Shown piece by piece: positions 1 through 64,000 of a stretch of 64,000 bases of DNA. The stretch's first letter is position 1. Every line of letters begins with the position of its first letter. Source of the DNA: a virus. The notes under the pieces are model-generated. The model was not told where the DNA came from, did not search any database, and was given only the letters and a program-made list of their open reading frames with translations. The stretch spans positions 1 through 64,000 of the IMG/VR virus record IMGVR_UViG_3300045825_000202; one strand, given 5' to 3'. The position numbers and the translations under genes were made by a program.

Positions 1-42
1 ATTGGTTTATGTGTTTGACGAGTTTGCGCGACTGGAGTAACT

Positions 43-276
43 ATGAGTACAATTGAAGCATTAGAATTAGCAGTAGATACACTAAAAAGTAACTATAGTG
101 AAGAATACGCAGAAGTACTGAACACTTTAAATGACACAATCGAGTTTGAGAAGTGTAAGCTAGCTAAACTTCCAGTAGAGGGCTCTGTTAGGGCAACCCT
201 AGCAATTGACGCTATGATGAAAGAATATAATTATCCTTGTAATCCTGCTAACGCGGCTAGGTTGTATAATCAATGA
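43..276 (+). CDS. hypothetical protein
   Basis: 77-aa ORF with GGAG RBS; stop overlaps the next start. Confidence 0.6.
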   Translation: MSTIEALELAVDTLKSNYSEEYAEVLNTLNDTIEFEKCKLAKLPVEGSVRATLAIDAMMKEYNYPCNPANAARLYNQ

Positions 277-785
277 GTTACGGCATCTATAAAATTATGA
301 TTGGAGGCTTACCTTATGTAGGTAAGTCATCTAATATTGAGCAACGTTTCTTAAGGCACAAAAGTGCTTTTGAAGCAGGTACTCAAGCTGCTAAACTTCA
401 GGCGGCTTACGATAAGTATAAAGACGCTGAAATGTCTATACTAGAACATACTTATGTAGATAAAGACCTATTAGCTAGGAAAGAAGTTTTTTGGATTAAG
501 AAACTTAACTCTATTAATAATGGCTGGAATACTAGAGGTGATTCATCTGCGGACAAAGTATATACTTGGGAAGAGCAACAAATTCTAGCAGCTTTTATTA
601 TGATTCTAGATAAAGTACCTGATACTGATATTTGTGTAGAAACTGGACTAACCCCTAAGATGCTACAGACTATTAGGCAAGGTACTAACTATGGTTGGTT
701 AGCACTAGAATTCCCTAAAGAGTATAATCAGATGAGAGTATATACTAAACCTACGGGCTACTCAAAATATTATAAAAATTTCTGA
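273..785 (+). CDS. GIY-YIG homing endonuclease
   Basis: N-terminal GIYKI...YVGKS...R...H, E...I and N-GWN motifs of the GIY-YIG family. Confidence 0.85.
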   Translation: MSYGIYKIMIGGLPYVGKSSNIEQRFLRHKSAFEAGTQAAKLQAAYDKYKDAEMSILEHTYVDKDLLARKEVFWIKKLNSINNGWNTRGDSSADKVYTWEEQQILAAFIMILDKVPDTDICVETGLTPKMLQTIRQGTNYGWLALEFPKEYNQMRVYTKPTGYSKYYKNF

Positions 786-845
786 TGCTAAAGCAATTTT
801 AATCGCTAAAATCTAAAATATACTACAAGCATAAAAATAATGCAC

Positions 846-874
846 TTTACAAATATGTTTTCATAAGGTATAAT
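846..874 (+). promoter_or_regulatory. sigma70-type promoter
   Basis: TTTACA-17 bp-TATAAT with an A-rich UP element. Confidence 0.7.
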
Positions 875-1016
875 TGTATTAACAGATCTAAAAGATCATC
901 TGCATATCGATAGATATTTGTGAAACAGGCACATTTCCCCCGCTAGACTAGAGGGGCGGTGGAAATTTGTATTGTTTCTACAAATATCTATCTAGATACA
1001 TGCAGATTAATACAAT
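873..1016. repeat. long imperfect inverted repeat (rod-like hairpin)
   Basis: Arms ATCTGCAT..GATAGATATTTGT.GAAACA / TGTTTC.ACAAATATCTATC..ATGCAGAT, plus outer ATTGTATTAA/TTAATACAAT. Confidence 0.85.
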
Positions 1017-1297
1017 GAATAATTACGTAAAAAATTAAGAGATAAATTCTTGATTAAAAATGGGATTTCTACCGTTTAAGAAACTGAATCGACTTCCCCC
1101 ACTTTAAAAGGGTTTTCGATTGCTAAAAGTCTAATACAGGATGAACTATTAATATAACTTTCCCACTTACTAATATTCCCAGCTAAGGGATTCTTTAGCA
1201 TTACTAGAAACCACACCCATACTAGTAGCATTATACATTATAGCCCTGCATTCGCTATAACTTAGGGTCAAGAGATATATCTCAATAAAGGAATCAA

Positions 1298-2305
1298 ATG
1301 CCACGTTTCTCTCCCACTCGAAAAGTCTTTACTAGTGTAAGTAAGGATATCAAAGATATTCCATTTCAGGAAGTGTTTGAAATATACAAGGAAGCCCAAC
1401 AGCAGGTATTAGCAGATGCTGAAACCTATGCAGATGAAGTATATCAGACAAAGATTAAAAGACTAGAACAGAACTATAACGATAATAACCCGGAAGAAGG
1501 AGCCTATGAAGGTAACTTTGATGAAGTAGTAAGTAAGCCTAAAGTATCCGTACCTGCTGGTATGATAGAAAAAGCAACAACAGATGCTATCAATGCCGGT
1601 TTTCTAAAAAAGTACGGTATTGAGATACATTCAGATTGGATAATGCCACAAGTCGTAACACTACTAGGGTCGATGCCTACGTATAAGAATAGTAACGGAA
1701 AGTTATCTGGATTACAGTTTAAGCGTAATAACTTTACTAGTGATTGGCTTAAAGGCATCTTTACAATGACAATGATTAGTACTAAAGGTGGCTATCTAAA
1801 GTATATGTACAAATCCCCGGCAAAAGACTATGCCGCACTAACCCCTCTAGTATTATACTCTCAAAAGCTTGTTAAAGGTACATTATACAACGAGTGGGAT
1901 CCAGAGGAGATTGGTCATATTGTACATTCAGAACTTGCTGAGGCTATGTTATATGAAGTACCTGAACTTACTTTAGCTAATATTATTGCTAATCGTACTG
2001 AGGGGTTAACTATTAAATCTGGTGCTTCAAAAGGCGAGGTTAAGAACCCCCTAACCACTTCTAGGTTAACAGGATTATCAAATCCTGACTTTAGACAAAT
2101 ACCCTATCTAGTTCAAATAATGCTAACTCAAATATGGTTAGCGCATCCTGCTAATAGAACAAAGTATATGATCCTAGACCCTAGTAATTGGGATAATAAA
2201 GGGGGCATGCCTGTTCCAATCATTGCGGCAGATGTACTAAGAGGGCCTAATACGGGTACTGCCTCTTCTACATCTAGTAAGCTAGTTACAACAGGACTAT
2301 GGTAG
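1298..2305 (+). CDS. hypothetical protein (early region)
   Basis: 335-aa ORF with AAGGA RBS; no motif recognised. Confidence 0.8.
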   Translation: MPRFSPTRKVFTSVSKDIKDIPFQEVFEIYKEAQQQVLADAETYADEVYQTKIKRLEQNYNDNNPEEGAYEGNFDEVVSKPKVSVPAGMIEKATTDAINAGFLKKYGIEIHSDWIMPQVVTLLGSMPTYKNSNGKLSGLQFKRNNFTSDWLKGIFTMTMISTKGGYLKYMYKSPAKDYAALTPLVLYSQKLVKGTLYNEWDPEEIGHIVHSELAEAMLYEVPELTLANIIANRTEGLTIKSGASKGEVKNPLTTSRLTGLSNPDFRQIPYLVQIMLTQIWLAHPANRTKYMILDPSNWDNKGGMPVPIIAADVLRGPNTGTASSTSSKLVTTGLW

Positions 2306-2424
2306 TATAACTTAAACCTGACCCTAGGTTGCGCAAATAGATGCCTCGCTACTTAGGGTCATAATAAATTTACATAAACTTAGTGCCGAAGGCACCAATC
2401 TATACACCCTAGGGAATACCATTT

Positions 2425-2679
2425 GCTACACTTATGCGAAGCATAAACTCGCTACACCCTAGGGAATGCTATACTTATGCGAAGCATAAACTCGCTACAC
2501 CTTAGGGAATGCTACACTTATGCGAAGCATAAACTCGCTACACCCTAGGGAATGCTATACTTATGCGAAGCATAAACTCGCTACACCCTAGGGAATGCTA
2601 TACTTATGCGAAGCATAAACTCGCTACACCCTAGGGAATGCTATACTTATGCGAAGCATAAACTCGCTACACCCTAGGG
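2425..2679. repeat. six tandem 43-bp repeats
   Basis: Unit GCTAYACTTATGCGAAGCATAAACTCGCTACACCCTAGGGAAT; CTTATGC recurs at 2431, 2474, 2517, 2560, 2603 and 2646. Confidence 0.95.
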
Positions 2680-2723
2680 TCAGATTAACTTAAGTAATAA
2701 CCCAAATAATTCAAGTAAAAACA

Positions 2724-3071
2724 ATGAAATACTCACACGAGCTGACAACTAGGATTTTGCACTATTACGGCCCTGGGGGTCTTTCGGTGCCTGAAATCGC
2801 TAAGATCCTATCAGACGAATTAGGTGAAACAGTACCAGAACGGTCCCTAATTGCTAAACTTAGTACACTAGGGGTATACGTAAAGAAGCAATATCTTACT
2901 AAACGGGGAGAAATTCCAGTTCGAAAAGAAGAATATCTGCAGAAAATCGCAGATATCTTAGAAATTGACGTAGAAAGTCTAGAAAGCCTCTCAAAAGCTA
3001 ATAAAAACATCTTAATCCTTTTAGCTGGGTTAGTTAAGCCTATTACTAAAGAAATGCTAGAAGCCGAATAA
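2724..3071 (+). CDS. A2-like DNA-binding protein (paralogue of 7095-7472)
   Basis: Shares RS(L/I)IAKLS, YVK..Y.TK.G...V.KE and NK..L..L motifs with 7095-7472. Confidence 0.75.
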   Translation: MKYSHELTTRILHYYGPGGLSVPEIAKILSDELGETVPERSLIAKLSTLGVYVKKQYLTKRGEIPVRKEEYLQKIADILEIDVESLESLSKANKNILILLAGLVKPITKEMLEAE

Positions 3072-3107
3072 AAAAGCTGCTACAATTTGATTTGTAGCAG
3101 CTTTTTT
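3072..3107 (+). terminator. intrinsic terminator
   Basis: AAGCTGCTACAA/TTGTAGCAGCTT stem followed by a T run. Confidence 0.85.
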
Positions 3108-3665
3108 AGTTTCTGACCCTATGGCTTGGCAAACTTACCTTAATTATAGATACTAAATGCTGGAAGCATAAACTTGCTACAACTTAGGGTCAGGTAGATA
3201 GGCCCCCTGTTACGGACGATAGGGCTGGCGAGGTTCCTGAGTAAAAGTTTATTAGTATAGTTATCGATATTGCTAGCAATATCACTGCATTAAATAATTT
3301 TAGATAGATTGTGAAAACTAATTCCACGCAGCAGACTGTATGAGAAGGACAAGTCTGGCTGTAAATATCCTTCTAGAATTGGCTCGATAAATTTTTTCCG
3401 TTTATACTAGTATAATGCGAATTGGGTGCGTTAGCACAAACCTGCACAACTTAGGGTCAGAAACTAACTAAAAATATTATTGCTATGGTTATATGTTAGA
3501 ATATTTTAGTATAACATTTTTGTACTAGCACTACAATTGACCCTAAGTTACAGCGACTTGTCACACTAATGAGAATCCCTTCTAGATTGGTATAATTTTA
3601 GAAGTTTTAGAAGTTTTTAAGAAGTTTTTAAGAATCGCTACAACCTAGGGTCGAGAAATTTAGTA

Positions 3666-3694
3666 TTGACACTATGTTACTAAAGTAGTATAAT
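3666..3694 (+). promoter_or_regulatory. sigma70 promoter
   Basis: Perfect TTGACA-17-TATAAT. Confidence 0.85.
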
Positions 3695-3906
3695 TAACGC
3701 ATACACCAAAGTATATAGAACTGGACAGTCTCTCGATTTATCGTTTGCTCGCTTGGTCCGACCGTGGTAGGTGCTTTAATAGAGTCCTCCTCCTATGTAA
3801 TAGTGATTGTAGTCCTTCGCCTGTACTCTATTTTAGTGAGTCAGGCTAAACGTATTTGTAGTAGAGGATTAGGGTCGCTAAAACCTAGGGTCGGGAAAAT
3901 TTAGTG

Positions 3907-3935
3907 TTGACTTACGTTTGCAATTGCAGTATAAT
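3907..3935 (+). promoter_or_regulatory. sigma70 promoter
   Basis: TTGACT-17-TATAAT upstream of the GGAG RBS of the next ORF. Confidence 0.8.
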
Positions 3936-4256
3936 ATACATATGCACTTACAAATGGAGAAATATATGCATAAAAATTTAATAGACGCCGGAGTTAATTT
4001 CCCAGTATGGTGGAACGAAGCATTAGTACTAGAAGCAATTTCCACACTAGATACTTTAGACTTATATGAGTATTTTAATAAGCCAAACGCAACTAGCTTT
4101 ACTAGGTTTATGAAACCGTATTTTCCAAATCGTCCAAGTAATATGCCTTATAGCAGGTACGTGCGTAACCTATTAGCAAATGGTGATGCACTAACTCGCT
4201 CGTTTGGCGCTGCATGCTTATATTATACACCCAATAGGGGGCCTAGTCAAGACTAA
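3918..4256 (+). CDS. hypothetical protein (true start probably ATG at 3966)
   Basis: GGAGA RBS precedes MHKNLID; the promoter overlaps the annotated TTG start. Confidence 0.6.
   Translation: MQLQYNIHMHLQMEKYMHKNLIDAGVNFPVWWNEALVLEAISTLDTLDLYEYFNKPNATSFTRFMKPYFPNRPSNMPYSRYVRNLLANGDALTRSFGAACLYYTPNRGPSQD
4222..4250 (-). promoter_or_regulatory. sigma70 promoter, leftward
   Basis: Reverse complement reads TTGACT-17-TATAAT. Confidence 0.7.
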
Positions 4257-4357
4257 GTTTCTATAGGTCGCCCTGAGTAAACGCTATTCTGACCCTAGGG
4301 TGCACATATAGATGCTAAAGCATTAACTTGCGTAAATATAGCATAACAGCTAAAACT

Positions 4358-4390
4358 AAAGCCGCTTTGACTATAAATCAAAGCGGCTTT
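4358..4390. terminator. bidirectional intrinsic terminator
   Basis: 13-bp stem AAAGCCGCTTTGA/TCAAAGCGGCTTT. Confidence 0.85.
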
Positions 4391-4867
4391 CTTGCGGAAC
4401 AAACTTTATAGGCTTGCTAGAACTATTAAGAGCGACCTAATAGTTTTTGGTAGTTCACTCACGACTTTCGTAATGAGTATAGCTAGTGAAATCGAACTTC
4501 ACATTCCTGGTGAAAACCAGATACTTGTATTGTACTATAGCTGTATTTTAAAAGACTTCTTTGTCTACTAGTAATCCCTTAGTGAGGACGTTTCTACCTG
4601 TTTCGGGTCAGGAATTAGTACAATGCGCTAATTACGCCCATCAAGTTTAACGTCATTGAGAGAAGACGATAGTAGCTAATACAATTTAACCTATCAAGGG
4701 CACTACTAGACCAAATTTAACCACTGGGTCGCGTGGAATGAGATTAACGTCATCATTTTAGACGTCGAATAGCTAGATTTACTTTCCTTTTAAGCTATAC
4801 TTAACATAGCACTATACCCTTAAACTATCGGTATTGAGGTGGCCGATATCAGTAAAGCTGATATACT

Positions 4868-5005
4868 CCTTTACTATAAGATCAAAACTAGGCGGGTATG
4901 GGAAGACCCGTGCGATTCGGACTAGTCCGAGCAGTTTGCGACTGAGCAATATTACTATTACTCCTTATAGTTTCGGCCTTGTTTAGGTAAGGCCTCATCA
5001 GAAGG
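4868..5005 (-). ncRNA. type I hammerhead ribozyme (HH-B)
   Basis: Minus strand: CCUU-CUGAUGA-GGCCUU(ACCUAAAC)AAGGCC-GAAA-CUAUAAG...CUUAUAG-UA|AAGG; stems I, II and III all pair; predicted cut at 4872/4871. Confidence 0.88.
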
Positions 5006-5007
5006 TA

Positions 5008-5140
5008 ACCTTTACCCTAAGTTGCATAAGTTCGTTAAGTAGGAGAGTACTCAAGCAGAACCAGCTGATGACTATAGGGTTTCGACTATTATTTATGGAT
5101 GAACTAGTTCATCACTATGCGGCAAGTCTCATCAGAAGAT
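5008..5140 (-). ncRNA. type I hammerhead ribozyme (HH-A)
   Basis: Minus strand: AUCUU-CUGAUGA-GACU...AGUC-GAAA-CCCUA...UAGGG-UA|AAGGU; predicted cut at 5013/5012. Confidence 0.82.
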
Positions 5141-5452
5141 TCCGCAGTCACTAGTCACTAGTGACGAAGATGGCCAGTGCTGAGGTTTGTCACTGTTTAA
5201 GGAATTAATTCGCAGCCGGAACTCCTAGCACTGTAGACGTTAGCGCGTTAGCGCAATTCTCTACAACTTAGTGTCCGGTGATATTTAAGCGACCTCATAA
5301 CCACCAAATTAATTAGATTGAGCGCATCGTCAAAACGTTATTACTAAGAATCATCGGTATTGAATCTTATACGCACTTCAAAATACTAGACTAACCTATT
5401 GCCTCCGGGTTACTTAGTGCGTATTGCGGTCGAAGCTAGGGTCTGTCTATCA

Positions 5453-5770
5453 ATTATACACTTTATTAAGCAGAGAATCAAGACAATTTTTTCACTATCA
5501 TATCAGTCAAAACGTTTCTTATATCTCTATGTATCTATTATACACTACGAAGACCTAGCGACGCAAGTGTAAATTTTCATTACTTATTACATAAAATCTT
5601 TCGTATATGGTTATACTACTTTTCTTTTCTGATATATTATTATACGATATTTTAAGATAGAATTCAAGTATAAATTCTTGAATGTTACGAGTATTTATAC
5701 TTAGAAACTGAGTTGAACGGGTCTTTTGTTTTCATAAAATAATTATAACAAATTTCAAAATTTTATTCAA
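5453..5770 (-). promoter_or_regulatory. four tandem leftward sigma70 promoters
   Basis: TTGATT-17-TATAAT (5481-5453), TTGCGT-18-TATAAT (5566-5537), TTGAAT-17-TATAAT (5667-5639), TTGAAT-17-TATAAT (5770-5742). Confidence 0.85.
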
Positions 5771-5886
5771 GTGGTTATTTTCATACTCTCATTAGTACTA
5801 AGTCACGCGGCCCACTAATATGTTTCTAGAAAATTCTATTGACCACTGGCGCTCAAATTGCTAGCAATTTGATAGCATAGGTATAC

Positions 5887-6002
5887 TTAAGCGGTTGGTT
5901 ATATAAGCGGTGGATTATATAAGCGGTGGGTTATATAAGCGGTGGATTATATAAGCGGTGGGTTATATAAGCGGTGGGTTGTATAAGCGGTGGGTTATAT
6001 AA
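5887..6002. repeat. 16-bp tandem repeat TTATATAAGCGGTGGR (about 7 copies)
   Basis: Full units start at 5899, 5915, 5931, 5947, 5963 and 5979, with partial flanking units. Confidence 0.95.
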
Positions 6003-6229
6003 CTTTATAAGCATGTACTGATATTCCAACTTGGCATGCTTGATGCTAAGGCATAAAATGTGCCAAGCCCTAGGGTCGACAGTAAAGCAAGATTCATACC
6101 AAGTATTTATTTTTAGCAAAGTTGGCACATCGCACAAATCAGCGTATAATGAGGTTGTGAAAGGCCGAGCAAGGCCGCGCAAAATTTGGCGCTAACTTAT
6201 ATAAGCCTTTGCTTATATAAGTGATAAAA

Positions 6230-6272
6230 AATAAAACCCGCTGGACAAATAGCATCCAGCGGGTTTATTTTT
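6230..6272 (-). terminator. intrinsic terminator of the pre-early cluster
   Basis: AAACCCGCTGGA/TCCAGCGGGTTT stem with A/T tails. Confidence 0.8.
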
Positions 6273-6507
6273 ATTTCAACTCAGCATTAAAGGACAACCC
6301 GTCACATTCTGCCAAATCGCGCATACAGAAAAACGTATAATTTGGCAGGTTAGATGTAACCCATTGCTTACAGTATTCTTCCCAGTCTTTTTCAACCTTA
6401 TCACAATCTTTTTCAAATTGCGGCCAATTAGGAGGACCATTATATTTTTCGTCTTCTTCATTTGGATAAGGCAAGTAGTCGGGTACATCAATTTCAATAT
6501 AAATCAT
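6271..6507 (-). CDS. hypothetical pre-early protein
   Basis: 78-aa acidic ORF with AGGA RBS, ending at the terminator. Confidence 0.65.
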   Translation of the reverse strand: MIYIEIDVPDYLPYPNEEDEKYNGPPNWPQFEKDCDKVEKDWEEYCKQWVTSNLPNYTFFCMRDLAECDGLSFNAELK

Positions 6508-6639
6508 ATTATTCCTAAGTTATTTCAATCCGGTATATCTTATCCACGATCCCCGGATACTTTCGCCTAATGTCTCCCCGTGTATCGGCGAACATAATAC
6601 AAGGGGAGAATGCACCGAAGAAAGTAACTTCATAAAGTC

Positions 6640-6954
6640 TCACGATACCTGCAAAGATATTAGAACATCGTTAAGCCAGATTACAGGCAACGAAATAAAC
6701 TTACCGTCACAATAGTTACTATAGGCAATATATTTACCTAAAGTAGGTTTAAATTTTGCTTCGTCCGGTGACATAATTGCTGTCGCAATATCAACGGTAT
6801 TTGCCCCCGTGAATGGCGTAACGACTAGTACAGTTACTCCATTATACTTATTTTGCAGAAATTCTGCTTTATTATCTTCGATAAAGCTTTTAAGTTCAGC
6901 TTTTGCTTCGGATCTTGAAACACCATAAAGGGTTTTAAGTTTAGAATTTGACAT
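6640..6954 (-). CDS. hypothetical pre-early protein
   Basis: 104-aa ORF behind the duplicated leader; S..D.F....GK.IA motif. Confidence 0.75.
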   Translation of the reverse strand: MSNSKLKTLYGVSRSEAKAELKSFIEDNKAEFLQNKYNGVTVLVVTPFTGANTVDIATAIMSPDEAKFKPTLGKYIAYSNYCDGKFISLPVIWLNDVLISLQVS

Positions 6955-6960
6955 AATATA

Positions 6961-7530
6961 CCTATAAGAGAATCAGGGTTTTTGTACAGTTACCCCTCAC
7001 TGCCTACATACTAAAGTCTAATTAGACTTTAGTATGTATCCTGATTACTTTTGATAATCAGGATAGTATTAGTTACTTTTGATAACTAATATTTTTAGCC
7101 TTCTTGGGTAACCTTTGGAGTCAGTGCGGCAATAAGTTTCACCAAAGCCGACTTATTGACATGATCAAAACTGCTTTGTTCCGCCTCACTCATACTGCCC
7201 ACCAGTTTAGCCAAATCATCAATCAAGCCTTCTTTTTTAACGACAGTAGTCCCGGCCTTTGTCTTATATTCTGGTTTAACATAAAGCTGGTCGCCATCTA
7301 CCGACTTCATACGGGACAACTTAGCGATAATAGAGCGGGTAGTCTTACCCAATTCAAGGGCCAACAATTCAACGCTAGATTGTTTTTTATCAGCACCATA
7401 AACAAGGGCCATGCGTGCCGCTTGCTCTTCGGTATAGTTAACGGGCTTTACGGTTTTAGTAGTTGCGTTCATTTTGAAACATCCTATAAGAGAATCAGGG
7501 TTTTTGTACAGTTACCCTTTACTGCCTACA
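6961..7530 (-). repeat. 48-bp direct repeat at 6961-7008 and 7483-7530 (duplicated 5' leaders)
   Basis: 46/48 identical; each copy lies immediately upstream of a start codon. Confidence 0.9.
7095..7472 (-). CDS. A2: T5 A2-like pre-early DNA-binding protein
   Basis: Size, position next to A1 and recalled similarity to T5 A2 (S..AKLS..K.Y.K, helical C-terminus). Confidence 0.75.
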   Translation of the reverse strand: MNATTKTVKPVNYTEEQAARMALVYGADKKQSSVELLALELGKTTRSIIAKLSRMKSVDGDQLYVKPEYKTKAGTTVVKKEGLIDDLAKLVGSMSEAEQSSFDHVNKSALVKLIAALTPKVTQEG

Positions 7531-7614
7531 ATCTAGATTTTAACAGACTTTTTTAGTATTTTTCAGGTAAAACATAATAAAATTTTATGTTTTCTAGCGT
7601 AAAAAGATGGAAAC

Positions 7615-9231
7615 TTAAAGAAAAATAATTTGTCGCTGCCCATTCTGCCAAGTAACGATCGAAGCTAACCGCCACGAACTTGGCCCGATATTATACCCCA
7701 TATCAAGCTCGCAACATCCGGCGGTATAACAGCCGCCTATGATGCTAGGCGAATGAGTGTGGCCTGTGTTCATTTTAACGCCAAGCCCCGCCAGTTGCTG
7801 AGGTGAGCCGCGAGAGCCGTTAGCGCCCGTGTGGCCGTGGCACCCCATCTCAATTCCTGCCAAAATCAATGATTCGTCTGTGCTATGGAAAACGATATTA
7901 TCTTGAATAAGCCCGCCAAATTCACCCACCACATATTCTAGCATATTGAACGGCTCTTTGTACCCAGCATCAATATATTTATATAATTCTAGCATACATT
8001 GAAGATATAAAATAGCATTAGTAGGATCTGCTTTATAATCCTCACTCTTGAGCCATGTATTAATAGCTAGATCGTGGTTAGATTCTATAATGTGCGTCAT
8101 TCGATCATACTCAGCGGATAACTTATATATTACATTAGCTACTTTAATAATATCCTTTTCAACGGTATTGCCTTTAGTATGTTGACCGAACATAAAGGTA
8201 CAATCTTTCACATTATGATGATTCCTACTGCTAAAGTCCATTACATCATGCAAGACAGTATGGTATGGGTTAAATTTCTCCAGATGTTCAACTAACATAT
8301 CTAGGTTATTGCTAGATAATCTTTCTGCGTGAATATCCCCGAACTGTAAAGCAATGGGCCTCTGCCCCGTAATAACTTCATTAGCAGAATAATAGTTACC
8401 CTCGTCATAGAATCCATCACATCCCGGCATAATCTCCAAATGTCTAGCAGTCAGTACCCCATTTTTAACGGATACATACAGTGCACTAATGTTGTGCATA
8501 CTTGCCGCGACAGCACCGGCTTTACGTAATATATAATTACGCCGAGTGATACTACCCGTGCTAAACAACAGTTTCCCTTCACCATTTTTTAGTGCCGCCG
8601 TTGCCTTCAATGTAATTTTACTTGCAGGTATACACACCGACACACCTACAGGTGTAATGCTCTCAAAACCACTTAAAGGACCCTTGGCCGTTGGATTCAC
8701 GTTGGCTTGGCCGATAAAATGTATAACGCCACCTAAACTAATTTGACCCTCTACAATATATTTTACAATGGCAGGATCATAATAAATACCATCAGTAGCA
8801 TCTTGTGCAACCATAAACCCGGCCTTGTTATAGGTCATTTTTGCTACCATAATTATAGCATTATTATGCTCTGCAAAAGTTTCCAATGCACTCAAAGCCA
8901 CCATATCAACATCAGTGTTATTTTGCGCAACCGTTAACACATAGTTTCCCTCAGGATACTCCTGTACGTGTCCAGATGCGCTATCCGTGCCGCTAGACAA
9001 TGGTTTTGCGGCGTCTGACTCGATCTTATCAAAAGCCTTTTTAATTCGGTTTTGTGAGACTTCATGACGACGACTTACTTCAGCCTGCAAGATAACTAAT
9101 ACAGTATATTTATCAGCATTTTCAAATTCTTGTAGTTCAAGCAGTTCACCGAGCAGGACTTCGCGCTTCTCTTCAGACTTTGCACGAAAATAGCCCATAG
9201 TTTGCGCAGTTAAGATAGTTTGCTGTTTCAT
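7615..9231 (-). CDS. A1: T5 A1-like protein (second-step transfer / host DNA degradation), metallophosphoesterase fold
   Basis: 538 aa; AQNNT, GDIH, HD, SNHD, HGH.G.NGSRGS and GHTHS motifs. Confidence 0.85.
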   Translation of the reverse strand: MKQQTILTAQTMGYFRAKSEEKREVLLGELLELQEFENADKYTVLVILQAEVSRRHEVSQNRIKKAFDKIESDAAKPLSSGTDSASGHVQEYPEGNYVLTVAQNNTDVDMVALSALETFAEHNNAIIMVAKMTYNKAGFMVAQDATDGIYYDPAIVKYIVEGQISLGGVIHFIGQANVNPTAKGPLSGFESITPVGVSVCIPASKITLKATAALKNGEGKLLFSTGSITRRNYILRKAGAVAASMHNISALYVSVKNGVLTARHLEIMPGCDGFYDEGNYYSANEVITGQRPIALQFGDIHAERLSSNNLDMLVEHLEKFNPYHTVLHDVMDFSSRNHHNVKDCTFMFGQHTKGNTVEKDIIKVANVIYKLSAEYDRMTHIIESNHDLAINTWLKSEDYKADPTNAILYLQCMLELYKYIDAGYKEPFNMLEYVVGEFGGLIQDNIVFHSTDESLILAGIEMGCHGHTGANGSRGSPQQLAGLGVKMNTGHTHSPSIIGGCYTAGCCELDMGYNIGPSSWRLASIVTWQNGQRQIIFL

Positions 9232-9306
9232 AATGTTTACCTGAAAATAGAATAGTGTCTATCTTAACACATCAGTTTAAAACCTAAACTGATAAAGGAT
9301 TATAAC

Positions 9307-9804
9307 TTATTTACAAGGAACCCAGACTAATTTCTTACAATTACCGTCAAAGGTCGCCCTATCGCCAAAGATCGCCCAATGGCCAAAGATCGCCCAATTA
9401 CCAAAGGTCGCTTCATCACCAAAGGTCGTCCAATCGCCAAAGATCGCTTCATCACCAAAGGTCGCCCTATCGCCAAAGGTCACCCTATCGCCAAAGATCG
9501 CCCTATCGCCAAAGATCGCCCAATTACCAAAGGTCGCCCTATCGCCAAAGATCGCTTCATCACCAAAGGTCGCCCTATCGCCAAAGATCGCCCAATGGCC
9601 AAAGATCGCCCAATTACCAAAGGTCGCTTCATCACCAAAGGTCGTCCAATCGCCAAAGATCGCTTCATCACCAAAGATCGCCCCCTTGCCAAAGGTCGCC
9701 CTATCGCCAAAATACGAAACTAGGGAATAGTCCCCCATAGGACATTCTCTAACACCATCCACGATAGGTAGGGTATTAAACTCAGCTTGTGTGTATTGTT
9801 TCAT
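9307..9804 (-). CDS. hexapeptide-repeat (beta-helix) protein
   Basis: About 20 repeats of FG[DNH][REW][AT][TI], encoded by 18-bp DNA repeats. Confidence 0.8.
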   Translation of the reverse strand: MKQYTQAEFNTLPIVDGVRECPMGDYSLVSYFGDRATFGKGAIFGDEAIFGDWTTFGDEATFGNWAIFGHWAIFGDRATFGDEAIFGDRATFGNWAIFGDRAIFGDRVTFGDRATFGDEAIFGDWTTFGDEATFGNWAIFGHWAIFGDRATFDGNCKKLVWVPCK

Positions 9805-9810
9805 AATATA

Positions 9811-9906
9811 TTACTCGAAAATCTCAAAAAGCCACATAGAAAAAGCAGTTAGTGCAACTAGTGGTACGTATACGATAAATTCGAAAGCCTTTCTAAATAA
9901 TTTCAT
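9811..9906 (-). CDS. small membrane peptide
   Basis: MKLFRKAFEFIVYVPLVALTAFSMWLFEIFE, starting just after the HAD stop. Confidence 0.45.
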   Translation of the reverse strand: MKLFRKAFEFIVYVPLVALTAFSMWLFEIFE

Positions 9907-9907
9907 A

Positions 9908-10444
9908 TTATACCCCAATTCTAGCATTGATTTTATGTGCGCAAAGCACGGGAAACAGTGAGCGAAGCGCATATTTAACAGGCTTTGCATCATCGAACAT
10001 TATAACCTGTTTACCCTTAAATTGTTTTAACTTCAAAAAGGGCTTAATCCAAGTCATTTTGTAGTCACCATCCTTCATTTTATAGTGCTTTTCGCTTTTA
10101 CATTGATCTCGCGACATAATCTTATGATAGGGCAGGTTATTACGCTGCAAGAACTGATAGTCACAACTTTGCATATCCCTTGCAGTTAGGATAATAATAT
10201 AATCCCCCATTGCGTGCCTATCTCGCATCAGTTTAGCTATCGGTAATAACTTATCTTTTGCTACGTTTTTAGGTGTATGGTTTTTAATATACGCCTCTAG
10301 GTTAAGCGTACCATCAGGAAAATTAGGTGTTCGGTGACTTGAATTAATACAAGTCTCGTCAAGATCAAAAATAATTATATTTTTCATATCAACAAATAAC
10401 GTAAAATTCTTGAACAAATGCAGTATAAGAATCATTAGATTCAT
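9908..10444 (-). CDS. HAD-family phosphatase, T5 Dmp-like (start probably 10387)
   Basis: IIFDLDET motif I, LTAR motif II, K and FDD motif IV; location in the pre-early cluster. Confidence 0.8.
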   Translation of the reverse strand: MNLMILILHLFKNFTLFVDMKNIIIFDLDETCINSSHRTPNFPDGTLNLEAYIKNHTPKNVAKDKLLPIAKLMRDRHAMGDYIIILTARDMQSCDYQFLQRNNLPYHKIMSRDQCKSEKHYKMKDGDYKMTWIKPFLKLKQFKGKQVIMFDDAKPVKYALRSLFPVLCAHKINARIGV

Positions 10445-10549
10445 TATACTTTTCTACATAGTTGTCTGCCTCAGATAACTGCGCAAAAACCGATTCTACA
10501 AACGTCTCAAATTCATTATTATCAGAAAATACAGTAACAATATAAACTT

Positions 10550-10762
10550 TCATATTAAAACCCTATAAAGTCCAATTAAATTTGCACAAAAGAACGTACC
10601 GTTCAATGTGACTATAGCATTATCACGCCGATAACATCCAACGATTAACCAACTAATTGACCCTAAGCTAAAGCAAATATAGCCTATTAGCATAACCCCA
10701 TAGGCTACTAGAAACGCGCCGGCTATACTAGCCATAGTGCCAAGCCATGCTACCTTATTCAT
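10550..10762 (-). CDS. small inner-membrane protein
   Basis: Three hydrophobic helices in 70 aa. Confidence 0.7.
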   Translation of the reverse strand: MNKVAWLGTMASIAGAFLVAYGVMLIGYICFSLGSISWLIVGCYRRDNAIVTLNGTFFCANLIGLYRVLI

Positions 10763-11109
10763 AGTGACATATTTTCCTGTAACCTATTGGCAGGGTATCC
10801 CATTTTTACTAGAATATTTTGCCATGATTTTCTATGGTGTTTATCACCCTCAGCCCATCCGTTCAAAAGCCAGTCAATCTCATGTGCCAACTCATGACAT
10901 AGAATTTCAGTTACCATTCTATCATAGTATTTGTTCAGATAAACCCTAGCTAAATGAATCTCGTTTGTCTCGCTTCTATTATAGGCAATAGTCTTTTTAA
11001 GGCGATTATTTATAATAATAGTAGGGCAAGTAAACTTTTTAAGTTTAGGGAATAACTTTATACTATCTTGCCAAATAGTATCGGCTATTGCTTGAATAGT
11101 ATCTCTCAT
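10759..11109 (-). CDS. SprT-like zinc metalloprotease domain protein
   Basis: N.RL..T, HELAH and H...W motifs. Confidence 0.8.
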   Translation of the reverse strand: MRDTIQAIADTIWQDSIKLFPKLKKFTCPTIIINNRLKKTIAYNRSETNEIHLARVYLNKYYDRMVTEILCHELAHEIDWLLNGWAEGDKHHRKSWQNILVKMGYPANRLQENMSL

Positions 11110-11261
11110 TTGATTTTGCGCAGAATGCGGCCAATAATGCCAGTCTGTATCCGTGCTCGCGTTGGCGCGATTCTCATAAAGTTATGACCTACTGTTACGG
11201 ATACTATAGGATTAACCTTAGTTTGTGCTAGCATCATGTTTGCATAGTATTCTGAACGCAT
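11106..11261 (-). CDS. small basic hypothetical protein (51 aa, not in ORF track)
   Basis: Translated by hand: MRSEYYANMM...GRILRKIK; its TGA overlaps the SprT ATG. Confidence 0.5.
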   Translation of the reverse strand: MRSEYYANMMLAQTKVNPIVSVTVGHNFMRIAPTRARIQTGIIGRILRKIK

Positions 11262-11263
11262 TT

Positions 11264-11506
11264 TCATTTACTCCAAAGCGGAAACTGTTTCTTTGCTTGC
11301 CTAATTACAGAATTGATTCTAACGTCATATTCTGCCTCAAGGTCAACATTTTCACCGTTTAACGTAACTTCTACGCTTTCCCATGGGTGGCTTGGCAGTG
11401 CGACAATGATTGTGTCGCTATCTACCTTATATTCTGCGTTAAGCAGTAGGGCGCCCAGTTGGATGATGCTTGGCTCGACACGTGAAGTGATAAAGGATAA
11501 TTTCAT
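11264..11506 (-). CDS. hypothetical pre-early protein
   Basis: 80-aa ORF in a tightly packed cluster. Confidence 0.6.
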   Translation of the reverse strand: MKLSFITSRVEPSIIQLGALLLNAEYKVDSDTIIVALPSHPWESVEVTLNGENVDLEAEYDVRINSVIRQAKKQFPLWSK

Positions 11507-11701
11507 TTTTTAGTCCAAATAAACGATTAAAGAACAAACAATAACAAAGGTAAGAAGTAAAAACCACATTTTAATATACCTCTTCCATGCAACGAATGAA
11601 CGCGACGGCATCGCAATAAGTCTCGAAACGAACAATCTCTTCTCCGCTTTCAATGTCGCATACAGCATACATTGTAAAGCCTAAGAAGGCACATTTGCGA
11701 A

Positions 11702-11893
11702 CTATTTCATGCATTTTGTATACTCTAAGTAAGCAGGTATCACCCAAGCGCCGTCAATTTTAGCATAGATCAACCAGTTAACCCCTAAGATATCAACCTC
11801 TGTAACGGGTATATCGTCGCGCCTAGCTTCAAAAAATGCGGCCAATGACTGCTCGGTCATATCAAGTAAAACAGTAGTATTGAATGATCTCAT
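11702..11893 (-). CDS. hypothetical pre-early protein
   Basis: 63-aa ORF with AGGA RBS; first gene of the cluster. Confidence 0.6.
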   Translation of the reverse strand: MRSFNTTVLLDMTEQSLAAFFEARRDDIPVTEVDILGVNWLIYAKIDGAWVIPAYLEYTKCMK

Positions 11894-12195
11894 GATGGTC
11901 CTAAAGGATTGATCGTTACCCTATACTATAAGCAGATACCGTGCCAGGTATTTCATGCTATCAAAGTTATAGTATTGATCATATATAAATCAATAGGTTA
12001 TATTACAAATGAGAACCCGTACTATTTGACCAGATTTTCAAGTGTAAAGAAAAACCTAATCTTTCCACATTGTGAAATAAAAGGAATCATTTAACTGTAT
12101 GCATACACAGTGCATTGTCGAAAGCCTTTACAGTATCAAAAGTATAGCAAAGTGCTATCAATTGTGTAGTGATTTGCTATGCTTTGTGTAGCGTT

Positions 12196-12256
12196 AACTA
12201 TATAAACAGTTTATATAGTTTATACGGTATAAACTATATAAACTGTTTATATAGTT
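12196..12256. repeat. nested perfect palindrome
   Basis: 30-bp arms (12196-12225 / 12227-12256), each containing its own 12-bp-arm palindrome. Confidence 0.95.
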
Positions 12257-12560
12257 TATAAAAGCATACTATACGGGGTAGGGTATAGGAGGGGTTAATA
12301 GACTGCTATCTTTTTTGTAGCATGGTGACCCATCCATTTGCGGTATTTTAAGAATTTATACGGTATAATTTCGGTGCTATCTTGACCCTAAGTCATGCAA
12401 ATAGACGCTAAAGCGTAAACTAGGCACTACTATGTCATATGATATTCCCTAAGCTGTACAAACTATACGCTTCGCGTTGACTTGGTGGTGTATATACTAT
12501 AAGTGTTAACTTGATAGTGTGTATATTACTTAAACCTAAGAAGTTTCAAAAATTTACGTA

Positions 12561-12589
12561 TTGACTCGTATCTGCCTAAGTGCTATAAT
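12561..12589 (+). promoter_or_regulatory. sigma70 promoter of the packaging genes
   Basis: TTGACT-17-TATAAT with an extended -10 TG. Confidence 0.8.
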
Positions 12590-12621
12590 AAAATTACAAA
12601 GTACAAAAAGGAGATTTTTTA

Positions 12622-12816
12622 ATGGAATTACCAAAAGGGGTATACGTAAGTGGGGTTAAGTTTGTCGCAAGATTACGCTTCGAATCCAAACTTATGCATC
12701 TAGGGACATTTACTACAGTTGAAGAAGCTAATACGGCTTTACAAGAAAAGCGTAAAGAGTTAGGTGTAGTAGGTAATAATACAAAACTAAGAATAATAAA
12801 GGATAAAGATGAGTAA
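12622..12816 (+). CDS. stand-alone AP2-like DNA-binding domain protein
   Basis: KGVY...F.A.......HLG.F.T.EEA pattern; AAGGAG RBS. Confidence 0.7.
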   Translation: MELPKGVYVSGVKFVARLRFESKLMHLGTFTTVEEANTALQEKRKELGVVGNNTKLRIIKDKDE

Positions 12817-13312
12817 TATGTGTACAACCACGCCAGCTGAGACGCTGCAGATTGCACCTGAATCATTAGAGGTTGCTAATGCCTACCTACAAACACCTGA
12901 TATAAAAAAGGTAGCTAATCAGTTAGGAATACCTCCAGAAATCGTATCAGATATTCTAGAACGTAAGGAAGTTCGAAATTATGTGAACTCAATATTTTTT
13001 AGTTGCGGATTTAGTAATAAGTTCCAAGTTCGTGATTTAATAGATACTATTATAAAAAAGAAGCTACAAGAGCTGGACGAAAGTGATACCGGATCTACTA
13101 AAGATATTATAGAAATTTTAGCGTTATCGCATAAAATTAATATAGAAATGATACAAGCAGAAATGAAGTTAGAAGAGATGAGAACTAAAAATAGTATAAA
13201 GAAGCAGGTAAATGTTCAGATCAATGAAGCTATGGGTGGGACTTCAAAGTACTCTAGTTTAATTGAGCGACTAATTGGTGGAAGTAAAACAGATGATGTG
13301 GTAGATGTATAA
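12809..13312 (+). CDS. terminase small subunit
   Basis: HTH-like N-terminus, upstream of TerL, T5-like size. Confidence 0.75.
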   Translation: MSNMCTTTPAETLQIAPESLEVANAYLQTPDIKKVANQLGIPPEIVSDILERKEVRNYVNSIFFSCGFSNKFQVRDLIDTIIKKKLQELDESDTGSTKDIIEILALSHKINIEMIQAEMKLEEMRTKNSIKKQVNVQINEAMGGTSKYSSLIERLIGGSKTDDVVDV

Positions 13313-13455
13313 TGGCATATATTTATAAATTACAATTTGATGGTGACGAACGCGTATATATTGGTAAAACAGCAGGTATTTTAGATATTAGACAAAGCAA
13401 GCACTACTGGATGCTAAAAAATAATAAACATCATAGCTCTAGAAGAGGTAAATAA
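13312..13455 (+). pseudogene. truncated GIY-YIG endonuclease (47 aa)
   Basis: MAYIYKLQFDGDERVYIGKT...R...H then stop; overlaps the TerS stop and TerL start by one base each. Confidence 0.7.
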
Positions 13456-14783
13456 TGCTAGTTATCTCTAGACCTGGTATAAGTAGTACTGAGATTACAG
13501 AGTTTCCTCTACATTCTAGGTTTATTAAATTACCAATAGAGAATTATTTAAAGCTATTACCTACAGTAGACCCTATTACATATAAAAAGTCAACTGCGTG
13601 GGACCAAATCAATGGGCCCCAGCTTGCGCTTATTAACTGTATTAATTCGCCCCGTTACAGATTTGTGTGTGCTGCCCTAGCTAGACGACTTGGTAAGACA
13701 TTTATAGCTAATATTATCGCTCAGTTAGTAGTTCTAGTACCAGGGTCAAATGTACTTGTAATGTCACCTAATTTTAGTTTAAGCAGTATTTCATTCGAAC
13801 TTCAGAGAATGCTTGTTAAGACTTTTGATTTAGAAATAACTAAGGATAACGCCAAAGATCGAGTATTAGAACTAGCTAATGGCTCTACAGTTAGAGTAGG
13901 TTCTATATCTACAGTAGATAGTTGTGTAGGACGCAGTTATACCCTTATTCTGTTTGACGAGGCTGCTTTAGGAAAAGATGCGGAAGAAGCCTTTAACGTC
14001 AGTCTAAGACCTACCCTAGACCGTCCAGACTCCAAGTGCATATTCATTAGTACTCCTCGCGGAAAGAATAATTTCTTTAGTAGATTCTACCAAAGAGGAT
14101 TTAGTGACGAATTCCCTCAGTGGGCCTCTATAACTGCTACGTATCATGAAAACCCTAGAATGAGCGAAGTAGACGTAGAAGAAGCTAGAAGAAGTATGAG
14201 TAAGGCTCTATTTGAGCAAGAATACCTAAGTAGTTTCAGCACCTTCGAAGGACAGATCTACCAAGGGTATCTGCCTGAATATACTAAAGAGTTTGAGCAT
14301 AAAGAGGGTATGGAGTATATTGGCGGAGTTGACGTTGGTTTCCGCGACCCTACAGCTTTTGTAGTTATATCGTATGATAATAATAGTGGAATTTTCCATG
14401 TATTAGAAGATTATGTCCAAGCAGGTGTTACAACTAGTGTACACGCTAAAGTATTTCAAGACGCTATAGATAAATATGGTATTGAGTCAATATTCATTGA
14501 TAGTGCAGCAGCACAAACAGCCGCTGACTTAAGCTTTACTTATAATATAGGAACTATTAAAGCTAAGAAGTCTATTTTAGACGGTATTGCGTATGTGCAA
14601 GCGTTAATAGAACACGGTAAGTTAAACGTTTCTCCTAACTGTCTAGATACATTAGCAATGCTTGACCAATATAAGTGGAAAACTGATGCAGTTTCTGGAG
14701 TAGAAAAACCTGATCACGATAAGTACTCTCACGCAGCAGATGCTTTACGATACGCCCTATACTCATTCACTACAGGATATTAA
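13455..14783 (+). CDS. terL: terminase large subunit
   Basis: ARRLGKT Walker A, LFDEAA Walker B, ISTP motif and RNase H-like nuclease (DVG...D, H..DALRY). Confidence 0.95.
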   Translation: MLVISRPGISSTEITEFPLHSRFIKLPIENYLKLLPTVDPITYKKSTAWDQINGPQLALINCINSPRYRFVCAALARRLGKTFIANIIAQLVVLVPGSNVLVMSPNFSLSSISFELQRMLVKTFDLEITKDNAKDRVLELANGSTVRVGSISTVDSCVGRSYTLILFDEAALGKDAEEAFNVSLRPTLDRPDSKCIFISTPRGKNNFFSRFYQRGFSDEFPQWASITATYHENPRMSEVDVEEARRSMSKALFEQEYLSSFSTFEGQIYQGYLPEYTKEFEHKEGMEYIGGVDVGFRDPTAFVVISYDNNSGIFHVLEDYVQAGVTTSVHAKVFQDAIDKYGIESIFIDSAAAQTAADLSFTYNIGTIKAKKSILDGIAYVQALIEHGKLNVSPNCLDTLAMLDQYKWKTDAVSGVEKPDHDKYSHAADALRYALYSFTTGY

Positions 14784-14786
14784 TAC

Positions 14787-14815
14787 TTGACTTCCATAAC
14801 CACTACTAGTATAAT
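14787..14815 (+). promoter_or_regulatory. sigma70 promoter
   Basis: TTGACT-17-TATAAT. Confidence 0.75.
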
Positions 14816-14835
14816 ATAATTTTAAAAGGGCAAAT

Positions 14836-15441
14836 ATGACCTGCGGAATCTATAGATTAACTTTTCCATCTGGAAGATTTTATATCGGTAAGTCAATTGA
14901 CATTGATAAACGATGGAAACAGCATTTTGACGACTTTGAAGCCGGCAAGCATACACGCCTTATGCAGCCTGAGTTTAATAAGTATCGTCAGTATGAACAA
15001 GAAGTAATATGTGAATGTCATTCAGACTACCTTACCATTTTAGAAGATTCTTATATTGCCAGGTTTAAGCCTCCTCTTAACGGAACGTTTCCTAAGGATA
15101 GGTTTAATTGCCCTGAGCATATGATAGAAACTGCTACGTCATACTTTGGTGAGTCTATAGTAGGAAGGGTACTACAACTACATCATGCTAAAGGTGAGTT
15201 AGTTTTAGCAACTGATAAAATCAGATTCCTGGAAGATGATGTTAGGCTATTGAAGATAGAACGATCTGACTCGGAACTTGCTGCTGATATTACTAATAGG
15301 ATTGTTAAACTGCGTGAAAAAGTTACTACTCTTGATACTAGGAATGGGATATTAGAGCACGAACTAAGTAATCTTAACGTAGAGTGTCAGGAGTTATGGA
15401 AGTATAAGAAGTTACCCTGGTATAAGAAGTTATTTAATTAA
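14836..15441 (+). CDS. GIY-YIG endonuclease with C-terminal coiled coil
   Basis: GIYRL...FYIGKS..I.KRW..H; heptad-rich C-terminus ending PWYKKLF. Confidence 0.8.
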   Translation: MTCGIYRLTFPSGRFYIGKSIDIDKRWKQHFDDFEAGKHTRLMQPEFNKYRQYEQEVICECHSDYLTILEDSYIARFKPPLNGTFPKDRFNCPEHMIETATSYFGESIVGRVLQLHHAKGELVLATDKIRFLEDDVRLLKIERSDSELAADITNRIVKLREKVTTLDTRNGILEHELSNLNVECQELWKYKKLPWYKKLFN

Positions 15442-15476
15442 AAAAGCCGCTACGATTTGCATCGTAGCGGCTTTTT
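15441..15476 (+). terminator. intrinsic terminator
   Basis: AAGCCGCTACGAT/ATCGTAGCGGCTT stem plus T run. Confidence 0.85.
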
Positions 15477-15566
15477 GTTACTCTAGAAAAATATACTCTG
15501 TATCAACAAATAGTTTCTTAGTAGGAATTAATTGCCAATTAATTCCTACCAATAAAAAAATGTACC

Positions 15567-15595
15567 TTGACTATTAACTACCTAAATGTTATAAT
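15567..15595 (+). promoter_or_regulatory. sigma70 promoter of the head genes
   Basis: TTGACT-17-TATAAT with TG extension. Confidence 0.8.
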
Positions 15596-15633
15596 AGAGT
15601 CGTTAAAGATATAGGTCTAATAAAAATTATAAC

Positions 15634-16110
15634 ATGGCAAAGAATACTACAAATAAAAGAATAGCAATTAAGCATATAAGGGATCGTTGTAAGGCTAAGT
15701 ATCAGAAACGAGATACATGTGATATCTGCGGAACTGATAAAGATCTAGAACTACATCACTTTCACTCCCTTACCAAACTATTAAATAGTTGGGCTGAAAA
15801 GAAGAACTATAGTATTGACACGGATGAAGAAGTACTAGAAATTAGGGATGAATTCATTGCTGAGCACCACCACGAGATATACGACTTAGTAGCTACTCTT
15901 TGCAACTCTCACCATGTAAAACTCCATTCTTGCTACGGCAAAGCACCTTCTCCTAGTTCAGTAGAAAAACAACAACGCTGGATTGAACTACAAAAGAATA
16001 AGTTACTAGGTATAGAAACTGCAGTAGATATCCAACCCATTAGTCGACCAATTATAGGGTCTTTTACTAAGTTCATAGATGAGCTTCCTAACTTTAGAAA
16101 ATTTATTTAA
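15634..16110 (+). CDS. HNH endonuclease, T5 nicking-endonuclease-like
   Basis: C..CG....LELHH ... LC..HH..LH; lies between TerL and portal as in T5. Confidence 0.8.
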   Translation: MAKNTTNKRIAIKHIRDRCKAKYQKRDTCDICGTDKDLELHHFHSLTKLLNSWAEKKNYSIDTDEEVLEIRDEFIAEHHHEIYDLVATLCNSHHVKLHSCYGKAPSPSSVEKQQRWIELQKNKLLGIETAVDIQPISRPIIGSFTKFIDELPNFRKFI

Positions 16111-16112
16111 GG

Positions 16113-17315
16113 ATGCCTATGCAATGGTATAACCCAATAAGCTGGTTTACATCAGATAAATCTAATCCAGCTCAGTCGGTAATCGGAATTCAAGAAGGTA
16201 GTAATTTAGCTACTACTTCTAAGTATAGTTATAAGACTGCTTTTGATAAACTTGAAGCAGTTAATAGAGGAGTAGGACTACTAGTAGGCGGATGTTCTAG
16301 TCTAGACTACGATATTAGAGATAAAGTTATTGATGGTGTAGTAAACAACGTTAGAATCAAATCACTACATAATCTATTAAACTTTAGACCTAACCCATAT
16401 CAATCAGTACAAGACTTTAGAACCAATATATTTACAGACTTCATTCTAGAAGGTAATATATTTATTTACTATGATGGGGCCTTCTTATACCATCTACCTG
16501 CCGCTAATGTTCAAATCATAACAGATACTAAAACTCTAGTTGCGGAGTTTATTTATAATGGTATTGTGCACATGAAGCCAGAAGAGGTTATTCATGTGAA
16601 AGACGTTAGCAGCCATTCAATATATAGAGGATCTAGTCGTCTAGCCGCTGCAGATAGAAATATTAAGATCCTTTTTGCTATGGAAAATTTTCAAGAACAA
16701 TTTTTTGAGAACGGGGCAGTGGCGGGTATTGTACTAACTACAGATAATACCCTTAGTCAGATTGCTAAAGATAAGACTATAGCTAACTGGTCACAGAAAT
16801 ATAGTCCTAAGAATGGTGCTCGTAGACCAATGATCCTAGATAGTGGACTTAAGCCTAATCCTCTTAGTTCTACCTCTTTTCAGGAACTTGATTTTGACCA
16901 GAGCATTCAAACCCATGACGCTAAGATTTTAAAAGCTCTAGGCGTTCCGCCTATCCTTTTAGATGGGGGCAACAATGCTAATATATCTCCTAATCTAAGA
17001 CTGTTCTACTTAGAAACAGTTATCCCAATTGTTACAAAGTACGTATCCGCGATTGAACGTTACTTTGGGTATGATGTAGCCCCAATAACTGCTGATGTAT
17101 CTGCGCTTCAACCAGATATTAAAGATGTTGCTAGCTATCATTCCACTTTAGTTAACGCAGGTATTCTTACCCCTAATGAGGCTAGAGTAGAATTACGTTA
17201 CCCTAAACTACCTGGTGCTGATGAAATACGAATTCCTGCTAATATTGCAGGGTCTGCTTCTAATCCTAGTGTAGGCGGTGCACCTAAAAAACCGGACGCA
17301 CCACAACCACCATAA
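16113..17315 (+). CDS. portal protein (HK97 family)
   Basis: PNPYQ, GN, F.NGA, GVPP.LL and LTPNEAR motifs. Confidence 0.95.
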   Translation: MPMQWYNPISWFTSDKSNPAQSVIGIQEGSNLATTSKYSYKTAFDKLEAVNRGVGLLVGGCSSLDYDIRDKVIDGVVNNVRIKSLHNLLNFRPNPYQSVQDFRTNIFTDFILEGNIFIYYDGAFLYHLPAANVQIITDTKTLVAEFIYNGIVHMKPEEVIHVKDVSSHSIYRGSSRLAAADRNIKILFAMENFQEQFFENGAVAGIVLTTDNTLSQIAKDKTIANWSQKYSPKNGARRPMILDSGLKPNPLSSTSFQELDFDQSIQTHDAKILKALGVPPILLDGGNNANISPNLRLFYLETVIPIVTKYVSAIERYFGYDVAPITADVSALQPDIKDVASYHSTLVNAGILTPNEARVELRYPKLPGADEIRIPANIAGSASNPSVGGAPKKPDAPQPP

Positions 17316-17323
17316 GGAGTAAA

Positions 17324-19249
17324 ATGGTAGATAAAAATAAAGTACTATATATAAATAGCGCTTTTACCAAAGAACTTCCTCTAGCAAATGAAACTATTGA
17401 TTCCATTTATATTGAAGGATACGCTAGTACCGTAGATCTTGATAGAGGTGGTGATATAGTACCAGCCAGTGTATGGAGTAAAGGTATTGAAAATTACCTT
17501 AAAAACCCTATTATACTCGCTCAGCATGATCATGACGATCCAATCGGTCGAATGGTCGAGCATAAGGTAGACTCTAGAGGACTATGGGTAAAGGCAAGAA
17601 TTTCAGCGGCTGCTGAAGTTTTTAGTTTAATTAAGGATGAAGTCCTTACAGCTTTCAGCATCGGATTCAGAATCATAGATGCTGAGTATAATGCAGCCGC
17701 AGAAGTATTTCTAATTAAAGAACTAGAACTTGTCGAGATATCGGTAGTTTCTGTTCCTATGAATCAGAATACTTTGTTTAACCTCTCTAAAGCATTTTCT
17801 AGTGCCGAAGATTATAATAGTTTCAAAGCTCAATTTATACCCAAAGGCAATTCAGCTAAAGGGCTAGAATCTCTTGCAGATAATGCGAGCACAATCAAAA
17901 AGGAATGGAATATGGATCCAAAAGAACTACAAACGATGCTTGACGCTGCCGCTAAAACTGCTGCTGAACAAGCTACTAAGTCCCTATTAGCTGCACAAGC
18001 AGTCGAAGCCGCTGAAAAAGCTGCCACCGCTCAAGCTGCTGCTGATATGGATGCTCGTATTAAGGCTGCTGTAGCCGCTGCTACTCCGTCTACTACGGGT
18101 ACTGAAAAATTGATGGCCGATATTGAAAAGCGTTTCGCTGATCAAGCTGCTGAATCTAAGTCTGCTCTTGCAGGTCTAGAAGCTGTTCTAGCCGAAAAAG
18201 CTGCTGAAATTCAAGCAATGCAAAAGTCTAAAATGACGTTCACTGACCCTAAGGGTGTGGATTATGCAGAACGTGAAAAAGCCGTGCTGCTTGCTAAAGT
18301 CAAGGGCGTAGGTATTGAAAGTACTAAGTTTGGTCAAGAACTTAGTACTAAGACAGGTGCTCACGTAGCAAGTGCTACATGGGAACTGGAAGTTTCTACT
18401 AATATGGAAACTGAAATCCGTCGCCGGTTAGTTGTGGCTTCTTTGATGACTCCTATTCAAATGAAGACTAATGTGATGACAATTCCAGTAAATCCTGAAG
18501 CTGGCGTTGCTACTTGGATTACTAATGCTCAATTTGGTACTTCTGCTTCTGCCGGTGCTACTCAGACCCATCAACTGAAAGAAATCACGTTGAATGCCTA
18601 TAAGGTAGCAACGAATGAATATATGGCCTATGAAGAGGATGAGGACTCGTTAATCGCTCTGCTTCCAATAGTTCGTGATGCTATGATTCGCCGGGTTGCT
18701 CTCGCTGTTGATAAGGCCTTCTTGCTTGGAGCAGGTGCTGGTGCTGATCCCGTTAAAGGCTTCCTAACTTACGATACTACTTCTGCGGTTACTTCTGCAG
18801 TTGCTAATAAGATGACTATCGCTAATCTTCGTGCTCTACGTGCAGATATGGGAGTATATGGTCTTACTCAAAGCGAACTAGTATTTGTTGTCTCTACTGA
18901 TGGTTACTTCGACTTGCTTGAAGATACTACTTTCCAAACAATGAATCAGGTTGGTCCTCAAGCTACTTTGCTGACTGGTCAAATTGGTATGGTTGGTCAA
19001 ACCCCCGTACTCGTAAGTGGTGCGTTCCCTGCTAAGGCAGCCGGTGCTACAACAGCTACAACTAACTACGGTGCTCTGTGTGTTAATCCTACTAACTTCA
19101 TTGCAGGTTCGCAACGTGGTCTACGTATGGATACTCAGGAACTTGTTGAAACACAACGTCGTGTTATCGTTGCATCTCTTCGTACCGGTATGATCCAACT
19201 CTCAACAGTTGGCGGTATTGGTTGCTCGGCATTCCGTTGGGTTGCTTAA
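17324..19249 (+). CDS. prohead protease-major capsid protein fusion
   Basis: HK97 protease N-terminus (IEGYAS..D, H, SIGF, EISVVSVP.N), Ala-rich scaffold, then HK97-fold capsid. Confidence 0.9.
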   Translation: MVDKNKVLYINSAFTKELPLANETIDSIYIEGYASTVDLDRGGDIVPASVWSKGIENYLKNPIILAQHDHDDPIGRMVEHKVDSRGLWVKARISAAAEVFSLIKDEVLTAFSIGFRIIDAEYNAAAEVFLIKELELVEISVVSVPMNQNTLFNLSKAFSSAEDYNSFKAQFIPKGNSAKGLESLADNASTIKKEWNMDPKELQTMLDAAAKTAAEQATKSLLAAQAVEAAEKAATAQAAADMDARIKAAVAAATPSTTGTEKLMADIEKRFADQAAESKSALAGLEAVLAEKAAEIQAMQKSKMTFTDPKGVDYAEREKAVLLAKVKGVGIESTKFGQELSTKTGAHVASATWELEVSTNMETEIRRRLVVASLMTPIQMKTNVMTIPVNPEAGVATWITNAQFGTSASAGATQTHQLKEITLNAYKVATNEYMAYEEDEDSLIALLPIVRDAMIRRVALAVDKAFLLGAGAGADPVKGFLTYDTTSAVTSAVANKMTIANLRALRADMGVYGLTQSELVFVVSTDGYFDLLEDTTFQTMNQVGPQATLLTGQIGMVGQTPVLVSGAFPAKAAGATTATTNYGALCVNPTNFIAGSQRGLRMDTQELVETQRRVIVASLRTGMIQLSTVGGIGCSAFRWVA

Positions 19250-19305
19250 TAGCTAAATAAGATAAGGGCTTTGGCCCTTATCTTTAACAAGGGTTCTATG
19301 AGCCT

Positions 19306-19902
19306 TTGTTAAAGATAAAGGATAATAAAATGGGTTTATCATTAATCAGTCGTTCAGATTACAAAATCTACGCCGGAATCTCTAGTAATACACAAGACGT
19401 ACTTATAGACTCTCTAATAGTAAAGATTAGTGCCCTAGTAAAATCTATTTGTAATAGAACTTTTATAGATTATGTTAATGACGCTAAAGTAGACTACTAC
19501 GATGGTGGCACATCTACTCTATTAGTAGAAGAGTACCCAGTACTTAATATTACTTCATTGGAGTACTCAGCAGACTATGGAAATACTTACACCACTCTTA
19601 CTGAGTTTATTGATTATGCTGTTTCTAGAATTAATTATAGTATTATTTCTATCAAAACTAACGGATTCCCTTATGCAGTTAACGGATATCGTTTAACATA
19701 TACTGCAGGATTTACGGAAATTCCCGAAGACCTTAAATTAGCTATATTTGATCTAGTTACTTACTATATTAAAAGCGATATGGCTATTCATAGCAACCGT
19801 AATCAAGGTGCTAATACGGTGCAGGTGGAGTACGTAACAACGACTAGTTTACCTTCGCATATCAGACGCGTGTTAGACTTACACGCAGCACATTATAATT
19901 AA
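19306..19902 (+). CDS. head completion / head-tail connector protein (start probably 19330)
   Basis: Y.AG...IPEDLKLA motif; follows the capsid gene. Confidence 0.8.
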   Translation: MLKIKDNKMGLSLISRSDYKIYAGISSNTQDVLIDSLIVKISALVKSICNRTFIDYVNDAKVDYYDGGTSTLLVEEYPVLNITSLEYSADYGNTYTTLTEFIDYAVSRINYSIISIKTNGFPYAVNGYRLTYTAGFTEIPEDLKLAIFDLVTYYIKSDMAIHSNRNQGANTVQVEYVTTTSLPSHIRRVLDLHAAHYN

Positions 19903-19904
19903 TT

Positions 19905-20696
19905 ATGTCAGTATTAGATTTTAGTGAAGTACTTCGTAATAGGGCTTTAGCGAACTGGGCGTCTAAGACTCCAGTTGCTACAACAACTATTACCGCTTCT
20001 GCTGATAAAACAGTAAATAATGCTATAGCAGATTATAGTATAAACTTTAAGATAGATTCTGCTAACGAAACTGAACGTCTAGCCACACAGACTAGAATTG
20101 TTAATGAGTTAAAGGACCCTAGGCTGCAGCGAACTTTATTAGATTTACATGGTAGCCCATCCTATATGGAACTAGTAAATGATATGTTACTAGATATACT
20201 GAAGGGTAGAAAAACAAGTAAGAAGTACCATACTAATGAAGTAGTACTTTCCAAGATTGTAGTAGCAGAGAACACTCAGTTAGAAAAACTAGCAACTAAC
20301 AGTAACTTAGAACAAGCAAAAGCTATCAGTACTAGTTCCACACAAATAAAGACATTAGACGGTAGATTTTATAGTTTAGCTAGTCTACAAGTACTTCTTA
20401 ATAGCCAACTTCAAGACGTTATCTCAGCTAATATGGGTAACGGAGATCAGAGGAGAGTCCTTAATTTTAGAACCGGTAGATTTGCTAGTACCGTTGCAGT
20501 AGAAAAGCTTACTTTAGGTAAGGAAGGTATGATCTCTATTTTTTATTCCTATATGAAGTACCCTTATGCTACCTTTAGTGAAGGCGGAGTTCAGGGCTAC
20601 CCAAGGACTAGAGACCCTAAGACTTTGATTGGCAATAGTATTAAAGAAATAGCAGCTACTAAGGTAGCTAATAGATTAAGGACAGTGTTAATTTAG
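19905..20696 (+). CDS. tail completion (neck) protein
   Basis: L.FRTGRFA...Y.YM..PY..F...RDP..LI..SI.EIA motif of T5-like neck proteins; synteny. Confidence 0.65.
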   Translation: MSVLDFSEVLRNRALANWASKTPVATTTITASADKTVNNAIADYSINFKIDSANETERLATQTRIVNELKDPRLQRTLLDLHGSPSYMELVNDMLLDILKGRKTSKKYHTNEVVLSKIVVAENTQLEKLATNSNLEQAKAISTSSTQIKTLDGRFYSLASLQVLLNSQLQDVISANMGNGDQRRVLNFRTGRFASTVAVEKLTLGKEGMISIFYSYMKYPYATFSEGGVQGYPRTRDPKTLIGNSIKEIAATKVANRLRTVLI

Positions 20697-20726
20697 AATT
20701 GATTTTATAAATAAGACAATAAAAGG

Positions 20727-21182
20727 GTGGAAATTAGCATGAGTAGACGAACAAGTATCCTAAAGGCTCTAGCTGAAAAATTTAAAGTAATTGACGGTAC
20801 GGGTGTATATAAGACTAACCTATTTGGAGCAGCTTTTCACTATCTTAAGTTCTGGGATGAAATTAATCAATTCCCCGCTATTTATATGTCCGCCGGAACT
20901 GAGCAACGAGAGTATCTACCTGGTAACTTTACCTGGGCATTCTTAAATATAGCGATAAAAATATACTGTAAAAATGGTGACGACCCTCAGGAAGAATTAG
21001 AACTATTATTAGAAGACGTAGAAACAGTGCTTAATAATAACCGACAATTAATTTATGATACTACATATGGGTACGAAACCACAGAAATTTTAGTATCAAG
21101 TATTATAACAGATGAATCTCTTTTAAGACCTTATGGCATAGGGGAGATACAGGTACAGGTTAGATACCAGTACCCAGCATAG
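20727..21182 (+). CDS. tail terminator protein
   Basis: Synteny and size match the T5 tail terminator. Confidence 0.7.
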   Translation: MEISMSRRTSILKALAEKFKVIDGTGVYKTNLFGAAFHYLKFWDEINQFPAIYMSAGTEQREYLPGNFTWAFLNIAIKIYCKNGDDPQEELELLLEDVETVLNNNRQLIYDTTYGYETTEILVSSIITDESLLRPYGIGEIQVQVRYQYPA

Positions 21183-21281
21183 ACTACATAGTCTATAAAC
21201 AGTATAATCGTATCAGTAGCATTAAATACAGATAAATATCTAGTCTAAATGCGAAAAGGTACATAAGACAAAGGAATAATT

Positions 21282-22805
21282 ATGCCAGGTTTCAATCTAG
21301 TACGCAATTCACGCCTATTTTTTACTTCAAACGTTGCAGCTGCAACAGGTATTGTATCTCAGGGAACACTTACTTCCCTAGCTACTAATGGAGTAGGAAC
21401 TCAGGAAATTGCGGTAATGAATGGATTTAGTTTTAGCCAAGCTACCGCATCTCAAACAATCACAGTAAGCGAAGCGGGTAATACCCCTACACGTGGACAA
21501 CGCGCCTTTAATACGGCACTTCAAGCTGTAGACTTTAAGTTTACAACGTATATCCGTCCTCGTGGTGCTAATGCTACTACCGATATGGATGAAAAGGTTC
21601 TATGGAATGCTCTTCTTTCCGATGGTGCTGTTAACTTAGCCCCTACAGGTGTTACACAAGCAGGTAGCTTTAGTGCATCCGCTGCCACTATTGCTAGAAC
21701 TGGTACTACAAACGTAGTAACGTATACATGGACTGCTATTGATATTAGTACCGTACCAGGGTTTGCTCTAAATGATAGAGTTAATGTTGGTGGGGTAGTT
21801 AATACAGGTGGATTAGGATTTAATGGATCAGGTGTTATTACTACAGTCTCGGGATCTGTTGCCGCATGTACGGGTGTTATAGTTACAATGGATATTGCAC
21901 CAGACGGTACAGGTAACCCATCTACTACCACAGGTACTATTTACTTCTCTAAACAAAGTGCTCTTCTACGTAATGCTGTAGCAGGTACCGAAGCTGCTCA
22001 CGTTATGGCTACTGTAGGTCTATCTGGTAAGAACCAATTGCAAAAGTTTGGTTTAGTAGTTATTGTTGACCAAGCTACCTACATTATTGATAATGCAGCA
22101 CTTGACCAAGCTATTATTGACTTTGGTATTGATGGTATTGCCTCTGTTGAGTGGACTGGTAAAGGTACTGTTCTTCGTGTGCTAGCAACAGGTACAGGTA
22201 TTGCAGGTACATTTGGTGGATCTTTAACAGGTTCCTATACCGCAGCTGCAGGTCCTACAGTTTCAGCAGGTAACTTCATTACTAAGAAACTATCTACAGC
22301 TACTCTAGCTTCTACTTTTAGAGGTAAAGGTACTAGTGCTAAGGTATACACAGTTGCTATAACTGGTGGTACTGTTACTATTGCTAATAATATTACGTAT
22401 GTAACTCCAGATAGTTTAGGTGTTGTGAATGTGCCAATCGGCTATTTTACAGGTACTCGCGCTATCTCAGGTAGTATTACTGCTTACCTAAAAACCGGTG
22501 CAGGCAATACAACTAATACACTTCTAACCGACTTGCTTGCTGCTAACGCAGAAACTAAGTACTTCTTAGAACTACAGCTAGGTGGAGCTAATAACTCTGT
22601 TAAAGTAGAGTTTGAATTCCCTACTGTTACACTACAAGTTCCCACTGTAGACGTTAAAGATGTGGTATCTACTAGTATTAGTTTCGTAGCTCAAGGTGCT
22701 CAACTTCCTGACTCTAGTGCTACAGCGCTTGCAGATGCTTCAGCTACTAGTTACTATGACGTAGAAGCACTAACAGATATGATAGTTCGTTACTACTCAG
22801 TTTAA
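21282..22805 (+). CDS. major tail tube protein (T5 pb6-like)
   Basis: GFSFSQ, RG...FN.AL, IDF.IDGIA...W.G and FTGTRAISGS.TAYL motifs. Confidence 0.85.
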   Translation: MPGFNLVRNSRLFFTSNVAAATGIVSQGTLTSLATNGVGTQEIAVMNGFSFSQATASQTITVSEAGNTPTRGQRAFNTALQAVDFKFTTYIRPRGANATTDMDEKVLWNALLSDGAVNLAPTGVTQAGSFSASAATIARTGTTNVVTYTWTAIDISTVPGFALNDRVNVGGVVNTGGLGFNGSGVITTVSGSVAACTGVIVTMDIAPDGTGNPSTTTGTIYFSKQSALLRNAVAGTEAAHVMATVGLSGKNQLQKFGLVVIVDQATYIIDNAALDQAIIDFGIDGIASVEWTGKGTVLRVLATGTGIAGTFGGSLTGSYTAAAGPTVSAGNFITKKLSTATLASTFRGKGTSAKVYTVAITGGTVTIANNITYVTPDSLGVVNVPIGYFTGTRAISGSITAYLKTGAGNTTNTLLTDLLAANAETKYFLELQLGGANNSVKVEFEFPTVTLQVPTVDVKDVVSTSISFVAQGAQLPDSSATALADASATSYYDVEALTDMIVRYYSV

Positions 22806-22877
22806 GGTTTTTCTGTCGCCGGCTTGATCACCGGCGGCTCTTTTTAATCAAGTGTTACAATAATTAAAGGAACACAA

Positions 22878-23312
22878 ATGTCAGATGTAATTACCCCAGT
22901 TTTAAGTCTTAAATCCCTATTAGTGCCTAGTAAGGCTGCAGAAGTTGAGTACCCCGGGTTAGACGGATTTAAACTCAATGTGTGCTTTCTATCTCGAGAG
23001 ACTTTAATTAATATTCGTAAGAAAGCTACTAGTATTACTTATAAGAAACATCAGCCAATCGAAGAACTAGACGATGACCTGTTTCTTAAGTTTTACGTTG
23101 CAGAAACAGTAAAAGGATGGTCGGGCTTTAAACTAGCATATCTCGAAAAACTAGCTCCAGTTGAGTTAGCAGGACAGAACCTAGAAGCAGAACTAGAGTA
23201 TAGTGCAGATAATGCCTTATTCCTTATGAAGAATTCCTCTGACTTTGATAGTTTCATTAGTGAAATTGTTACAGAACTAGCAAATTTTACGAAAGCCAGT
23301 GCCTCGGCTTAA
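22878..23312 (+). CDS. tail assembly chaperone (gpG-like)
   Basis: Between tube and tape measure; slippery heptamer near the 3' end. Confidence 0.8.
   Translation: MSDVITPVLSLKSLLVPSKAAEVEYPGLDGFKLNVCFLSRETLINIRKKATSITYKKHQPIEELDDDLFLKFYVAETVKGWSGFKLAYLEKLAPVELAGQNLEAELEYSADNALFLMKNSSDFDSFISEIVTELANFTKASASA
23282..23288 (+). other. programmed -1 frameshift site A AAT TTT
   Basis: X XXY YYZ heptamer in frame; the -1 frame stays open into ORF 23354-23659. Confidence 0.8.
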
Positions 23313-23353
23313 ATAATCAAATAGACTCTTATTTAAGAAACGTCTCTTTAGGA

Positions 23354-23659
23354 ATGACTAAAGAGACGTATCTTGAAATGTGCGAAACCTTAGGTAATAC
23401 CCCCTTACCTGAAGAAATACCTTTAGAGCTAGAAGACCTATTTATCGAAGTACAATACGCTTTTTCAATATATAGTGAGCTTCGAGATGACTGGGATACG
23501 ATGAACGGAGATTTTCTAGGTAAGCACTTAGAGGGTATATTAGATATATTTATTATAAACGACGTACCGGCAGAAGATAGAAAGGTACTGCTATCTATTA
23601 TAAATATAATAGATAAATGTAGAGTAAAGATTAGTAGGGAAAATAAACCCAAAAACTAA
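23354..23659 (+). CDS. tail assembly chaperone frameshift extension (gpT-like)
   Basis: -1 frame relative to the upstream chaperone. Confidence 0.75.
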   Translation: MTKETYLEMCETLGNTPLPEEIPLELEDLFIEVQYAFSIYSELRDDWDTMNGDFLGKHLEGILDIFIINDVPAEDRKVLLSIINIIDKCRVKISRENKPKN

Positions 23660-23687
23660 GCCCACTATAACTATAGTGGGCTTTTTT
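23658..23687 (+). terminator. intrinsic terminator
   Basis: AAGCCCACTATA/TATAGTGGGCTT stem plus T run. Confidence 0.8.
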
Positions 23688-23708
23688 ATGGTTGAATAAA
23701 TTTATACC

Positions 23709-23737
23709 TTGACCCTAGGCTGCATAAGTGCTATAAT
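23709..23737 (+). promoter_or_regulatory. sigma70 promoter of the tape measure operon
   Basis: TTGACC-17-TATAAT; overlaps a GACCCTAGG motif. Confidence 0.75.
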
Positions 23738-23796
23738 AGGGGTAGATAAAATTAGTACCTCTATGTTTTAGTGTATAGGTATACCGGAGATAATAC

Positions 23797-26700
23797 ATGG
23801 CAGATAACACAGTAAATATTAAGTTACAATTAACCGCCTTAGGTATAAAAGAGGCTAATAGTGATGCAGTAGCTTTATCCAGTAATTTAGATAAAGCTGT
23901 AAAGACTGCTGATGTAATAAAGAAAACCGCTGCAGCTAGTGGTACAGGAGAGTCTAAGACCGCTAGAAGTTTAGGTATAGGGGCAGGTACAGGATCTGCA
24001 GCAAGCGACTTTGCCGCTCAAGCCTCAGGGCTTGGCGGGCTAGTTCACCTATATGCTACATTTGCAGCTAACTTATTTGCTGTAAGTGCTGGCTTTACTA
24101 TGTTAAGTAAAGCTATGGATACAACTAATCTAGTAGCAGGTCTAGATCAGATTGGCGCATCAGTAGGTAAGAACCTAGGTAGCCTATCTAAGCAGATGGT
24201 AGATATTGCTAATGGAGCTATATCGCTTCAACAAGCTATGAGATCTACAGCTATGGCTACCTCAGGAGGTATGACTAACGATCAGATTCTTAGAATGACC
24301 AAGGTGGCTCAACAGGCGTCTCTCGCGCTAGGCAGAGACTTACCAGACTCTATGGACCGCTTAACAAAAGGTATCATTAAGACGCAGCCAGAACTACTAG
24401 ATGAGCTAGGTATTATGACTCGTGTGATTCCTGCACAATCTGCATACGCAGAAAAGATAGGTAAAACAGTTACTAGTCTTACTACATTTGAAAAGCAACA
24501 AGCTTTCGCGAATGCTGTACTAGAAGAAGGTGAGAAGAAGTTTGGAGCTATTGCTCTACAATCTAATCCTTACTCTAAAATACTAGCAGGTCTAACTAAC
24601 CTAGCTCAAACTGGGTTATCTTTAGTAAATACAGTATTAGCACCATTAGTTGCTATGCTTGCTAGTAGTCCTACAGGTCTAGCAATTGCAATAGGAGCAG
24701 TAGCTTCAATGCTGCTAAAACAAGCAATTCCTACAATGGGAATGCTTAAAGAAAATACTTTAGCAGCAGCAGAACAGTCTAAGCTACTTGCAGTAACTAA
24801 GTCTATTGAAGCACAAAAAGGTTACCAAGCAGAAGCTTTAGCTGCTAAAGCAGCTGCAGTAGAGATTAGTAACACTAAATTAGCTGCGCTAAAAGAGTCA
24901 GAAGATGCTGCTAAAACTGCAGCTACGAATAATATAGCAACTGCTAAAGCTAATAGTGCTTTAGTAATAGCTAATGCTAAAAAAGAATTTGAAATATCTA
25001 AGCAGACAGCAGATAACCTAGCGGAAGAAAAAGTATCAGCACTTGTACGTGTAGAAACTAAAATTAAAGAGTTATCTGATAAAGAATTAGCTAAAGGTGG
25101 TAAGCCTTCTGCAGCGTATAAACTATTAAATACACCAGATATAAATTCTGTAACGCAAGAACAGTTGAATAGAGTAGAATCAACTGCTAAAGGCTACGAT
25201 ACTAAAGCTGTAAAGGCTAACTTAGCAGGTAACGAAGAACTATACCAATCTAACAAAAAGAATGCAGCAATGCAAAGAGAGTACATCTCTACTATTTTAG
25301 ATGTACAAAAAGCACATAACTCCTATACAGGCTCTTTAACAGAAGGTACAGCAAAAGTAGCGGCTGTAGAACTAAAAGCATCTACGGCAGTACAGAATGC
25401 TATATCCGCAGAGTCCGAAGCGCATAAAAACTCCGCTATAGTAGTAGCAGAAGCATCCGTAAAGAAAGTACTAGCAGAGAATGCGGCTACTTTAGCAGCT
25501 GAAGAATACGTAAAGACTAGTTTACAAAATGAGAGTATACTATCTACAGGTAGACATACTCGTATGATAGCTGATAGAGCTTTATTACAGGCTGCATCAG
25601 ACTCTATAGTATCTCAGTCTTCACAAACTGCTTCCACTAAAGGGTTTACAGCAGCTATGTCTGAAGCGTATAAGTCAGTCACTATAGCTATGTCAGGTGC
25701 TTCTAGTGAAATGGTGAAAATAGGTACTACTACAGATGAGTCCGGTAAACAGATTGATAATTTTGAGAAAGTCACTACTCCTGCAATGGGTAAAGTACGA
25801 GGGGGGTGGACGTTATTAAAGTCAGCCGTAGTATCAGCTACTAGTGTAGTTACTACAGCATTATCTGCTTTCCAAAGCATATTTATATACGTAGGTATTG
25901 CAATTGCAATATACCAAACTTTTAATAGTGTACTAAGTAGTTCAGCAAAAGAATCTGCTGCCTTCAATGACTCACTAGAAACCTTAAAATCTTCTTTCGA
26001 TAATATTGATAGAACCATTGATGTAATAAGTAAGAAAGACCCATTAGGTAGTATGAGTATAGTATCTACTCAAGCACTAGCTAATGCATTTAATGACCTT
26101 ACTACTAATCTAGACGCTACTATTAGTAGATTTGAAAAATTAGTAGTAGCTAGAAGTGGCTGGGATTCTGCTAAAAATTGGTTATTTGATATGTTTGGAC
26201 AGGGAGACGCAGATAAGTTAGCTGCTAGTGTATCAATGTCTATTGTAGATGCTATGAAAGTAATGGAGGAAGGTCCTGCTAAAGAAGCAGTTAAATCTTC
26301 TCTTACTAATCTTATTGGTAAAGGCATAGACCCTAGTAACTTTAATTCAATTAATTCGGCAATTAAAGATTTAGATGAGAATAAGATTTTAGGAGTTGCT
26401 AACGCTACAGATAAACTATTACAGACTGCTAATAGAAATGCAAATAATGCAGCCTCCGCGCTAACAGCATTTGCCACAGCCTTAGCAGATATTGCAAAAC
26501 AAAATACTGTAATGGGTAACAAACTTATCCCTACAGATGATTATAGTAAATTAGGTATTGAGTTAGGTAAAGGAGCAGTATCGCTAAACGAAGCTTTAAA
26601 AGATCCTATTAACAGTTTAAAAGCATTAGCTGCGTTATCTAAAGATATTAGTACACTAAGTCTATTGCCTAGAGATACAGCTGTAGAGCTAGGTGGGGCT

Positions 26701-29046
26701 AGTAAGCAAATAGACGCTATACTAAGTAGTTTAGGTAACTTGGATAGACAAAAAGCATCTCTTGAGGCTTCTATTTCTAAGACACAGGCTACATTAGAGG
26801 CTGGAACTTCTAGAACAGACTATGGTGTCAGACTAGTATCAGATAGAGACCTAGAGATCGCTCAAAAAATACATGATATTGATGCTAGTAGATTAGTTGC
26901 TATTGATGTAAGTATATCAAAACAAAAAGCAGCCGCAGAAGATATGCGCACTAAATTTAAGGATATAGGTACTGAATTTGCTACTGCTAGTTTTAATAAT
27001 CTTGCTAAAGGATTTAAGATTGCGCTACAAGAAGCTTCTATTACTTCTGCTAAAGGCTACTTAGATGTTATGAAGCAAGCAGGAATGGGTGTAGCAGCAG
27101 CAAAAACTGAGGCAGGTATTAACCAAGCAGAGTTTGCAGTACAACGTGCAGCAATAGAGGCTAATTTAAGTGTTATACAAAGTCAAAATAGTTTAAAACT
27201 ATCCATTGACCTACTTAGACTAGTAAATGAACGTACTAATCTATATGCTGAAAGAGATGCTCTTAAGGCTCAAGGTATTCCTACTAGAGGAGTTGATACT
27301 AAGATTGAAGCTAATGTTGTAGCATTAACACAGATGTCTACTAGAATAAGTAAGTCTAATATCGACCCTAAGTTATTAGCAAAAGATGCTGCTTCTAAAA
27401 CCCCTTCTGCCGATACATTAGAGTTAATGAAGACTATTCCTGGGTATATGTCTGAACTTATGGGAGCTATGGGACAATTAGCTAAAATTGATGCAGCAGC
27501 AGGTGCTTCTAGTTTTGCAAGCAAACAGAAAATATTTGTAGCATCAATAGATAGTATGAAGGAAGCTGAAACTCTTAATATTACTGCGCTAACTACTGAT
27601 AAAGAAAAGTTAGCCTATACTGAAAAACTAAGTAGTACATACGACGCTAATCTTAGTAGTCTAATACTAACTACAGATCAGGATATACTAAGAAGAAACT
27701 ATGCTAAAGATCTATTAGAATATGCTAAACAACAATCTGCAATTGACAAGAGTGGAAGTAAAGCACCTGAAGCAGCTAAAAAAGCGCAAGTAGAATTAGA
27801 TAGAGCTAGATCAGAAAGATTACGTAAATTTAATACTGATGATCAAGTACTATCATCTGAAGCACTTAATAAAAAGGAAGCAGGGGAAAATGCCTTAGCT
27901 AAAGTTAAGTCTGATTACGCATTAAAAGATAAGCAAGCAAGTACTGATCTATTTAAAGCTCAGAATGACGGACAGCAACAGGCACTAAAATATTTAGATG
28001 ATTCTGGCTTACTATCTGCCAAAGAATATGCTAAACGTGTAGAAATTTTAGCGTTATCAGTAGCAGAAGCACAGTATGCTCAGGAAACTGCAAATATTAA
28101 CAAGAAAGATTCTGACTCTAGAAGAGATGCAGAAGAAGCACTTAGAGTATTGAAACGTGAAAACGCTATGCCTGGAGCAGTACAGAGAGATACTACTCCA
28201 GCAACAGATGCATTAAAGCAGTTAAACGTAGATACTACAAATGCTTTAGCTTTATCCGCCCAAGTTTATGATAATACGGTTCAAGGTATTAAAAATACTG
28301 CAGAAGCAGTAGCTAAGTCAAGCGATTGGATTACTGGGGCACAAAAAGGATTGCAATCTTATGCTAAAACTGCTGCAGATGTAGCAGGAAATACTAATAC
28401 TGCATTTACTAATGCATTTAAAGGTATGGAAGATGCATTAGTTAGTTTTGTTACTACAGGTAAGTTAGACTTTAATAGTCTTGCTAATTCTATAATAGCA
28501 GATATGGTTAGAATTGCTGTACAACAATCAGTAACTGGACCACTTGCTAATGCTGGAATGAGTTTTATATCTAGTATGTTTAGTAGTGGTAGCAGTGGTT
28601 CTTCTATTCCAGCAGGAACCTTTCCAAGCGCAAAAGGTAATGCTTTTGGTAGTACCGGGGTTCAAGCTTTTGCTAAAGGATCAGGATTTAGTAACTCTAT
28701 AGTATCAAACCCTACATTATTTAAGTTTGCTAGTGGTACAGGACTTATGGGTGAAGCAGGTCCTGAAGCTATCATGCCTCTTACTAGAGATGCTACAGGT
28801 ACGTTAGGAGTCAGAAGCGCTGGTATTAATCAATCTAACGGTAATAACGTTGTTATAAACATTATTGAATCGAAAGAAAAAGCAGGTACGCAGGAACGTG
28901 ATAATAAGAACGGTGTAGATATGATTAGCATATTTGTTGAGAAGGTTAAGTCCTCTTTAGCAGGTGATATTACTAGTGGTAATGGTTCGGTACCTAATGC
29001 GTTAAGTCGCACATATGGCCTTAATAGGTCAGTAGGAGCATATTAA
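23797..29046 (+). CDS. tape measure protein
   Basis: 1749 aa, Ala-rich helical; PELLDELGI near the N-terminus; lambda-type C-terminus (FAKG...GEAGPEAIMPL). Confidence 0.92.
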   Translation: MADNTVNIKLQLTALGIKEANSDAVALSSNLDKAVKTADVIKKTAAASGTGESKTARSLGIGAGTGSAASDFAAQASGLGGLVHLYATFAANLFAVSAGFTMLSKAMDTTNLVAGLDQIGASVGKNLGSLSKQMVDIANGAISLQQAMRSTAMATSGGMTNDQILRMTKVAQQASLALGRDLPDSMDRLTKGIIKTQPELLDELGIMTRVIPAQSAYAEKIGKTVTSLTTFEKQQAFANAVLEEGEKKFGAIALQSNPYSKILAGLTNLAQTGLSLVNTVLAPLVAMLASSPTGLAIAIGAVASMLLKQAIPTMGMLKENTLAAAEQSKLLAVTKSIEAQKGYQAEALAAKAAAVEISNTKLAALKESEDAAKTAATNNIATAKANSALVIANAKKEFEISKQTADNLAEEKVSALVRVETKIKELSDKELAKGGKPSAAYKLLNTPDINSVTQEQLNRVESTAKGYDTKAVKANLAGNEELYQSNKKNAAMQREYISTILDVQKAHNSYTGSLTEGTAKVAAVELKASTAVQNAISAESEAHKNSAIVVAEASVKKVLAENAATLAAEEYVKTSLQNESILSTGRHTRMIADRALLQAASDSIVSQSSQTASTKGFTAAMSEAYKSVTIAMSGASSEMVKIGTTTDESGKQIDNFEKVTTPAMGKVRGGWTLLKSAVVSATSVVTTALSAFQSIFIYVGIAIAIYQTFNSVLSSSAKESAAFNDSLETLKSSFDNIDRTIDVISKKDPLGSMSIVSTQALANAFNDLTTNLDATISRFEKLVVARSGWDSAKNWLFDMFGQGDADKLAASVSMSIVDAMKVMEEGPAKEAVKSSLTNLIGKGIDPSNFNSINSAIKDLDENKILGVANATDKLLQTANRNANNAASALTAFATALADIAKQNTVMGNKLIPTDDYSKLGIELGKGAVSLNEALKDPINSLKALAALSKDISTLSLLPRDTAVELGGASKQIDAILSSLGNLDRQKASLEASISKTQATLEAGTSRTDYGVRLVSDRDLEIAQKIHDIDASRLVAIDVSISKQKAAAEDMRTKFKDIGTEFATASFNNLAKGFKIALQEASITSAKGYLDVMKQAGMGVAAAKTEAGINQAEFAVQRAAIEANLSVIQSQNSLKLSIDLLRLVNERTNLYAERDALKAQGIPTRGVDTKIEANVVALTQMSTRISKSNIDPKLLAKDAASKTPSADTLELMKTIPGYMSELMGAMGQLAKIDAAAGASSFASKQKIFVASIDSMKEAETLNITALTTDKEKLAYTEKLSSTYDANLSSLILTTDQDILRRNYAKDLLEYAKQQSAIDKSGSKAPEAAKKAQVELDRARSERLRKFNTDDQVLSSEALNKKEAGENALAKVKSDYALKDKQASTDLFKAQNDGQQQALKYLDDSGLLSAKEYAKRVEILALSVAEAQYAQETANINKKDSDSRRDAEEALRVLKRENAMPGAVQRDTTPATDALKQLNVDTTNALALSAQVYDNTVQGIKNTAEAVAKSSDWITGAQKGLQSYAKTAADVAGNTNTAFTNAFKGMEDALVSFVTTGKLDFNSLANSIIADMVRIAVQQSVTGPLANAGMSFISSMFSSGSSGSSIPAGTFPSAKGNAFGSTGVQAFAKGSGFSNSIVSNPTLFKFASGTGLMGEAGPEAIMPLTRDATGTLGVRSAGINQSNGNNVVINIIESKEKAGTQERDNKNGVDMISIFVEKVKSSLAGDITSGNGSVPNALSRTYGLNRSVGAY

Positions 29047-29396
29047 TGGCAACATGGCCCACAACCTTACCAAGTCCTACAAGTGGCTTCAGTATAGCCC
29101 CTGTAGATCAAACTATTCGTACTGATATGGAAGTTGGATCTGCAAGGGTGCGTAGACGTACTTCTGCTAGAAATGATATGATGACTACTACATGGCTTAT
29201 GACAAATGACCAAGTAGCAATATTTAGAACATGGTTTACAACTACTATAAATGGTGGAGTTACTTGGTTTACAGTAAGTTTACCAGTAGGTTCCACTGTT
29301 TATAGTTCAGTAAATGCAAGATTTAAAGGCCCCTATACGATTGATCACGTAGGTGGGATATATTGGAAAATTAACGGAACTTTAGAAATACAATAA
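29046..29396 (+). CDS. distal tail / minor tail protein
   Basis: W P..LP, RT.ME.G.AR.RRR and F..W...G..WF pattern; follows the tape measure. Confidence 0.75.
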   Translation: MATWPTTLPSPTSGFSIAPVDQTIRTDMEVGSARVRRRTSARNDMMTTTWLMTNDQVAIFRTWFTTTINGGVTWFTVSLPVGSTVYSSVNARFKGPYTIDHVGGIYWKINGTLEIQ

Positions 29397-29398
29397 TT

Positions 29399-29926
29399 AT
29401 GTCAGATACTACTCTAACTCAAGCTTTAAAGGAAGCGTACGCAAGTGCTCCTTCTAATGTTATCATATATAGTACGATGGAATTATTCCATTCTGCGTTT
29501 ATTACTCCTATTAGGGTAGTAAGGGACTATCAAGACTTAGTAAATGCTAGACTAGAAGCTACTGCACCTAGAGATGCAGGACAACTAGTTACTTTTACTG
29601 CATTTAACTTTGACTTTACAAAACCTGAGGTAACTTCAACAGGATTACCTCAGGTTACTATTACTATAGATAACGTAGATAGGTCAATTGTTGCTAATAT
29701 TGAAAAGGCTATATCCTCTACTGAGTTAGTATCTGTTATATATAGAGAGTTTATTAGTACTGATCTTAGTGCCCCTCAAAATAACCCCCCTATTACTATG
29801 ACTATACTAAGTATAACAGCAGATGTACATAAGGTTACAGCAACTGCAGGATTTATGAATCTTATGAATAAGAAATTCCCTACACAGGAATATACTGCTA
29901 CAGTATTCCCTGGGTTACTACCGTGA
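29399..29926 (+). CDS. minor tail protein (DUF1833-like)
   Basis: E.YASAP, IDNV and Y....FPGL motifs. Confidence 0.75.
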   Translation: MSDTTLTQALKEAYASAPSNVIIYSTMELFHSAFITPIRVVRDYQDLVNARLEATAPRDAGQLVTFTAFNFDFTKPEVTSTGLPQVTITIDNVDRSIVANIEKAISSTELVSVIYREFISTDLSAPQNNPPITMTILSITADVHKVTATAGFMNLMNKKFPTQEYTATVFPGLLP

Positions 29927-30309
29927 GCTATACTAAGTACATAGGTATCCCATGGCAGGCCGGGGCCCAAGGGCCAAATAGTTATGATTGTATGGCCTTC
30001 TTTAGGTTAATACAGAAAGAACACTTTGGAATAGAAGTACCTATTATTATTGCACCAGACTATGAAGATCAATACTGTCTTGCAGATATGTTTAGTACTA
30101 ATCCTGAAAGAGATAAGTGGATTAGCATACCTAAAGCTGAGGAAGGCTGCGCAGTACTAGTACATAGACCTATGCATATAGGAGTATGGTTAAATATAGA
30201 TGGAGGGGGAGTGTTACACTGTACTAGAGGTATAGGAGTAATATTTACCAAAGATAGTTCCTGGCCCTTCAGTGGGTTCGGCAGAAAAGAATACTTTAGG
30301 CACGAATAA
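29923..30309 (+). CDS. NlpC/P60 tail assembly protein
   Basis: YIG.PW...GP..YDC, HIG and VLH motifs. Confidence 0.85.
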   Translation: MSYTKYIGIPWQAGAQGPNSYDCMAFFRLIQKEHFGIEVPIIIAPDYEDQYCLADMFSTNPERDKWISIPKAEEGCAVLVHRPMHIGVWLNIDGGGVLHCTRGIGVIFTKDSSWPFSGFGRKEYFRHE

Positions 30310-33300
30310 ATGAATACTGTTATATACCTAGAAAATGGCTTAAATCCTCAACTTAGAAACGTAGTCGAGGTTGATGGCAGCAATACTATTAGTGAACTAG
30401 ATCCTAAATGGAATACTCCGTATATAGCTTTTCTAGATGGCAATGCTATTTTACGTAAAGACTGGGGTCAAGAGTTAGTAGAAGGAAATACTTTAGTATT
30501 TATAGACGCTAAAGCAATACCTCAAGGTGGTGGAGATGGTGGGTCTAATCCTTTACGTATAGTATTAATGATTGCAGTTATGTACTTTACTATGGGAGCA
30601 GGCTCAGGAATATGGGCTGCTCAAATGGGTATGGCAGGGGCAACTGCAGGTAGCTTAACTGCTATGGGTACTGTAGTAGGGTCAGGATTAATGATGATAG
30701 GTATGGCCCTTGTAAATGCAGTAGCACCAGTACCACAACCTACTAGTACCTCTTCCGCGGCAGCAATGGCAGCCCCTAGTCCTACATACTCACTTCAAGC
30801 TCAAGCAAACTCTGCTAGACTTGAATCAGCTATACCAGAACATTTTGGTAAAATACAAATATTCCCTGATTTAGCTTCACAACCATATGTAGAGTATGGT
30901 ATTGATAATGAACAGTACCTAACAGAATTACTATGTATAGGTAGAGGGCAGTATGTACTAGATAACTTAAAAATAGAAAACTCTCTAGCTAGTAGTTTTG
31001 ATAGTGTATTTACAACACTATATAATCCTAATGAGATAGTAAACTCTATTTTTGCTGCAGTTAGTAACGTACCTGAGGTAAGTGGGCAAGAATTAGATGC
31101 TACATTTATAGGACCATTTATTGTTAATAGTTCTGGGTCTACAGTTACAGAGATAGGGATTGATCTAGTAGCCCCTGCAGGATTATACTATGCTAATGAT
31201 GATGGTTCATTATCTGCTAAATCTATTGCGATTGAAGTAGTCGCAACTCCTATATCTGCAATTGGTGTACCTTCCGGAGCAGATATAGTTCTTACTGCAG
31301 GTACTACTAATTATGCCCCTTGGGGAGACTGGACTACCTATGTTAACCCAGCATTACGTACCTCTTATTTATATACTAGATACGCTGGTGATACTAGTTT
31401 TGAATCGTGGAGTTATACTCAAGGTATACCTGCAAATACTGCTCTAATTGAGTATATGCAAAATCCTGTAGACTATTTTGATGGGGCTCTTACCGCCTCA
31501 TATAGAACTCGTACTACGTTTTCAGGCCTATCTTTTTCTGCTGCTACTAATACGCCTCAGAGATGGACTAGACGATTCCCTGTAGCTGCTGGTAGGTACC
31601 AAGTTAAGGTACGTAGGACAGATACTAAAGATACCTCTACTAGAGCAGGACATACTGTAGTATGGGCAGCAGCTAGAGGGTACCATCCTGCTTCCGGTAA
31701 TTATGGAGATGTAACACTACTCGCAGTAACAATGAGAGCAAGTAATAACCTTTCTATGCAAGCATCTAGAAGGTTTAATATAATAGCTACTAGAAAGCTA
31801 CCTATTTGGACGGGTAGTGCCTGGACAGTACCTACAGTTACTAGAAATCCGGTATGGGCATTTGTATACCAGTGTAAAGCAGTAGGTCTAACTGACTCGC
31901 AGTTAGACCTACCCTCCCTTAAAACTCTAGCAGATACCTTAGATGCTAGAGGGGATTACTTTGACGGAAGATTCGATAATTTTGTAAGTTTCTGGGAGGC
32001 AATCTCTAAGACCTTATCAATTGTTAGAGCTAAACCCTTTATGCAGGGGGGTATACTACGTGTAATTCGTGATGCACCTCAAGCTATACCTGTTGCTATG
32101 TTTAGTACTCGTAATATAGTTAAAGGCTCTGTATCCGTAGACTATATCATGCCTAGCCAGGATACTGCTGACAATATTGATATTAAGTATTTTGACGAAA
32201 CTGTTTGGTCTCCTCAGACTATTAGTACCTTTATAGCAGGCTCTGCTATGGCAACTAAAGCAAAGGTAGAGTTATTTGGTGTAACTAATAGAAATCAAGC
32301 GTATAGAGAAGGTACGTATCAATGTGCTGCTAATAGATATCGTAGGAAGATGATTAAGTTTCAAACTGAAATGGAAGGCTTTATACCTTCATTCGGAGAT
32401 TTAATCAATATTCAACATGATATGCCAGGATGGGGGCAAGCAGGAGAAGTAATATCAGTATCAGGTAATACACTTACTTTATCTGAATCGTTAACTTGGG
32501 TTACTGGAACTCATTACCTAAGTCTACGTAGAAAAGACGGTAGTGTTAGCGGACCCTACGTAGCAACTGTAGGTACTGATAACACTAAAGTTGTACTAAC
32601 TGGTACTATTGATTTCACTATTAATACTACTTTAGATAGTGAAAGAACTTTCTACTCCTTTGGTGCAAATACTACGTATACACAACCTGCATTAGTACTA
32701 TCAATTAAACCTATTTCAAATACTACAGTTGAAATTACTGCTATTAATGAAGATCCTGCTGTACATACTGCAGACCAAACTACTTCTCCAGTTGCTTTAG
32801 TTACTAGTAGTCTTACTAACTATACTAATGCACCTGAAGTAGCGTCTATAGTCGTAACTCCTGTAATATTTAGTTCTAACCTATCTATTAGTTGGAGTCC
32901 TGCACCTTGGGCGACCTCTTATATTGTACAACAAAGTAATGATAATGGAGTTACTTGGTTTACTATTGATAATACTACAACTACTAATAGTATTAGTAGT
33001 AATAAGTACTTTTCCACTACACTTATACGTGTAGCAGCTATCAGTATTAGTAGAGGACCCTGGAAAGTATCAGGAGCAATACTTAGTAATGCTACTCCTG
33101 CCCCTATACCAGTTACGGCTATGGCTACAGGTACAGAATTAGCCATTCATATTCAATGGATATTTAATGAATTAAGAACTGATATTAACTATACCGAGAT
33201 CTGGGTATCTAATAGTAATGATAGAACTTTAGCTACATTACTTGATAAAGTATCTTTTCCAGGACAAGTATACGACTATATTAGGTTAGCTAGTTCTACC

Positions 33301-36300
33301 TCAGGGTACTTCTGGATTAGAAGTATGGATAAGTATGGGTCTTACTCTACGTTCTATCCTGCTAGTGCGACAGCGGGTATGTACGCAGTAGCATTAGGCT
33401 ATATTGTAGATACTACTCCACCTCCTACTCCTACTGGTGTAGTTATTACCCCCGGATTTACTAATATAAGTATTAGTACTGATGTTCCTACGTATATAGT
33501 AGGACATGGGCCAGGTAAAACTAGAATTTATGGTGCTGAGTGGACAACTGGAGCCTTACCCGTATTTAGTGGAGCTACTAAACTAGGAGAGTTTACTGGA
33601 AGTAACTATACATATGCTGCAAAAGCCGGTACTACCTACTACTTATGGTTAAAATGGGTTAGTATTGATGGAGCAGAGTCTACTACTGGGTCAGGCGGTA
33701 CTAATGGTACTGTTGCCGTAACTGGAATGGATATACCTAAAGTATTATCTAGCCTAAATGGGGCAATTACTGGAACACAGTTAGATAATACACTTTCTAC
33801 TACTATATCTCTTATTAGTGCCCCTTTAACAACAGTAGGTTCCGTTGCGTATCAAGTAGCTGCAGAAGCCGCTATTAGAACAGATAAAGATATACTTACT
33901 TCTATATATAGAGTTGAAGATACCCAACAAAATGCGTATAACTTACTTAAATCAATTGTAACAACAGATTTAAATAGAGTAAATGCAGCTAATGAAGTAG
34001 CACTAGCTAGATCAGACCTAACAACTGCTATTGTATCTGGTATATCTGCTGAAGCTACACAGAGAACTACGCTAGCAACTAGACTAGATACTGCTATTAA
34101 TACTACAATAGCATCAGTATCTAGTGAAGCTACTGCTAGATCTAACGCAGATATCGCAGAAGCTACTCAGAGAGGAATACTTGCTGCTCAACTACTTGGT
34201 AGTGATGGTACCGCAACTACATCAGGTGTCATTTATAACGAAGCTACTGTACGCGCAGCAGGAGATAATGCATTATCACAGCAAATTACTCTATTATCTG
34301 CAGGTGCAGGGGAACAATTTGACTGGCAGTCTATATGGTACTTTGATACTGGAGTAGATGGATGGGCAGGTAATGGTACGCCTACTACTGCTGCAGGTTG
34401 GCTTCGTGCAGCCAACCAGGCATCAGGGGCATACGTAGAGTCTCCTGCTAGTATTGCTACAGCTTCTGCTAAGTATAACCAAATTCGGTTACGCCTAAGA
34501 AAAACGGGTACTCCTACCTTTGCTGGTTGGGTATACTGGCAGTCTACAACAGATACTACATGGGATGTAGCTAGACGTATTGCTTTAGTAGAACCTACGT
34601 ATGATACTAATAATATTGGATTATGTACAGTATCTCCTACATGGACGGGTACTATTAATAAAATCCGTGTAGATCTATCAAGTGCTCAATCTGTTAGTAA
34701 CTACTTTGAGTTAGACTGGGTTGCAGTTGGTAGACCTTCTCCTGGGGCTTCATCTGCACAATTATTAGTTGAACAAACAGCTCGTATTGATGCAGATAAT
34801 ATTATAACAATTAGTGTATCAACGCTATCTTCTCAAGTAAATAATATAACTAATGGGTTACCGGCTACTTACGCGTTACTAGCAACGGAACAAACTACAC
34901 GAGCTAATGCAGATACTGCAGAAACAAATGCTAGAACTACATTAGCTGCTCGAGTTACTAATGCAGAAGGATCAATAGTAACTAATGCTAGTGCTATTAG
35001 TACTGAGGCTTCTACTAGATCAACAGCAGATTCAACAAATGCTTCTAGTATAAGTACTCTTAGCTCTCAAGTTAATGACGCTAGTACTGGACTACCTAAA
35101 ACTAGATCAGATATTATAGCAGTACAAACTACGTTTAGTAACTCTATTGAAAGTAACGTACGAGATATACGAACTCTAAAGTCTCAAAGTAATCAACTAG
35201 ATGAGGCAGTATTAAGAGCAGTACTAAATGGTGAAGACGCTACTGTTACGTATAAAGGTGAAATAGCTCTAGCTAGTCAAGAGTTAACTACATATATTAA
35301 TACAGGCGTATCTGCAGAAGCTAATGCAAGACTAAGCTTAGCTGCTATAGTTAATAATGCTACAACAGATTTAGCAACTAAGGCTAGTGTAACTCAAGTA
35401 GCTACTGCTAAAGCAGAGGCTATTGCAGCATCTGCTTCTGTAACTGATACTATATCTGCTCGTTTAAATACGGGAGATTACGCTGCTGTACAAGTACAGT
35501 CTGTTGCTAGTGCTACTTCAGTAACAGGGTTACTAGCACAATATACTGTTAAGTTAGATGTAAATGGTAAAGTATCTGGATATGGGCTAGCGTCTACTGG
35601 ACCTACGGGTACTGGGTCTACTTTTGAGGTAAGGGCTGATAAGTTCTCTATAACCGCACCTACTGGGGCAGCTGCAGGGTACTCTCCGTTTACCGTACTA
35701 GCAGTACCTACCTTAATTGGAGATATTACACTACCCGCTGGAGTTTACGCACAAAATGCATTTATTCAGGATGGTCAAATAACTAAAGCTAAGATTCAAG
35801 ATCTAGCTGTAACAACAGCTAAGATTCAAGATCTAGCTGTAACAACAGCTAAAATTGATAATCTAACTATAACAGGTGCTAAGATAGCATTAGCTACAAT
35901 TGGAACTGCACAGGTAGGTACTTTAGATGCAAGTGTTATTACTGCTAGAACTATTACTACAGATAGAATTCGAGTAGGTGCTGCTACTGCCTTACAAACT
36001 GCAGGCTCTGGGTTACTTAAAGTATACCCGTTAGCTACAGACTACTATTCAGTTAATACTACTAGTACTGTTACTACTATTACTTCTACAGGGTCACCTC
36101 TATGGTTATTTACGGATATATACATATATGCACTTGCGGGCAATTCTACTACACCATTTTTTAATATTTTAGCTACTGTAGAAGTATCTAAAGATGGGGG
36201 GGCTTACACCTCTACAATAGTTAATTCTAACGTTAATATGGCTTCTGTAAGTATAGCGCCTGCATGTACTGTTGCTGTAAGACTATACCCCCACGGTCTA

Positions 36301-36432
36301 TTGACAACACTTGTAGCAGGGTCTACATACGCATTTAGAGTAACTTCTCAAGTATCAATTGGTGCTACTTTTGGGAATAATTCAGAAGTATGGTTAACCA
36401 CTACAATTTCCGTCTTGGAGAATAAAGTATGA
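30310..36432 (+). CDS. central tail tip / host-specificity protein (gpI+gpJ-like)
   Basis: 2040 aa; ubiquitin-like N-terminus, FN3-like domains, coiled coil, YTVK.D.NG.V.G.GL and F.V.AD.F motifs. Confidence 0.88.
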   Translation: MNTVIYLENGLNPQLRNVVEVDGSNTISELDPKWNTPYIAFLDGNAILRKDWGQELVEGNTLVFIDAKAIPQGGGDGGSNPLRIVLMIAVMYFTMGAGSGIWAAQMGMAGATAGSLTAMGTVVGSGLMMIGMALVNAVAPVPQPTSTSSAAAMAAPSPTYSLQAQANSARLESAIPEHFGKIQIFPDLASQPYVEYGIDNEQYLTELLCIGRGQYVLDNLKIENSLASSFDSVFTTLYNPNEIVNSIFAAVSNVPEVSGQELDATFIGPFIVNSSGSTVTEIGIDLVAPAGLYYANDDGSLSAKSIAIEVVATPISAIGVPSGADIVLTAGTTNYAPWGDWTTYVNPALRTSYLYTRYAGDTSFESWSYTQGIPANTALIEYMQNPVDYFDGALTASYRTRTTFSGLSFSAATNTPQRWTRRFPVAAGRYQVKVRRTDTKDTSTRAGHTVVWAAARGYHPASGNYGDVTLLAVTMRASNNLSMQASRRFNIIATRKLPIWTGSAWTVPTVTRNPVWAFVYQCKAVGLTDSQLDLPSLKTLADTLDARGDYFDGRFDNFVSFWEAISKTLSIVRAKPFMQGGILRVIRDAPQAIPVAMFSTRNIVKGSVSVDYIMPSQDTADNIDIKYFDETVWSPQTISTFIAGSAMATKAKVELFGVTNRNQAYREGTYQCAANRYRRKMIKFQTEMEGFIPSFGDLINIQHDMPGWGQAGEVISVSGNTLTLSESLTWVTGTHYLSLRRKDGSVSGPYVATVGTDNTKVVLTGTIDFTINTTLDSERTFYSFGANTTYTQPALVLSIKPISNTTVEITAINEDPAVHTADQTTSPVALVTSSLTNYTNAPEVASIVVTPVIFSSNLSISWSPAPWATSYIVQQSNDNGVTWFTIDNTTTTNSISSNKYFSTTLIRVAAISISRGPWKVSGAILSNATPAPIPVTAMATGTELAIHIQWIFNELRTDINYTEIWVSNSNDRTLATLLDKVSFPGQVYDYIRLASSTSGYFWIRSMDKYGSYSTFYPASATAGMYAVALGYIVDTTPPPTPTGVVITPGFTNISISTDVPTYIVGHGPGKTRIYGAEWTTGALPVFSGATKLGEFTGSNYTYAAKAGTTYYLWLKWVSIDGAESTTGSGGTNGTVAVTGMDIPKVLSSLNGAITGTQLDNTLSTTISLISAPLTTVGSVAYQVAAEAAIRTDKDILTSIYRVEDTQQNAYNLLKSIVTTDLNRVNAANEVALARSDLTTAIVSGISAEATQRTTLATRLDTAINTTIASVSSEATARSNADIAEATQRGILAAQLLGSDGTATTSGVIYNEATVRAAGDNALSQQITLLSAGAGEQFDWQSIWYFDTGVDGWAGNGTPTTAAGWLRAANQASGAYVESPASIATASAKYNQIRLRLRKTGTPTFAGWVYWQSTTDTTWDVARRIALVEPTYDTNNIGLCTVSPTWTGTINKIRVDLSSAQSVSNYFELDWVAVGRPSPGASSAQLLVEQTARIDADNIITISVSTLSSQVNNITNGLPATYALLATEQTTRANADTAETNARTTLAARVTNAEGSIVTNASAISTEASTRSTADSTNASSISTLSSQVNDASTGLPKTRSDIIAVQTTFSNSIESNVRDIRTLKSQSNQLDEAVLRAVLNGEDATVTYKGEIALASQELTTYINTGVSAEANARLSLAAIVNNATTDLATKASVTQVATAKAEAIAASASVTDTISARLNTGDYAAVQVQSVASATSVTGLLAQYTVKLDVNGKVSGYGLASTGPTGTGSTFEVRADKFSITAPTGAAAGYSPFTVLAVPTLIGDITLPAGVYAQNAFIQDGQITKAKIQDLAVTTAKIQDLAVTTAKIDNLTITGAKIALATIGTAQVGTLDASVITARTITTDRIRVGAATALQTAGSGLLKVYPLATDYYSVNTTSTVTTITSTGSPLWLFTDIYIYALAGNSTTPFFNILATVEVSKDGGAYTSTIVNSNVNMASVSIAPACTVAVRLYPHGLLTTLVAGSTYAFRVTSQVSIGATFGNNSEVWLTTTISVLENKV

Positions 36433-36992
36433 TTTGTTTTATATACTATAATAATGCTACAGGTAGAATTCATAGCTCTTCAGAAAAGCAAAGTGAACCA
36501 CCTGCTGGTTGTACAGAATTATATACTAATATAAATATATCAGATGCTAATAAGTACTACGTTACTAATAGTACTCTAGTACTTGTACCTATACAGTCTT
36601 CCCCAGTTCATGAGTTTAACTATGTAACTAAACAATGGGAAGACCCTAGAACATTACAGGATATTAAACTTGCTAAATGGAATCAAATAAAACAGGCTAG
36701 AACTCAAGTAGAATATACTGGATTCATATGGAATAATCTAGTATTTGATTCTGATACAGTAAGTCAAAATAGAATTAGTGGAGCAGTTACGCTTGCTTCA
36801 CTAAACCCTAGTTTTTCTATTGGATGGACCCTAGCGGATAATACTACTAGAACCTTAAATCAAGGGGAAATGATCCAAGTAGGTGCTGCCCTAGCTACTC
36901 ACGTAACTACTCAGTTTGCAAAAGGTGTAGTATTACGCGCGCAAATAGAAGCAGCAATTACTATAGCAGAAGTAGAAAATATAGTTTGGTAG
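36429..36992 (+). CDS. tail fibre-associated protein (DUF4376-like)
   Basis: FDSD..SQ.RI and W.LADN motifs. Confidence 0.7.
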   Translation: MICFIYYNNATGRIHSSSEKQSEPPAGCTELYTNINISDANKYYVTNSTLVLVPIQSSPVHEFNYVTKQWEDPRTLQDIKLAKWNQIKQARTQVEYTGFIWNNLVFDSDTVSQNRISGAVTLASLNPSFSIGWTLADNTTRTLNQGEMIQVGAALATHVTTQFAKGVVLRAQIEAAITIAEVENIVW

Positions 36993-37086
36993 TAAATAGG
37001 CGTACTATATTTACACTTGTAGACCGCTAGCTTAAATGTTATAATAACCCAATACAAAATATTGGGTTATTTTTAAAAGGATAAAT

Positions 37087-38619
37087 ATGAGTTTTTATAG
37101 AACAGGCACTATTGCCTTAACTAATGGTTCCGCTTCTATTGTAGGTACAGGTACTGACTTTATTGTTGGAGCGAATGTAGGTGAGTGTATAAGTGCCCCA
37201 GACGGTAAATTGTACGAAATTTTATCTATACAGTCTTCAACCGCGCTAACCCTAGGAACTGTATACCTAGGGTCCACCGCTTCAGGACAAGCATATAGTA
37301 TTGTTCCTACACAAAGCTATATTAGAGATCTAGCTTCTCAAGCTGCTGCACTTGTAAATAGTTATAGTAATAGTACTGCTACACAGACCCATGCAGCTAC
37401 TACTAAAGCTACTCCAGTAGATGCAGATGAAATAAGTTTAGTAGATAGTACTGCACCTACAGTACTGCGTAAACTTACATGGGCCAATCTGAAAGCGACG
37501 TTGGCGGCATGGATCAATGGCGGGACGATACCGGGGGCATTTACGACGCTGAGTACAAATAGTGTAGTTACGTCTCTAGGTGCAAACGACTTAGTAGTTG
37601 AATCACGTACTGCAGGTGCAGGGGTATTATTCTTACAAGGTGCTAATACTATTATCCGACAAGGTTCTTCAGGTAGTTATGCACAACAAGCTACATTCTC
37701 TACTGCAGGTCTAGCAGTTACTGGTGCGCTGAGTGCCACAGGAAAACTTAGTACCTCAGCCGCCGCAACTACTTCTCCAACTGCTACTAAAGTATCTGAC
37801 TGGACTAATCCGTTATATATGGGTGCCCTACTAAATAATGGAGATTCAAATATATTTAGTTTTAGTTCAGCCGGAGTTGTTTCCTCATGTATAGCAGGAT
37901 TACGGGAAGCTACGGGCTGGAATACTGCATTAGCTTTTTATACAAATAATCTAATAGGGGGAGCTAACCCAGTAGATTCTATTCAGGAGAAAATGAGGCT
38001 TGATTCTAGCGGTAACCTTTTGATAGGGCAGCAAAGCCTAGGAAGCGGGGGCTTATCAAATAGTTATTCAGTGGCAATAAGTAGTACCAATGCCGGAGGG
38101 TACATAACCATTAATCATCAGAATGGGGCTGTGTCTGGGTTTATATACTCAAATTTCGGGTACAACGGAGCCGCAATTGGTTCTATTACTCAAAACGGTA
38201 CTACAGCAGTTGCCTATAATACTACATCAGACTACCGACTAAAAACCAATATCAGACCAGCCAACGCACTGCGATTCATGGACATTGAGTTCCATGACTT
38301 CGAGTGGACTGATGGCCGCCATGACTGTGGGCCTATTGCTCATGAACTGCAAGCAATCTACCCAGACCTAGTAACAGGCACCAAGGACGGTACTGAAGTA
38401 CGAGAAGTTGAAATTACTGCCGCAGTTCCTGCCGTACTTGATATAGATGGAGTTGAAGTTACTCCTGCTATCCCTGCTATTACGGAAGAGCAAACTTTCC
38501 CAGTATACCAACAAGTTAACTATATGGGTCTAATTGGAAGAATGGGTACTGTGATTCAGCAACAACAGAAACTAATTCAAAGTATGGAGGCCAGAATATC
38601 TGCAATAGAACTAAAGTAA
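37087..38619 (+). CDS. tail fibre with C-terminal intramolecular chaperone (peptidase S74-like)
   Basis: GT....G...V.G.GT.F N-terminus, MR.DSSGNL.IG, SDYRLK.NI and G.IA.ELQ..P..V. Confidence 0.85.
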   Translation: MSFYRTGTIALTNGSASIVGTGTDFIVGANVGECISAPDGKLYEILSIQSSTALTLGTVYLGSTASGQAYSIVPTQSYIRDLASQAAALVNSYSNSTATQTHAATTKATPVDADEISLVDSTAPTVLRKLTWANLKATLAAWINGGTIPGAFTTLSTNSVVTSLGANDLVVESRTAGAGVLFLQGANTIIRQGSSGSYAQQATFSTAGLAVTGALSATGKLSTSAAATTSPTATKVSDWTNPLYMGALLNNGDSNIFSFSSAGVVSSCIAGLREATGWNTALAFYTNNLIGGANPVDSIQEKMRLDSSGNLLIGQQSLGSGGLSNSYSVAISSTNAGGYITINHQNGAVSGFIYSNFGYNGAAIGSITQNGTTAVAYNTTSDYRLKTNIRPANALRFMDIEFHDFEWTDGRHDCGPIAHELQAIYPDLVTGTKDGTEVREVEITAAVPAVLDIDGVEVTPAIPAITEEQTFPVYQQVNYMGLIGRMGTVIQQQQKLIQSMEARISAIELK

Positions 38620-38724
38620 TCTAAAATAGCGACCCTAGGGTCGCTATTTTTTTGACTTGCAGATCCTGAGCTTAAATGTTATAATAGTACAAAATTATAG
38701 AGATATCAAAATTTTGGAGAATAA

Positions 38725-39156
38725 ATGATTAATAGGTATTTACTATCATTATCTAGAGCTCTATGGGATAGCGAGCTAATAGCTACAAGAATAAGTCTTT
38801 TTCTAGCAGAACTACTATGGGCAGTTATGCTTATTTGGCCGGGAGATACTGTTGATGGAGATGATTATGCGTTAATGCATATTATTGCACAAGAAGGGTT
38901 TTGGGCAGTAATATTTACTACTACTGCTATGTTACAATTACTAATAGTACTAACAGATAATCTACATAGTAAGTTTGCACGCTATTTTGCTGCATGGAAT
39001 GCATTTTTATGGCTATACGTAAGTTTTAGTATGCTATTTACAGTATACCCATTACCAGCTGCTATTGCAGGTAATATAGCACTAGCATTCGCAGCGTGTT
39101 GGATATGTATTCGACCCTATATTTTAGCAGAAGGGTATAAACATGCCGGATATTAA
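38725..39156 (+). CDS. multi-pass membrane protein
   Basis: Four hydrophobic segments; own promoter (TTGCAG-17-TATAAT at 38657-38685). Confidence 0.65.
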   Translation: MINRYLLSLSRALWDSELIATRISLFLAELLWAVMLIWPGDTVDGDDYALMHIIAQEGFWAVIFTTTAMLQLLIVLTDNLHSKFARYFAAWNAFLWLYVSFSMLFTVYPLPAAIAGNIALAFAACWICIRPYILAEGYKHAGY

Positions 39157-39475
39157 TGATAATAAACATAGTCTAAGTTTAGCAGAATGTAATGCTATTC
39201 ATAGAAAGTTAGAGATAATTCAAGAAGAATTAGAAGATATAAAGAGAAAAATAGTACAGATTGATACTGCTTTTCTACGTGATGATATAGAAGGTATCGA
39301 TTACCCTGGACATAGAAAAGATCACTTAGATAGACGTGCAGCAGATACTATCATATCAGGGTATAAGGTCTCTGCTACCAAAGTAGTTATATCTATTGTA
39401 ACAACATTTTTAGTAGGGTTATTAGCCTCAGGCTTTATAGTTAAATTGACTGCTATATTTACAGGAGCGCCATAA
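39143..39475 (+). CDS. membrane-anchored protein
   Basis: Coiled coil plus C-terminal transmembrane segment. Confidence 0.6.
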   Translation: MPDINDNKHSLSLAECNAIHRKLEIIQEELEDIKRKIVQIDTAFLRDDIEGIDYPGHRKDHLDRRAADTIISGYKVSATKVVISIVTTFLVGLLASGFIVKLTAIFTGAP

Positions 39476-40059
39476 TGGTACCTACTAAACTTAATTTTAA
39501 GATATACCAAGGCAGTACCTTTAAAGAAGTATTACGCTGGGAATCCTCAGATAAAGGTTACGCTACTATTACAGGTATTACTAGTGCAGCTCCTGTAATA
39601 GTTACTTCGGTAGGGCACGGAATTCCAGTAGGGTGGAGAACTAAAATTACTAATGTAGTAGGTATGAAGGAAATTAACTCTTCTGATACTTATTATAATA
39701 TCTCCGCTACTACAGAGAATAGTATAACTATTAACTCTGTAAATAGTATTGCGTATACTGCGTATACTAGTGGAGGTATACTAGAGTTTAATATACCTAA
39801 TAGCTTATTAAATCTAACTGCTAAAATGCAGATCAGAAGTAAGATTGATTCAATTGATATTATTAAGGAACTTACTACTGAAAACGGCGGTATTGCTATT
39901 GATAATACTGCTAAAATAATAACTATAACTATTAGTGCTGCTGATACAGCATTATTGACTATTACTAGCGCAGTATATAGTTTAGAACTTATATCGGGTA
40001 TAGAAATATATCCATTTATTGAGGGTAGTATAACCGTCAATAAAGAAGTAACAAGATGA
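39475..40059 (+). CDS. putative virion structural protein
   Basis: I.QGSTF...W and A.MQIR...Y.LEL...G...V..EVTR beta-rich pattern. Confidence 0.6.
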   Translation: MVPTKLNFKIYQGSTFKEVLRWESSDKGYATITGITSAAPVIVTSVGHGIPVGWRTKITNVVGMKEINSSDTYYNISATTENSITINSVNSIAYTAYTSGGILEFNIPNSLLNLTAKMQIRSKIDSIDIIKELTTENGGIAIDNTAKIITITISAADTALLTITSAVYSLELISGIEIYPFIEGSITVNKEVTR

Positions 40060-40124
40060 TTCTAGTAGGATCATAATTAAGTAGTTATATACTACTAGTA
40101 ACTCATTTTTAAAAGGATCTTATT

Positions 40125-40535
40125 ATGGCATCAAAACTAAATTATTCAATTGCGGCTGAACAAGCCCAATTAGCAGGAACTACTTCTACAGTAGGTGCTG
40201 CAGGACTACTATATCTATACTCTGGTGTACAACCTTCCAGCACAGCAGGCGCTGATGGTACCCTAGTTGCTGGTCCATTTACCCTAGGTACACCTTTTGC
40301 AGGTGCTTCTACTGCTGCATTACCTTCCGTCCTTAGTCCTACCTTACCTGCTAATGTTAATGCTAGTGCATCGGTACAGCCAACTTGGTATCGTGTTAAG
40401 ACCTCGGGTGGTACAGCAGTTTTTGATGGTTCTGCTGGAGTAGCTGGTTGTGATATGACTATTGGATTACCTACTTCAGGTCAACCAGTTGCAATCACTG
40501 CCTGGACTATTACTAGTGGTAACTCAGGTCACTAA
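40125..40535 (+). CDS. putative virion structural protein
   Basis: LY.G.QP and W.R...SGG....DG pattern; Ala/Gly/Thr-rich. Confidence 0.6.
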   Translation: MASKLNYSIAAEQAQLAGTTSTVGAAGLLYLYSGVQPSSTAGADGTLVAGPFTLGTPFAGASTAALPSVLSPTLPANVNASASVQPTWYRVKTSGGTAVFDGSAGVAGCDMTIGLPTSGQPVAITAWTITSGNSGH

Positions 40536-40538
40536 AAT

Positions 40539-40949
40539 ATGTTAACCTTAGCAGAACTTAAGGCTAAAGTACCGACTACGGTACTTAGTACCGGAGATAC
40601 CATAGCGATTGCTACTGTTGTTTCTGTAGGTAGAGTTAAGACTATTAGTTATCAGGGTGGAATTGGAACTATTATGCAAGCACTAGGCCCTACGCTAGGT
40701 GCTGCACTTTTAGACCAATTAGATGCTCTTACTACTACAGTACCTGCAGTTAAATGGGGTATGAAATTAATAAATGCTGGAACCTTCGACTTTGGGTTAC
40801 CTAGTTCGCAAGGTATGATTGACCAATTAGTACTAGATCCTACTATGAATGCTGCTTTAAAAGCTGTAGCTACTATACCTGATCCAGTTACTGAGTATGA
40901 GGTGCGTTGTGCACTATATGACCCAATCGATGGTCACTTTTTGGGGTAA
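40539..40949 (+). CDS. hypothetical protein
   Basis: 136-aa ORF in a tight operon. Confidence 0.65.
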   Translation: MLTLAELKAKVPTTVLSTGDTIAIATVVSVGRVKTISYQGGIGTIMQALGPTLGAALLDQLDALTTTVPAVKWGMKLINAGTFDFGLPSSQGMIDQLVLDPTMNAALKAVATIPDPVTEYEVRCALYDPIDGHFLG

Positions 40950-40952
40950 AAT

Positions 40953-41309
40953 ATGGCATCAACAAAAACAGCAAAGACACTATTAACTAGTCAATCTTTA
41001 GCAGCAGCAACTGCGGTTAGTGTAACTGAGTGGAGTATGGGTACTTGTTATGGAGGTTTAGCATGTGTTAAACTTACTAATGGGGCTGCCGCTCCTACTA
41101 CAGTTCCTATAATTAAATTTTATGTAGGAGAAACTACAGGTACTAAACGGATACTTTATCAAATATCAGGCGATACTGTTAATAGTTCAGTAAATGACTA
41201 TGTGTGTGAAGTACCTGCTAGTGCTATGTTCTGTAATATTACAGTTACTAATGGTGCTACTAATGCTATTACAGTTGAGGCGTACGGGCAAGAACTCACT
41301 ACGATTTAA
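40953..41309 (+). CDS. hypothetical beta-rich protein
   Basis: 118-aa ORF in a tight operon. Confidence 0.65.
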   Translation: MASTKTAKTLLTSQSLAAATAVSVTEWSMGTCYGGLACVKLTNGAAAPTTVPIIKFYVGETTGTKRILYQISGDTVNSSVNDYVCEVPASAMFCNITVTNGATNAITVEAYGQELTTI

Positions 41310-41311
41310 TT

Positions 41312-43828
41312 ATGGCTAAGAGATATTCTCAGCCACAGGGAGGGGCGCAGATTGATTGGAGAAATCCGATCACTCGTGGTCTAGTGCTTGCGTCAAATCA
41401 TGATACGGATATTGTAAACATTGCTGGGAGCACTGGTGCGCCGACCCTGATTGGTTCTCCAACAGGCGTGGTTTTCTCCGAAGGAACGGCGGTAAATTTC
41501 GTAGCAACATCTAGCCAAGGTATCGACTACGGAAATTCAGCGACTCTAAACCCCACTAGTTTCACGCTGTTCTCGCTGTTCCAGATCAATTCGGTTATCA
41601 GTACGGTTATAGGTAGCGGAAATGAGTACGTACTTATCTCCCGCGATGATGCATCACTCGGTAGAGCTTACTGCCTGACACTCAATGGTGGCAATAACTG
41701 GGGTATCCGAGCTTTTATCAATGGTGGTGTCGCAGGGGGCGTTATTTTTGAAGGTGTTCAGCCTTCAGTGGGTGTGCCCCACACTGCCGCATTTTCATAT
41801 TCTGGCGGTGTTGAAAATCTCTATAGAGATGGCATCAGATTAACTGGCGCAACTGGGTTGCCTGCCGTTGCCAGCACAACTGGGCCGACTCAAGTAGGTA
41901 TCCGATCATATTCCGGATCGAGAAGCCCGATGAATGGGTACATCTCACTGTCGCTGATCTACAACCGCGCTTTATCTGACGCAGAGGTCAAGTCCCTCTC
42001 AAACAATCCCTGGCAAATCTTCACTCCTATATCTTCACCTATATGGGTAACGAGTACGAGTGGGGCTACAGGTGCAAGTATCTCTACAGTAGATAGTGCA
42101 GATATACAAAATACTACTGCAATAGTACCAGTAATTACCTCTATTACAACAGTAGATAGTGCAGATATAAGTAGTACTTCTTCCTCTTTTGGTAGTACTA
42201 CAATAATACCTATTATAAATAGTGCTAATAAGTTTACACAGCCACAAGGTAGGGTTACATTAAATAAGTTACATCCTTTATATAAGTATCTTATTTCTGC
42301 GTACGTTGGTAATTCTTTAAAAGACTTAGTTAGTGGGCAAAGTCTAGTACTACAATCAGGGGCTAAACTAGCTGCTAGTACTAAAGGTATAGGTTTAAAT
42401 GGATCAACAATAACTTCTGGGGCTTATTGTACCCAGAAGTTATTACCTACAAATGAAGCAGCTATTTTCTGGAATGGATTTATACCTCCAACATCTACTG
42501 GAGATGCTACTCTAGCAGGTATAACTTATAATAGTACTAATTCAAATCCTTATGTTTGCGTTGAACTTAAGCGTTTTGGTACAAATAAGGTTACATTAAC
42601 TTTTGGGGCAGGAGCCTCTTCCTATTATACGACATCCGCTGGAACTCCTAGTGGAAATATGAGTATTTCTGGGTCTGTTTTATCAGGGTATCAAACTCTT
42701 TACTTAGACGGGATCCCTAGTACTGTTACTAGCACTACGTTCGCTTCTTTAGCTTCGACTGGTACCTCACGTTTCGAGATTAATGATTCTCTTAATTCTA
42801 GGCAGTCTGGTGCTGTATGTAATGTATGTTATATATTTAGTAAAGCAATATCTAGTGAGTGGCATAGTTCACTAAGTAGTAATCCTTGGCAGTTATTTTC
42901 TTCTACAACTACACCCTTAAGTTTACTAGTTAGCTCTCAACCACTAGTTGCTACTATTAGTACTATAGATGCTATAGATATACAGGTTGTAGTATTAGAT
43001 AATTGGACTATAGGACAGTTAGTATCTTCAGATACAGTAGATATAACTCAGGTATCCGTATCTGCCGGAAGTATTACTCTAAGTTCTATAAGTACATTAG
43101 ATAGTATAGATATTCAGCAAGTTGCTGGGACTAATTGGACTCTATCTCAGGTAGTTGCGTTAGATACTAAAGATCTTACTAATATACAAGGGGCTATAGG
43201 AAGTATTGCTCTTGGTTCCATATCTCAATTAGATACCTCAGACTCTAATATTTCTACCTTAGCAAATTGGACAGTATCTCAAATATTAGGTACGGATAGT
43301 CAAGATTTAAGTAGTATGTTAACTACTGCTGGAAGTATTACTCTAGGCTCTGTTTATAATATTGATAGTGTAGATATTAGTTCTTCAATATTAGCTAACT
43401 GGACAATAGGTCAAGTTAATACTTCAGATATTAAAGATACTTCATCAGTACTAGGGTATATTATAGGTGCCCTTAGTGTAAGTATCGCTTCACTCGATAC
43501 ATCTGACCAGACTATAGTATACTCTGTAGTAACTATAGGTGGATCTATTAGTACTACGGATACATTAGATCTTTCTAGTATTAATACAGCGAACTGGACA
43601 ACTTCGGCTTTAACAAGCATAGATGGTCAAGATAAGGTATTCTTTATAGGTGGTGCACCTATGCAGGATACTCCTATTACAGTTGTAGGTATTATAGTAG
43701 TTATTAGTAGTAAAGATAATGCTTCTAATATTATTACTGATACTAGAACGGGTAATTTAGTAACGGAGCTAGTAAGTAATGGTACTATAATAAGTTCTAT
43801 CAATAGTACTTATTTTATACAAGGATAA
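41312..43828 (+). CDS. double LamG/concanavalin A-like lectin protein with repeat stalk
   Basis: Two units from QPQG to SLS.NPWQ.F containing LY.DG and IYNRALS..EV; D..D repeats in the C-terminal part. Confidence 0.8.
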   Translation: MAKRYSQPQGGAQIDWRNPITRGLVLASNHDTDIVNIAGSTGAPTLIGSPTGVVFSEGTAVNFVATSSQGIDYGNSATLNPTSFTLFSLFQINSVISTVIGSGNEYVLISRDDASLGRAYCLTLNGGNNWGIRAFINGGVAGGVIFEGVQPSVGVPHTAAFSYSGGVENLYRDGIRLTGATGLPAVASTTGPTQVGIRSYSGSRSPMNGYISLSLIYNRALSDAEVKSLSNNPWQIFTPISSPIWVTSTSGATGASISTVDSADIQNTTAIVPVITSITTVDSADISSTSSSFGSTTIIPIINSANKFTQPQGRVTLNKLHPLYKYLISAYVGNSLKDLVSGQSLVLQSGAKLAASTKGIGLNGSTITSGAYCTQKLLPTNEAAIFWNGFIPPTSTGDATLAGITYNSTNSNPYVCVELKRFGTNKVTLTFGAGASSYYTTSAGTPSGNMSISGSVLSGYQTLYLDGIPSTVTSTTFASLASTGTSRFEINDSLNSRQSGAVCNVCYIFSKAISSEWHSSLSSNPWQLFSSTTTPLSLLVSSQPLVATISTIDAIDIQVVVLDNWTIGQLVSSDTVDITQVSVSAGSITLSSISTLDSIDIQQVAGTNWTLSQVVALDTKDLTNIQGAIGSIALGSISQLDTSDSNISTLANWTVSQILGTDSQDLSSMLTTAGSITLGSVYNIDSVDISSSILANWTIGQVNTSDIKDTSSVLGYIIGALSVSIASLDTSDQTIVYSVVTIGGSISTTDTLDLSSINTANWTTSALTSIDGQDKVFFIGGAPMQDTPITVVGIIVVISSKDNASNIITDTRTGNLVTELVSNGTIISSINSTYFIQG

Positions 43829-43830
43829 TA

Positions 43831-44202
43831 ATGGCTTTAATTCTATTAAAATACTGGAAGCAACTATTTCTATTAATAGTTATAGTTGCTTCACTATATA
43901 GCGGGTACTCCTACGTAAAAGGTACAGGGGTACAAGAGGCTACGATTAAGTACACTGCTGTTATTGCACAATACGAGAAAGATATTACTGATAAAGCTAA
44001 AACAATTGAAGTAATGTCTAACGTATTAGCAACTCAACAAAAAGCTTCTACTGATCTATTAAATAAGAATATTAACTCTATTTTAGTTAGTATTAAAAAT
44101 AAGCCCTTAGTAGTTATAAAAAATCAAGAATGTACTCCAAGCACTACATTTTCAGATAGCTTTTTACAGATAAATAAACAGGTTAATGAGAATATAAAAT
44201 GA
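43831..44202 (+). CDS. inner-membrane spanin (Rz-like)
   Basis: N-terminal transmembrane segment, coiled coil, C-terminal Cys. Confidence 0.7.
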   Translation: MALILLKYWKQLFLLIVIVASLYSGYSYVKGTGVQEATIKYTAVIAQYEKDITDKAKTIEVMSNVLATQQKASTDLLNKNINSILVSIKNKPLVVIKNQECTPSTTFSDSFLQINKQVNENIK

Positions 44203-44468
44203 ATAGACTGTTAGTAACTATCCTATTAATTTTCTCTCTTTCTGGATGTGCATTTTTAAATAAACCAGTATCGATTCCTACAGGTACTCCAGTTAATATT
44301 AACCCTGACTTACTAAAAGAGTGCCCGCTACTAGATGAAGGTTTACAGGTAGCAACATTCGAGGATGTTGTTATAGTTTATAGTAATTTAGCTAAGACAT
44401 ATGGTTATTGCGCTATGCAGCAAAAGAATAGTGTTAAACTAATTAAAGAATTAGGAAATATAAAATGA
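44199..44468 (+). CDS. outer-membrane spanin lipoprotein (Rz1-like)
   Basis: Signal peptide with lipobox LSGC; P.LL..CP...Y..C. Confidence 0.75.
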   Translation: MNRLLVTILLIFSLSGCAFLNKPVSIPTGTPVNINPDLLKECPLLDEGLQVATFEDVVIVYSNLAKTYGYCAMQQKNSVKLIKELGNIK

Positions 44469-44863
44469 GCGATAACTGTCCAACTTGCACTATTTACCCT
44501 GAGGTAAACTTGGCAAACCATATGATGGCAATTAAACTTGCTAATCTTGGTCCTGCGGACCCTAGGCAGCCTAACACCTTATTCTGGGGGGATAAGATGT
44601 CACTATGGCATGTACCAGAAGGTATCGCACGCTCTAGACTTTGTATGACCTGCGAAGAATATGATGATACACCTGAAAATACTGAGTGTATTCGTACAGG
44701 CCCGGGAGCCCAGTTGAAACCTTCTCAACTACCTATTACTCCTAAATGGGCAGATATTGATGGTATGCCCGCCGCAGTATGCGATCGCTGGAATATTCCT
44801 TGTTCTGCTATTCGTACTTGTGATGATTGGGAACCTGAAGTAGAAGATGATATGGAAGATTAA
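44465..44863 (+). CDS. Cys-rich hypothetical protein
   Basis: C..C...C...C..R.C..W pattern. Confidence 0.7.
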   Translation: MSDNCPTCTIYPEVNLANHMMAIKLANLGPADPRQPNTLFWGDKMSLWHVPEGIARSRLCMTCEEYDDTPENTECIRTGPGAQLKPSQLPITPKWADIDGMPAAVCDRWNIPCSAIRTCDDWEPEVEDDMED

Positions 44864-44874
44864 TAAAGGATAAA

Positions 44875-45321
44875 ATGGCAATATATTTATACAAAAGTAC
44901 AACAGGAAGAACTTTCAACGTTAGTACCTACTCTGTAACTGTGGGGGGTCTGCATACTGATTCATCAATTAAAGCATTAGATGCTTTAATTGGTATTAGC
45001 TTACAAAGATATACTAATAATATACTAGATATTAAAGACGGTACAAGTGCTGCTACACTAACAACAGGTACTAGAACATTATCTATTGCAGATGACGATA
45101 CGCTAATTAAGTGTACTGGTGGGGCAGTTCTTACTATCCCTACAGATGCTGTAGGTGGATTTACCGATAACCATATTATTAGATCCTATCAAGGTTCTGC
45201 TACTGCAGTAACATATGCTGTAGCAGGTACTACCCTTGTAGGGTCTCCTAAAACTGCAGCTCAGTATATAGTACAAACTATTCAACGACTTGGCCCTAAT
45301 GCATGGGTATACATATCCTAA
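44875..45321 (+). CDS. putative virion accessory protein (YLYKS N-domain family)
   Basis: N-terminus shared with 47970 and 48197; beta-rich C-terminal domain. Confidence 0.65.
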   Translation: MAIYLYKSTTGRTFNVSTYSVTVGGLHTDSSIKALDALIGISLQRYTNNILDIKDGTSAATLTTGTRTLSIADDDTLIKCTGGAVLTIPTDAVGGFTDNHIIRSYQGSATAVTYAVAGTTLVGSPKTAAQYIVQTIQRLGPNAWVYIS

Positions 45322-45326
45322 ACTAG

Positions 45327-45668
45327 ATGTCTAAAGAATACTACTCCTAATGTTTATTTTATGCACTTGATAAATGGCATAAAGAAGGAGGTTACTTACT
45401 TCTAGCTAAGTCTACTCCTTGGGGTATTCCTCATGTACTACATATGGGAGTAAGAAGTAAAATTACTCACTTTGCTCCTCCTAGTGATTTACGATATCCC
45501 TGGTACTCATTATTTGGGTTTAAGGGCAGTATACTTCACAGAGACTCGGACGTTAGAGAACCAATGAGTAAGATATACATATTTATCGGAACTCTAGCAT
45601 TACTTATATTTGGAGGTGTCTGGGCTATAACTAGATACCTTAAAGAACTAAAGGATAAAATATCATGA
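45327..45668 (+). pseudogene. small membrane-associated protein with in-frame TAA at 45348-45350
   Basis: MSKEYYS*CLFYALDKWHKEGGYL... continues in frame into ORF 45444-45668. Confidence 0.5.
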
Positions 45669-45880
45669 CATTAGTAGAAGATGTAAAACAAAGCTGGAAA
45701 TGGTTCTCGATGCAAGCAATGGCATTAGCAGGTACACTTCAGACAGTCTGGTTAACAATCCCAGATGATTTAAAAACACAAGTTCCGCATAACCTAGTTA
45801 ACTATCTTACCTTAGTACTAGTAGTTGCTGGTATGGTAGGTAGAACAGTTAAACAAGGAGCTACAGTACCTGTAGTATAA
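45665..45880 (+). CDS. holin
   Basis: WKW.S.Q, two transmembrane segments, R..KQ; directly upstream of the endolysin. Confidence 0.75.
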   Translation: MTLVEDVKQSWKWFSMQAMALAGTLQTVWLTIPDDLKTQVPHNLVNYLTLVLVVAGMVGRTVKQGATVPVV

Positions 45881-45882
45881 CT

Positions 45883-46389
45883 ATGGATATTAGTATACTA
45901 AGACAATGCACCGGGGCAAGCCTAGTCGATGCGACAAAGTTTGCCACTATTATTGAAACTGTATTTACTGAATTCAATATTAAAAATAAGGCAATGTTCT
46001 TAGCTCAGGTAGGTCATGAATCTGGCGGACTACACTGGCTTAAAGAGATTTGGGGGCCAACACCTACTCAAACTAGATATGAAGGACGTAAAGATCTTGG
46101 TAATACAAGTACGGGTGACGGTAAGAAGTTTATGGGTAGAGGACTTATTCAGACTACAGGTAAAAGCAACTACGCTATAGCAGCACTTGCTTTAGACCTT
46201 GATTTACTAGAGCACCCAGAGTTACTAGAACTACCTATAAATGCTGCCAGAAGTGCAGGATTCTTCTGGCAAAATAATAAACTAGATAGTTTTAGTGACA
46301 TTAAGGTAGTTACTAAAAAAATTAATGGTGGATATAATGGTTTAGCAGAGCGTACTGCTTTATACAATAAGGCAGTTACATTATTATAA
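45883..46389 (+). CDS. glycoside hydrolase family 19 endolysin
   Basis: FLAQ..HES, GDG..F.GRGLIQ.TG..NY and T..INGG.NGL..R motifs. Confidence 0.93.
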   Translation: MDISILRQCTGASLVDATKFATIIETVFTEFNIKNKAMFLAQVGHESGGLHWLKEIWGPTPTQTRYEGRKDLGNTSTGDGKKFMGRGLIQTTGKSNYAIAALALDLDLLEHPELLELPINAARSAGFFWQNNKLDSFSDIKVVTKKINGGYNGLAERTALYNKAVTLL

Positions 46390-46450
46390 TTTAGGTAGGT
46401 CCTAGTAACCTAGTAGTTACTAGATTTATTAACTTAATTAAGGAAACTTA

Positions 46451-47188
46451 ATGGCATCAACCACTGGTAAGAAATCTCGTCGTCAAATGTATGCTGATAT
46501 GGGGCAGTCTGATACCCCACAGGAACGTAGTTATATACAGAAGTTTCCCAAGTTAGAACCAAAGACTTACGCCCAAGAGGACTATATAGAGGCTATCCAG
46601 TCTAAATCTATTGTATTCGCACTCGGAAGTGCTGGGTCTGGTAAAAGTTACGTTGCCACCCACTATGCAGCTGAACAACTATACTATAAGAAGATTGATA
46701 AGATTATCCTTACTCGCCCCGCTGTGGAAGCTTGTGGAGAAGAACTAGGATTTTTACCGGGCGAGTTAGTAGAAGGTAAACTATTACCCTACCTAATCCC
46801 TTATATGGAGACTCTTAACCAATTACTTGGTAAAAGCTTTGTAGAATATTGTTTAAAAACTGGAACTATAGAACCTGTTCCCTTAGCGTTTATGCGTGGT
46901 AGAAGTTTTGGTAGTTCTAGCAATGGTTGCTTAATTCTCGCTGATGAAATGCAAAGTGCTACTCCTATGCAGATGAAACTACTACTTACTAGAATAGGCG
47001 AGAATACTAGACTTCTAGTAAATGGGGATATTGACCAACGAGATAAATTAGACGCTACTGGGTTAGAAGATGCTATTGGACGACTTAGTCACTTAGATGA
47101 AGTAGAGGTAATTAAGTTTACCGATGATGACTGTGTTAGATCGGGTATTACGAAAAAAGTTCTGAAAGCTTATTCAGGTTACCGTTAA
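46451..47188 (+). CDS. phoH: PhoH-like ATPase
   Basis: G.AGSGKS, TRP.VE, LGFLPG, MRGRS, DE.Q and LTRIG motifs. Confidence 0.93.
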   Translation: MASTTGKKSRRQMYADMGQSDTPQERSYIQKFPKLEPKTYAQEDYIEAIQSKSIVFALGSAGSGKSYVATHYAAEQLYYKKIDKIILTRPAVEACGEELGFLPGELVEGKLLPYLIPYMETLNQLLGKSFVEYCLKTGTIEPVPLAFMRGRSFGSSSNGCLILADEMQSATPMQMKLLLTRIGENTRLLVNGDIDQRDKLDATGLEDAIGRLSHLDEVEVIKFTDDDCVRSGITKKVLKAYSGYR

Positions 47189-47392
47189 ATAGGAAAGGCA
47201 ATATAACTCTTAGGTTATATTGCCTTTAGTTAGGCTATAGTCCAGCCTTTATGTGACTTAGCTTTACCTCTTAATAGTTCACCAAAGTGCCCCTGATGTA
47301 GGTTATGATCTATAGCAAACTGTTTTACATTAGTAATACCAGTATACAGAGTACCTAAAATTTAGTATTTATATTACAGATAGGACCTTAAA

Positions 47393-47893
47393 ATGAAATA
47401 CAGCGAACTAAGAGAAACTATACAAACCGGAGACCTACTAGCTTGGTCTGAGGGAGGTAAGTGGAACTCATGGAGAAATATACAACTTAACTTAGTTCGT
47501 ATGGGTACTATGAGTGACTATAACCACGTAGGGGTTGCCTACGTAGTATCTGGAAGAGTATTCGTAGTAGAGGCAGTAGTACCTTATGTAAGAATTTACC
47601 CCTTGTCTAAACTACTGCCCTTCTACTATATTAGAACTAACTTTAGAACTACAGATGCTACTGAAGAGAAGCTCCTACAATATATAGGTACCCCATACTC
47701 TAAGTGGGAGGCTATTAAAGCAGCATTTACTAAAGATACTAATAATACTAAAGTTATGCAGTGTGCCAAACTAGTAAACGACCTATTTACCGAGTTTGAT
47801 ATAGGATATAAGGGTATCAACGATACTCCTGAAGCTGTCGTAAATTATACTTTAGATAATAGTAATAGTCCTATAAACTATATCAAAGAGTAA
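47393..47893 (+). CDS. permuted papain-like (YiiX/YebB) enzyme
   Basis: GDLL, HVG, EA, G.PY and C..LV...TP motifs. Confidence 0.75.
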   Translation: MKYSELRETIQTGDLLAWSEGGKWNSWRNIQLNLVRMGTMSDYNHVGVAYVVSGRVFVVEAVVPYVRIYPLSKLLPFYYIRTNFRTTDATEEKLLQYIGTPYSKWEAIKAAFTKDTNNTKVMQCAKLVNDLFTEFDIGYKGINDTPEAVVNYTLDNSNSPINYIKE

Positions 47894-47969
47894 CTGTACT
47901 ACTGGTCTATTTTAGACTACTTAATAATCTAAGTAACCTCCAGTAGGGGTTAACTTACTGGAGAATAAA

Positions 47970-48182
47970 ATGGACTATTTATATAAAAGTCTTGATGGTA
48001 GAACTGTTACTATTAGTAACTATATGATTCGTGCTACAGGTACTAGTTTTACTAAAGTTATTGATTTACTAACCCCTGAGGTTGGAGTTACTATTAGTCT
48101 AGAAACTATTGCTGATGAAGTACCTGCAGTAGAAGCACTACCAGAATTAGCGCCTATAGTTGCTGAAGTACCTGTAGTTTAA
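47970..48182 (+). CDS. small protein (YLYKS N-domain family)
   Basis: GGAG RBS; N-terminus like 44875. Confidence 0.6.
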   Translation: MDYLYKSLDGRTVTISNYMIRATGTSFTKVIDLLTPEVGVTISLETIADEVPAVEALPELAPIVAEVPVV

Positions 48183-48196
48183 AAGAAGGAATATTT

Positions 48197-49819
48197 ATTG
48201 GATATGTTTATAAATCTACTACAGGTCATCCTGTAAATATAGATAACTTTGTTATTACACCTGAACCTGGGCTAGAGTTAAAATATGCTAATGACGCTCT
48301 TGATGCATATATGGGTATTAATCTAGCTAGATATACAGATGGAGTGCTAGATACTGCTGATAATAGTACACCTATACAAGCTACCCGTAATAGTTCTGGA
48401 ACAGTTACGGGAATAACTGCCGCTACTAGAGATGTTGTTGCGGATCTTGGATTAGGTTCTAGTGGGGCTTCTACAGCGACAACGGTTTCTACTTTAGTAG
48501 CCCTTAGGAAAGCAGGTACTCTAGTCTCTGGAACAATTTATGCTACTGAAAATGGTTGGACGTATAAAGCAACATCGTCAACTCACTTTTTGGCGCTGAA
48601 CGGGGCACCATTACTCGCATACGGCCTATATACCGGTATTGGTGATTCAATCATGGCTAACCAGAATATTGGTGGAGTAAGCAATACAATGAGTATCATT
48701 AATTGGTACTCATCACAGATCGATAGTCCTCTAGATATGGTAGCTAATCGTGGAGTTGGTGGATATGCGCTTGCTACTATTAATTCGACTCAGGTGGCTG
48801 CTACAGTTGCAGATGCTTCAGAGATTGTCTGGCTACATGGTGGTGTAAATAATCTACGTTATGGGTATGCTACCGCTACTAGTATTGAACAGGCAGCTAT
48901 AGACCTAAAAGTAATTCTTGATGCCCTTTCCCCAGTAAAACAAGCAATCGTAGTGGACTCTGTCACCCCGTGGTTATGGGGTCCGAACGCTACTGACGGT
49001 TACCGATCTCTGGAGATTCCAGCGCTCAATAACCTAATGAAAGGGCTGTGCGCTAGGTATCCAAATGTAATTTGGAACGACATATACCCTGCTATTTTGA
49101 ATACTGCATCAAGTCTGAGTGACCCAGACACAACATGCCTACTTGATTCGCTGATACATCCAAATTCAAAAGGTGCAGCATTGCTAGGATTTCAGTCAGC
49201 TTTAAATCTTGCAGGTAAATTATATATTGTCCCTGCATACTCTATAACTAGCACTGTATCGCTTCCTACTTTTACAGGTACAACTGGAACTGCAACCCCA
49301 GGTACCGGTACAATAACTGGTAGCGCCCCTGATAGTGTAGCTGTAGCTGTATCGTCAGGTCCAGCAGCAGTGACGCTAGCAGCCAAGACATATACATCAA
49401 CACTTACTGGGCTAAATGTAATTGCTACTAATGCTGGAGCTGCCTCGTTTATTGGGATAAGTCTTAATGCAGCAGGTCTTGCTACTGCCCTAGCCGTATT
49501 TGTAGCTGGTGATAAGGTTCGATTTACCGCAACAATTCGTGTTAAGTCTGGAGTACTATTAGCTCGGGTATTTTCATACTTGCTAATCAATGGCTCAATT
49601 GTCATCGCAAACTTTACTGTAGTCCCAGCAATAGAAACTCCGAACCTTATGGCACTAGGATCAAAGTCATGGACGGCAAAAACACGAACACCTGTTTATA
49701 CGATTCCGGCAGGTATGACAGCAATTAACCCTACTGTTGGTGTACAAATTGGGGCAAGTACTGGTGCTGTCGATTTTGATCTGATCGACTGGAAGATTGA
49801 AAAATTAATAGCCTTGTAA
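48197..49819 (+). CDS. SGNH/GDSL hydrolase domain protein (frame open upstream of the annotated 48311 start)
   Basis: GDS, G.GG, G.N and D..HPN..G SGNH blocks; N-terminal YVYKS domain from 48197. Confidence 0.8.
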   Translation: MGYVYKSTTGHPVNIDNFVITPEPGLELKYANDALDAYMGINLARYTDGVLDTADNSTPIQATRNSSGTVTGITAATRDVVADLGLGSSGASTATTVSTLVALRKAGTLVSGTIYATENGWTYKATSSTHFLALNGAPLLAYGLYTGIGDSIMANQNIGGVSNTMSIINWYSSQIDSPLDMVANRGVGGYALATINSTQVAATVADASEIVWLHGGVNNLRYGYATATSIEQAAIDLKVILDALSPVKQAIVVDSVTPWLWGPNATDGYRSLEIPALNNLMKGLCARYPNVIWNDIYPAILNTASSLSDPDTTCLLDSLIHPNSKGAALLGFQSALNLAGKLYIVPAYSITSTVSLPTFTGTTGTATPGTGTITGSAPDSVAVAVSSGPAAVTLAAKTYTSTLTGLNVIATNAGAASFIGISLNAAGLATALAVFVAGDKVRFTATIRVKSGVLLARVFSYLLINGSIVIANFTVVPAIETPNLMALGSKSWTAKTRTPVYTIPAGMTAINPTVGVQIGASTGAVDFDLIDWKIEKLIAL

Positions 49820-50021
49820 ATATAATAAAAGCCTACTTAACTCTAAAAGTTAAGTAGGCGTTTTCACGTCCAAATATCCTAACCAAACTATCTGTCAAGA
49901 CTTAAATTTTTGATGTTGTATTTTCCATGAACAAAAAACCTACTTCTATTCTTTTCGTCACTAAGCATGTATAATATAACCTGTAGCAAAAATAATTCTG
50001 CTACAGAAAATAGGAGAAGTA

Positions 50022-51224
50022 ATGTGGACACTAGATAATAGTGGCGTTACTAACCTTGTAACTATACCAGCAGATGGCATAGTTACTGTTACTATGCCAC
50101 ACGGTGTAGACCTATGTGCCTATATTAATAACATGGATGTACCTATACATCATATGCATGTTAAAGCAGGTGATAAGGTTCACTTCGATATACGAAATAA
50201 AAAGGAAGCTGCTACGGAAGTATCAGTAGGATATGCTGATACTCTCAGCAAGTTAATGATAGCAGGAAAACCTGCTAAAATCAAGGAGAAGAAAATGACA
50301 GAAGCAGTAAATTTATTTGCTAACCCAAACGCTGGAATGGGTTCAGCTATTGGCGGGGGCTTGGGTGCAGGTCTATTGGGCGGAGTATTGGGCGGAGCCT
50401 TACTAGGAGGCAACAAGGGTGGCCTTTTCGGAGGTAATAATGGTGGAGACACTCAATCCGGTATTAATGCTATTAATCTGAATACAGATAGTAAAATCGC
50501 AGCTAGTACTGCACTAAATGAAGCACGTTTTAATGCAGAAGCACAACGTGAACTTCAGGCAGCTATTGAACGCACCGCCGCAGCTACGCAAATGGCCTAC
50601 GCAGTAGGAAACTCGGCGTTAGGTGTGGAAATTGCTAAAGGCCAAGGTGAAACTAATGTTCAAGTAGCTTTGACTACTGGCAACTTAGGTACACAGAATG
50701 CTCTAAATGCATCTGCTACTCAAGTTTTAGTACAAAAGAATGCAGGTGATCTGTCTACACAAATTGCACTTGGGCAAGCTCAACTAGGTGTACAAGTAGC
50801 TACAAATGGTACAGCAACTGCTCTAGCATTTAAGGATGCAGCAATTGATAACCTACGTACTAGTGCACTTCTGCAAACTACTATTGTTAATGACGGTGAA
50901 AAGACTCGTAGTCTGATTACCTCTCAGTATGAAGCAACCCTGAATCGTCAGTTAGCTACAGCTCAGAATGAAATCATTGAGATGCGTGGCGACCGTAGAC
51001 TACAAGAAGCAACTGGTAATATTACTATTAGTAATGTTAACACTGCTACAGCTGTTGCTCAGCAACAACAGCAACAACAACAGCAACAACAAATCGCTAC
51101 TCTGTTAGCTAATGTTAATGCTTTGTACGCTCAAAATCAACACATCCAACAAGGTGTATTGAATATTGGTAGCGGTACAGTATCTGGCAACTCACAAACT
51201 GCTGCCAATACTAGAGTAGCTTAA
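50022..51224 (+). CDS. Gly/Ala/Gln-rich protein (second in-frame start at 50295)
   Basis: Glycine-zipper GLGAGLLGG, GEKTR.LI motif, poly-Q; AGGAG RBS at both starts. Confidence 0.8.
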   Translation: MWTLDNSGVTNLVTIPADGIVTVTMPHGVDLCAYINNMDVPIHHMHVKAGDKVHFDIRNKKEAATEVSVGYADTLSKLMIAGKPAKIKEKKMTEAVNLFANPNAGMGSAIGGGLGAGLLGGVLGGALLGGNKGGLFGGNNGGDTQSGINAINLNTDSKIAASTALNEARFNAEAQRELQAAIERTAAATQMAYAVGNSALGVEIAKGQGETNVQVALTTGNLGTQNALNASATQVLVQKNAGDLSTQIALGQAQLGVQVATNGTATALAFKDAAIDNLRTSALLQTTIVNDGEKTRSLITSQYEATLNRQLATAQNEIIEMRGDRRLQEATGNITISNVNTATAVAQQQQQQQQQQQIATLLANVNALYAQNQHIQQGVLNIGSGTVSGNSQTAANTRVA

Positions 51225-51366
51225 TAATGCTAAGTACGCTCAAAGTAATCTGGGCGTACTTAGGTAAATTAAACTGTTGGGATATATACATTCAATATGC
51301 TACCAAGGATCGTCGGTCTCAAAAGGACCGACGATTTAATGTTGATAGAAGAATTAAAGGTAAGTA

Positions 51367-51828
51367 ATGTTTCAATCTCAGATACCTTTTATAATCCCAT
51401 CTAATCCATATTTAGGCCCTAGTTTATTACCTAATGTACCCTGCGATGGACTTGATATAAACTTTACAGAGATAACCCAAGTTGGCCCAGCCGGACCACC
51501 GGGACCCGAGGGTCCAATAGGTCCACAGGGCCCGCCCGGTTCTTTAGCCGATGTACCTGTAACTCTAATAAGTACATCTACATATACTCCAACTCTTAGT
51601 GAGTACTTTATAGGAGTAGTTAGTACTACTCCAACTACTATTACTTTACCAGTAGGAACTATAGGTAAAGTATTTGTAATTAAAGATAGCCTAGGTACTT
51701 CTAGTATTAACCCAATTACTATTAGTACTACTGGTTCAAATATAGACGGTAATACTGGTACTATAATTAATAATAATTGGGCTAGTATTACTCTAATATA
51801 CGATGGGTCCGAATGGGGCATTGTATAG
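51367..51828 (+). CDS. collagen-repeat protein with C-terminal beta domain
   Basis: GPAGPPGPEGPIGPQGPPG; ITLP....G....IKD...W.I. Confidence 0.8.
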   Translation: MFQSQIPFIIPSNPYLGPSLLPNVPCDGLDINFTEITQVGPAGPPGPEGPIGPQGPPGSLADVPVTLISTSTYTPTLSEYFIGVVSTTPTTITLPVGTIGKVFVIKDSLGTSSINPITISTTGSNIDGNTGTIINNNWASITLIYDGSEWGIV

Positions 51829-51846
51829 TTTTTAAAGGAATTCAAT

Positions 51847-52392
51847 ATGTCATATAATTCACCCCTAGGGTCAAAAACAGCCTTTGGTGTTTTAGAAGTG
51901 GGAACAAATCTTACAGTAACTGCTGGAGTAATAGATATTCCACAAAGTGTAGCAACTACTGCAGATCCTACTTTTGCTACAGTAACTAGTACTGGAGCAG
52001 TAACCGATACGGGTAATCGGGTCCTTACAGGACTAACTGCTGGTACTAATGTTGCTATTACAGGTACAGCACCTAATCTAACTATTGATGTTACTCCAGT
52101 TACTACTGTAGCTACTAGACTAGTTGTATTAACAGGTCCAGTACTTAATACAGACTATTATGTAGGTGTAGTTGCTGTAGTCCCAGTTACTTTAACTTTA
52201 CCAGTAGGTGTTGCCGGTACTGAGGTTATAATTAAATCTGAAGTAGGTAATGCTGGTAATATTACCGTTGTAGGTAATATTGTAGGAGAAACAGTTGAAG
52301 GATTTATTAGTCCTTTAGGCTACTCACTACCTTTTGCTAGTAATGCAAGTGTAACTTTAGTATATAGAGGCACTAACTGGAACGCAGTATAA
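51847..52392 (+). CDS. fibre-like protein paralogous to the 51367 C-domain
   Basis: DYY.GV, LTLP....G....IK.E and L.Y.G..W motifs. Confidence 0.7.
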   Translation: MSYNSPLGSKTAFGVLEVGTNLTVTAGVIDIPQSVATTADPTFATVTSTGAVTDTGNRVLTGLTAGTNVAITGTAPNLTIDVTPVTTVATRLVVLTGPVLNTDYYVGVVAVVPVTLTLPVGVAGTEVIIKSEVGNAGNITVVGNIVGETVEGFISPLGYSLPFASNASVTLVYRGTNWNAV

Positions 52393-52393
52393 T

Positions 52394-52753
52394 ATGTTAA
52401 CACAACTCCTTAATATAGTTACTCCAGAAGCACTTGCTTCTGCTGTAAGATCTAATCCTAAAGTAGTACAGGCCTCTTTACGTAAGTTTAGTACCTATGT
52501 AGCTTTTGGAGACGCACTTAGTAGTAACCAACAAATAGTTGTATCTAATAATTTAGATAAACTAGAATCCTTTTTCAAAGATGATGTAGGTAAAAGAGCT
52601 GCGGTAACTTTTGTAGGGGAATTTTGTACTTTTGTATCTCAACTAGACCCACCTAAAGCTATTAAAGCACCTTTAATTGAAGCAACGGATAGAGCTGCTT
52701 TACGTGCTCAGATTGAGGAAGAAGTTAGAGCAGAGATGCTCTTAAAGAAATAA
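52394..52753 (+). CDS. hypothetical protein
   Basis: 119-aa ORF ending at the terminator. Confidence 0.65.
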   Translation: MLTQLLNIVTPEALASAVRSNPKVVQASLRKFSTYVAFGDALSSNQQIVVSNNLDKLESFFKDDVGKRAAVTFVGEFCTFVSQLDPPKAIKAPLIEATDRAALRAQIEEEVRAEMLLKK

Positions 52754-52787
52754 AAAACCCGCTTAGAGTAATCTAAGCGGGTTTTTG
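52753..52787. terminator. bidirectional terminator between convergent gene blocks
   Basis: AAAACCCGCTTAGA/TCTAAGCGGGTTTT. Confidence 0.88.
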
Positions 52788-52792
52788 CTATG

Positions 52793-54817
52793 CTAACGGA
52801 TTGGGCAAGATCCAGTGGAACATTCATTACCACTAATTTCAGCGTCACTATTTACACTATCTAGATCAATTTCTAGTAACTGTAAAACATATTTATCATA
52901 CGTTTCTTTAGTAACAATCTGTTGAGGTAGATAGGCATACCCTAGATCTTCAGCGGTCTTAGTATGATCATTTCTAAATAAGAAACTAACTGCTACATAG
53001 TTATCCCAATTATGGAATAACCAGTCTACAATTTCTTCTGTCTCATCAATAGAGTATGAAATAGTACAGCTAACATTCTGATGGCAGTAACTACTCATCA
53101 GCATCTTATACCTCTCTAGTTGAGTAATAGCAGACTCTAGGTTTAGTTCAACTCCATTTACTTCTGTAAACTCTACTCCATCATATTTAACTGGTAGTGC
53201 AATAATTACAGCACCTGGATCTGTAGGATGAGTTGTTACTTTATAGTTAGCACTACGAAGTATTGGGATTAAAGGATCATGAATACCAAAACTAACATTA
53301 TTAAATAAGTATCTACCTAGTGGAGTATGTACCCCCTCTGTAGAGTCAAAGCACTTACTAATCGTACCTTCCGGTTTTAATGCACTAACATTCTTCGGCA
53401 AAGGTGTACCTAATTCTTTAGCCATAGTATACGTAGCAAAAGTAGCTATACGCTCAATTCTAGTATACTCATACGCTAGCATATCTGGACGCATAGCAAT
53501 ACCCATTAAACTTACACCACAAAGATGTAAATGAGCGTTACTTAGATTCCATTTCTCTTGAAGAATACCATCATTGAAATCTACAATAGTCTGCCTATAA
53601 TTAGCTCTAGCAACTACCTCAGTTGCACGTAGAAGTCCTTGCATATTAGATTTAAACTTAGATACGTCGATTGTTACAAGGTTACATGTTCCACCGTCTG
53701 GGAGCAAAATTTCATAACAGGGATTAAGTCCCTTTGCCCATGGAGCTCTTGCAAGCATATGCTGAGCATTAACAAAACCGGGCTCCCCATTACCACCTTT
53801 ATTAAGCATACCAAAAATACTAGTTAGTTCTTCATGCGAGGGCTTATTAAAGAAAAGTAACGAGTTATTGCTTTGATGTCGATGATATTTCCCATTAGAT
53901 TTAATGTCTGCCTTTAGATTCACAAACTCTTTCCAGCGAGGATTTTCTCTAGACATTAGTAAAGATTCTGCAGCACGTCTAGTAGATAGCACTGTACCTA
54001 ATAGATTAATGATATCCCCGATATCAATCTCGGTTAATAGTGAATCAGCTTTAGCATTTAGTATATTAAAGATTTCTAGATATGCAGTAGCTAGTCCAGT
54101 ATCAGATTGACTTAACCACCCATAGTTACGTAGTCTAGCTCCTGCGCCTCTAATCTGTGTAAAATCTAGTACTAGTGTTTTAGCAGGGTATTTACATGCT
54201 AATAGTTTACCAATAGATTTAGCCCATGCTCTAGCAGAATCCCCTACTTTAATAGTCCATGTATTACTATCTGGGTCCCATGACTCTAAATTATTTTCTG
54301 GACCCTTATCTGTAGGTGCTCTAGTAGTACGGATAATTCTAATATTAGGGATATGCTCTCTAAAACCTGTTAGGGTACCTACTTCAGGTAGACCTGTAAC
54401 TCCTGCTCCATTTAGTAATCCCCAAAATAGATCTACTATATCGTGTACAGTAGTTACTTTAATAAAAGCACAGTTAAACTGACTTAACTCTACACTCTTT
54501 CCAATAGGTGTACCACCCAACCACAGAGTTCTTCCCGCTACACAAACCTTACGTTCTAGCATAAGATCTCGTAGTTCCATTAATTCAGTAACCTGTTCAT
54601 TACTTAAAGATACCCACTCTTGCATATCTTCAGTAATATCATGTAGAGGCATTTCTGGAATATTTGAGTGGGTAAGCGCACGTTCCCACAGCCACTGTTG
54701 ATGGTTAGTTACACGATTAATTGTATCTTCCCATGTTTCAAAGATAGTACCTTCTTCATTAAGTGGTCTATTATAGGTTCTTCGCGTAATTATCTGTGCT
54801 CGTGTACTTACCATCAA
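52793..54817 (-). CDS. nrdJ: class II (B12-dependent) ribonucleotide reductase
   Basis: RRTY.R, GR.LW..G, FNC, NPC.EI.L, CNL, KPEGT.S and C-terminal C..G.CPI. Confidence 0.9.
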   Translation of the reverse strand: MMVSTRAQIITRRTYNRPLNEEGTIFETWEDTINRVTNHQQWLWERALTHSNIPEMPLHDITEDMQEWVSLSNEQVTELMELRDLMLERKVCVAGRTLWLGGTPIGKSVELSQFNCAFIKVTTVHDIVDLFWGLLNGAGVTGLPEVGTLTGFREHIPNIRIIRTTRAPTDKGPENNLESWDPDSNTWTIKVGDSARAWAKSIGKLLACKYPAKTLVLDFTQIRGAGARLRNYGWLSQSDTGLATAYLEIFNILNAKADSLLTEIDIGDIINLLGTVLSTRRAAESLLMSRENPRWKEFVNLKADIKSNGKYHRHQSNNSLLFFNKPSHEELTSIFGMLNKGGNGEPGFVNAQHMLARAPWAKGLNPCYEILLPDGGTCNLVTIDVSKFKSNMQGLLRATEVVARANYRQTIVDFNDGILQEKWNLSNAHLHLCGVSLMGIAMRPDMLAYEYTRIERIATFATYTMAKELGTPLPKNVSALKPEGTISKCFDSTEGVHTPLGRYLFNNVSFGIHDPLIPILRSANYKVTTHPTDPGAVIIALPVKYDGVEFTEVNGVELNLESAITQLERYKMLMSSYCHQNVSCTISYSIDETEEIVDWLFHNWDNYVAVSFLFRNDHTKTAEDLGYAYLPQQIVTKETYDKYVLQLLEIDLDSVNSDAEISGNECSTGSCPIR

Positions 54818-55056
54818 TTATTTCCCTTTATAACTCTACGCCCAACTGCTGAAATAAAACTACTTCTTAAATGGTCTAATACGTTCTCAATTGTATGTTT
54901 CTCTTCCTGGTCATATGCCATAGGTAGTAATATCCTATCTAAAGTCTTAATTGCCTCAGCAATTTTAGTTTCTGCTTCATTCATTTTATACTCCAGTTGA
55001 ACCAAATCCACCAGTTCCACGCTCCGTATCATTCCATTCTTCTTCAGTACCTTCAA
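54814..55056 (-). CDS. hypothetical protein (true start probably 54984)
   Basis: GGAG RBS precedes MNEAETK. Confidence 0.5.
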   Translation of the reverse strand: MKVLKKNGMIRSVELVDLVQLEYKMNEAETKIAEAIKTLDRILLPMAYDQEEKHTIENVLDHLRSSFISAVGRRVIKGNN

Positions 55057-55423
55057 ATTCTACAAACTTTGCTAGTATAATAGGGCTGATGACTAACTGC
55101 GCAATTCTAGTAGAATAAGGATAGATAAAGTAAGGCTCTTCTCCATTATTTTTTAGTAGGACTTTAACGGTGGCAGTGTAGCCTGAATCAATAATTCCGG
55201 TTCCGTTAGCAATTTGAACTCCAATCTTACCTTGCGAACTCCTATTGAAAACAAAGCCTACGTATCCTACTGGAATTTTAATTGCTACTCCTGTATCAAT
55301 CATTTCTTGTTCGCCTGGGTAGATATGAACTTCTGTGTTAGAGAATAGGTCCGCACCTGCATCTGTTTCATGTGCCCTATATGGATTTAACCCATAGTTA
55401 TCTAGTTTAGTTACGATATTCAA
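54986..55423 (-). CDS. dut: dUTPase
   Basis: AGADL, RSS, G.ID.GY, RIAQLV and RG.GGFGSTG motifs. Confidence 0.95.
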   Translation of the reverse strand: MNIVTKLDNYGLNPYRAHETDAGADLFSNTEVHIYPGEQEMIDTGVAIKIPVGYVGFVFNRSSQGKIGVQIANGTGIIDSGYTATVKVLLKNNGEEPYFIYPYSTRIAQLVISPIILAKFVEFEGTEEEWNDTERGTGGFGSTGV

Positions 55424-56256
55424 AGATAGTCCTTTAGTTGTTGATCTAGTTTTTTAATATTTTCTTCTCCAATAGCTTCTTCACAGTATGTTACTAAGTC
55501 CATAAGTTGATAGTTAAGCTGTAGATTATCTACCCCAAATCTATTTAAAGATTCAATGTACTTATACTTGCCCTGTAAGGGCATAGCCGCCATGATATCA
55601 TATACTGATCCGTACTCTTGTACCAATGAGTGCGCGCGTTTAGGACCAATACCTGCTACACCGTTTACATTGTCGCCCGCATCACCCTGCAAAATTTTAA
55701 TACTAATATAGTCTTCCGGTTCCCAATCGTAGTGTTCGTGCCAGTTCTCTACTGTAAATTCTTTTCTAGTAACATAGCTAAACTGAGATACTCTATCTCC
55801 AACTAGAAGATTCAGATCCCGATCTGAACTTACGATCCAGATATGGTCTTTACCTAAGCGTTTAACTTTAGAGCAGATGAAAGCAATAGTATCATCTGCT
55901 TCTACTCCTTGATAGCGAATGATAGGGTAATCTGAGTTTTCTGCTACATATACTAAAGACGCTTCAAAACTCTGGAAGAAAGCTTCAAACTCCTCTCGTT
56001 CTCGATCAGTCTGAGCGTCCTGCTTTTGTTTACGGTTATACTTATACTCAGGATATATACCTTTTCTATAGGAAGAGCCGCCTTTATCTACACATACTAT
56101 AACCTTATCAGCCTTATAGGATCGCTTTAGACTATTAATCATTTCTAGATACTTCTTATAGTAATCTACTGTACCTCTAAAGGAGAAACTCATATTAAGC
56201 CCGTCTACTAGAAGTAGGTTATTACCTGATTCGGTCATTGATTTAAATGTTTTCAT
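55420..56256 (-). CDS. D15: 5'-3' exonuclease / flap endonuclease (T5 D15-like)
   Basis: VDG, YK.NR, EADD, SSD.D and GD..DN..GV.GIGPK.A motifs. Confidence 0.92.
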   Translation of the reverse strand: MKTFKSMTESGNNLLLVDGLNMSFSFRGTVDYYKKYLEMINSLKRSYKADKVIVCVDKGGSSYRKGIYPEYKYNRKQKQDAQTDREREEFEAFFQSFEASLVYVAENSDYPIIRYQGVEADDTIAFICSKVKRLGKDHIWIVSSDRDLNLLVGDRVSQFSYVTRKEFTVENWHEHYDWEPEDYISIKILQGDAGDNVNGVAGIGPKRAHSLVQEYGSVYDIMAAMPLQGKYKYIESLNRFGVDNLQLNYQLMDLVTYCEEAIGEENIKKLDQQLKDYL

Positions 56257-56699
56257 GTAAATTTAGGATTCTCTTGTTTTATCCATTGCTCAAGTAGGGA
56301 TATATAGAAACTATGTTCTCCAATACTAATAAATACATGATCTACAGTATTAGGAATATCCGCATAAGCAGCAAAGATTTTACTTCTATCGAATTTAAAT
56401 AAAAGAAGGGGCTTACGGTTAGTCTGTACCCCTTGTCTTACTGCTTGCTGCCAGAATTGAATTAATTGTGGATTTTTTGAACTTAGGATCTTTGAATCAA
56501 ATTGCTCGTCGGTGTAGTTCTTACATTCAATGCAGAATATATTATTGATACCTACTAGATAAATATCGCCCTTTAATTGATGCTTAGGGTCAAGTGCTCC
56601 ACTACCAGGTACACGTTCGAATGGTAGTCCTGTCAACTCACGCAACTTATCCCTAATCACGGTCTCACCACGAGCACCTTTCTGATTACTAGTAACCAT
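56253..56699 (-). CDS. D14: PD-(D/E)xK endonuclease / resolvase (T5 D14-like)
   Basis: KG.R.E, R.P.SGA, GD and IECK motifs. Confidence 0.85.
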   Translation of the reverse strand: MVTSNQKGARGETVIRDKLRELTGLPFERVPGSGALDPKHQLKGDIYLVGINNIFCIECKNYTDEQFDSKILSSKNPQLIQFWQQAVRQGVQTNRKPLLLFKFDRSKIFAAYADIPNTVDHVFISIGEHSFYISLLEQWIKQENPKFT

Positions 56700-56875
56700 T
56701 AAGGGGCTAGTCCAAAGTGAGTAATAAACATTTCTAGTGGTAGTGAGTGCTCTTGCGATTTAAGAACTCTAGTAAATACTACTGTTTTTACACCGTCCTG
56801 ATAGTCTACACTTACTACGTTTACTATATCCTTATGTATAGACTTATTATAGTATAGTTTGTTTACTTCAATCAT
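56699..56875 (-). CDS. small hypothetical protein (58 aa, not in ORF track)
   Basis: Translated by hand: MIEVNKLYYN...HFGLAP; exactly fills the D13-D14 gap, with GGAG RBS. Confidence 0.6.
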   Translation of the reverse strand: MIEVNKLYYNKSIHKDIVNVVSVDYQDGVKTVVFTRVLKSQEHSLPLEMFITHFGLAP

Positions 56876-56876
56876 A

Positions 56877-58673
56877 TTACTCCAATTTGCTAATATTATT
56901 TTCTTTTAATACTTCTAATTTCTCAATAAGTGGGTGGCTAAACGAATGACTAATTAATAGTACATTTAGTGATTCCTCATTTAAAAGCACTTCTACTAGC
57001 CTTTCCTTACCCTCGCTATCGAGTACCTCAATAGTTTCATCTAAAATAAGTAAATTAGTTCGGCTATTAGAAATTGATTGCATAAGCTTACGGATAGCAA
57101 GTAGCGTAGATATTAAAACTCTTGCGCGCTCGCCAGAAGATAGAGCGGCAATATCAATATCTTTAGAATTATCTGTAATAACCACATTTAGTTTGTCCGA
57201 TACTACAACGAAAGATAATTGAAATCTGCCATCAGACATTACTGCTAGATACTCGTTAGTAAGGGCTTCTAGATCTTTAACCATACATTCAATTTTTAGT
57301 GCAACTAAGCCAGTGTTACTAAATGTCTTGACCAGAATCTGTAAATTACTTAGTTCGGCTACGCGTAGCTTAAGTTCTTCACTAAGTACTAGACGCTCGG
57401 CAGTCATTTCTACTAGCTGCTCAGATACTACCTTAGCCTTTGAATTATGTTCAGTAATAGTCTTATTTCGTAATCTAGTAGCTGCTATTGCTGATTCAGA
57501 AACTTTTATAGACGCAGTATAAGAAGCAATTTCTTTATCTAGTACGTCTTTATCAAGTAACTCAGAAGGCATACTAGGGTCAATAAGCATGTGATACTTT
57601 TCCCACTCTTGAACCTTTTTATCGTACTCTTGATAAACTTTATTGGCTCGTTCAGCGTCCTTAATATTAGATTCTAGCTTATCTAACTCTGCCTGTAGTA
57701 TAGGTTTTTTACTAATAAAATTAGTAACTCTAGTAAACATAACTAAGTTGTCCATATCCTGAGAACAGGTAGGACACTTAATTATCTTAGTTGAAGGTTT
57801 CTTAGATAGAGCTAATCCATCTTTTAGTTCTTGCTGAATACTGCCTACTCGTAGTACCCATTCCTTTAATAGAGGATGGTCAGGTTTAGTATAAGGACTA
57901 TCAATATTAATACTAGCTAATACAGTCTTATAAGTATTATTCTGCGAAATCTTCTTATTAGTAGTACTAATATTAGTTAGTTCTTTATTTAATAAAACTA
58001 CTTGCTCTCGCATTCCTACTGGTTCAGGAATTTCTTCTTCTAGTTCTTTAATAGTCAGGTCTGTTTTAGAGTACTTAGTTAACCAGTTATTAATAGTCTC
58101 TATCTTAGCAGAAATAGTATCTACCTGTTTAGACATACCACTAGCTAGTTCTTTAAATACATCTAGTGCTTTAGTATACTTACCTAGATTAAGTAGATCA
58201 ATTAGAAACTTCTTTCTAGTTGAATCAGTAGCAGTTAAGAACTCAAGTGAAGATACACTGCTTTGGTAGACGATCTGACTGAAAGTCTTATGGTCAAATC
58301 CTAGGATATATTCTATTTGCTTATATGTTCCAGTTGCTGTCTTAAGACTGATGTCTTCTTCATTACGAAATAGCTTAACTGTGCTAGTAGAGATAGTTCT
58401 AACAGTATTAACAGTAAACGGTACACCATCTTTTTCAAACCTTACTTCAATTGAATAGTTCTTTGACTTAACGTAGCGATTAAGAATATCTGCTTTCTTA
58501 ATCTTTTTAGAGTTAGTATTAAATAGGCACTCTTCAATAATAAGTGCAATAGAACTCTTACCATTACCGTTCTTACCTACTAGTTGAGTAAGAATATTCT
58601 CGTCTAATCGTATTTTATTGCTCTCACCATATGAGAAGCAGTTAGACCAGCTAACTTCAGTAAATTTAATCAT
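56877..58673 (-). CDS. D13: SbcC/Rad50-like recombination ATPase (T5 D13-like)
   Basis: G.NG.GKSS, CPTC zinc hook, LSSGE and LDE motifs. Confidence 0.92.
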   Translation of the reverse strand: MIKFTEVSWSNCFSYGESNKIRLDENILTQLVGKNGNGKSSIALIIEECLFNTNSKKIKKADILNRYVKSKNYSIEVRFEKDGVPFTVNTVRTISTSTVKLFRNEEDISLKTATGTYKQIEYILGFDHKTFSQIVYQSSVSSLEFLTATDSTRKKFLIDLLNLGKYTKALDVFKELASGMSKQVDTISAKIETINNWLTKYSKTDLTIKELEEEIPEPVGMREQVVLLNKELTNISTTNKKISQNNTYKTVLASINIDSPYTKPDHPLLKEWVLRVGSIQQELKDGLALSKKPSTKIIKCPTCSQDMDNLVMFTRVTNFISKKPILQAELDKLESNIKDAERANKVYQEYDKKVQEWEKYHMLIDPSMPSELLDKDVLDKEIASYTASIKVSESAIAATRLRNKTITEHNSKAKVVSEQLVEMTAERLVLSEELKLRVAELSNLQILVKTFSNTGLVALKIECMVKDLEALTNEYLAVMSDGRFQLSFVVVSDKLNVVITDNSKDIDIAALSSGERARVLISTLLAIRKLMQSISNSRTNLLILDETIEVLDSEGKERLVEVLLNEESLNVLLISHSFSHPLIEKLEVLKENNISKLE

Positions 58674-59622
58674 CTATCTTATTCATATTATTATTTAGTA
58701 GATCAATTGCTGCATCTACAGTTTTCTGATCTAGTTCAAGAACATAAAGTAGGTATTCCTGAACTTCCTCCTGCAAGCTCATATTAGGGTCTAGTATGAG
58801 AGTAGTATCAGTACTTCTAGTAACTAACTTCTTATCTATTAAATCATTATCAGCAATAGTACCTAGTTCTGACATATCGCCTTCTAGTTCATATATTGTA
58901 TGATCGTAGTCAGTCGCTACCATAGGATCGCCTGCTCTAATAGTTTTTCTGATAAGTTGAGGTACAGTAATTTTTATCCATTCAATATTGTGATCCTCAG
59001 TATTGAATATAATTACTCCAGTATCTACTTTAGTTCTGTGAAAACTAGTTGTTAATGGCGAACCCGGGTAGTTTAGGTTCCTTTGGGAATTTTCCCTAGA
59101 GTGTAAGTCACCAAGAAGTACTATCTTAAATCGGTCAAATATACTAAGATCAACTTCAGGCTTTACATATGGAGGAATTGCTCCTCTACAATGCGTAAAC
59201 AACACATCAGACTGTAACGAGTCATTACCATTCTTTTCAAAGTCTTTTAAGCAGTTATACGGAATAAAATCTAATCCTTGATACGTATAGTAGTTATCAA
59301 TAATTCTTACTAAAGGATTAATAGCGTTAGTGACTTCTTTAAGATGAGTAAGAAACGTAGTACTTTTACCTACTGCACAGTGGTTACCGGGGATAATAAT
59401 AGTTTCTACGGTAGACTTCTTAATAAACTCAAAGTAAAGAGATAACTCCTCCATCGAAGGTAACTTATCGAACAAATCCCCTGCTATTACGTGTAACGTA
59501 ACTTTACTCTCTAACTTATGAATTTCTTCAAATAGAATTCGGTATCTATTTATTGCCCAGTCTTTGGGCACGCTCTTTTGAGAGAGTTTCAGGTGATAAT
59601 CACAGCTTACTAATATGTTCAT
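58666..59622 (-). CDS. D12: SbcD/Mre11-like nuclease (T5 D12-like)
   Basis: D.H, GDLFD, GNH, GDLH and YPGSP motifs. Confidence 0.9.
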   Translation of the reverse strand: MNILVSCDYHLKLSQKSVPKDWAINRYRILFEEIHKLESKVTLHVIAGDLFDKLPSMEELSLYFEFIKKSTVETIIIPGNHCAVGKSTTFLTHLKEVTNAINPLVRIIDNYYTYQGLDFIPYNCLKDFEKNGNDSLQSDVLFTHCRGAIPPYVKPEVDLSIFDRFKIVLLGDLHSRENSQRNLNYPGSPLTTSFHRTKVDTGVIIFNTEDHNIEWIKITVPQLIRKTIRAGDPMVATDYDHTIYELEGDMSELGTIADNDLIDKKLVTRSTDTTLILDPNMSLQEEVQEYLLYVLELDQKTVDAAIDLLNNNMNKIDD

Positions 59623-60299
59623 ATATTGTGTTCTACCTTAAACTTCTCATACGCTTCCGATGCTAATTCAGGAGTAGTAAAATAACCTAAAAAGAATTTC
59701 TCTCCTCTATTAGTTATAGAGGATTTCCATCCATCAGGAGTATAACATACTCCTGTATACCCAGAAATATTTCTACTACTAATAGTAGTATTACGCTTAT
59801 TAGTACTTCGATCTACATCCCTAAGATTACTAATACTATTATTGGTAGGATTCCTATCTATATGATCTATAAATTCTGTTGGCCATACCTTATATGTGTA
59901 TAACCATGCTAACCTATGTGCATAATACTGGTGTTTACCTAGAGTAATTACTACATATCCATCATCTTTAGTACATCCTGCAATACTACCAATTTTAGCA
60001 GTAAACTTTCTATTTTCTTTCCATTTAAATATACCTGTTAAAGAATTATACTCTAGAACATCCACTAATTCTTCATAGGTTATAGTACTAGATATTTCAG
60101 TATACTGTTTGTACACACCAGTTAAAAATAGAGATTTAAGTAATAGTGTTGTATACTTTATAGTATCAATACGGGTCCGTCTAACTGACATATCTACTAC
60201 GTCGCCTTTAATCCTTTTCCTGTCCGTATACTTCCAAGTAATCTGGTCAGTTTCGGGGTTATAGTCCCATAGTTCTTGTAATCGTTGTTGTGTTGCCAT
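59619..60299 (-). CDS. HNH-AP2 homing endonuclease
   Basis: Y...TG.F.W, AHRLAW, IDHID....NN...NLR and AP2-like LG.F.T.E.A..AY. Confidence 0.88.
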   Translation of the reverse strand: MATQQRLQELWDYNPETDQITWKYTDRKRIKGDVVDMSVRRTRIDTIKYTTLLLKSLFLTGVYKQYTEISSTITYEELVDVLEYNSLTGIFKWKENRKFTAKIGSIAGCTKDDGYVVITLGKHQYYAHRLAWLYTYKVWPTEFIDHIDRNPTNNSISNLRDVDRSTNKRNTTISSRNISGYTGVCYTPDGWKSSITNRGEKFFLGYFTTPELASEAYEKFKVEHNI

Positions 60300-60348
60300 A
60301 GTAGTATAAATAGCCGCTATAGATTAACTCCATAGCGGCTTATTTAGT

Positions 60349-61053
60349 TTAGGTCAAATCACTCACCGCTTCTGCATCAATACCAGTTTCAGTAGGTACA
60401 TCATCTTCCTCACTAAGACCCTTCTTTACTTTCTCAAGTAACTTAAGAATCTCATCACTAGTAGGAAGTGGGAACTTTTCATCAATAGTAAGGGCTGCTG
60501 CAACTACTGTGCGTTCAGCTTCAGTAAGAGGACGTTTCTTAAGTTTAAGAACAGATAAGGTATATTCAACATTAAAAGCGGCACTTCCCGTTTTAACCTT
60601 TTTGAATACAATGTCAAAACCTTCATCAGGATCAGTAGGGTCAAGACCTAGATCTTCTGCAGCAGAAAGAATCTGAGCAAATAACTTCTTTTTCAAGTTA
60701 AATACCTTAACCTTACCATCAGTAGGGTCAATACAATTGACTGAGTATGCCCACGAGCATTTTTGCTCAGGGAAGAAGTCTTGAACATGATCCACTTGAT
60801 TATTATTAAACTTCTCTTCTTCACGAGAGAAGGATAAACATTCCGCTGGAATCTGTTTACCATTACCTGTAGTTAACCAATATAAATACCTGGGTAGTAG
60901 TCCACCTACCATACGTAGTACATTCTCATTGTCTTTAATCTTGTAAGATTCATGACTATTCTTAATTGCAGAGCCATTTGTTGTTTTAAAGCTAATCGCC
61001 ATATTATTTCTTTCTAGTTTGTTTTGGTTTATTTGACTTATATTAAGGTACAA
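60349..61053 (-). CDS. D11: single-stranded DNA-binding protein (T5 D11-like; start probably MAISF)
   Basis: RY.YW, LKKKLF.QI, DPTD...G and VEY.L motifs; acidic tail. Confidence 0.8.
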   Translation of the reverse strand: MYLNISQINQNKLERNNMAISFKTTNGSAIKNSHESYKIKDNENVLRMVGGLLPRYLYWLTTGNGKQIPAECLSFSREEEKFNNNQVDHVQDFFPEQKCSWAYSVNCIDPTDGKVKVFNLKKKLFAQILSAAEDLGLDPTDPDEGFDIVFKKVKTGSAAFNVEYTLSVLKLKKRPLTEAERTVVAAALTIDEKFPLPTSDEILKLLEKVKKGLSEEDDVPTETGIDAEAVSDLT

Positions 61054-61056
61054 TAC

Positions 61057-61455
61057 TTAGTCAGAGTATTGTACTGGTAATTCCTCATACTTAAATTTAA
61101 TCTCGGTAGGACTAATAATAAGTAAAGGATTATGACTAATTGCACTATGATTCAAGTCCGGGTAGAACGAAGTTTCTAGTGCTTTATACTTGTACTGCTT
61201 ATAGAGTAAGTAATCTCGCATAGCCGCAAGTTTTAGATACTGTAGTTTGTACAGTATATCCGTAGTTTTGTCATCTAAGAAAGGCTTAGGGTTGACTAAA
61301 AACGAGTGGCCGTGTATCGGAACACGCGAAGGAGGAAACTTATCCCTTTTTGAGGGGATAGTCTTTTTATTATAGTGGTGAGTTAGAAGAGTAAATAGTT
61401 TTAAGGTATTACCTGCTGCCTGCTCTTCTAGTAGTTTCTGATTGAAAAATATCAT
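61057..61455 (-). CDS. hypothetical protein (T5-like, between D10 and D11)
   Basis: G.SFL.NP and QY..LA..R.Y motifs; synteny. Confidence 0.65.
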   Translation of the reverse strand: MIFFNQKLLEEQAAGNTLKLFTLLTHHYNKKTIPSKRDKFPPSRVPIHGHSFLVNPKPFLDDKTTDILYKLQYLKLAAMRDYLLYKQYKYKALETSFYPDLNHSAISHNPLLIISPTEIKFKYEELPVQYSD

Positions 61456-61994
61456 TGGTATAGGCTTTCCTTATATATAAGGGCCTCTTCCCACGCTTTA
61501 TCCTTACCTAACTTCAAATAACTAAATTTTTTCTGGTATTTGATTCCATGTACTACTAAATAGACTGACGCGTACTTATAACCTGTGGCAGTAGTAAGTT
61601 CATTAATACCATTTATACCACTAGTATTAGTTATACGTAACCCAACTCTGGTTTGCATCTTAGTTTTATTTAAATTAGTCATCCTAGAGCATAATTCTAG
61701 ATTAGATATATTATTGTTACTTGGATTAATATCTATATGATTAATTACTAGATGTGAAGCTACTTCATCATCAGCATGTAATGCCCATACTATTCTATGT
61801 ACTAGGTATAAAATAGAATTTATGTGTATTACCCAGTACCCGTCCTTACGCATACATCCAGCTACACCGTCTTTAGGGGCCCTAGAACCTTTATATATCT
61901 TCCATCTTAAAAAGCTTGGACTAGTATCATCGTAGTAAATAATTTGCTCTAGTATGTTTTTATCTAGTTTAGATGCACTCATTGTATTTGCCAT
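61452..61994 (-). CDS. HNH homing endonuclease
   Basis: HRIVW, INHID.N..NN...NL and NTSG..G motifs. Confidence 0.85.
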   Translation of the reverse strand: MANTMSASKLDKNILEQIIYYDDTSPSFLRWKIYKGSRAPKDGVAGCMRKDGYWVIHINSILYLVHRIVWALHADDEVASHLVINHIDINPSNNNISNLELCSRMTNLNKTKMQTRVGLRITNTSGINGINELTTATGYKYASVYLVVHGIKYQKKFSYLKLGKDKAWEEALIYKESLYQ

Positions 61995-62062
61995 TACATA
62001 CTATCCTCCTGCCTTAATAAAGTATTGATGCTTACTGGGTATAATATCCTTAGTAATCATCA

Positions 62063-62091
62063 ATTATACCATCTTTACACCCTAGGGTCAA
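62063..62091 (-). promoter_or_regulatory. sigma70 promoter, leftward
   Basis: TTGACC-17-TATAAT; overlaps ACCCTAGGGTC. Confidence 0.8.
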
Positions 62092-62128
62092 GTGTAAAAT
62101 TAATGATGTAGTTAGGTCATTGCTTAGG

Positions 62129-63418
62129 CTATTCAACTTCCCACCCCTTTCTCTGGTAGAACCCCATGCGCATCTTATTCTGACGCTTATCACTAGGACT
62201 ACTAAAGTTCATATCAATTACTAAAGGATTTAGTTTATCAGGATGCATACGTTGTACACGACCTATGATCTGCTCTAGTAACGAATCATTTGCAACTGGA
62301 GAAGCTAGAATGGCGCAGCTAAGAATATTTACCGACCATCCTTCTGAGACGATTTGACGGCTTCCAGCCACGCAATCTTTTTCGCCGGACTCGATTTGCT
62401 TTGTGACGGCAAGTCTTTGTTCGAGTGTTGATTCACCAGTAATGAGCAAGCATTTTTCACCAATTAATTCCTTTACGTTCTGTAAAAATTCAACTCGGTC
62501 AGCAACAATTAGAACCTTATGTCCTACTGATATTTCTTTAGCTGCAATTACTGCAATTAGTTCCTGATAGTCTGGGTCGTATAGTAGAGTATTAATCTTA
62601 TTAGCCCAGGCTTCACCTTCTGGTAAGCTAAAGCCTGTCTTATGGATTCTAATAGTAGGTATCAGTGTATTTTCTTGTGGTGGTTGGTATAGTTTTAGTC
62701 CAAAGAAATCCTTAAATAGAATATGCTTTCCATCTTTACGATTAATTGTACCAGATAAGCCAATCTTATACCTAGCGTACATTCCGTCTAGAAAAGTAGA
62801 AAAGGTAACACAACTGATATGGTGAGACTCGTCTACCACGACTGTACCAAACTCCTTACATATATTGGGTAATTCCTTAATCAAAGTCTGAATGTTACCA
62901 ACTACAATACTATGGTCAATATCAAACTGTCCACTACCAATAATACCGCACTCCATACCATATAACTTCTTTACTTCCTCAACCCACTGATCACGTAGCA
63001 TAGTATTATGACATACTATAAGAGTTTTCTTACCTAATTTCCTAGCAATATGTAATGCTAGGAAGGTTTTACCGAAACCCACCATAGCATTAATAAAGCA
63101 GTTATCTTCTACATCATTATAGATATCAATCTGACTATCTCTCAAAGGTAGTCGTGGTTCTGGAAATGGGTAGTCCTCAACAATACGCTTATCTATGATC
63201 TCATACCCTTTAGGAATAAGATCAATTCTACCAATAGGGATAGCAATCGCACCCCTAGGTAGAAGTTTATAGTTTTTAACTATCTCGAACTGAGAAAAGT
63301 GCGTAAGTCCAGGTCGTGGAGGTTTCTTGATTTTATAGGTTAAAGTTTTCTTTAGTGATTCTAGTATTTCAGCTGTAGCGTCTAGGTAAATTCTATTACT
63401 TAGAATTGCTTTAGGCAT
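62129..63418 (-). CDS. D10: SF2 helicase (T5 D10-like)
   Basis: G.GKT, DESH, GLSGT and Q..GR..R motifs. Confidence 0.9.
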   Translation of the reverse strand: MPKAILSNRIYLDATAEILESLKKTLTYKIKKPPRPGLTHFSQFEIVKNYKLLPRGAIAIPIGRIDLIPKGYEIIDKRIVEDYPFPEPRLPLRDSQIDIYNDVEDNCFINAMVGFGKTFLALHIARKLGKKTLIVCHNTMLRDQWVEEVKKLYGMECGIIGSGQFDIDHSIVVGNIQTLIKELPNICKEFGTVVVDESHHISCVTFSTFLDGMYARYKIGLSGTINRKDGKHILFKDFFGLKLYQPPQENTLIPTIRIHKTGFSLPEGEAWANKINTLLYDPDYQELIAVIAAKEISVGHKVLIVADRVEFLQNVKELIGEKCLLITGESTLEQRLAVTKQIESGEKDCVAGSRQIVSEGWSVNILSCAILASPVANDSLLEQIIGRVQRMHPDKLNPLVIDMNFSSPSDKRQNKMRMGFYQRKGWEVE

Positions 63419-63601
63419 TTATTTCCTTTATTTATTGTTTGCTATATGTTTCTTCTGTTTCTACTGCTTCTTCGTAAGTTAGAGGCTCAAAATTACCCTC
63501 TAACTCTACGTACCAGCAGGTTGGCCCCATTCGTAGGAACCATTCCTCATTCATCTTTACACGGTTAATACTCTGCTCAACATTAACAAAATTTTTGGTA
63601 T

Positions 63602-63970
63602 TTATACCATTCTCCTAGTAGTTTCGGGTATGCTTGAGTATAATCCATATAAGACTGTTGCCAGTCCCATATGTAAAATCCCAGCACATTTTTCTGCTGC
63701 TATGGGTGTGTGTAGAACCTTAAATCTATTAGGTATCCCATCAACTTCGATAATTGCTCCTCCCGTTTGTATGGGGATTATCTTAGTTATCTTGTGGAAG
63801 TCTAACTTAACACTTGTTGTTTTCTTATAGTTAAATAACTTACCATTAGAGTCTATAAACCAAGTTTTAGGGTTTGCAATCTTTATTAGATCCCCTAGGA
63901 AGAATAGCGCATTCTTCAACTTGAATAGCGGTACACCGTCCGCTAGTAGACGAAGGCGGCGTTTTGCCAA
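63602..63970 (-). CDS. hypothetical protein, probably truncated by the window edge
   Basis: FIDS.G..F.Y.K motif ending TRR.V; frame appears to run off the right end. Confidence 0.6.
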   Translation of the reverse strand: MAKRRLRLLADGVPLFKLKNALFFLGDLIKIANPKTWFIDSNGKLFNYKKTTSVKLDFHKITKIIPIQTGGAIIEVDGIPNRFKVLHTPIAAEKCAGILHMGLATVLYGLYSSIPETTRRMV

Positions 63971-64000
63971 GGAGTCGCCTTCTATACTTATATCGTCTAT

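Follow-up and report, generated by a model that had tools for sequence, protein, structure and literature searches.

Hammerhead ribozymes of bacteria and phages number in the thousands, and their role is largely unsettled. Type I hammerheads (Rfam clan CL00010), known from bacteria, prophages and phages, are present in phage transcripts, frequently with several near one another, and are thought to process long RNAs (PMC3088659). A long-arm hammerhead found by pattern scan behind phage tRNA-Glu combines a stem III of ACYCUA/UAGGGU, a GUH cut and a long stem III arm; its copies lie in phages without A1, mostly adjoining tRNA genes. Retrozymes and viroid-like RNAs have hammerhead cuts at both ends of the unit and yield small RNAs able to circularise (de la Pena and Cervera 2017, PMC5680766). 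Synthetic insulators of the RiboJ type place a ribozyme behind variable promoters, which results in a uniform 5' end. In plant and fungal RNA viruses, coremin (xrRNA-C) and its Watson-Crick variant xrRNA-WCC are built on a 4-bp hairpin, with a loop that pairs with the end of a spacer and a next hairpin directly adjoining (PMC10520033, PMC10321173). The injection stop signal of T5 is located where the terminal repeat has its inner end, in a direct-repeat-rich, gene-free gap of 1.7-2 kb with pre-early genes on one side and converging early genes on the other (Davison, bioRxiv 10.1101/866236; NC_005859 9140-10149). This T5 region holds eight DnaA boxes and conserved palindromes, and no transcript or ribozyme is known from it.

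The locus described here shares features with each of these systems. It was found in an uncultured T5-like wetland phage whose 95.8-kb genome is recorded as a linear metagenome contig without end repeats; the window is the 64,000-nucleotide stretch of this record that was analysed. A gene-free gap of 2 kb is bounded by the A1 (DNA-transfer) operon on one side and by converging genes on the other, with the tRNA cluster further on. Directly behind the A1 operon, on the minus strand at 4358-5770, is a unit best explained, with somewhat better than even confidence, as a stand-alone non-coding RNA gene that matures by self-cleavage. No match to positions 4200-6100 was found among deposited phages by megablast or blastn. 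Literature searches agree with the statement of an earlier sequence-only reading that no T5-like system of this layout has been described. The features of the locus are as follows.

6266..6234, terminator of the A1 operon (terminator scan)
5888..6002, no strand assigned, tandem repeat of 16 bp, 7.2 copies
5453..5770, minus strand, promoter cluster, three sigma70-like promoters and one weaker candidate
5770..5742, minus strand, sigma70-like promoter, TTGAAT-17-TATAAT, 10/12 (promoter scan)
5667..5639, minus strand, sigma70-like promoter, TTGAAT-17-TATAAT, 10/12 (promoter scan)
5566..5537, minus strand, weaker promoter candidate, TTGCGT-18-TATAAT, 9/12, weak -35, below the scan threshold and read from the sequence
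5481..5453, minus strand, sigma70-like promoter, TTGATT-17-TATAAT, 10/12 (promoter scan)
4358..5446, minus strand, non-coding transcript body, spanning about 1,090 nt between nearest promoter and terminator
5005..5143, minus strand, type I hammerhead 1, HH1 (descriptor scan and external covariance model)
4864..5009, minus strand, type I hammerhead 2, HH2 (external model, descriptor scan and sub-threshold Rfam match)
4872..5012, minus strand, predicted 141-nt RNA between the cut sites (fragment folding)
4641..4764, minus strand, three predicted H-type pseudoknots under a common descriptor, at 4764-4737, 4736-4709 and 4668-4641
4390..4358, minus strand, intrinsic terminator hairpin of 15 pairs with a 3-nt loop, followed by a short U run

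The sequence-only reading had described four near-consensus promoters 85-105 bp apart. The spacing holds (103, 101 and 85 bp), and three of the promoters are good; the fourth is weak. A genome-wide scan found about 0.4 sigma70-like sites per kb-strand, so a group of three on the same strand in 320 bp exceeds the expectation about 20-fold. Elsewhere in this genome, the minus strand of the early/tRNA region has promoter sequences of a similar kind. From the start site closest to the RNA body, near 5446, the transcript would run to the terminator hairpin, which had been read as 13 bp and measures 15 pairs. This hairpin is palindromic and also ends the converging plus-strand genes. The claim that about 1,090 nt lack an ORF of 60 aa or more was borne out: there is none in 4403-5770, where the longest frame is 59 aa and lies on the opposite strand, and no conserved peptide emerged when every frame of the unit was compared by tblastn with the gaps of the relatives. 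The unit does contain short ORFs, of 36-59 aa. Judged by these predictions, a host-type promoter cluster reads leftward into about 1.1 kb without coding capacity, with a strong hairpin terminator at its end. The many further hairpins that had been proposed fared less well. The terminator region (4340-4499) has a folding z-score of -4.5, while the mean z-scores are only modestly negative on the sense strand (-1.4) and the antisense strand (-1.1), compared to -0.2 for a coding control.

Two hammerheads, each with a long stem III arm, lie in tandem in the transcript, as the sequence-only reading had claimed for the pair. Both have the complete type I core (C3-U4-G5-A6-N7-G8-A9, G12-A13-A14, an A15.1-U16.1 pair and an NUH triplet), seen here as CUGAUGA ... 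GAAA with a closing A-U pair and a GUA triplet where the cut falls. In HH1, stem I is AAUCUU/AAGGUU, the CUGAUGA core starts at 5135 and GAAA is at 5083; stems II (GACU/AGUC) and III (ACCCUA/UAGGGU) carry inserts of 35 nt and 55 nt, respectively. The predicted cut is at 5013/5012 (GUA|AAGG), after A5013. In HH2, stem I is a 4-bp helix (CCUU/AAGG), the core is at 5001 and GAAA at 4974, stem II is GGCCUU/AAGGCC, and stem III has 9 bp with a branching insert of about 80 nt. Its predicted cut is at 4872/4871 (GUA|AAGG), after A4872. The HH2 core can alternatively fold as a type III hammerhead onto the first cut site.

A covariance model was built from 14 hammerheads of the tRNA-Glu-associated family, all from unrelated phage contigs without A1 and with no T5-like copies included. 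This external model detects both ribozymes on the sense strand, HH2 at 38.6 bits (E ~1e-8) and HH1 at 26.1 bits (E ~4e-7). Shuffles of the window gave 0.28 hammerhead descriptor matches on average, and a search of the 95.8-kb genome turned up no credible hammerhead-like site beyond these two. Rfam, the first check proposed for the unit, returned nothing at the gathering thresholds in the whole window. Its best match was RF00008 (Hammerhead_3), at 28.7 bits against a cut-off of 48.5, at 5020..4965; this match represents the core of HH2 when it folds onto the first cut site. The failure to reach threshold is attributed to the long inserts in stems II and III; the related phage hammerhead family also misses the gathering score. 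From core, helices and model scores, both copies are real type I ribozymes, with self-cleavage predicted. In the minimum free energy folds, stems II and III of HH2 are formed, whereas the core of HH1 is tied up in an alternative helix. Since stem I of HH2 has only 4 bp and the HH1 core is sequestered, activity may be low or regulated.

These ribozymes have the same catalytic core, three-helix junction and open stem I as known type I hammerheads, and differ from them in three respects. Their stem III arms are 50-90 nt long, with the 35-nt insert in HH1 stem II, and no Rfam model reaches threshold. They lie in a dedicated non-coding unit rather than between genes, and the two copies share a strand, so that their stems I interlock. 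Unlike the tRNA-Glu family, they are far from the tRNA cluster, in a promoter-driven non-coding RNA behind the A1 operon.

Comparison with relatives supports the claim of a dedicated non-coding unit with self-cleaving ribozymes. Two relatives, L008 and L006, have A1 proteins 56-57% identical to that of the window phage and show the same order of promoter cluster, non-coding RNA, hammerhead and terminator (L008 13390-14268; L006 15505-17190). At the syntenic place the external model finds one hammerhead in each, at 49.8 bits in L008 and 39.5 bits in L006; Rfam in E-value mode finds no hammerhead in these relatives. Stems I-III differ among the window, L008 and L006 and still pair through compensating changes. 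Stem II is different in all four T5-like copies (GACU, GGCCUU, GUUUC, GAGCA) and pairs in all, and the L008 homologue has the same stem III and cut-site context as HH1. RNAalifold on the 14 independent phage copies found compensatory changes in 10 of 17 pairs. After the T5-like copies were added, in an alignment fitted to the covariance model, 95% of cells were paired compared to 71% in shuffles, and 12 of the 17 pairs had changed on both sides. Outside the ribozyme, the RNA body shows no sequence conservation: when the three RNAs were compared by blastn and by shared k-mers, the promoters, the cut site and the ribozyme core were recovered and nothing else, and UCUGAUGA is the sole 8-mer common to all three. 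The alignments thus point to the hammerhead, with its covarying stems, as the one element conserved across the equivalent RNAs of related phages. A1 relatives reach 69% identity (Logan contigs), and the comparison of the unit covers L008 and L006. A metagenome scan added only relatives that are more distant and have no hammerheads, and three DNA sequencing runs over the ribozymes gave fragmentary contigs with no usable variation; a search of sequencing runs for the locus found no RNA run that contains it. In a sub-clade of T5-like phages, the gene-free gap behind the A1 operon is occupied by a transcription unit that is missing from classical T5.

The arrangement suggests how the RNA would mature. 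HH1 would cut after 5013 and HH2 after 4872, both co-transcriptionally, which would remove promoter-dependent 5' leaders of about 430-720 nt. The products would be a 141-nt RNA containing a ribozyme and a 3' RNA of about 515 nt, which would receive a defined 5'-OH end regardless of the promoter fired. Decay entering at this 5'-OH end, through an RNase J-type exonuclease or through RNase E scanning, may be stalled by three coremin-like pseudoknots inside the 3' RNA, and the distal ~280 nt, capped by the terminator hairpin, could then accumulate as a stable product. The 5'-OH product left by the glmS ribozyme is degraded by RNase J1, an enzyme that viral xrRNAs are able to block in vitro. Against this scheme are the lack of a pseudoknot unit behind the L008 ribozyme, the single hammerhead of the relatives and the modest z-scores.

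Another possible explanation is that the 141-nt RNA is itself the product, closed into a small circular RNA by the ribozyme or a ligase, with the flanks as a by-product. This is unlikely, yet it accounts for several details. Each cut site has the sequence GUA|AAGG, and the partner strand of each stem I has YCUU at its end, so the CCUU strand of HH2 can pair with AAGG at either site; an identity of four bases is expected about once in 256 by chance. The 141-nt RNA holds all of HH2 and is predicted to fold as a closed hammerhead bounded by the two cuts, with its ends side by side and joinable within the fold, and the Rfam type III match is exactly that closed form. The minimum free energy fold of the fragment already has stems II and III, and the full hammerhead fold costs +1.0 kcal/mol in the linear form and +0.2 kcal/mol in the circular form. 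The genome also encodes a protein with an Rnl2-type RNA ligase domain, and in another phage contig (L182) tRNA-Glu and a hammerhead together form a 193-nt tandem repeat, from which unit-length RNAs would likewise be released. The closed-form stem I, on the other hand, has just 4 bp with a 3-nt loop. The ends of the excised RNA would be 5'-OH and 2',3'-cyclic phosphate, whereas an Rnl2-type ligase requires 5'-phosphate and 3'-OH; a search of the genome found neither RtcB nor a kinase. Since L008 and L006 carry one hammerhead rather than two, they have no equivalent excised unit, and conservation does not extend to the 141-nt piece. Perreault et al. 2011 (PMC3088659) searched for circles made from tandem prophage hammerheads and detected none. 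Compared to retrozymes and viroid-like RNAs, the unit has no repeat or retroelement features and no RNA replication, and the RNA, whose circle is predicted, would be made from a lytic DNA phage.

The pseudoknots bear on the preferred maturation scheme and on a more elaborate version of it. Of the four units claimed for the array, three fit one descriptor and the fourth, which sits between them, is weaker. Each predicted pseudoknot is about 28 nt long, with a 4-bp stem, a loop of 8-10 nt, a UUAA(A) linker and a tail complementary to the loop; the units carry GACG-UUAAAC, GACG-UUAAUC and GUGG-UUAAAU. The array lies 105-230 nt downstream of the second cut and contains a coremin-like GACGUUAA(AC) element. 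The descriptor, which was drawn up after the units had been seen, has 16 matches genome-wide, three of them in the array, a number reached by none of 2,000 shuffles; the units are predictions without covariation support. They resemble coremin in the hairpin strand and spacer, GUCCGAAGACGUUAAACUAC (PMC10520033), or as 3' strand plus spacer GACGUUAAAC, and the xrRNA-WCC variant in the Watson-Crick pairing of loop and spacer (PMC10321173), with a further hairpin directly adjoining. The differences are that the loops (UAAAAUGAU, GCGACCCA, UUCUCUCAAU) lack the coremin consensus YGAD/YGNNAD, that the pseudoknot stem has 4-5 bp compared to 3 bp in coremin, and that the setting is a bacterial host without Xrn1, where exonuclease resistance is a prediction. 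L006 has one similar unit at 16534-16563, 205 nt downstream of its cut, with the full conserved coremin spacer GUUAAACUAC, a 10-mer that occurs at chance rate across all fetched loci. No unit was found downstream of the ribozyme in L008. A match to the coremin spacer in another contig, L010, was judged to be chance. No coremin-like units lie behind the hammerheads of the other phage family, so the pairing of ribozyme and pseudoknot is not general.

In the fullest version, maturation would be programmed: interlocked hammerheads would excise a circularising 141-nt RNA, the 5'-OH end would feed a 5'-to-3' nuclease, and the coremin-like pseudoknots would stop it and leave a stable non-coding RNA, from a unit at the boundary of the first-transferred DNA that acts early. 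This complete sequence of events is quite doubtful. If true, it would be a bacterial-virus counterpart of the flavivirus and plant-virus subgenomic RNAs made with xrRNAs.

The boundary itself could instead be what matters. The region might act mainly as DNA, with repeats that serve as a stop or protein-binding site and promoters that load RNA polymerase to draw in or remodel DNA or to prime replication; the transcript would then be incidental, with ribozymes that serve merely for its disposal. T7 draws its genome in through a cluster of strong early promoters. The position between the A1 operon and converging genes, with a tRNA cluster beyond, is as in T5, and the tandem repeats fit as well, since they lie directly upstream of the promoters both here, in the gene-free gap between the A1-operon terminator and the promoter cluster, and in L008; relatives carry analogous but unrelated repeats at the same place. 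An RNA body without sequence conservation would also be expected. The sequence-only reading had placed the unit at the equivalent of the T5 stop signal, and in this only synteny stands; even there, the pre-early operon that flanks the T5 gap is T5.011-T5.017, not the A1 operon. Pairwise comparison of the neighbouring 335-aa, 125-aa and 115-aa proteins with T5.011 and A2 found no similarity. The hallmark of the T5 signal is DnaA boxes in a fixed arrangement (Davison, 10.1101/866236), and TTWTNCACA has no match on either strand of 4200-6400. Neither the sequence nor the repeat order resembles T5-like stop-signal regions, the 16-bp repeat being unrelated, and the gap is mostly a transcription unit. 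In T5 itself, searches of the gap with promoter and terminator scans, with Rfam and with the hammerhead model recovered nothing comparable, neither a promoter cluster nor a hammerhead. Identity with the T5 injection stop signal is therefore not supported. Nor is there support for the expression early in infection and the regulation of second-step transfer that the sequence-only reading had proposed. Moreover, the terminator stops transcription after 1.1 kb, the contig shows no end repeats that would place the genome ends, and a purely incidental RNA would not be expected to maintain, in several lineages, a ribozyme whose changes compensate one another. A role mainly as DNA is distinctly improbable on this evidence.

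It is very improbable that the pseudoknot array is an anti-defence decoy, freed by the ribozymes and imitating a type III antitoxin RNA (ToxI-like) or some other host RNA. Phages are known to escape by encoding pseudo-ToxI, and tandem small pseudoknots of about 28 nt would suit such a route. However, ToxI-like RNAs are near-identical tandem repeats next to a ToxN-type toxin gene, and the units here differ in sequence. Neither a toxin gene nor a toxin-linked relative was found, and neither the unit nor its immediate flanks have an ORF of at least 60 aa; L008 lacks the array, and Rfam finds nothing in it at E up to 10. That the signals are due to chance or that the region encodes small proteins, as the missed Rfam thresholds and the 36-59 aa frames might suggest, has next to no probability given the external model E-values (~1e-8 and 4e-7), the compensatory changes in syntenic homologues and the lack of a conserved peptide.

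The stand-alone non-coding RNA gene thus remains the preferred reading, and within it the ribozyme is the one conserved feature. Like the synthetic insulators, the ribozymes lie behind variable promoters. The whole locus is compact, at about 1.4 kb, and could be expressed as a system from a plasmid. Its ribozyme subtype, a type I hammerhead whose stem III arm is long, is found widely in phage contigs and escapes the current Rfam models.

Judged by similarity, the source virus is a distant T5-like phage, since its closest named relatives are T5-like phages and share only ~40% identity with it. It comes from a wetland metagenome: the IMG/VR virus record is 95.8 kb long (~90% complete), and the window is its first 64 kb. 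Gene order in this phage is A1 operon, repeats, non-coding unit, converging genes and then, at 78-89.5 kb, a tRNA cluster. The unit is a predicted minus-strand transcript (4358-5446) with its promoter cluster (5453-5770), and its surroundings are as follows:

9908-10444, minus strand: HAD-family phosphatase (178 aa) of the A1 operon, weakly matching the polynucleotide-kinase phosphatase domain; probable T5 dmp counterpart
7615-9231, minus strand: A1-type DNA transfer protein (phrog_1745, E 9e-145)
6266..6234, minus strand: terminator ending the leftward A1 operon (terminator scan)
5888-6002: 16-bp tandem repeat (7.2 copies, consensus TAAGCGGTGGGTTATA) between that terminator and the promoter cluster
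4257-6270: gene-free gap between the A1 operon and the converging genes, containing the unit
ending at 4256, plus strand: HNH endonuclease, 335-aa protein, 115-aa DNA-binding protein and 112-aa protein, converging from the left
G000:C1:78228-89496 (full record, outside the window), minus strand: 15 tRNA genes, as in T5-like phages

The sequence-only reading had called this region injection-stop-equivalent. T5 itself has its stop signal (9140-10149) within a 1.66-kb stretch free of genes, with the rightward pre-early operon on one side and early genes converging from the other (10.1101/866236). Gene order in the source phage is compatible with the T5 map, but this region has none of the DnaA boxes by which the T5 signal is defined, and the neighbouring proteins have no similarity to T5.011 or A2. 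The label is plausible but unproven.

The unit is bounded by the following elements, all on the minus strand:

5770..5742: promoter-like site, 10/12 (promoter scan)
5667..5639: promoter-like site, 10/12 (promoter scan)
5566..5537: weaker fourth site, TTGCGT-18-TATAAT (read from the sequence)
5481..5453: promoter-like site, 10/12 (promoter scan)
4390..4358: terminator hairpin, 15 pairs (terminator scan)

Thus, three of the four near-consensus sigma70 promoters proposed earlier stand, while the fourth is weaker. Such sites occur genome-wide at only ~0.4 per kb-strand, and those on the minus strand are concentrated in the early/tRNA region. For these reasons, the cluster is not due to chance and looks like ordinary promoters of this phage. 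The gene-free body and closing terminator were also borne out: no ORF of at least 60 aa lies between 5446 and the terminator, no reading frame conserved in relatives was found in the unit, and the hairpin has 15 pairs rather than the 13 bp first described.

The unit contains two type I hammerhead ribozymes, both on the minus strand and found by descriptor scan:

HH1 (upstream): core 5135, GAAA 5083, predicted cut after A5013
HH2 (downstream): core 5001, GAAA 4974, predicted cut after A4872

Shuffled windows gave a mean of 0.28 hits with this descriptor, and the rest of the genome gave no further credible hit. For an independent family, IMG/VR was scanned with a pattern for the hammerhead core and stem III, which returned 24 loci, and a covariance model was built solely from 14 of these. 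This external model recovered both ribozymes, adjacent and on the sense strand (HH2 38.6 bits, HH1 26.1 bits), with no other match above 6 bits within the unit, and so agrees with the earlier claim of two complete hammerheads. In the suggested Rfam comparison, the sole match was sub-threshold Hammerhead_3 (5020..4965, 28.7 bits, E 0.0016), which is the HH2 core folded type III-fashion onto the first cut site.

The two ribozymes are interlocked. Both share the same cut-site context, GUA before the cut and AAGG after it. HH1 stem I has AAGGUU (5012-5007) as its 3' strand, and the adjoining CCUU (5005-5002) serves as the 5' strand of HH2 stem I; this CCUU can pair with AAGG after the second cut or, as a small hairpin, with AAGG after the first. 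The HH1 core (CUGAUGAGACU) also has a complement, AGUCAUCAG, within the HH1 stem III insert (window 5064-5135, minus strand). In the MFE prediction HH1 forms this helix in place of the active fold; this alternative is a possible inactive conformer and may be a switch.

Together the 24 loci make up one coherent family, whose type I hammerheads have a ~50-nt stem III arm and are missed by Rfam models. The family is widespread in phage contigs (L166-L190; e.g., L182:8020-8395, L187:357-623, L177:14371-14634), and A1 was absent from the five complete or near-complete records checked (~100 kb each). In several contigs the hammerhead lies 10-100 nt behind tRNA-Glu(ttc), and in L182 a 193-nt segment comprising tRNA-Glu and the hammerhead is duplicated in tandem; no hammerhead was found among the 15 tRNA genes of the source phage. 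One contig (L169:2231-9485, minus strand) has seven model matches on one strand over ~7 kb, six of them short forms of ~53 nt, a pattern suggestive of transcripts punctuated by ribozymes. That hammerheads occur in phage and prophage transcripts, often in groups, is already known (PMC3088659).

Related loci were retrieved by alignment of A1 homologues. In L008 and L006/L009 (A1 57% and 56% identical to the window copy), the order is A1 operon, terminator, tandem repeats, three-promoter cluster, an ORF-free 0.9-1.7 kb, terminator and converging genes; the L008 repeats occupy the position of window 5888-6002 but are different ones. A single type I hammerhead lies on the sense strand of each locus (covariance model, 49.8 bits in L008 and 39.5 bits in L006). 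Stem II differs among the four T5-like copies (GACU, GGCCUU, GUUUC, GAGCA), and stems I and III vary yet pair in all. Covariation, also proposed as a check, was evident: when 24 copies were aligned by fitting to the model, 95% of cells were paired versus 71% in shuffles, and both sides had changed in 12 of 17 pairs. The ribozyme is therefore conserved, while the three RNAs (window, L008, L006) otherwise share no sequence: their sole 8-mer in common is UCUGAUGA, and blastn matches just promoters and cut-site context. No hammerhead lies at the equivalent place in T5 or the more distant A1 relatives L010, L011, L013, L014, L086 and L089. Behind the A1 operon of L086 (7280-8352; A1 52% identical) are two small promoter-plus-terminator non-coding units without hammerheads, and transcribed gene-free units here may be common across the wider clade.

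Cleavage at both sites would release a 141-nt RNA (5012..4872) with the whole of HH2 inside, and the fold would hold its 5'-OH end next to its cyclic-phosphate end. In the MFE fold of this RNA, stems II and III are already formed, and stem I can be added at a cost of 0.2-1.0 kcal/mol. A circular 141-nt RNA could thus be the product, as this predicted fold permits self-ligation, but a circle cannot be the conserved function of the unit since relatives carry a single ribozyme. Outside the window, a 326-aa RNA ligase domain protein (PF09414, 47.7 bits; G000:C1:73034-74014, equal to L192:3035-4015, minus strand) is encoded just ahead of a split NAD-dependent DNA ligase and could be relevant to RNA end joining; neither a kinase nor RtcB, sought in the same connection, was found.

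Downstream of the cut sites are three predicted pseudoknot units (minus strand, descriptor):

4764-4737: predicted pseudoknot unit
4736-4709: predicted pseudoknot unit
4668-4641: predicted pseudoknot unit

All three fit one scheme, in which a stem of 4 bp with a loop of 8-10 nt is followed by a UUAA(A) linker and then by a 4-5 nt tail that can pair with the loop. The descriptor, drawn up after the units had been seen, has 16 matches genome-wide, three of them inside the 126 nt of the array, a level reached by 0 of 2,000 shuffles of the unit. Since the descriptor is post hoc and relatives provide no covariation, the small-pseudoknot array claimed earlier stays a prediction. Two window units include GACGUUAA(AC), resembling the coremin motif of plant viruses, GUCCGAAGACGUUAAACUAC (PMC10520033). 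L006 has a comparable unit 205 nt downstream from its own cut site; this unit contains GCGUUAAACUAC, and its loop and tail are matched by Watson-Crick pairs, like those of the xrRNA-WCC variant (PMC10321173). However, the window loops lack the required YGAD/YGNNAD consensus, across 4.9 Mb of loci the coremin 10-mer is not enriched beyond chance, and L008 lacks a coremin-like unit. Consequently, we infer a possible role as an exonuclease or scanning block and do not claim membership of the coremin family.

We prefer a four-step maturation. The unit would be a non-coding RNA gene whose promoter-dependent leaders are removed by ribozyme cleavage, leaving a defined 5'-OH end; 5'-to-3' decay would be limited by the pseudoknot array, and the 3' end protected by the terminator hairpin. 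What the sequence analysis shows is the layout, the identity of the ribozymes and their conservation; transcription, in vivo cleavage, stalling of a nuclease and any function beyond these are inferred. This reading is favored over the circle, over a promoter and repeat region acting at the DNA level, and over an antitoxin-like decoy. A literature search found no paper linking hammerheads with T5-like phages, in line with the earlier statement that no such T5-like layout had been described. New here are the setting behind the A1 operon of a T5-like sub-clade, in a dedicated non-coding unit with promoters of its own, an interlocked hammerhead pair predicted to excise a ribozyme-bearing 141-mer, ribozymes juxtaposed with predicted coremin-like pseudoknots, and a long-armed hammerhead subtype failed by Rfam models.

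For TAGGGT[AC], the two strands of the 95.8-kb genome together have 77 occurrences versus ~23 expected; these are dense in window 1-6100 and often lie within CCCTAGGG. At the first cut site, the same hexamer also makes up the 3' strand of stem III.

What the first reader, a model, noticed from the sequence alone, without database searches (positions are those of the whole stretch)
4641..4766. Array of four ~28-nt H-type pseudoknots with a shared GUUAA linker, reminiscent of type III antitoxin RNAs
Seen (minus strand, consecutive): ACGUC-uaaAAUGAu-GACGU-UAAUC-UCAUU (4766-4737); CCAC-gcGACCca-GUGG-UUAAAUUU-GGUC (4736-4709); a weaker CCU-UGAU-AGG-UUAAAUUG-UAUUA (4700-4677); CGUC-uucucUCAAu-GACG-UUAAAC-UUGA (4668-4641). 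Sequences differ but stem 1, the GUUAA linker and the loop-pairing tail are kept, which amounts to internal covariation. Known: ToxI antitoxins are tandem ~36-nt pseudoknots with a short stem followed by UUAAG, and phage phiTE uses pseudo-ToxI repeats to escape ToxIN. Inference: a diversified panel of antitoxin mimics or other protein decoys in the 3' ribozyme product.
Basis: partly seen in the sequence, partly recalled or inferred. Interest (0 to 1): 0.78.

Follow-up and report, generated by a model that had tools for sequence, protein, structure and literature searches.

The report
Coremin-like RNA knot array in phage
A T5-like phage carries, inside a self-cleaving non-coding RNA made early in infection, a row of three or four tiny knotted RNA folds built like the plant-virus 'coremin' element (and like the ToxI antitoxin), which probably act as mechanical roadblocks or protein-binding knots; there is no evidence that they mimic a known antitoxin.

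Summary
Units 1, 2 and 4 are far from chance. A pattern fixed to the family geometry occurs 3 times within 100 nt here, against 0.0033 per kb in 4.3 Mb of other T5-like phage DNA, and 0 of 5000 shuffles reproduce it. Unit 3 cannot form the knot as drawn, but it is a 3-bp hairpin with a UGAU loop.

The closest known match is the coremin motif (xrRNA-C) and its Watson-Crick variant, not ToxI. Units 1 and 4 carry coremin's own stem CGUC/GACG, its UUAAAC/UUAAUC spacer, a one-U second loop and a second stem that starts right after the spacer. I found the same geometry in many unrelated phage contigs.

The antitoxin-mimic reading lacks support: no tandem identical repeats, no match in plasmid records, no ToxN match in the record (control silent).

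Caveats:
- The nearest relatives of this hammerhead-processed RNA lack units 1-3.
- The relative's unit-4 tail does not pair with its loop.
- Strong long-range helices compete for units 2-4.

This scan has noted coremin-like knots on other DNA (124 notes); no paper I could search links coremin with bacteriophages.

The parts
4737..4765 (-). Unit 1: ACGUC-uaa-AAUGA-u-GACGU-UAAUC-UCAUU. Read in the coremin frame it is CGUC / 9-nt loop / GACG / spacer UUAAUC / S2 UCAUU.
   Evidence: It has the same hp1 stem as published coremin, the second loop is a single U, and S2 starts directly after the 6-nt spacer. Its S1 hairpin is kept in the MFE and centroid folds.
4709..4736 (-). Unit 2: CCAC-gc-GACC-ca-GUGG-UUAAAUUU-GGUC. 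A divergent unit with a different stem, a 2-nt second loop and an 8-nt linker.
   Evidence: A competitor exists: 4732-4710 is complementary to 4451-4432, with duplex energy -23.2 kcal/mol and 0 of 1000 shuffles as good.
4677..4700 (-). Unit 3: CCU-UGAU-AGG-UUAAAUUG-UAUUA. It is not a feasible H-type knot. It is a 3-bp hairpin with a UGAU tetraloop followed by GUUAAAU.
   Evidence: +3.1 kcal/mol as a pseudoknot. The UGAU loop fits coremin's YGAD loop rule, and the U-A closing pair is tolerated (PMC6546385). The spacer's 3' part is UUGU, not CUAC.
4641..4668 (-). Unit 4: CGUC-uucuc-UCAA-u-GACG-UUAAAC-UUGA. This is the best coremin-type unit.
   Evidence: Outside the loop it is identical to coremin at CGUC...GACGUUAAACU (coremin sequence from PMC10520033). 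The hp1 hairpin has a counterpart in relative G001 (AGUC...GACU, outer pair C-G changed to A-U; sequence read). S2 is not conserved there.
4872..5006 (-). Hammerhead HH-B, type I: stem I CCUU/AAGG, core CUGAUGA at 5001, stem III ACUAUAAG/CUUAUAGU. It cuts after 4872 and so makes the 5' end of the RNA that carries the array.
   Evidence: Strict three-stem scan. The Rfam HH3 model gives only 28.7 bits on a different, worse register.
5013..5141 (-). Hammerhead HH-A, type I: stem I AAUCUU/AAGGUU, core at 5135, stem III ACCCUA/UAGGGU. It cuts after 5013.
   Evidence: Homologous hammerheads with covarying stems occur in L005 (cut after 13656) and in G001/L211 (cut after 277).
5453..5770 (-). Cluster of sigma70-like promoters that fire leftward into the non-coding RNA: 5770-5742, 5667-5639 and 5481-5453, plus a site at about 5565-5537 seen by eye.
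   Evidence: sequence.
4358..4390 (-). Intrinsic terminator that closes the non-coding RNA.
   Evidence: 15-bp stem followed by a U-rich tail.
4520..4655 (-). Conserved 3' core of the RNA family, directly downstream of unit 4.
   Evidence: 77% identity to G001. Alignments. 10 of 37 consensus pairs show compensatory changes. One block is shared with L346.
4428..4455 (-). Distal segment complementary to unit 2 (candidate long-range helix).
4566..4582 (-). Distal segment complementary to the unit 2/3 spacer and to the 5' arm of unit 3 (CUAGUAGUgCCCUU : AAGGGAUUACUAG).
   Evidence: -17.3 kcal/mol, 1 of 1000 shuffles as good. G001 can form CUAGAAA:UUUCUAG at a comparable place (read).

Best explanation
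The stretch is a tandem set of small RNA modules of the coremin / xrRNA-WCC fold class. Each has a 3-5-bp hairpin, then a (G)UUAA(A/U)(C/U) linker. In units 1, 2 and 4 a tail follows that pairs back into the hairpin loop to close a compact H-type pseudoknot. ToxI uses the same geometry.

The modules sit about 105 nt behind the 5'-OH end made by hammerhead HH-B. They lie in a lineage-specific, variable segment of a promoter-to-terminator non-coding RNA, in the pre-early region of a T5-like phage (the region beside the A1 gene), just ahead of the RNA's conserved 3' core.

Inferred mechanism, not shown: the knots act as mechanical obstacles or insulators for enzymes that track along RNA from the 5' side. 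Candidates are a 5'-3' exoribonuclease of the RNase J type, scanning RNase E, Rho, or ribosomes. By blocking them the knots would shield the conserved core. This parallels coremin, which stalls Xrn1 and scanning ribosomes. The knots may alternate with long-range helices that dock this segment onto the core.

My odds: about 0.6 that they belong to this fold class, and about 0.3-0.35 that they work as roadblocks.
For: 1. Non-random array: 3 geometry-anchored hits within 100 nt, against 0.0033 per kb in 4.29 Mb of T5-like loci. 0 of 5000 shuffles reproduce it, and there is no other cluster in 2.25 Mb.

2. Sequence match to published coremin, GUCCGAAGACGUUAAACUAC, which has a 4-bp hp1 CGUC/GACG (PMC10520033; PMC6546385). 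Units 1 and 4 have exactly CGUC...GACG followed by UUAAUC and UUAAAC. Unit 3 has a UGAU loop that fits the YGAD rule, with a tolerated U-A closing pair.

3. [quoted passage not shown] Units 1, 2 and 4 do the same.

4. An independent phage family exists. A loop-tail S2 of 5 bp or more occurs in 22 of them, against 3 in a control with permuted tails. The dominant geometry is S2 directly after UUAAAC with a one-nucleotide second loop, which is U in 19 of 24 cases. Units 1 and 4 have exactly this geometry.

5. Between units 1 and 4, three S2 pairs differ on both sides (G-C/A-U, U-A/C-G, A-U/U-A), read directly from the sequence.

6. Context: hammerheads with all three stems, promoters and a terminator, a 3' product that folds far better than shuffles (z = -4.3), and a core with compensatory changes.
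Against: - The closest relatives of the RNA do not conserve the array. G001 has about 59 nt where this phage has about 200 nt, and it lacks units 1-3 and HH-B. L346, L005 and L003 carry other inserts.
- In G001 the unit-4 hairpin is kept, but its tail cannot pair with the loop. Instead the tail takes part in a long-range helix (ACUUG:CAAGU here, AUUCG:CGAGU in G001) with one compensatory change.
- Units 2-4 have much stronger distal partners: -23.2, -17.3 and -15.9 kcal/mol.
- Crude energies put each knot no lower than its plain hairpin. The same calculation does this for ToxI, a proven knot, so it discriminates poorly.
- Loop 1 here is 2-5 nt (3-5 nt in units 1 and 4) and the hairpin loops are 8-10 nt, against 1-2 nt and 8 nt in typical phage members.
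- Coremin needs a second hairpin directly downstream to stall Xrn1. Only unit 1 has one at zero distance (it is unit 2's own hairpin), and the phage family shows no enrichment for one (4 of 39 against 12.5% in controls).
- There are no expression or probing data.
- The host is unknown, so I cannot say whether it has a 5'-3' exoribonuclease.
Confidence: 0.55

Rival explanations
1. The segment is simply part of one large nested fold of the 3' hammerhead product. Units 2-4 pair with distal segments (4451-4432, 4580-4568, 4610-4587 or 4526-4522) to close the conserved core. On this view the local loop-tail pairings are accidental or only transient alternatives.
For: - The MFE of the 517-nt product is -140 kcal/mol with z = -4.3, and it uses these long-range helices.
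- The duplex energies are -23.2, -17.3 and -15.9 kcal/mol, with 0-3 of 1000 shuffles as good.
- The helix that uses unit 4's tail shows a compensatory change in G001, and G001's own tail cannot pair with its loop.
- The palindromic tetranucleotides ACGU and CUAG are frequent here and create many alternative pairings.
Against: - It does not explain the five GUUAA motifs.
- It does not explain the identity of the unit 1 and unit 4 stems and spacers with coremin.
- It does not explain the exact family geometry of a one-U second loop with S2 directly after the spacer.
- The helices were picked from the MFE after the fact, so their shuffle counts are flattering.
- Only two sequences support the covariation.
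- Unit 1 is fully compatible with the MFE, so the two models are not exclusive.
Confidence: 0.2
2. The units are decoys for a host type III toxin (ToxN, AbiQ, CptN or TenpN) or for another RNA-binding defence protein. A strong pre-early promoter cluster would express them to neutralise abortive infection once the phage shuts off host transcription.
For: - The geometry is the same as that of the verified ToxI repeat: 4-bp S1, one-U second loop, UUAAGU linker.
- tenpI antitoxins are reported to have non-identical repeats that can still form pseudoknots (PMC12283969).
- Phage phiTE escapes ToxIN with pseudo-ToxI RNA (PMC3475682, abstract).
- Early, strong expression in the region injected first would suit an anti-defence RNA (inference).
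- Different relatives carry different inserts at this place.
Against: - The units have no sequence likeness to ToxI beyond UUAA.
- There is no match in the plasmid records or in the phage records.
- They are not tandem sequence repeats.
- There is no spacer between units 1 and 2, so no single-stranded tails there, and no AAAU (ToxN-type) site between units.
- The host and its toxins are unknown.
- Rfam holds no ToxI model. My positive control on pECA1039 gave no ToxI hit, so Rfam's silence is no test either way.
Confidence: 0.1
3. It is a chance pattern or a DNA-level element (protein-binding or injection-stop sites in the T5-type untranslated repeat region) with no RNA-level role.
For: - The region corresponds by position to the untranslated repeat regions of the T5 left terminal repeat, which are thought to act as DNA (bioRxiv 10.1101/866236).
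- Dispersed DNA motifs and tandem repeats surround it.
- The array is absent from relatives.
Against: - The statistics argue against chance.
- The stems differ in sequence yet stay complementary, which a single DNA-binding protein would not require.
- The stretch lies inside a promoter-to-terminator unit with two complete hammerheads.
- The spacing of the units (27, 31 and 39 nt) is not helical.
Confidence: 0.07

Closest known systems
Coremin motif (xrRNA-C) of beny-, cucumo- and other eukaryotic RNA viruses, and its Watson-Crick variant xrRNA-WCC (PMC6546385, PMC10520033, PMC10321173)
   Same: - Units 1 and 4 have the same 4-bp hp1 stem, CGUC/GACG.
- They have the same spacer start: UUAAAC in unit 4, UUAAUC in unit 1, UUAAAU in units 2 and 3.
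[quoted passage not shown]
- Unit 3 has a YGAD-type UGAU tetraloop on a 3-bp stem with a U-A closing pair.
- The overall size is 27-29 nt.
   Different: - The host is a DNA phage, not a eukaryotic RNA virus.
- The hairpin loops are 8-10 nt (apart from unit 3's tetraloop) and do not follow YGAD or YGNNAD.
- S2 is 4-5 Watson-Crick pairs, not 2-3 or non-canonical pairs.
- The conserved CUAC at the end of the spacer is absent.
- The required second hairpin directly downstream is present only for unit 1.
- The units stand in a tandem row inside a ribozyme-processed non-coding RNA.
- Exonuclease resistance is untested, and bacteria have no Xrn1.
Uncatalogued coremin-like pseudoknots of DNA phages. 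The family is sampled here and is noted many times by this scan. I found no paper that links coremin with bacteriophages.
   Same: The layout CGUC - loop - GACG - UUAAAC - tail, with S2 starting directly after the spacer and a one-nucleotide second loop that is usually U. Units 1 and 4 fit this exactly.
   Different: - Typical members have an 8-nt loop (C-N6-U), loop 1 of 1-2 nt and S2 of up to 6 bp.
- A stop triplet lies within 15 nt upstream in 33 of 39 sampled members (no control was run).
- Here loop 1 is 3-5 nt and S2 is 4-5 bp, there are no ORFs nearby, and the units stand in a row.
ToxI, the RNA antitoxin of the type III toxin-antitoxin system ToxIN (P. atrosepticum pECA1039), and the pseudo-ToxI of phage phiTE
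   Same: A compact H-type pseudoknot with a 4-bp S1, a one-U second loop, a 6-nt UUAA-type linker and S2 directly after it (ToxI repeat verified). Phage-borne copies are known to act as decoys (PMC3475682).
   Different: - ToxI is 5.5 near-identical 36-nt repeats with single-stranded tails and an AA/AU cleavage site, placed next to toxN (PMC5086642).
- Here the units differ in sequence, abut one another or are separated by 8 nt, have no such sites between them, and resemble no known antitoxin.
- No toxin gene was found.
Upstream pseudoknot domain of tobamovirus 3' UTRs (cited from my own knowledge)
   Same: Several small pseudoknots in a row within a non-coding part of a viral RNA.
   Different: A eukaryotic RNA virus, a different sequence, and a position next to a tRNA-like end. 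This is an analogy only.

Membership tests
Coremin / xrRNA-C (including xrRNA-WCC) | 5' hairpin hp1 of 3-5 bp, with a pyrimidine-purine loop-closing pair. | tested here: met
   Units 1 and 4 have CGUC/GACG, identical to BNYVV hp1. Unit 2 has CCAC/GUGG. Unit 3 has CCU/AGG with a U-A closing pair.
Coremin / xrRNA-C (including xrRNA-WCC) | Loop 1 consensus YGAD (tetraloop) or YGNNAD (hexaloop). | tested here: not met
   Only unit 3 (UGAU) fits. Units 1, 2 and 4 have 8-10-nt loops without the Y-G start (rules). Hepta- and octaloops are reported as tolerated in some contexts.
Coremin / xrRNA-C (including xrRNA-WCC) | Conserved spacer of about 9-10 nt, (G)UUAAACUAC, with CUAC critical in the classical type. 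| tested here: inconclusive
   UUAAAC(U) is present in unit 4, UUAAUC in unit 1, and UUAAAU in units 2 and 3. CUAC is absent in all four. Relative L003 has the full GUUAAACUAC. In the Watson-Crick variant the spacer's 3' end is free to vary with loop 1.
Coremin / xrRNA-C (including xrRNA-WCC) | [quoted passage not shown] | tested here: met
   By sequence only: 5, 4 and 4 Watson-Crick pairs in units 1, 2 and 4. No probing was done.
Coremin / xrRNA-C (including xrRNA-WCC) | Second hairpin hp2 directly after the spacer (needed for Xrn1 resistance). | tested here: inconclusive
   Unit 1 is followed at once by unit 2's hairpin. Unit 4 is followed by an irregular stem at 4640-4604 in the MFE. Units 2 and 3 have none at the right distance. 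The phage family shows no enrichment.
Coremin / xrRNA-C (including xrRNA-WCC) | Stalls a 5'-3' exoribonuclease or scanning ribosomes. | not testable with these tools
   Needs an in vitro degradation assay.
Phage coremin-like pseudoknot family (sampled) | CGUC...GACG-UUAAAC, S2 directly after the spacer, and a second loop of one nucleotide (usually U). | tested here: met
   Units 1 and 4 have this geometry. The family geometry comes from 39 members with an anchored S2. Unit 2 is a looser variant (S2 2 nt after the spacer, 2-nt second loop).
Type III antitoxin RNA (ToxI, AntiQ, CptI, TenpI) | Tandem direct repeats of one unit of about 34-45 nt or more (near-identical in ToxI; non-identical repeats reported for tenpI). 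| tested here: not met
   Tandem Repeats Finder finds no repeat in 4641-4766. The units share only the GUUAA motif and, for units 1 and 4, the stem.
Type III antitoxin RNA (ToxI, AntiQ, CptI, TenpI) | Each unit forms an H-type pseudoknot flanked by single-stranded tails that carry the toxin's A-rich cleavage site. | tested here: not met
   The knots can be drawn for three units. However, units 1 and 2 abut with no spacer, and the 8-nt spacers (UAGUAGUG, GCUACUAU) hold no AAAU (ToxN-type) site. AAAU occurs only inside the linkers of units 2 and 3.
Type III antitoxin RNA (ToxI, AntiQ, CptI, TenpI) | An adjacent ToxN, AbiQ, CptN or TenpN toxin gene; or, for a mimic, sequence likeness to a host antitoxin. 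| tested here: inconclusive
   No PF13958 match in the 95.8-kb record, but the control genomes gave nothing either. No blastn match to plasmids at E <= 1. The host is unknown.
Hammerhead ribozyme, type I (context of the '3' ribozyme product') | CUGAUGA and GAAA cores with stems I, II and III, and a cleavage site that is not followed by G. | tested here: met
   HH-A and HH-B both pass a strict three-stem scan. In the roughly 2.3 Mb of T5-like loci held at that point, the only other hit was the homologue in L005. A later sample of hammerhead-bearing contigs gave 19 further passes.

The most novel reading that the evidence does not exclude
T5-like phages of this clade make, from the DNA that enters the cell first, a hammerhead-processed scaffold RNA. 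Its conserved 3' core is preceded by a swappable cassette slot. Different relatives load different small RNA modules there: a coremin/ToxI-fold knot array here, a tRNA-like element plus a duplicated 65-nt element in L346, and almost nothing in G001. These modules would serve as RNA decoys or shields against host nucleases of defence systems. The coremin fold and the ToxI fold would then be one structural class, used in bacteria, phages and eukaryotic RNA viruses.
Probability: 0.12. Interest if true: 0.8.

Novelty: new variant of a known kind. Interest (0 to 1): 0.5.

Why it matters
If the knots fold as proposed, the coremin type of nuclease- and ribosome-proof RNA knot is not confined to eukaryotic RNA viruses. 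A DNA phage would be using it too, here stacked in a row inside a self-cleaving early non-coding RNA.

That gives a compact, testable case for two questions:
- What do such knots block in bacteria, which lack Xrn1? Candidates are RNase J, scanning RNase E and Rho.
- Are the coremin fold and the ToxI antitoxin fold the same structural solution?

The finding also marks a variable slot in an undescribed phage RNA family, where anti-defence RNA modules might be sought.

Tried and rejected
- **Rfam.** No family matched at gathering score in the window or in ten relatives, and nothing up to E = 10 in 4560-4860. A positive control on the real ToxI locus gave no ToxI hit. Rfam's silence therefore says nothing about ToxI, and I did not use it as a test.
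- **blastn.** The 1.7-kb non-coding block had no match in phage records. The array had no match in plasmids.
The closest A1 relatives (P0002 at 69% identity, P0003-P0010 at about 60%) could not be fetched.
I have no expression data, RNA ends or population variants, and read laying was not used.
- **Relatives found through the A1 protein.** In viral and metagenome contigs they reach only 57-58% identity, and their RNAs align poorly.
- **Wider motif scans.** The 15-mer TGCAACTTAGGGTAA gave only chance hits plus L005's own contig.
- **Covariance model of the units.** I did not build it. MAFFT put unit 2's stem out of register, and a 4-bp stem plus 5 nt carries too little information. Explicit pattern scans that include S2 did the same job.
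- **Looser pattern.** Widening the linker to [AT]TAA drowned the signal in AT-rich noise.
- **PreQ1-I aptamers and CRISPR-repeat mimics.** I considered both from memory. Rfam gave no PreQ1 hit and I ran no control for that model, so this is weak. The unit spacing of 27-39 nt does not fit a repeat-spacer period of about 60-70 nt (my own knowledge; not tested). I dropped both.
- **ARAGORN.** It finds no tRNA or tmRNA in the window or in the related loci.
- **Pseudoknot predictors (IPknot, pKiss).** Not installed. Only a crude stacking-plus-penalty estimate was possible.

Full report
**Setting.** The window is the first 64 kb of a 95.8-kb virus record.
- It encodes an A1-type 'DNA transfer protein' at 7615-9231 on the minus strand (PHROG 1745, E 9e-145). 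This protein is about 40% identical to the A1 proteins of T5-like phages.
- It also encodes a HAD phosphatase like T5 dmp and 15 tRNA genes at 78-89 kb. It is therefore a distant T5-like phage.
- Downstream of A1 and two small genes lie a terminator (6266-6234), a 16-bp x 7.2 tandem repeat (5888-6002) and a cluster of sigma70-like promoters.
- About 1.1 kb of ORF-free sequence on the minus strand follows, ending at an intrinsic terminator at 4390-4358.
- By position this corresponds to the untranslated repeat regions of the T5 left terminal repeat (bioRxiv 10.1101/866236).

**The ribozymes.** A strict scan required the CUGAUGA and GAAA cores plus all three stems.
- It finds two type I hammerheads: HH-A (core 5135, cut after 5013) and HH-B (core 5001, cut after 4872).
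- In the roughly 2.3 Mb of T5-like loci held at that point, the only other hit was a homologue in relative L005.
- A further homologue is in G001/L211. Stems I and III covary among these hammerheads.
- The array therefore lies in the 3' product, 4871 to about 4358, some 105 nt from its 5' end.

**Checking the observation.** The four stretches read as stated; unit 1 starts at 4765.
- With Watson-Crick pairs only, units 1, 2 and 4 have S1 of 5, 4 and 4 bp and S2 of 5, 4 and 4 bp.
- Loose rules that allow G-U pairs are met by about 29% of all GTTAA sites. Strict rules are met by 0.7% (42 of 5979) in 2.25 Mb of T5-like DNA, with no other cluster.
- 0 of 5000 shuffles gave three units.
- Unit 3 cannot be an H-type knot, because its S2 would consume the entire 4-nt loop.
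- The stretch is not a sequence repeat, and its nested fold is unremarkable (z = -0.03).

**What it resembles.** Earlier notes of this scan on other genomes pointed to the coremin motif. I treated that as a lead and tested it.
- The published motif is GUCCGAAGACGUUAAACUAC (PMC10520033).
- It has a 3-5-bp hairpin (CGUC/GACG when 4 bp) with a YGAD loop, a conserved spacer of about 10 nt, and a second hairpin (PMC6546385).
- It has a Watson-Crick variant in which the loop pairs with the spacer's 3' end to form a small H-type pseudoknot (PMC10321173).
- Units 1 and 4 carry exactly CGUC...GACG, then UUAAUC and UUAAAC, then a tail that pairs into the loop and leaves a single U before GACG.
- Unit 3 is a 3-bp hairpin with a UGAU loop (YGAD) and a U-A closing pair, followed by GUUAAAU.

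**The same knot in other phages.**
- A loop-tail S2 of 5 bp or more occurs in 22 sites, against 3 when the tails are permuted.
- The dominant geometry is S2 directly after UUAAAC with a one-nucleotide second loop, U in 19 of 24 cases. Units 1 and 4 have this geometry.
- A pattern anchored to that geometry occurs 14 times in 4.29 Mb of other T5-like loci, but 3 times within 100 nt here.
- I found no paper that links coremin with bacteriophages.

**ToxI.** I verified the ToxI repeat on pECA1039.
- It reads AGGU-gauu-UGC-U-ACCU-UUAAGU-GCA. This is the same geometry: 4-bp S1, one-U second loop, 6-nt UUAA linker.
- Membership in the antitoxin family fails, however, on these points:
  - there is no tandem sequence repeat;
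  - units 1 and 2 abut with no spacer, and no AAAU (ToxN-type) site lies between units;
  - there is no likeness to plasmid sequences;
  - no ToxN match was found in the record, although the control was silent.
- Rfam holds no ToxI model (control), so its silence is not evidence.

**Relatives.** A hammerhead-based pattern search found a closer relative of the RNA, G001 (a 96-kb record; locus L221).
- Its 3' core is 77% identical to 4632-4523.
- G001 has a single hammerhead and only about 59 nt where this phage has HH-B plus about 200 nt. Units 1-3 are absent.
- The unit-4 hairpin is present in G001 as AGUC...GACU, with the outer pair changed on both sides. It is followed by AUAAAU, but its tail cannot pair with its loop.
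- RNAalifold instead pairs that tail with a segment about 120 nt downstream, with one compensatory change.
- G001 has a second hairpin-AUAAAC-tail unit just upstream. L003 has one unit with the full GUUAAACUAC spacer. L346 and L005 have none.
- L346 carries other inserts at this place. The array is therefore a lineage-specific filling of a variable slot.

**Competing structure.**
- The 517-nt 3' product folds far better than shuffles (z = -4.3).
- Its MFE pairs unit 2 with 4451-4432 (-23.2 kcal/mol), the unit 2/3 spacer with 4580-4568 (-17.3) and unit 4's 3' half with 4610-4587 (-15.9).
- A crude energy estimate puts each knot no lower than its plain hairpin. The same is true for ToxI, a proven knot.
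- The knots and the long-range helices may be alternatives. With only two alignable sequences I cannot decide.

**Verdict.** The array is real, with three good units and one hairpin-only unit. It belongs most probably to the coremin / xrRNA-WCC fold class, which ToxI shares. A roadblock or shielding role for the conserved core is the best-fitting mechanism, but it is inferred. The antitoxin-mimic reading is neither supported nor excluded.

Noticed in passing
window 2424-2679: A 43-bp x 6.0 tandem array with 97% matches. On the minus strand each copy fits hairpin-AUAAG-tail (GCGA-guuuaugcu-UCGC-AUAAGUAUA-GCAU). As tandem near-identical knot-capable repeats, it looks more like a type III antitoxin array than the finding does. 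The transcribed strand is unknown.
   Followed up: partly
window 3113-6078, both strands; L005 12757-14920: The motif CAAC(Y)TAGGGTC recurs about a dozen times in both orientations across the non-coding block, and also in relatives. It equals the 3' strand of hammerhead stem III plus the cleavage site (UUAGGGUA|). In L005 two inverted copies inside the RNA form a perfect 15-bp helix (13920-13934 with 14143-14157).
   Followed up: partly
window 5888-6002: A 16-bp tandem repeat x 7.2 (TAAGCGGTGGGTTATA) between the pre-early terminator and the promoters of the non-coding RNA. It is reminiscent of the direct-repeat arrays in the T5 injection-stop region.
   Followed up: no
G000 1-254 and 95539-95792: The two ends of the 95.8-kb record overlap by 254 bp at 99.6% identity. 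The contig is probably a circular or terminally redundant assembly, although it is classed as linear.
   Followed up: no
G000 78228-89496 (outside the window): 15 tRNA genes in one cluster on the minus strand, as in T5-like phages. The geometry-anchored pattern scan finds no coremin-like unit there.
   Followed up: partly
L346 about 10400-10330 (minus strand): The related RNA of L346 holds a tRNA-like piece: a T-arm GGUGGUUCGAAUCCACC, then an acceptor-like 7-bp stem closed by a loop, then a D-arm-like CGCU...AGCG. A 65-nt duplication follows. ARAGORN calls no tRNA.
   Followed up: partly
window 3918-4256 (+); L221 12546-12929 (-); L003 17315-17695 (-): A small protein of about 112-127 aa lies convergent with the non-coding RNA and shares its terminator. 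It is weakly conserved in three relatives (motif FPNRP / FPNKP / CPNRP) and has no Pfam or PHROG match.
   Followed up: partly
L221 (G001:36000-53000): Relative G001 keeps the A2-like and neighbouring genes, but no A1 homologue was found in the record.
   Followed up: partly
window 4486-4502 (-): A hairpin GUGAA-GUUCGAU-UUCAC with a T-loop-like UUCGA loop, inside the 3' part of the RNA.
   Followed up: no
L488 3583-3655; L527 112-207; L476: Other phage contigs carry two or three coremin-type units close together. Some have YGNNAD-type loops (CGCAAU, CGAGAU) and the full UUAAACUAC spacer, which is the classical coremin form, here in DNA phages.
   Followed up: partly

Follow-up and report, generated by a model that had tools for sequence, protein, structure and literature searches.

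The window analysed here is a stretch of 64,000 nucleotides, positions 1 to 64,000 of the IMG/VR virus record IMGVR_UViG_3300045825_000202, a linear genome of 95,792 bp that is approximately 90% complete. The gene at 7615-9231 (minus strand) encodes an A1 DNA-transfer protein (phrog_1745, E 9e-145), and since the best match of its product among sequenced phages has only about 40% identity, the phage is a distant T5-like one. Just downstream of the A1 and A2 pre-early genes lies a non-coding unit, also on the minus strand, and a pair of hammerhead motifs, referred to below as HH-A and HH-B, is found mid-way along this unit, which has the following landmarks:

6266-6234, minus strand: strong terminator, which precedes the non-coding unit
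5770-5742, 5667-5639 and 5481-5453, minus strand: three sigma-70-like promoters predicted to drive the unit (consensus scan, 10 of 12 matches each)
4390-4358, minus strand: predicted terminator with a 15-bp stem at the end of the unit (terminator scan)
4358-4871, minus strand: downstream non-coding RNA with a predicted 5'-OH after cutting, which holds a domain (4655-4523) conserved with the related phage contig L282 and the terminator at 4390-4358

Transcription of the unit is predicted solely from these consensus scans. Region 5543-5452 aligns to the region of another related contig, L123, that carries a TTGACC-N17-TATAAT promoter upstream of its own hammerhead. The promoters are followed by around 1.1-1.4 kb that reach to the 4390-4358 terminator; from 5770 to 4358, the RNA strand has no open reading frame of at least 50 amino acids, and none of at least 60 amino acids covers the hammerhead region on either strand. 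Protein-coding genes flanked by ribozymes, the mark of clustered phage hammerheads, were looked for and are not found at this locus. The sole RNA-strand frame of at least 20 amino acids in the unit is one of 36 amino acids (4888-4998, minus strand), the AUG of which lies inside the HH-B core; this frame has a stop, so the endless translation of a circle of the 141-nt RNA described below would be impossible, although 141 nt is 3 x 47.

Two A2-like DNA-binding paralogues, at 2724-3071 (plus strand) and 7095-7472 (minus strand), face each other across the non-coding block. A facing pair is also present in L123, and L282 has a copy downstream of the RNA unit. A motif, (A/G)CAAC(T/C)TAGGGTCA, is repeated at positions 1257, 2319, 2348, 3179, 3446, 3538, 4290, and 23710 of the window and at L123:13356-13371. 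It is the reverse complement of TGACCCTAAGTTG, which holds the -35 box of the consensus promoters (TTGACCCTAAGTT...TATAAT) in L123 and L282. The strand of the HH-A cleavage site, GCAACUUAGGGUAA, resembles this promoter-like TGACCCTAAGTTG motif, and the window and L123 have 16 identical bases around the site.

Two hammerhead motifs on the minus strand

An earlier note on this DNA had described two interlocked type I hammerheads, and all of the positions and sequences that it assigned to them are indeed present on the minus strand. Their parts are as follows:

5007-5141, minus strand: HH-A, type I hammerhead (sequence, descriptor scan, and three homologues with covarying helices I and II)
5141-5136 with 5012-5007, minus strand: HH-A helix I, 6 pairs
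5135-5129, minus strand: HH-A core, CUGAUGA, preceded by AUCUU (sequence)
5128-5125 with 5087-5084, minus strand: HH-A helix II, GACU..AGUC, 4 pairs, with a 37-nt loop
5083-5080, minus strand: HH-A GAAA (sequence)
5080-5075 with 5019-5014, minus strand: HH-A helix III, ACCCUA..UAGGGU, 6 pairs, with a 55-nt insert
5013/5012, minus strand: HH-A predicted cut, UA/AAGGU, at a GUA cleavage triplet
4868-5005, minus strand: HH-B, type I hammerhead in the linear transcript (sequence, descriptor scan, and fold)
5005-5002 with 4871-4868, minus strand: HH-B helix I, CCUU with AAGG, 4 pairs
5001-4995, minus strand: HH-B core, CUGAUGA (sequence)
4994-4989 with 4980-4975, minus strand: HH-B helix II, GGCCUU/AAGGCC, 6 pairs, G+C-rich, with an 8-nt loop
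4974-4971, minus strand: HH-B GAAA (sequence)
4971-4964 with 4880-4873, minus strand: HH-B helix III, ACUAUAAG...CUUAUAGU, 8 pairs and a ninth, G-U, pair (4963/4881), with an 81-83-nt insert
4872/4871, minus strand: HH-B predicted cut, UA/AAGG, at a GUA cleavage triplet

HH-B follows HH-A three bases further on, with CCUU as its first bases. In both motifs, C3, U4, G5, A6, N7, G8, and A9, G12, A13, and A14, the A15.1-U16.1 pair, and H17 (which is A) are all present. Both helix III inserts are long, with 55 nt in HH-A and 81-83 nt, folding into three predicted hairpins, in HH-B.

The motifs were sought with a type I descriptor that demands an exact CUGAUGA, at least 4 pairs in helix II, GAAA, at least 5 pairs in helix III, U-H, and at least 4 pairs in helix I. 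When both strands of the genome (95,792 bp) are scanned, this descriptor finds exactly two sites, which are HH-A (6, 4, and 6 pairs in helices I, II, and III) and HH-B (4, 6, and 9 pairs): two complete hammerheads, in the same orientation and in one predicted transcript. The plus strand of the genome has no hammerhead by the same descriptor, and 300 dinucleotide shuffles of the genome gave zero matches. A slightly looser descriptor, applied to the A1 loci L121-L280 (80 viral loci together with 698,982 bases of metagenome loci), gave one match, which is a true homologue.

A search with the hammerhead covariance models had been put forward as a check. At the Rfam gathering score, nothing matches in the whole window, and Hammerhead_1 (RF00163) has no match in the whole genome; the sole Rfam hammerhead match is to Hammerhead_3 (RF00008), at 5020-4965 (minus strand), with 28.7 bits against a gathering score of 48.5. 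The alignment is made of cut site 1, of AAGG-UUA-CCUU as helix I, and of the core and helix II of HH-B, and its helix III is imperfect (UUAGGGU with ACUAUAA, 6 of 7 pairs). The low score is probably due to the short helix I (4 bp) and to the length of the inserts in helices II and III; it lowers the automatic assignment, not the structural match. The same alignment illustrates that, with two cores and two sites, three hammerhead pairings are possible. The word "interlocked" is borne out in this sense: the AAGG that follows cut 1 can pair either with the 5' strand of HH-A or with CCUU, the 5' strand of helix I in HH-B.

Folding energies were compared in the isolated units. The active fold of HH-A is within 0.6 kcal/mol of the minimum-energy fold and that of HH-B is 0.3 kcal/mol above it; the HH-B unit has a z of -2.7, and its minimum-energy fold contains helices II and III. 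Judged from its sequence and fold, HH-B is probably active.

The helix III insert of HH-A contains UCAUCAG (5071-5065, minus strand), the exact complement of its own CUGAUGA core. When a longer 5' flank is included, the HH-A core pairs with UCAUCAG in a predicted inactive fold that is favoured over the active one by 6.8 kcal/mol. L282 and L123 contain partial equivalents of UCAUCAG (CAUCA and UCAGCAG, respectively), and the pairing could be a folding switch or chance.

Relatives of HH-A and the possible origin of HH-B

Relatives were sought at the loci of A1 homologues from viral contigs, metagenomes, and species genomes, and by sequence-pattern scans of viral contigs; the comparison of the relatives' hammerheads leaves out the closest A1 relatives, P0002-P0010 (58-69% identity). 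Homologues of HH-A were found in three uncultured phages, at L123:13526, L282:159, and L281:6670, and all of them share GAAACCCUA...UAGGGUA/A, where the stroke marks the cut. The pairs were tabulated by script, as a MAFFT alignment of the four units misplaced the GAAA of L123. The helix I pairs of the four sequences are UA-UA-CG-UG-AU, UA-CG-UA-UA-CG, UA-CG-UA-CG, and UA-CG-CG-UA-AU; helix II varies over its whole length, and in helix III it is the outer part that covaries. Compensatory changes are found at positions 2-5 of helix I, at positions 2-5 of helix II, and at positions 7-8 of helix III (its extension). In L123 and L282, the active three-way fold is the minimum-energy fold, and in L281 it is within 1 kcal/mol of it. 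These homologues with their compensatory changes, in addition to the motif itself, make HH-A very probably a genuine and conserved hammerhead.

L123 and L282 are syntenic with the window, and HH-A is at the same place in the same non-coding transcription unit. L123 has A1 and A2-like genes upstream of the hammerhead, and in both L123 and L282 homologues of the genes for 115 and 335 amino acids (p115 and p335) converge downstream of it. Whereas the ribozyme has been kept in both the window and L123, the flanking RNA can no longer be recognised as similar between the two. Both contigs have a consensus promoter upstream of the ribozyme; in L282, this promoter (TTGACC-N17-TATAAT) is only some 25 nt away, which puts the hammerhead at the very 5' end of the predicted transcript. 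These arrangements suggest that the conserved job of HH-A would be to cut the leader off a non-coding RNA. Moreover, since the three relatives have a homologue of HH-A only, the conserved function would be the single-site 5' processing of a longer non-coding RNA.

Other searches gave little. The A1 loci from metagenomes and species genomes contain no hammerhead, and only a few of them belong to a close A1 relative and also extend sufficiently far downstream to be informative. The single-protein A1 search of the viral contigs yielded no relative, and at the DNA level neither 4600-5400 nor 4340-4700 matched any of 50,697 phage records. A pattern for HH-A with a longer insert matched, in the viral contigs, the contig of L123 and L284, the latter being a chance match within a coding region.

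A second element of the unit is also conserved. The sequence 4655-4523 (minus strand) aligns to L282:341-480 with 73% identity over 141 columns (blastn, E 2e-20), and a pattern for this 3' domain finds only L282 in the viral contigs. The domain, of around 135 nt, contains long runs identical with L282, for example AAACAGGUAGAAACGU and UUUAAAAUACAGCUAUA. It matched no Rfam family, and its two-sequence consensus fold has five compensated pairs and is weak.

No second hammerhead was found in L123, L282, or L281. The conserved 3' domain lies 63 nt after the cut in L282 and 357 nt after cut 1 in the window, so the window has approximately 290 extra bases, HH-B among them. An HH-B-specific pattern gave 0 matches in the viral contigs. 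A pattern for two cores in close tandem gave 24 loci there, and all of them were rejected, as each consists of a real first hammerhead, or none, followed by a chance CTGATGAG in coding sequence. HH-B is without a homologue in these searches and is therefore known from a single sequence, without covariation among relatives.

The two hammerheads of the window can, however, be compared with each other. Their helix III 3' strands with the cut site, CUUAGGGUAAAGG in HH-A and CUUAUAGUAAAGG in HH-B, are identical at 11 of 13 positions, and the 5' strands (ACCCUA versus ACUAUA) compensate for each of the two differences, so that each site best matches its own core. This pattern looks like an old duplication that has been kept functional. 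Similarity between the HH-A and HH-B inserts was considered as a sign of recent duplication and discarded, since 384 of 500 shuffles score as well.

The predicted 141-nt RNA and its nearest known systems

Cutting at both sites would release a small RNA, with these features:

4872-5012, minus strand: predicted excised 141-nt RNA, which follows from the two cut sites
5002-5012, minus strand: AAGG-UUA-CCUU, alternative hairpin form of helix I (Rfam Hammerhead_3 alignment and constrained fold)
4882-4962, minus strand: structured "cargo" insert of HH-B helix III, predicted to form three hairpins (folds)

The RNA starts with AAGG-UUA-CCUU-CUGAUGA and ends with CUUAUAGUA; its predicted ends are a 5'-OH on AAGG... 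and a 2',3'-cyclic phosphate on ...AGUA, and the complete core of HH-B lies within it together with the structured insert. The hairpin form of helix I makes the excised RNA, or site 1 taken with the core of HH-B, a type III-like hammerhead. The claim that the fragment between the cuts can re-form helix I with its own 5' end agrees with the constrained fold of the 141-mer, in which the closed helix I costs 1 kcal/mol (-38.8 versus a minimum of -39.8 kcal/mol). On balance, the sequence favours release of the 141-nt RNA.

No tRNA or tmRNA was found in the window, so the insert is not a tRNA, and its comparison with Rfam gave no credible family, as the matches were at chance level (E 7.7). Complementarity to the 141-mer elsewhere in the phage genome, which would have pointed to antisense targets, did not exceed chance. 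Within the genome, the unit matches only itself and is therefore single-copy. It is bounded by two hammerhead cut sites, and its ends could meet through the ribozyme helices; neither multi-copy repeats nor, by the type I descriptor, ribozymes in both polarities with RNA replication were found, and the viral contigs are without relatives of the unit.

Hammerheads are common in phages. Perreault et al. (2011) reported clusters of them in prophage and phage operons, where they are presumed to act in RNA processing (PMC3088659). In the viral contigs, hammerheads of types I and III with GUA or GUC triplets are common, and those in the viral loci examined flank genes or gene blocks at a spacing of 0.5-2.6 kb. 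The locus studied here resembles these clusters in having several co-oriented hammerheads in one phage transcript. It differs from them in that the spacing is 141 nt rather than the 0.5-2.6 kb of the flanked genes, in that the piece between the cuts is non-coding, in that the second ribozyme lies wholly inside this excised piece, in that both ribozymes have long helix III inserts, and in that the upstream partner, HH-A, is conserved across a clade. The literature searched held no link between hammerheads and T5-like phages, no hammerhead-derived circular RNA of a phage, and no report later than the 2011 study of a circular or spliced product.

The nearest mechanistic parallel is with the retrozymes of metazoans, in which tandem type I hammerheads also bound a unit. 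These non-LTR retrozymes and satellite repeats have units of approximately 150-300 nt that are circularised in vivo, and the 5'-OH and 2',3'-cyclic phosphate ends of the monomer are kept together by the ribozyme helices (review by de la Pena et al. 2020, PMC7761336). Retrozymes are multi-copy repeats with near-identical ribozymes and are thought to be mobile via reverse transcription, whereas the present unit is single-copy, has two different ribozymes, belongs to a DNA phage, and is known from its sequence alone. The link to retrozymes and viroid-like agents, which had been drawn at the outset, consequently holds for the mechanism and not beyond it, given a single-copy unit and an opposite strand on which the type I descriptor finds no hammerhead.

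The Avsunviroidae and the viroid-like satellite RNAs carry type III hammerheads. A closed form of the 141-nt RNA would be like these in that small loops would cap helices I and II and the rest would be attached through helix III. In contrast to the Avsunviroidae, it is DNA-encoded, has no opposite-polarity ribozyme by the type I descriptor, and gives no sign of RNA-to-RNA replication; to our knowledge, it is far smaller than any viroid. A further possible likeness is to discontinuous or insert-bearing hammerheads such as those of mammalian 3'-UTRs (mouse), which are mentioned in PMC3088659: there too, a conserved core has a very large insert in one helix, but the host, the context, and the helix are different.

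Readings of the hammerhead pair

The reading that we prefer, and hold to be somewhat better than even, is that two genuine hammerheads operate in a dedicated non-coding unit, with HH-A trimming the leader and the HH-B cut freeing the 141-nt RNA, and that their role is to define and protect ends. The transcription, the cleavages, their order, the ends, and any ligation in the following scheme are what we infer. HH-A would fold once approximately position 5007 has been transcribed and would make the first cut after GUA, at 5013/5012, which would remove the triphosphate-bearing leader and leave the downstream RNA with a 5'-OH. HH-B would then cut at 4872/4871, once its 3' strand and AAGG (4871-4868) have been transcribed. 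Two products would result: the compact 141-nt RNA, with the core of HH-B and an insert of around 83 nt, and the conserved downstream RNA with its 5'-OH. These cuts would serve primarily to define and to protect the ends of small phage RNAs. The 4-bp helix I would free the 3' product, after which the fragment's own 5' AAGG could pair with CCUU; this closure would hold the 5'-OH and the cyclic phosphate in the HH-B junction, where some fraction may be rejoined, either by the ribozyme running in reverse or by a host ligase of the RtcB type. A detectable circle is possible on these models and, in our estimation, doubtful.

The preferred reading has consequences of its own. It describes a small hammerhead family in a T5-like clade at the front of a dedicated non-coding RNA, and the position of the HH-A family suggests that a phage regulatory RNA is given its 5'-OH end, not that mRNAs are separated. 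Moreover, the 141-nt unit is minimal and self-contained, so its cleavage and religation can be followed by simple assays. If no circle is made, the locus would be a clean new example of ribozyme-defined RNA ends.

Another possibility is that the two hammerheads exist in order to excise the 141-nt RNA for ligation, which would produce an exonuclease-resistant, functional circle that displays the insert of around 83 nt and has the junction CUUAUAGUA-AAGGUUACCUU. We consider this unlikely. The excised RNA does hold a whole hammerhead, and its own 5' end can close helix I through a loop of 3 nt with a penalty of 1 kcal/mol; Rfam Hammerhead_3 recognises the type III-like topology at site 1; a 4-bp helix I with a triloop is, however, only marginally stable. 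The two helix I duplexes are cross-compatible and 3 nt apart, which is also the expected residue of a tandem duplication: as such compatibility is automatic after a duplication, the geometry alone cannot show purpose. No phage-encoded RtcB was found, but 10 of 14 control genomes have RtcB, which is thus common in prokaryotes. Tandem type I hammerheads of animals, with units of around 150-300 bp, give abundant circular RNAs through enzymatic ligation (PMC7761336), whereas circular or spliced products of the clustered phage hammerheads were sought by Perreault et al. and were not detected (PMC3088659), and the scan of the viral contigs for other close tandems brought up no true case. The proposal that the pair is a designed circle-making device is not supported by the relatives: as only HH-A is kept in all three, a circle is not the conserved function.

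It is improbable that this lytic DNA phage excises a 141-nt RNA with its tandem hammerheads and has it covalently closed, by self-ligation or by host RtcB. If it did, the RNA would be the first circular non-coding RNA of hammerhead origin from a phage genome; the range of hammerhead-made circles, which takes in eukaryotic repeats and viroid-like agents, would come to include DNA phages, and the RNA would be a natural counterpart of the engineered ribozyme-plus-RtcB circular RNA systems, with the insert of around 83 nt as a stable decoy or effector in early infection. In a bolder version, the unit would be a mobile hammerhead RNA that inserted at the HH-A cut site; the 11-nt imperfect direct repeat at its borders, UAGGGUAAAGG and UAUAGUAAAGG, would be explained in this way.

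Less likely still is a single cut per transcript, with HH-B as a redundant, alternative, or decaying copy of HH-A; the 5' end would then be at 5012 or at 4871, the pair would act as a switch or a back-up, and there would be little free 141-mer. Such an exclusive choice could arise because AAGG (5012-5009) and CCUU (5005-5002) are shared by competing helices, which allows three competing pairings, and because the core of HH-B can address site 1 via UUAGGGU/ACUAUAA (6 of 7 pairs); UCAUCAG, in addition, can sequester the HH-A core, and the relatives manage with a single hammerhead. Against this, HH-B has kept all of the core bases, a helix II of 6 bp that is rich in G+C, and a helix III of 8-9 bp, in a fold at or near the energy minimum, and the compensated changes in helix III make the two sites orthogonal rather than redundant.

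The idea that the motifs are due to chance or are features of the other strand, without ribozyme function, has in its favour the sub-threshold Rfam score and the resemblance of the HH-A site strand to the reverse complement of the repeated promoter-like motif TTGACCCTAAGTT, and it is very unlikely in the face of 0 matches in 300 shuffles, two complete motifs 134 nt apart on one strand, three homologues of HH-A with compensatory changes, and a region with no frame of at least 60 amino acids on either strand.

Three smaller observations concern individual hammerheads. The HH-B insert contains a terminator-like hairpin with a weak 5-pair stem, CGGGU-N8-ACCCG, followed by CCUAGUUUUG (4893-4910, minus strand); it directly precedes the 3' strand of helix III, and if it terminated transcription, HH-B could not form. 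L281 has a second GGUUUAGGGUA (L281:6566-6577), which is identical to its helix III 3' strand with the cut site and lies approximately 100 nt upstream of the core; the sequence that follows this second copy cannot form helix I with the L281 core. Lastly, in a by-eye comparison of these few sequences, a complement of 4-5 bp between loop II and the 5' tail, which might provide a tertiary contact between helices I and II like that of fast natural hammerheads, is possible in HH-A (UGCGG/CCGCA), HH-B (AGGU/ACCU), L282, and L123, and not in L281.
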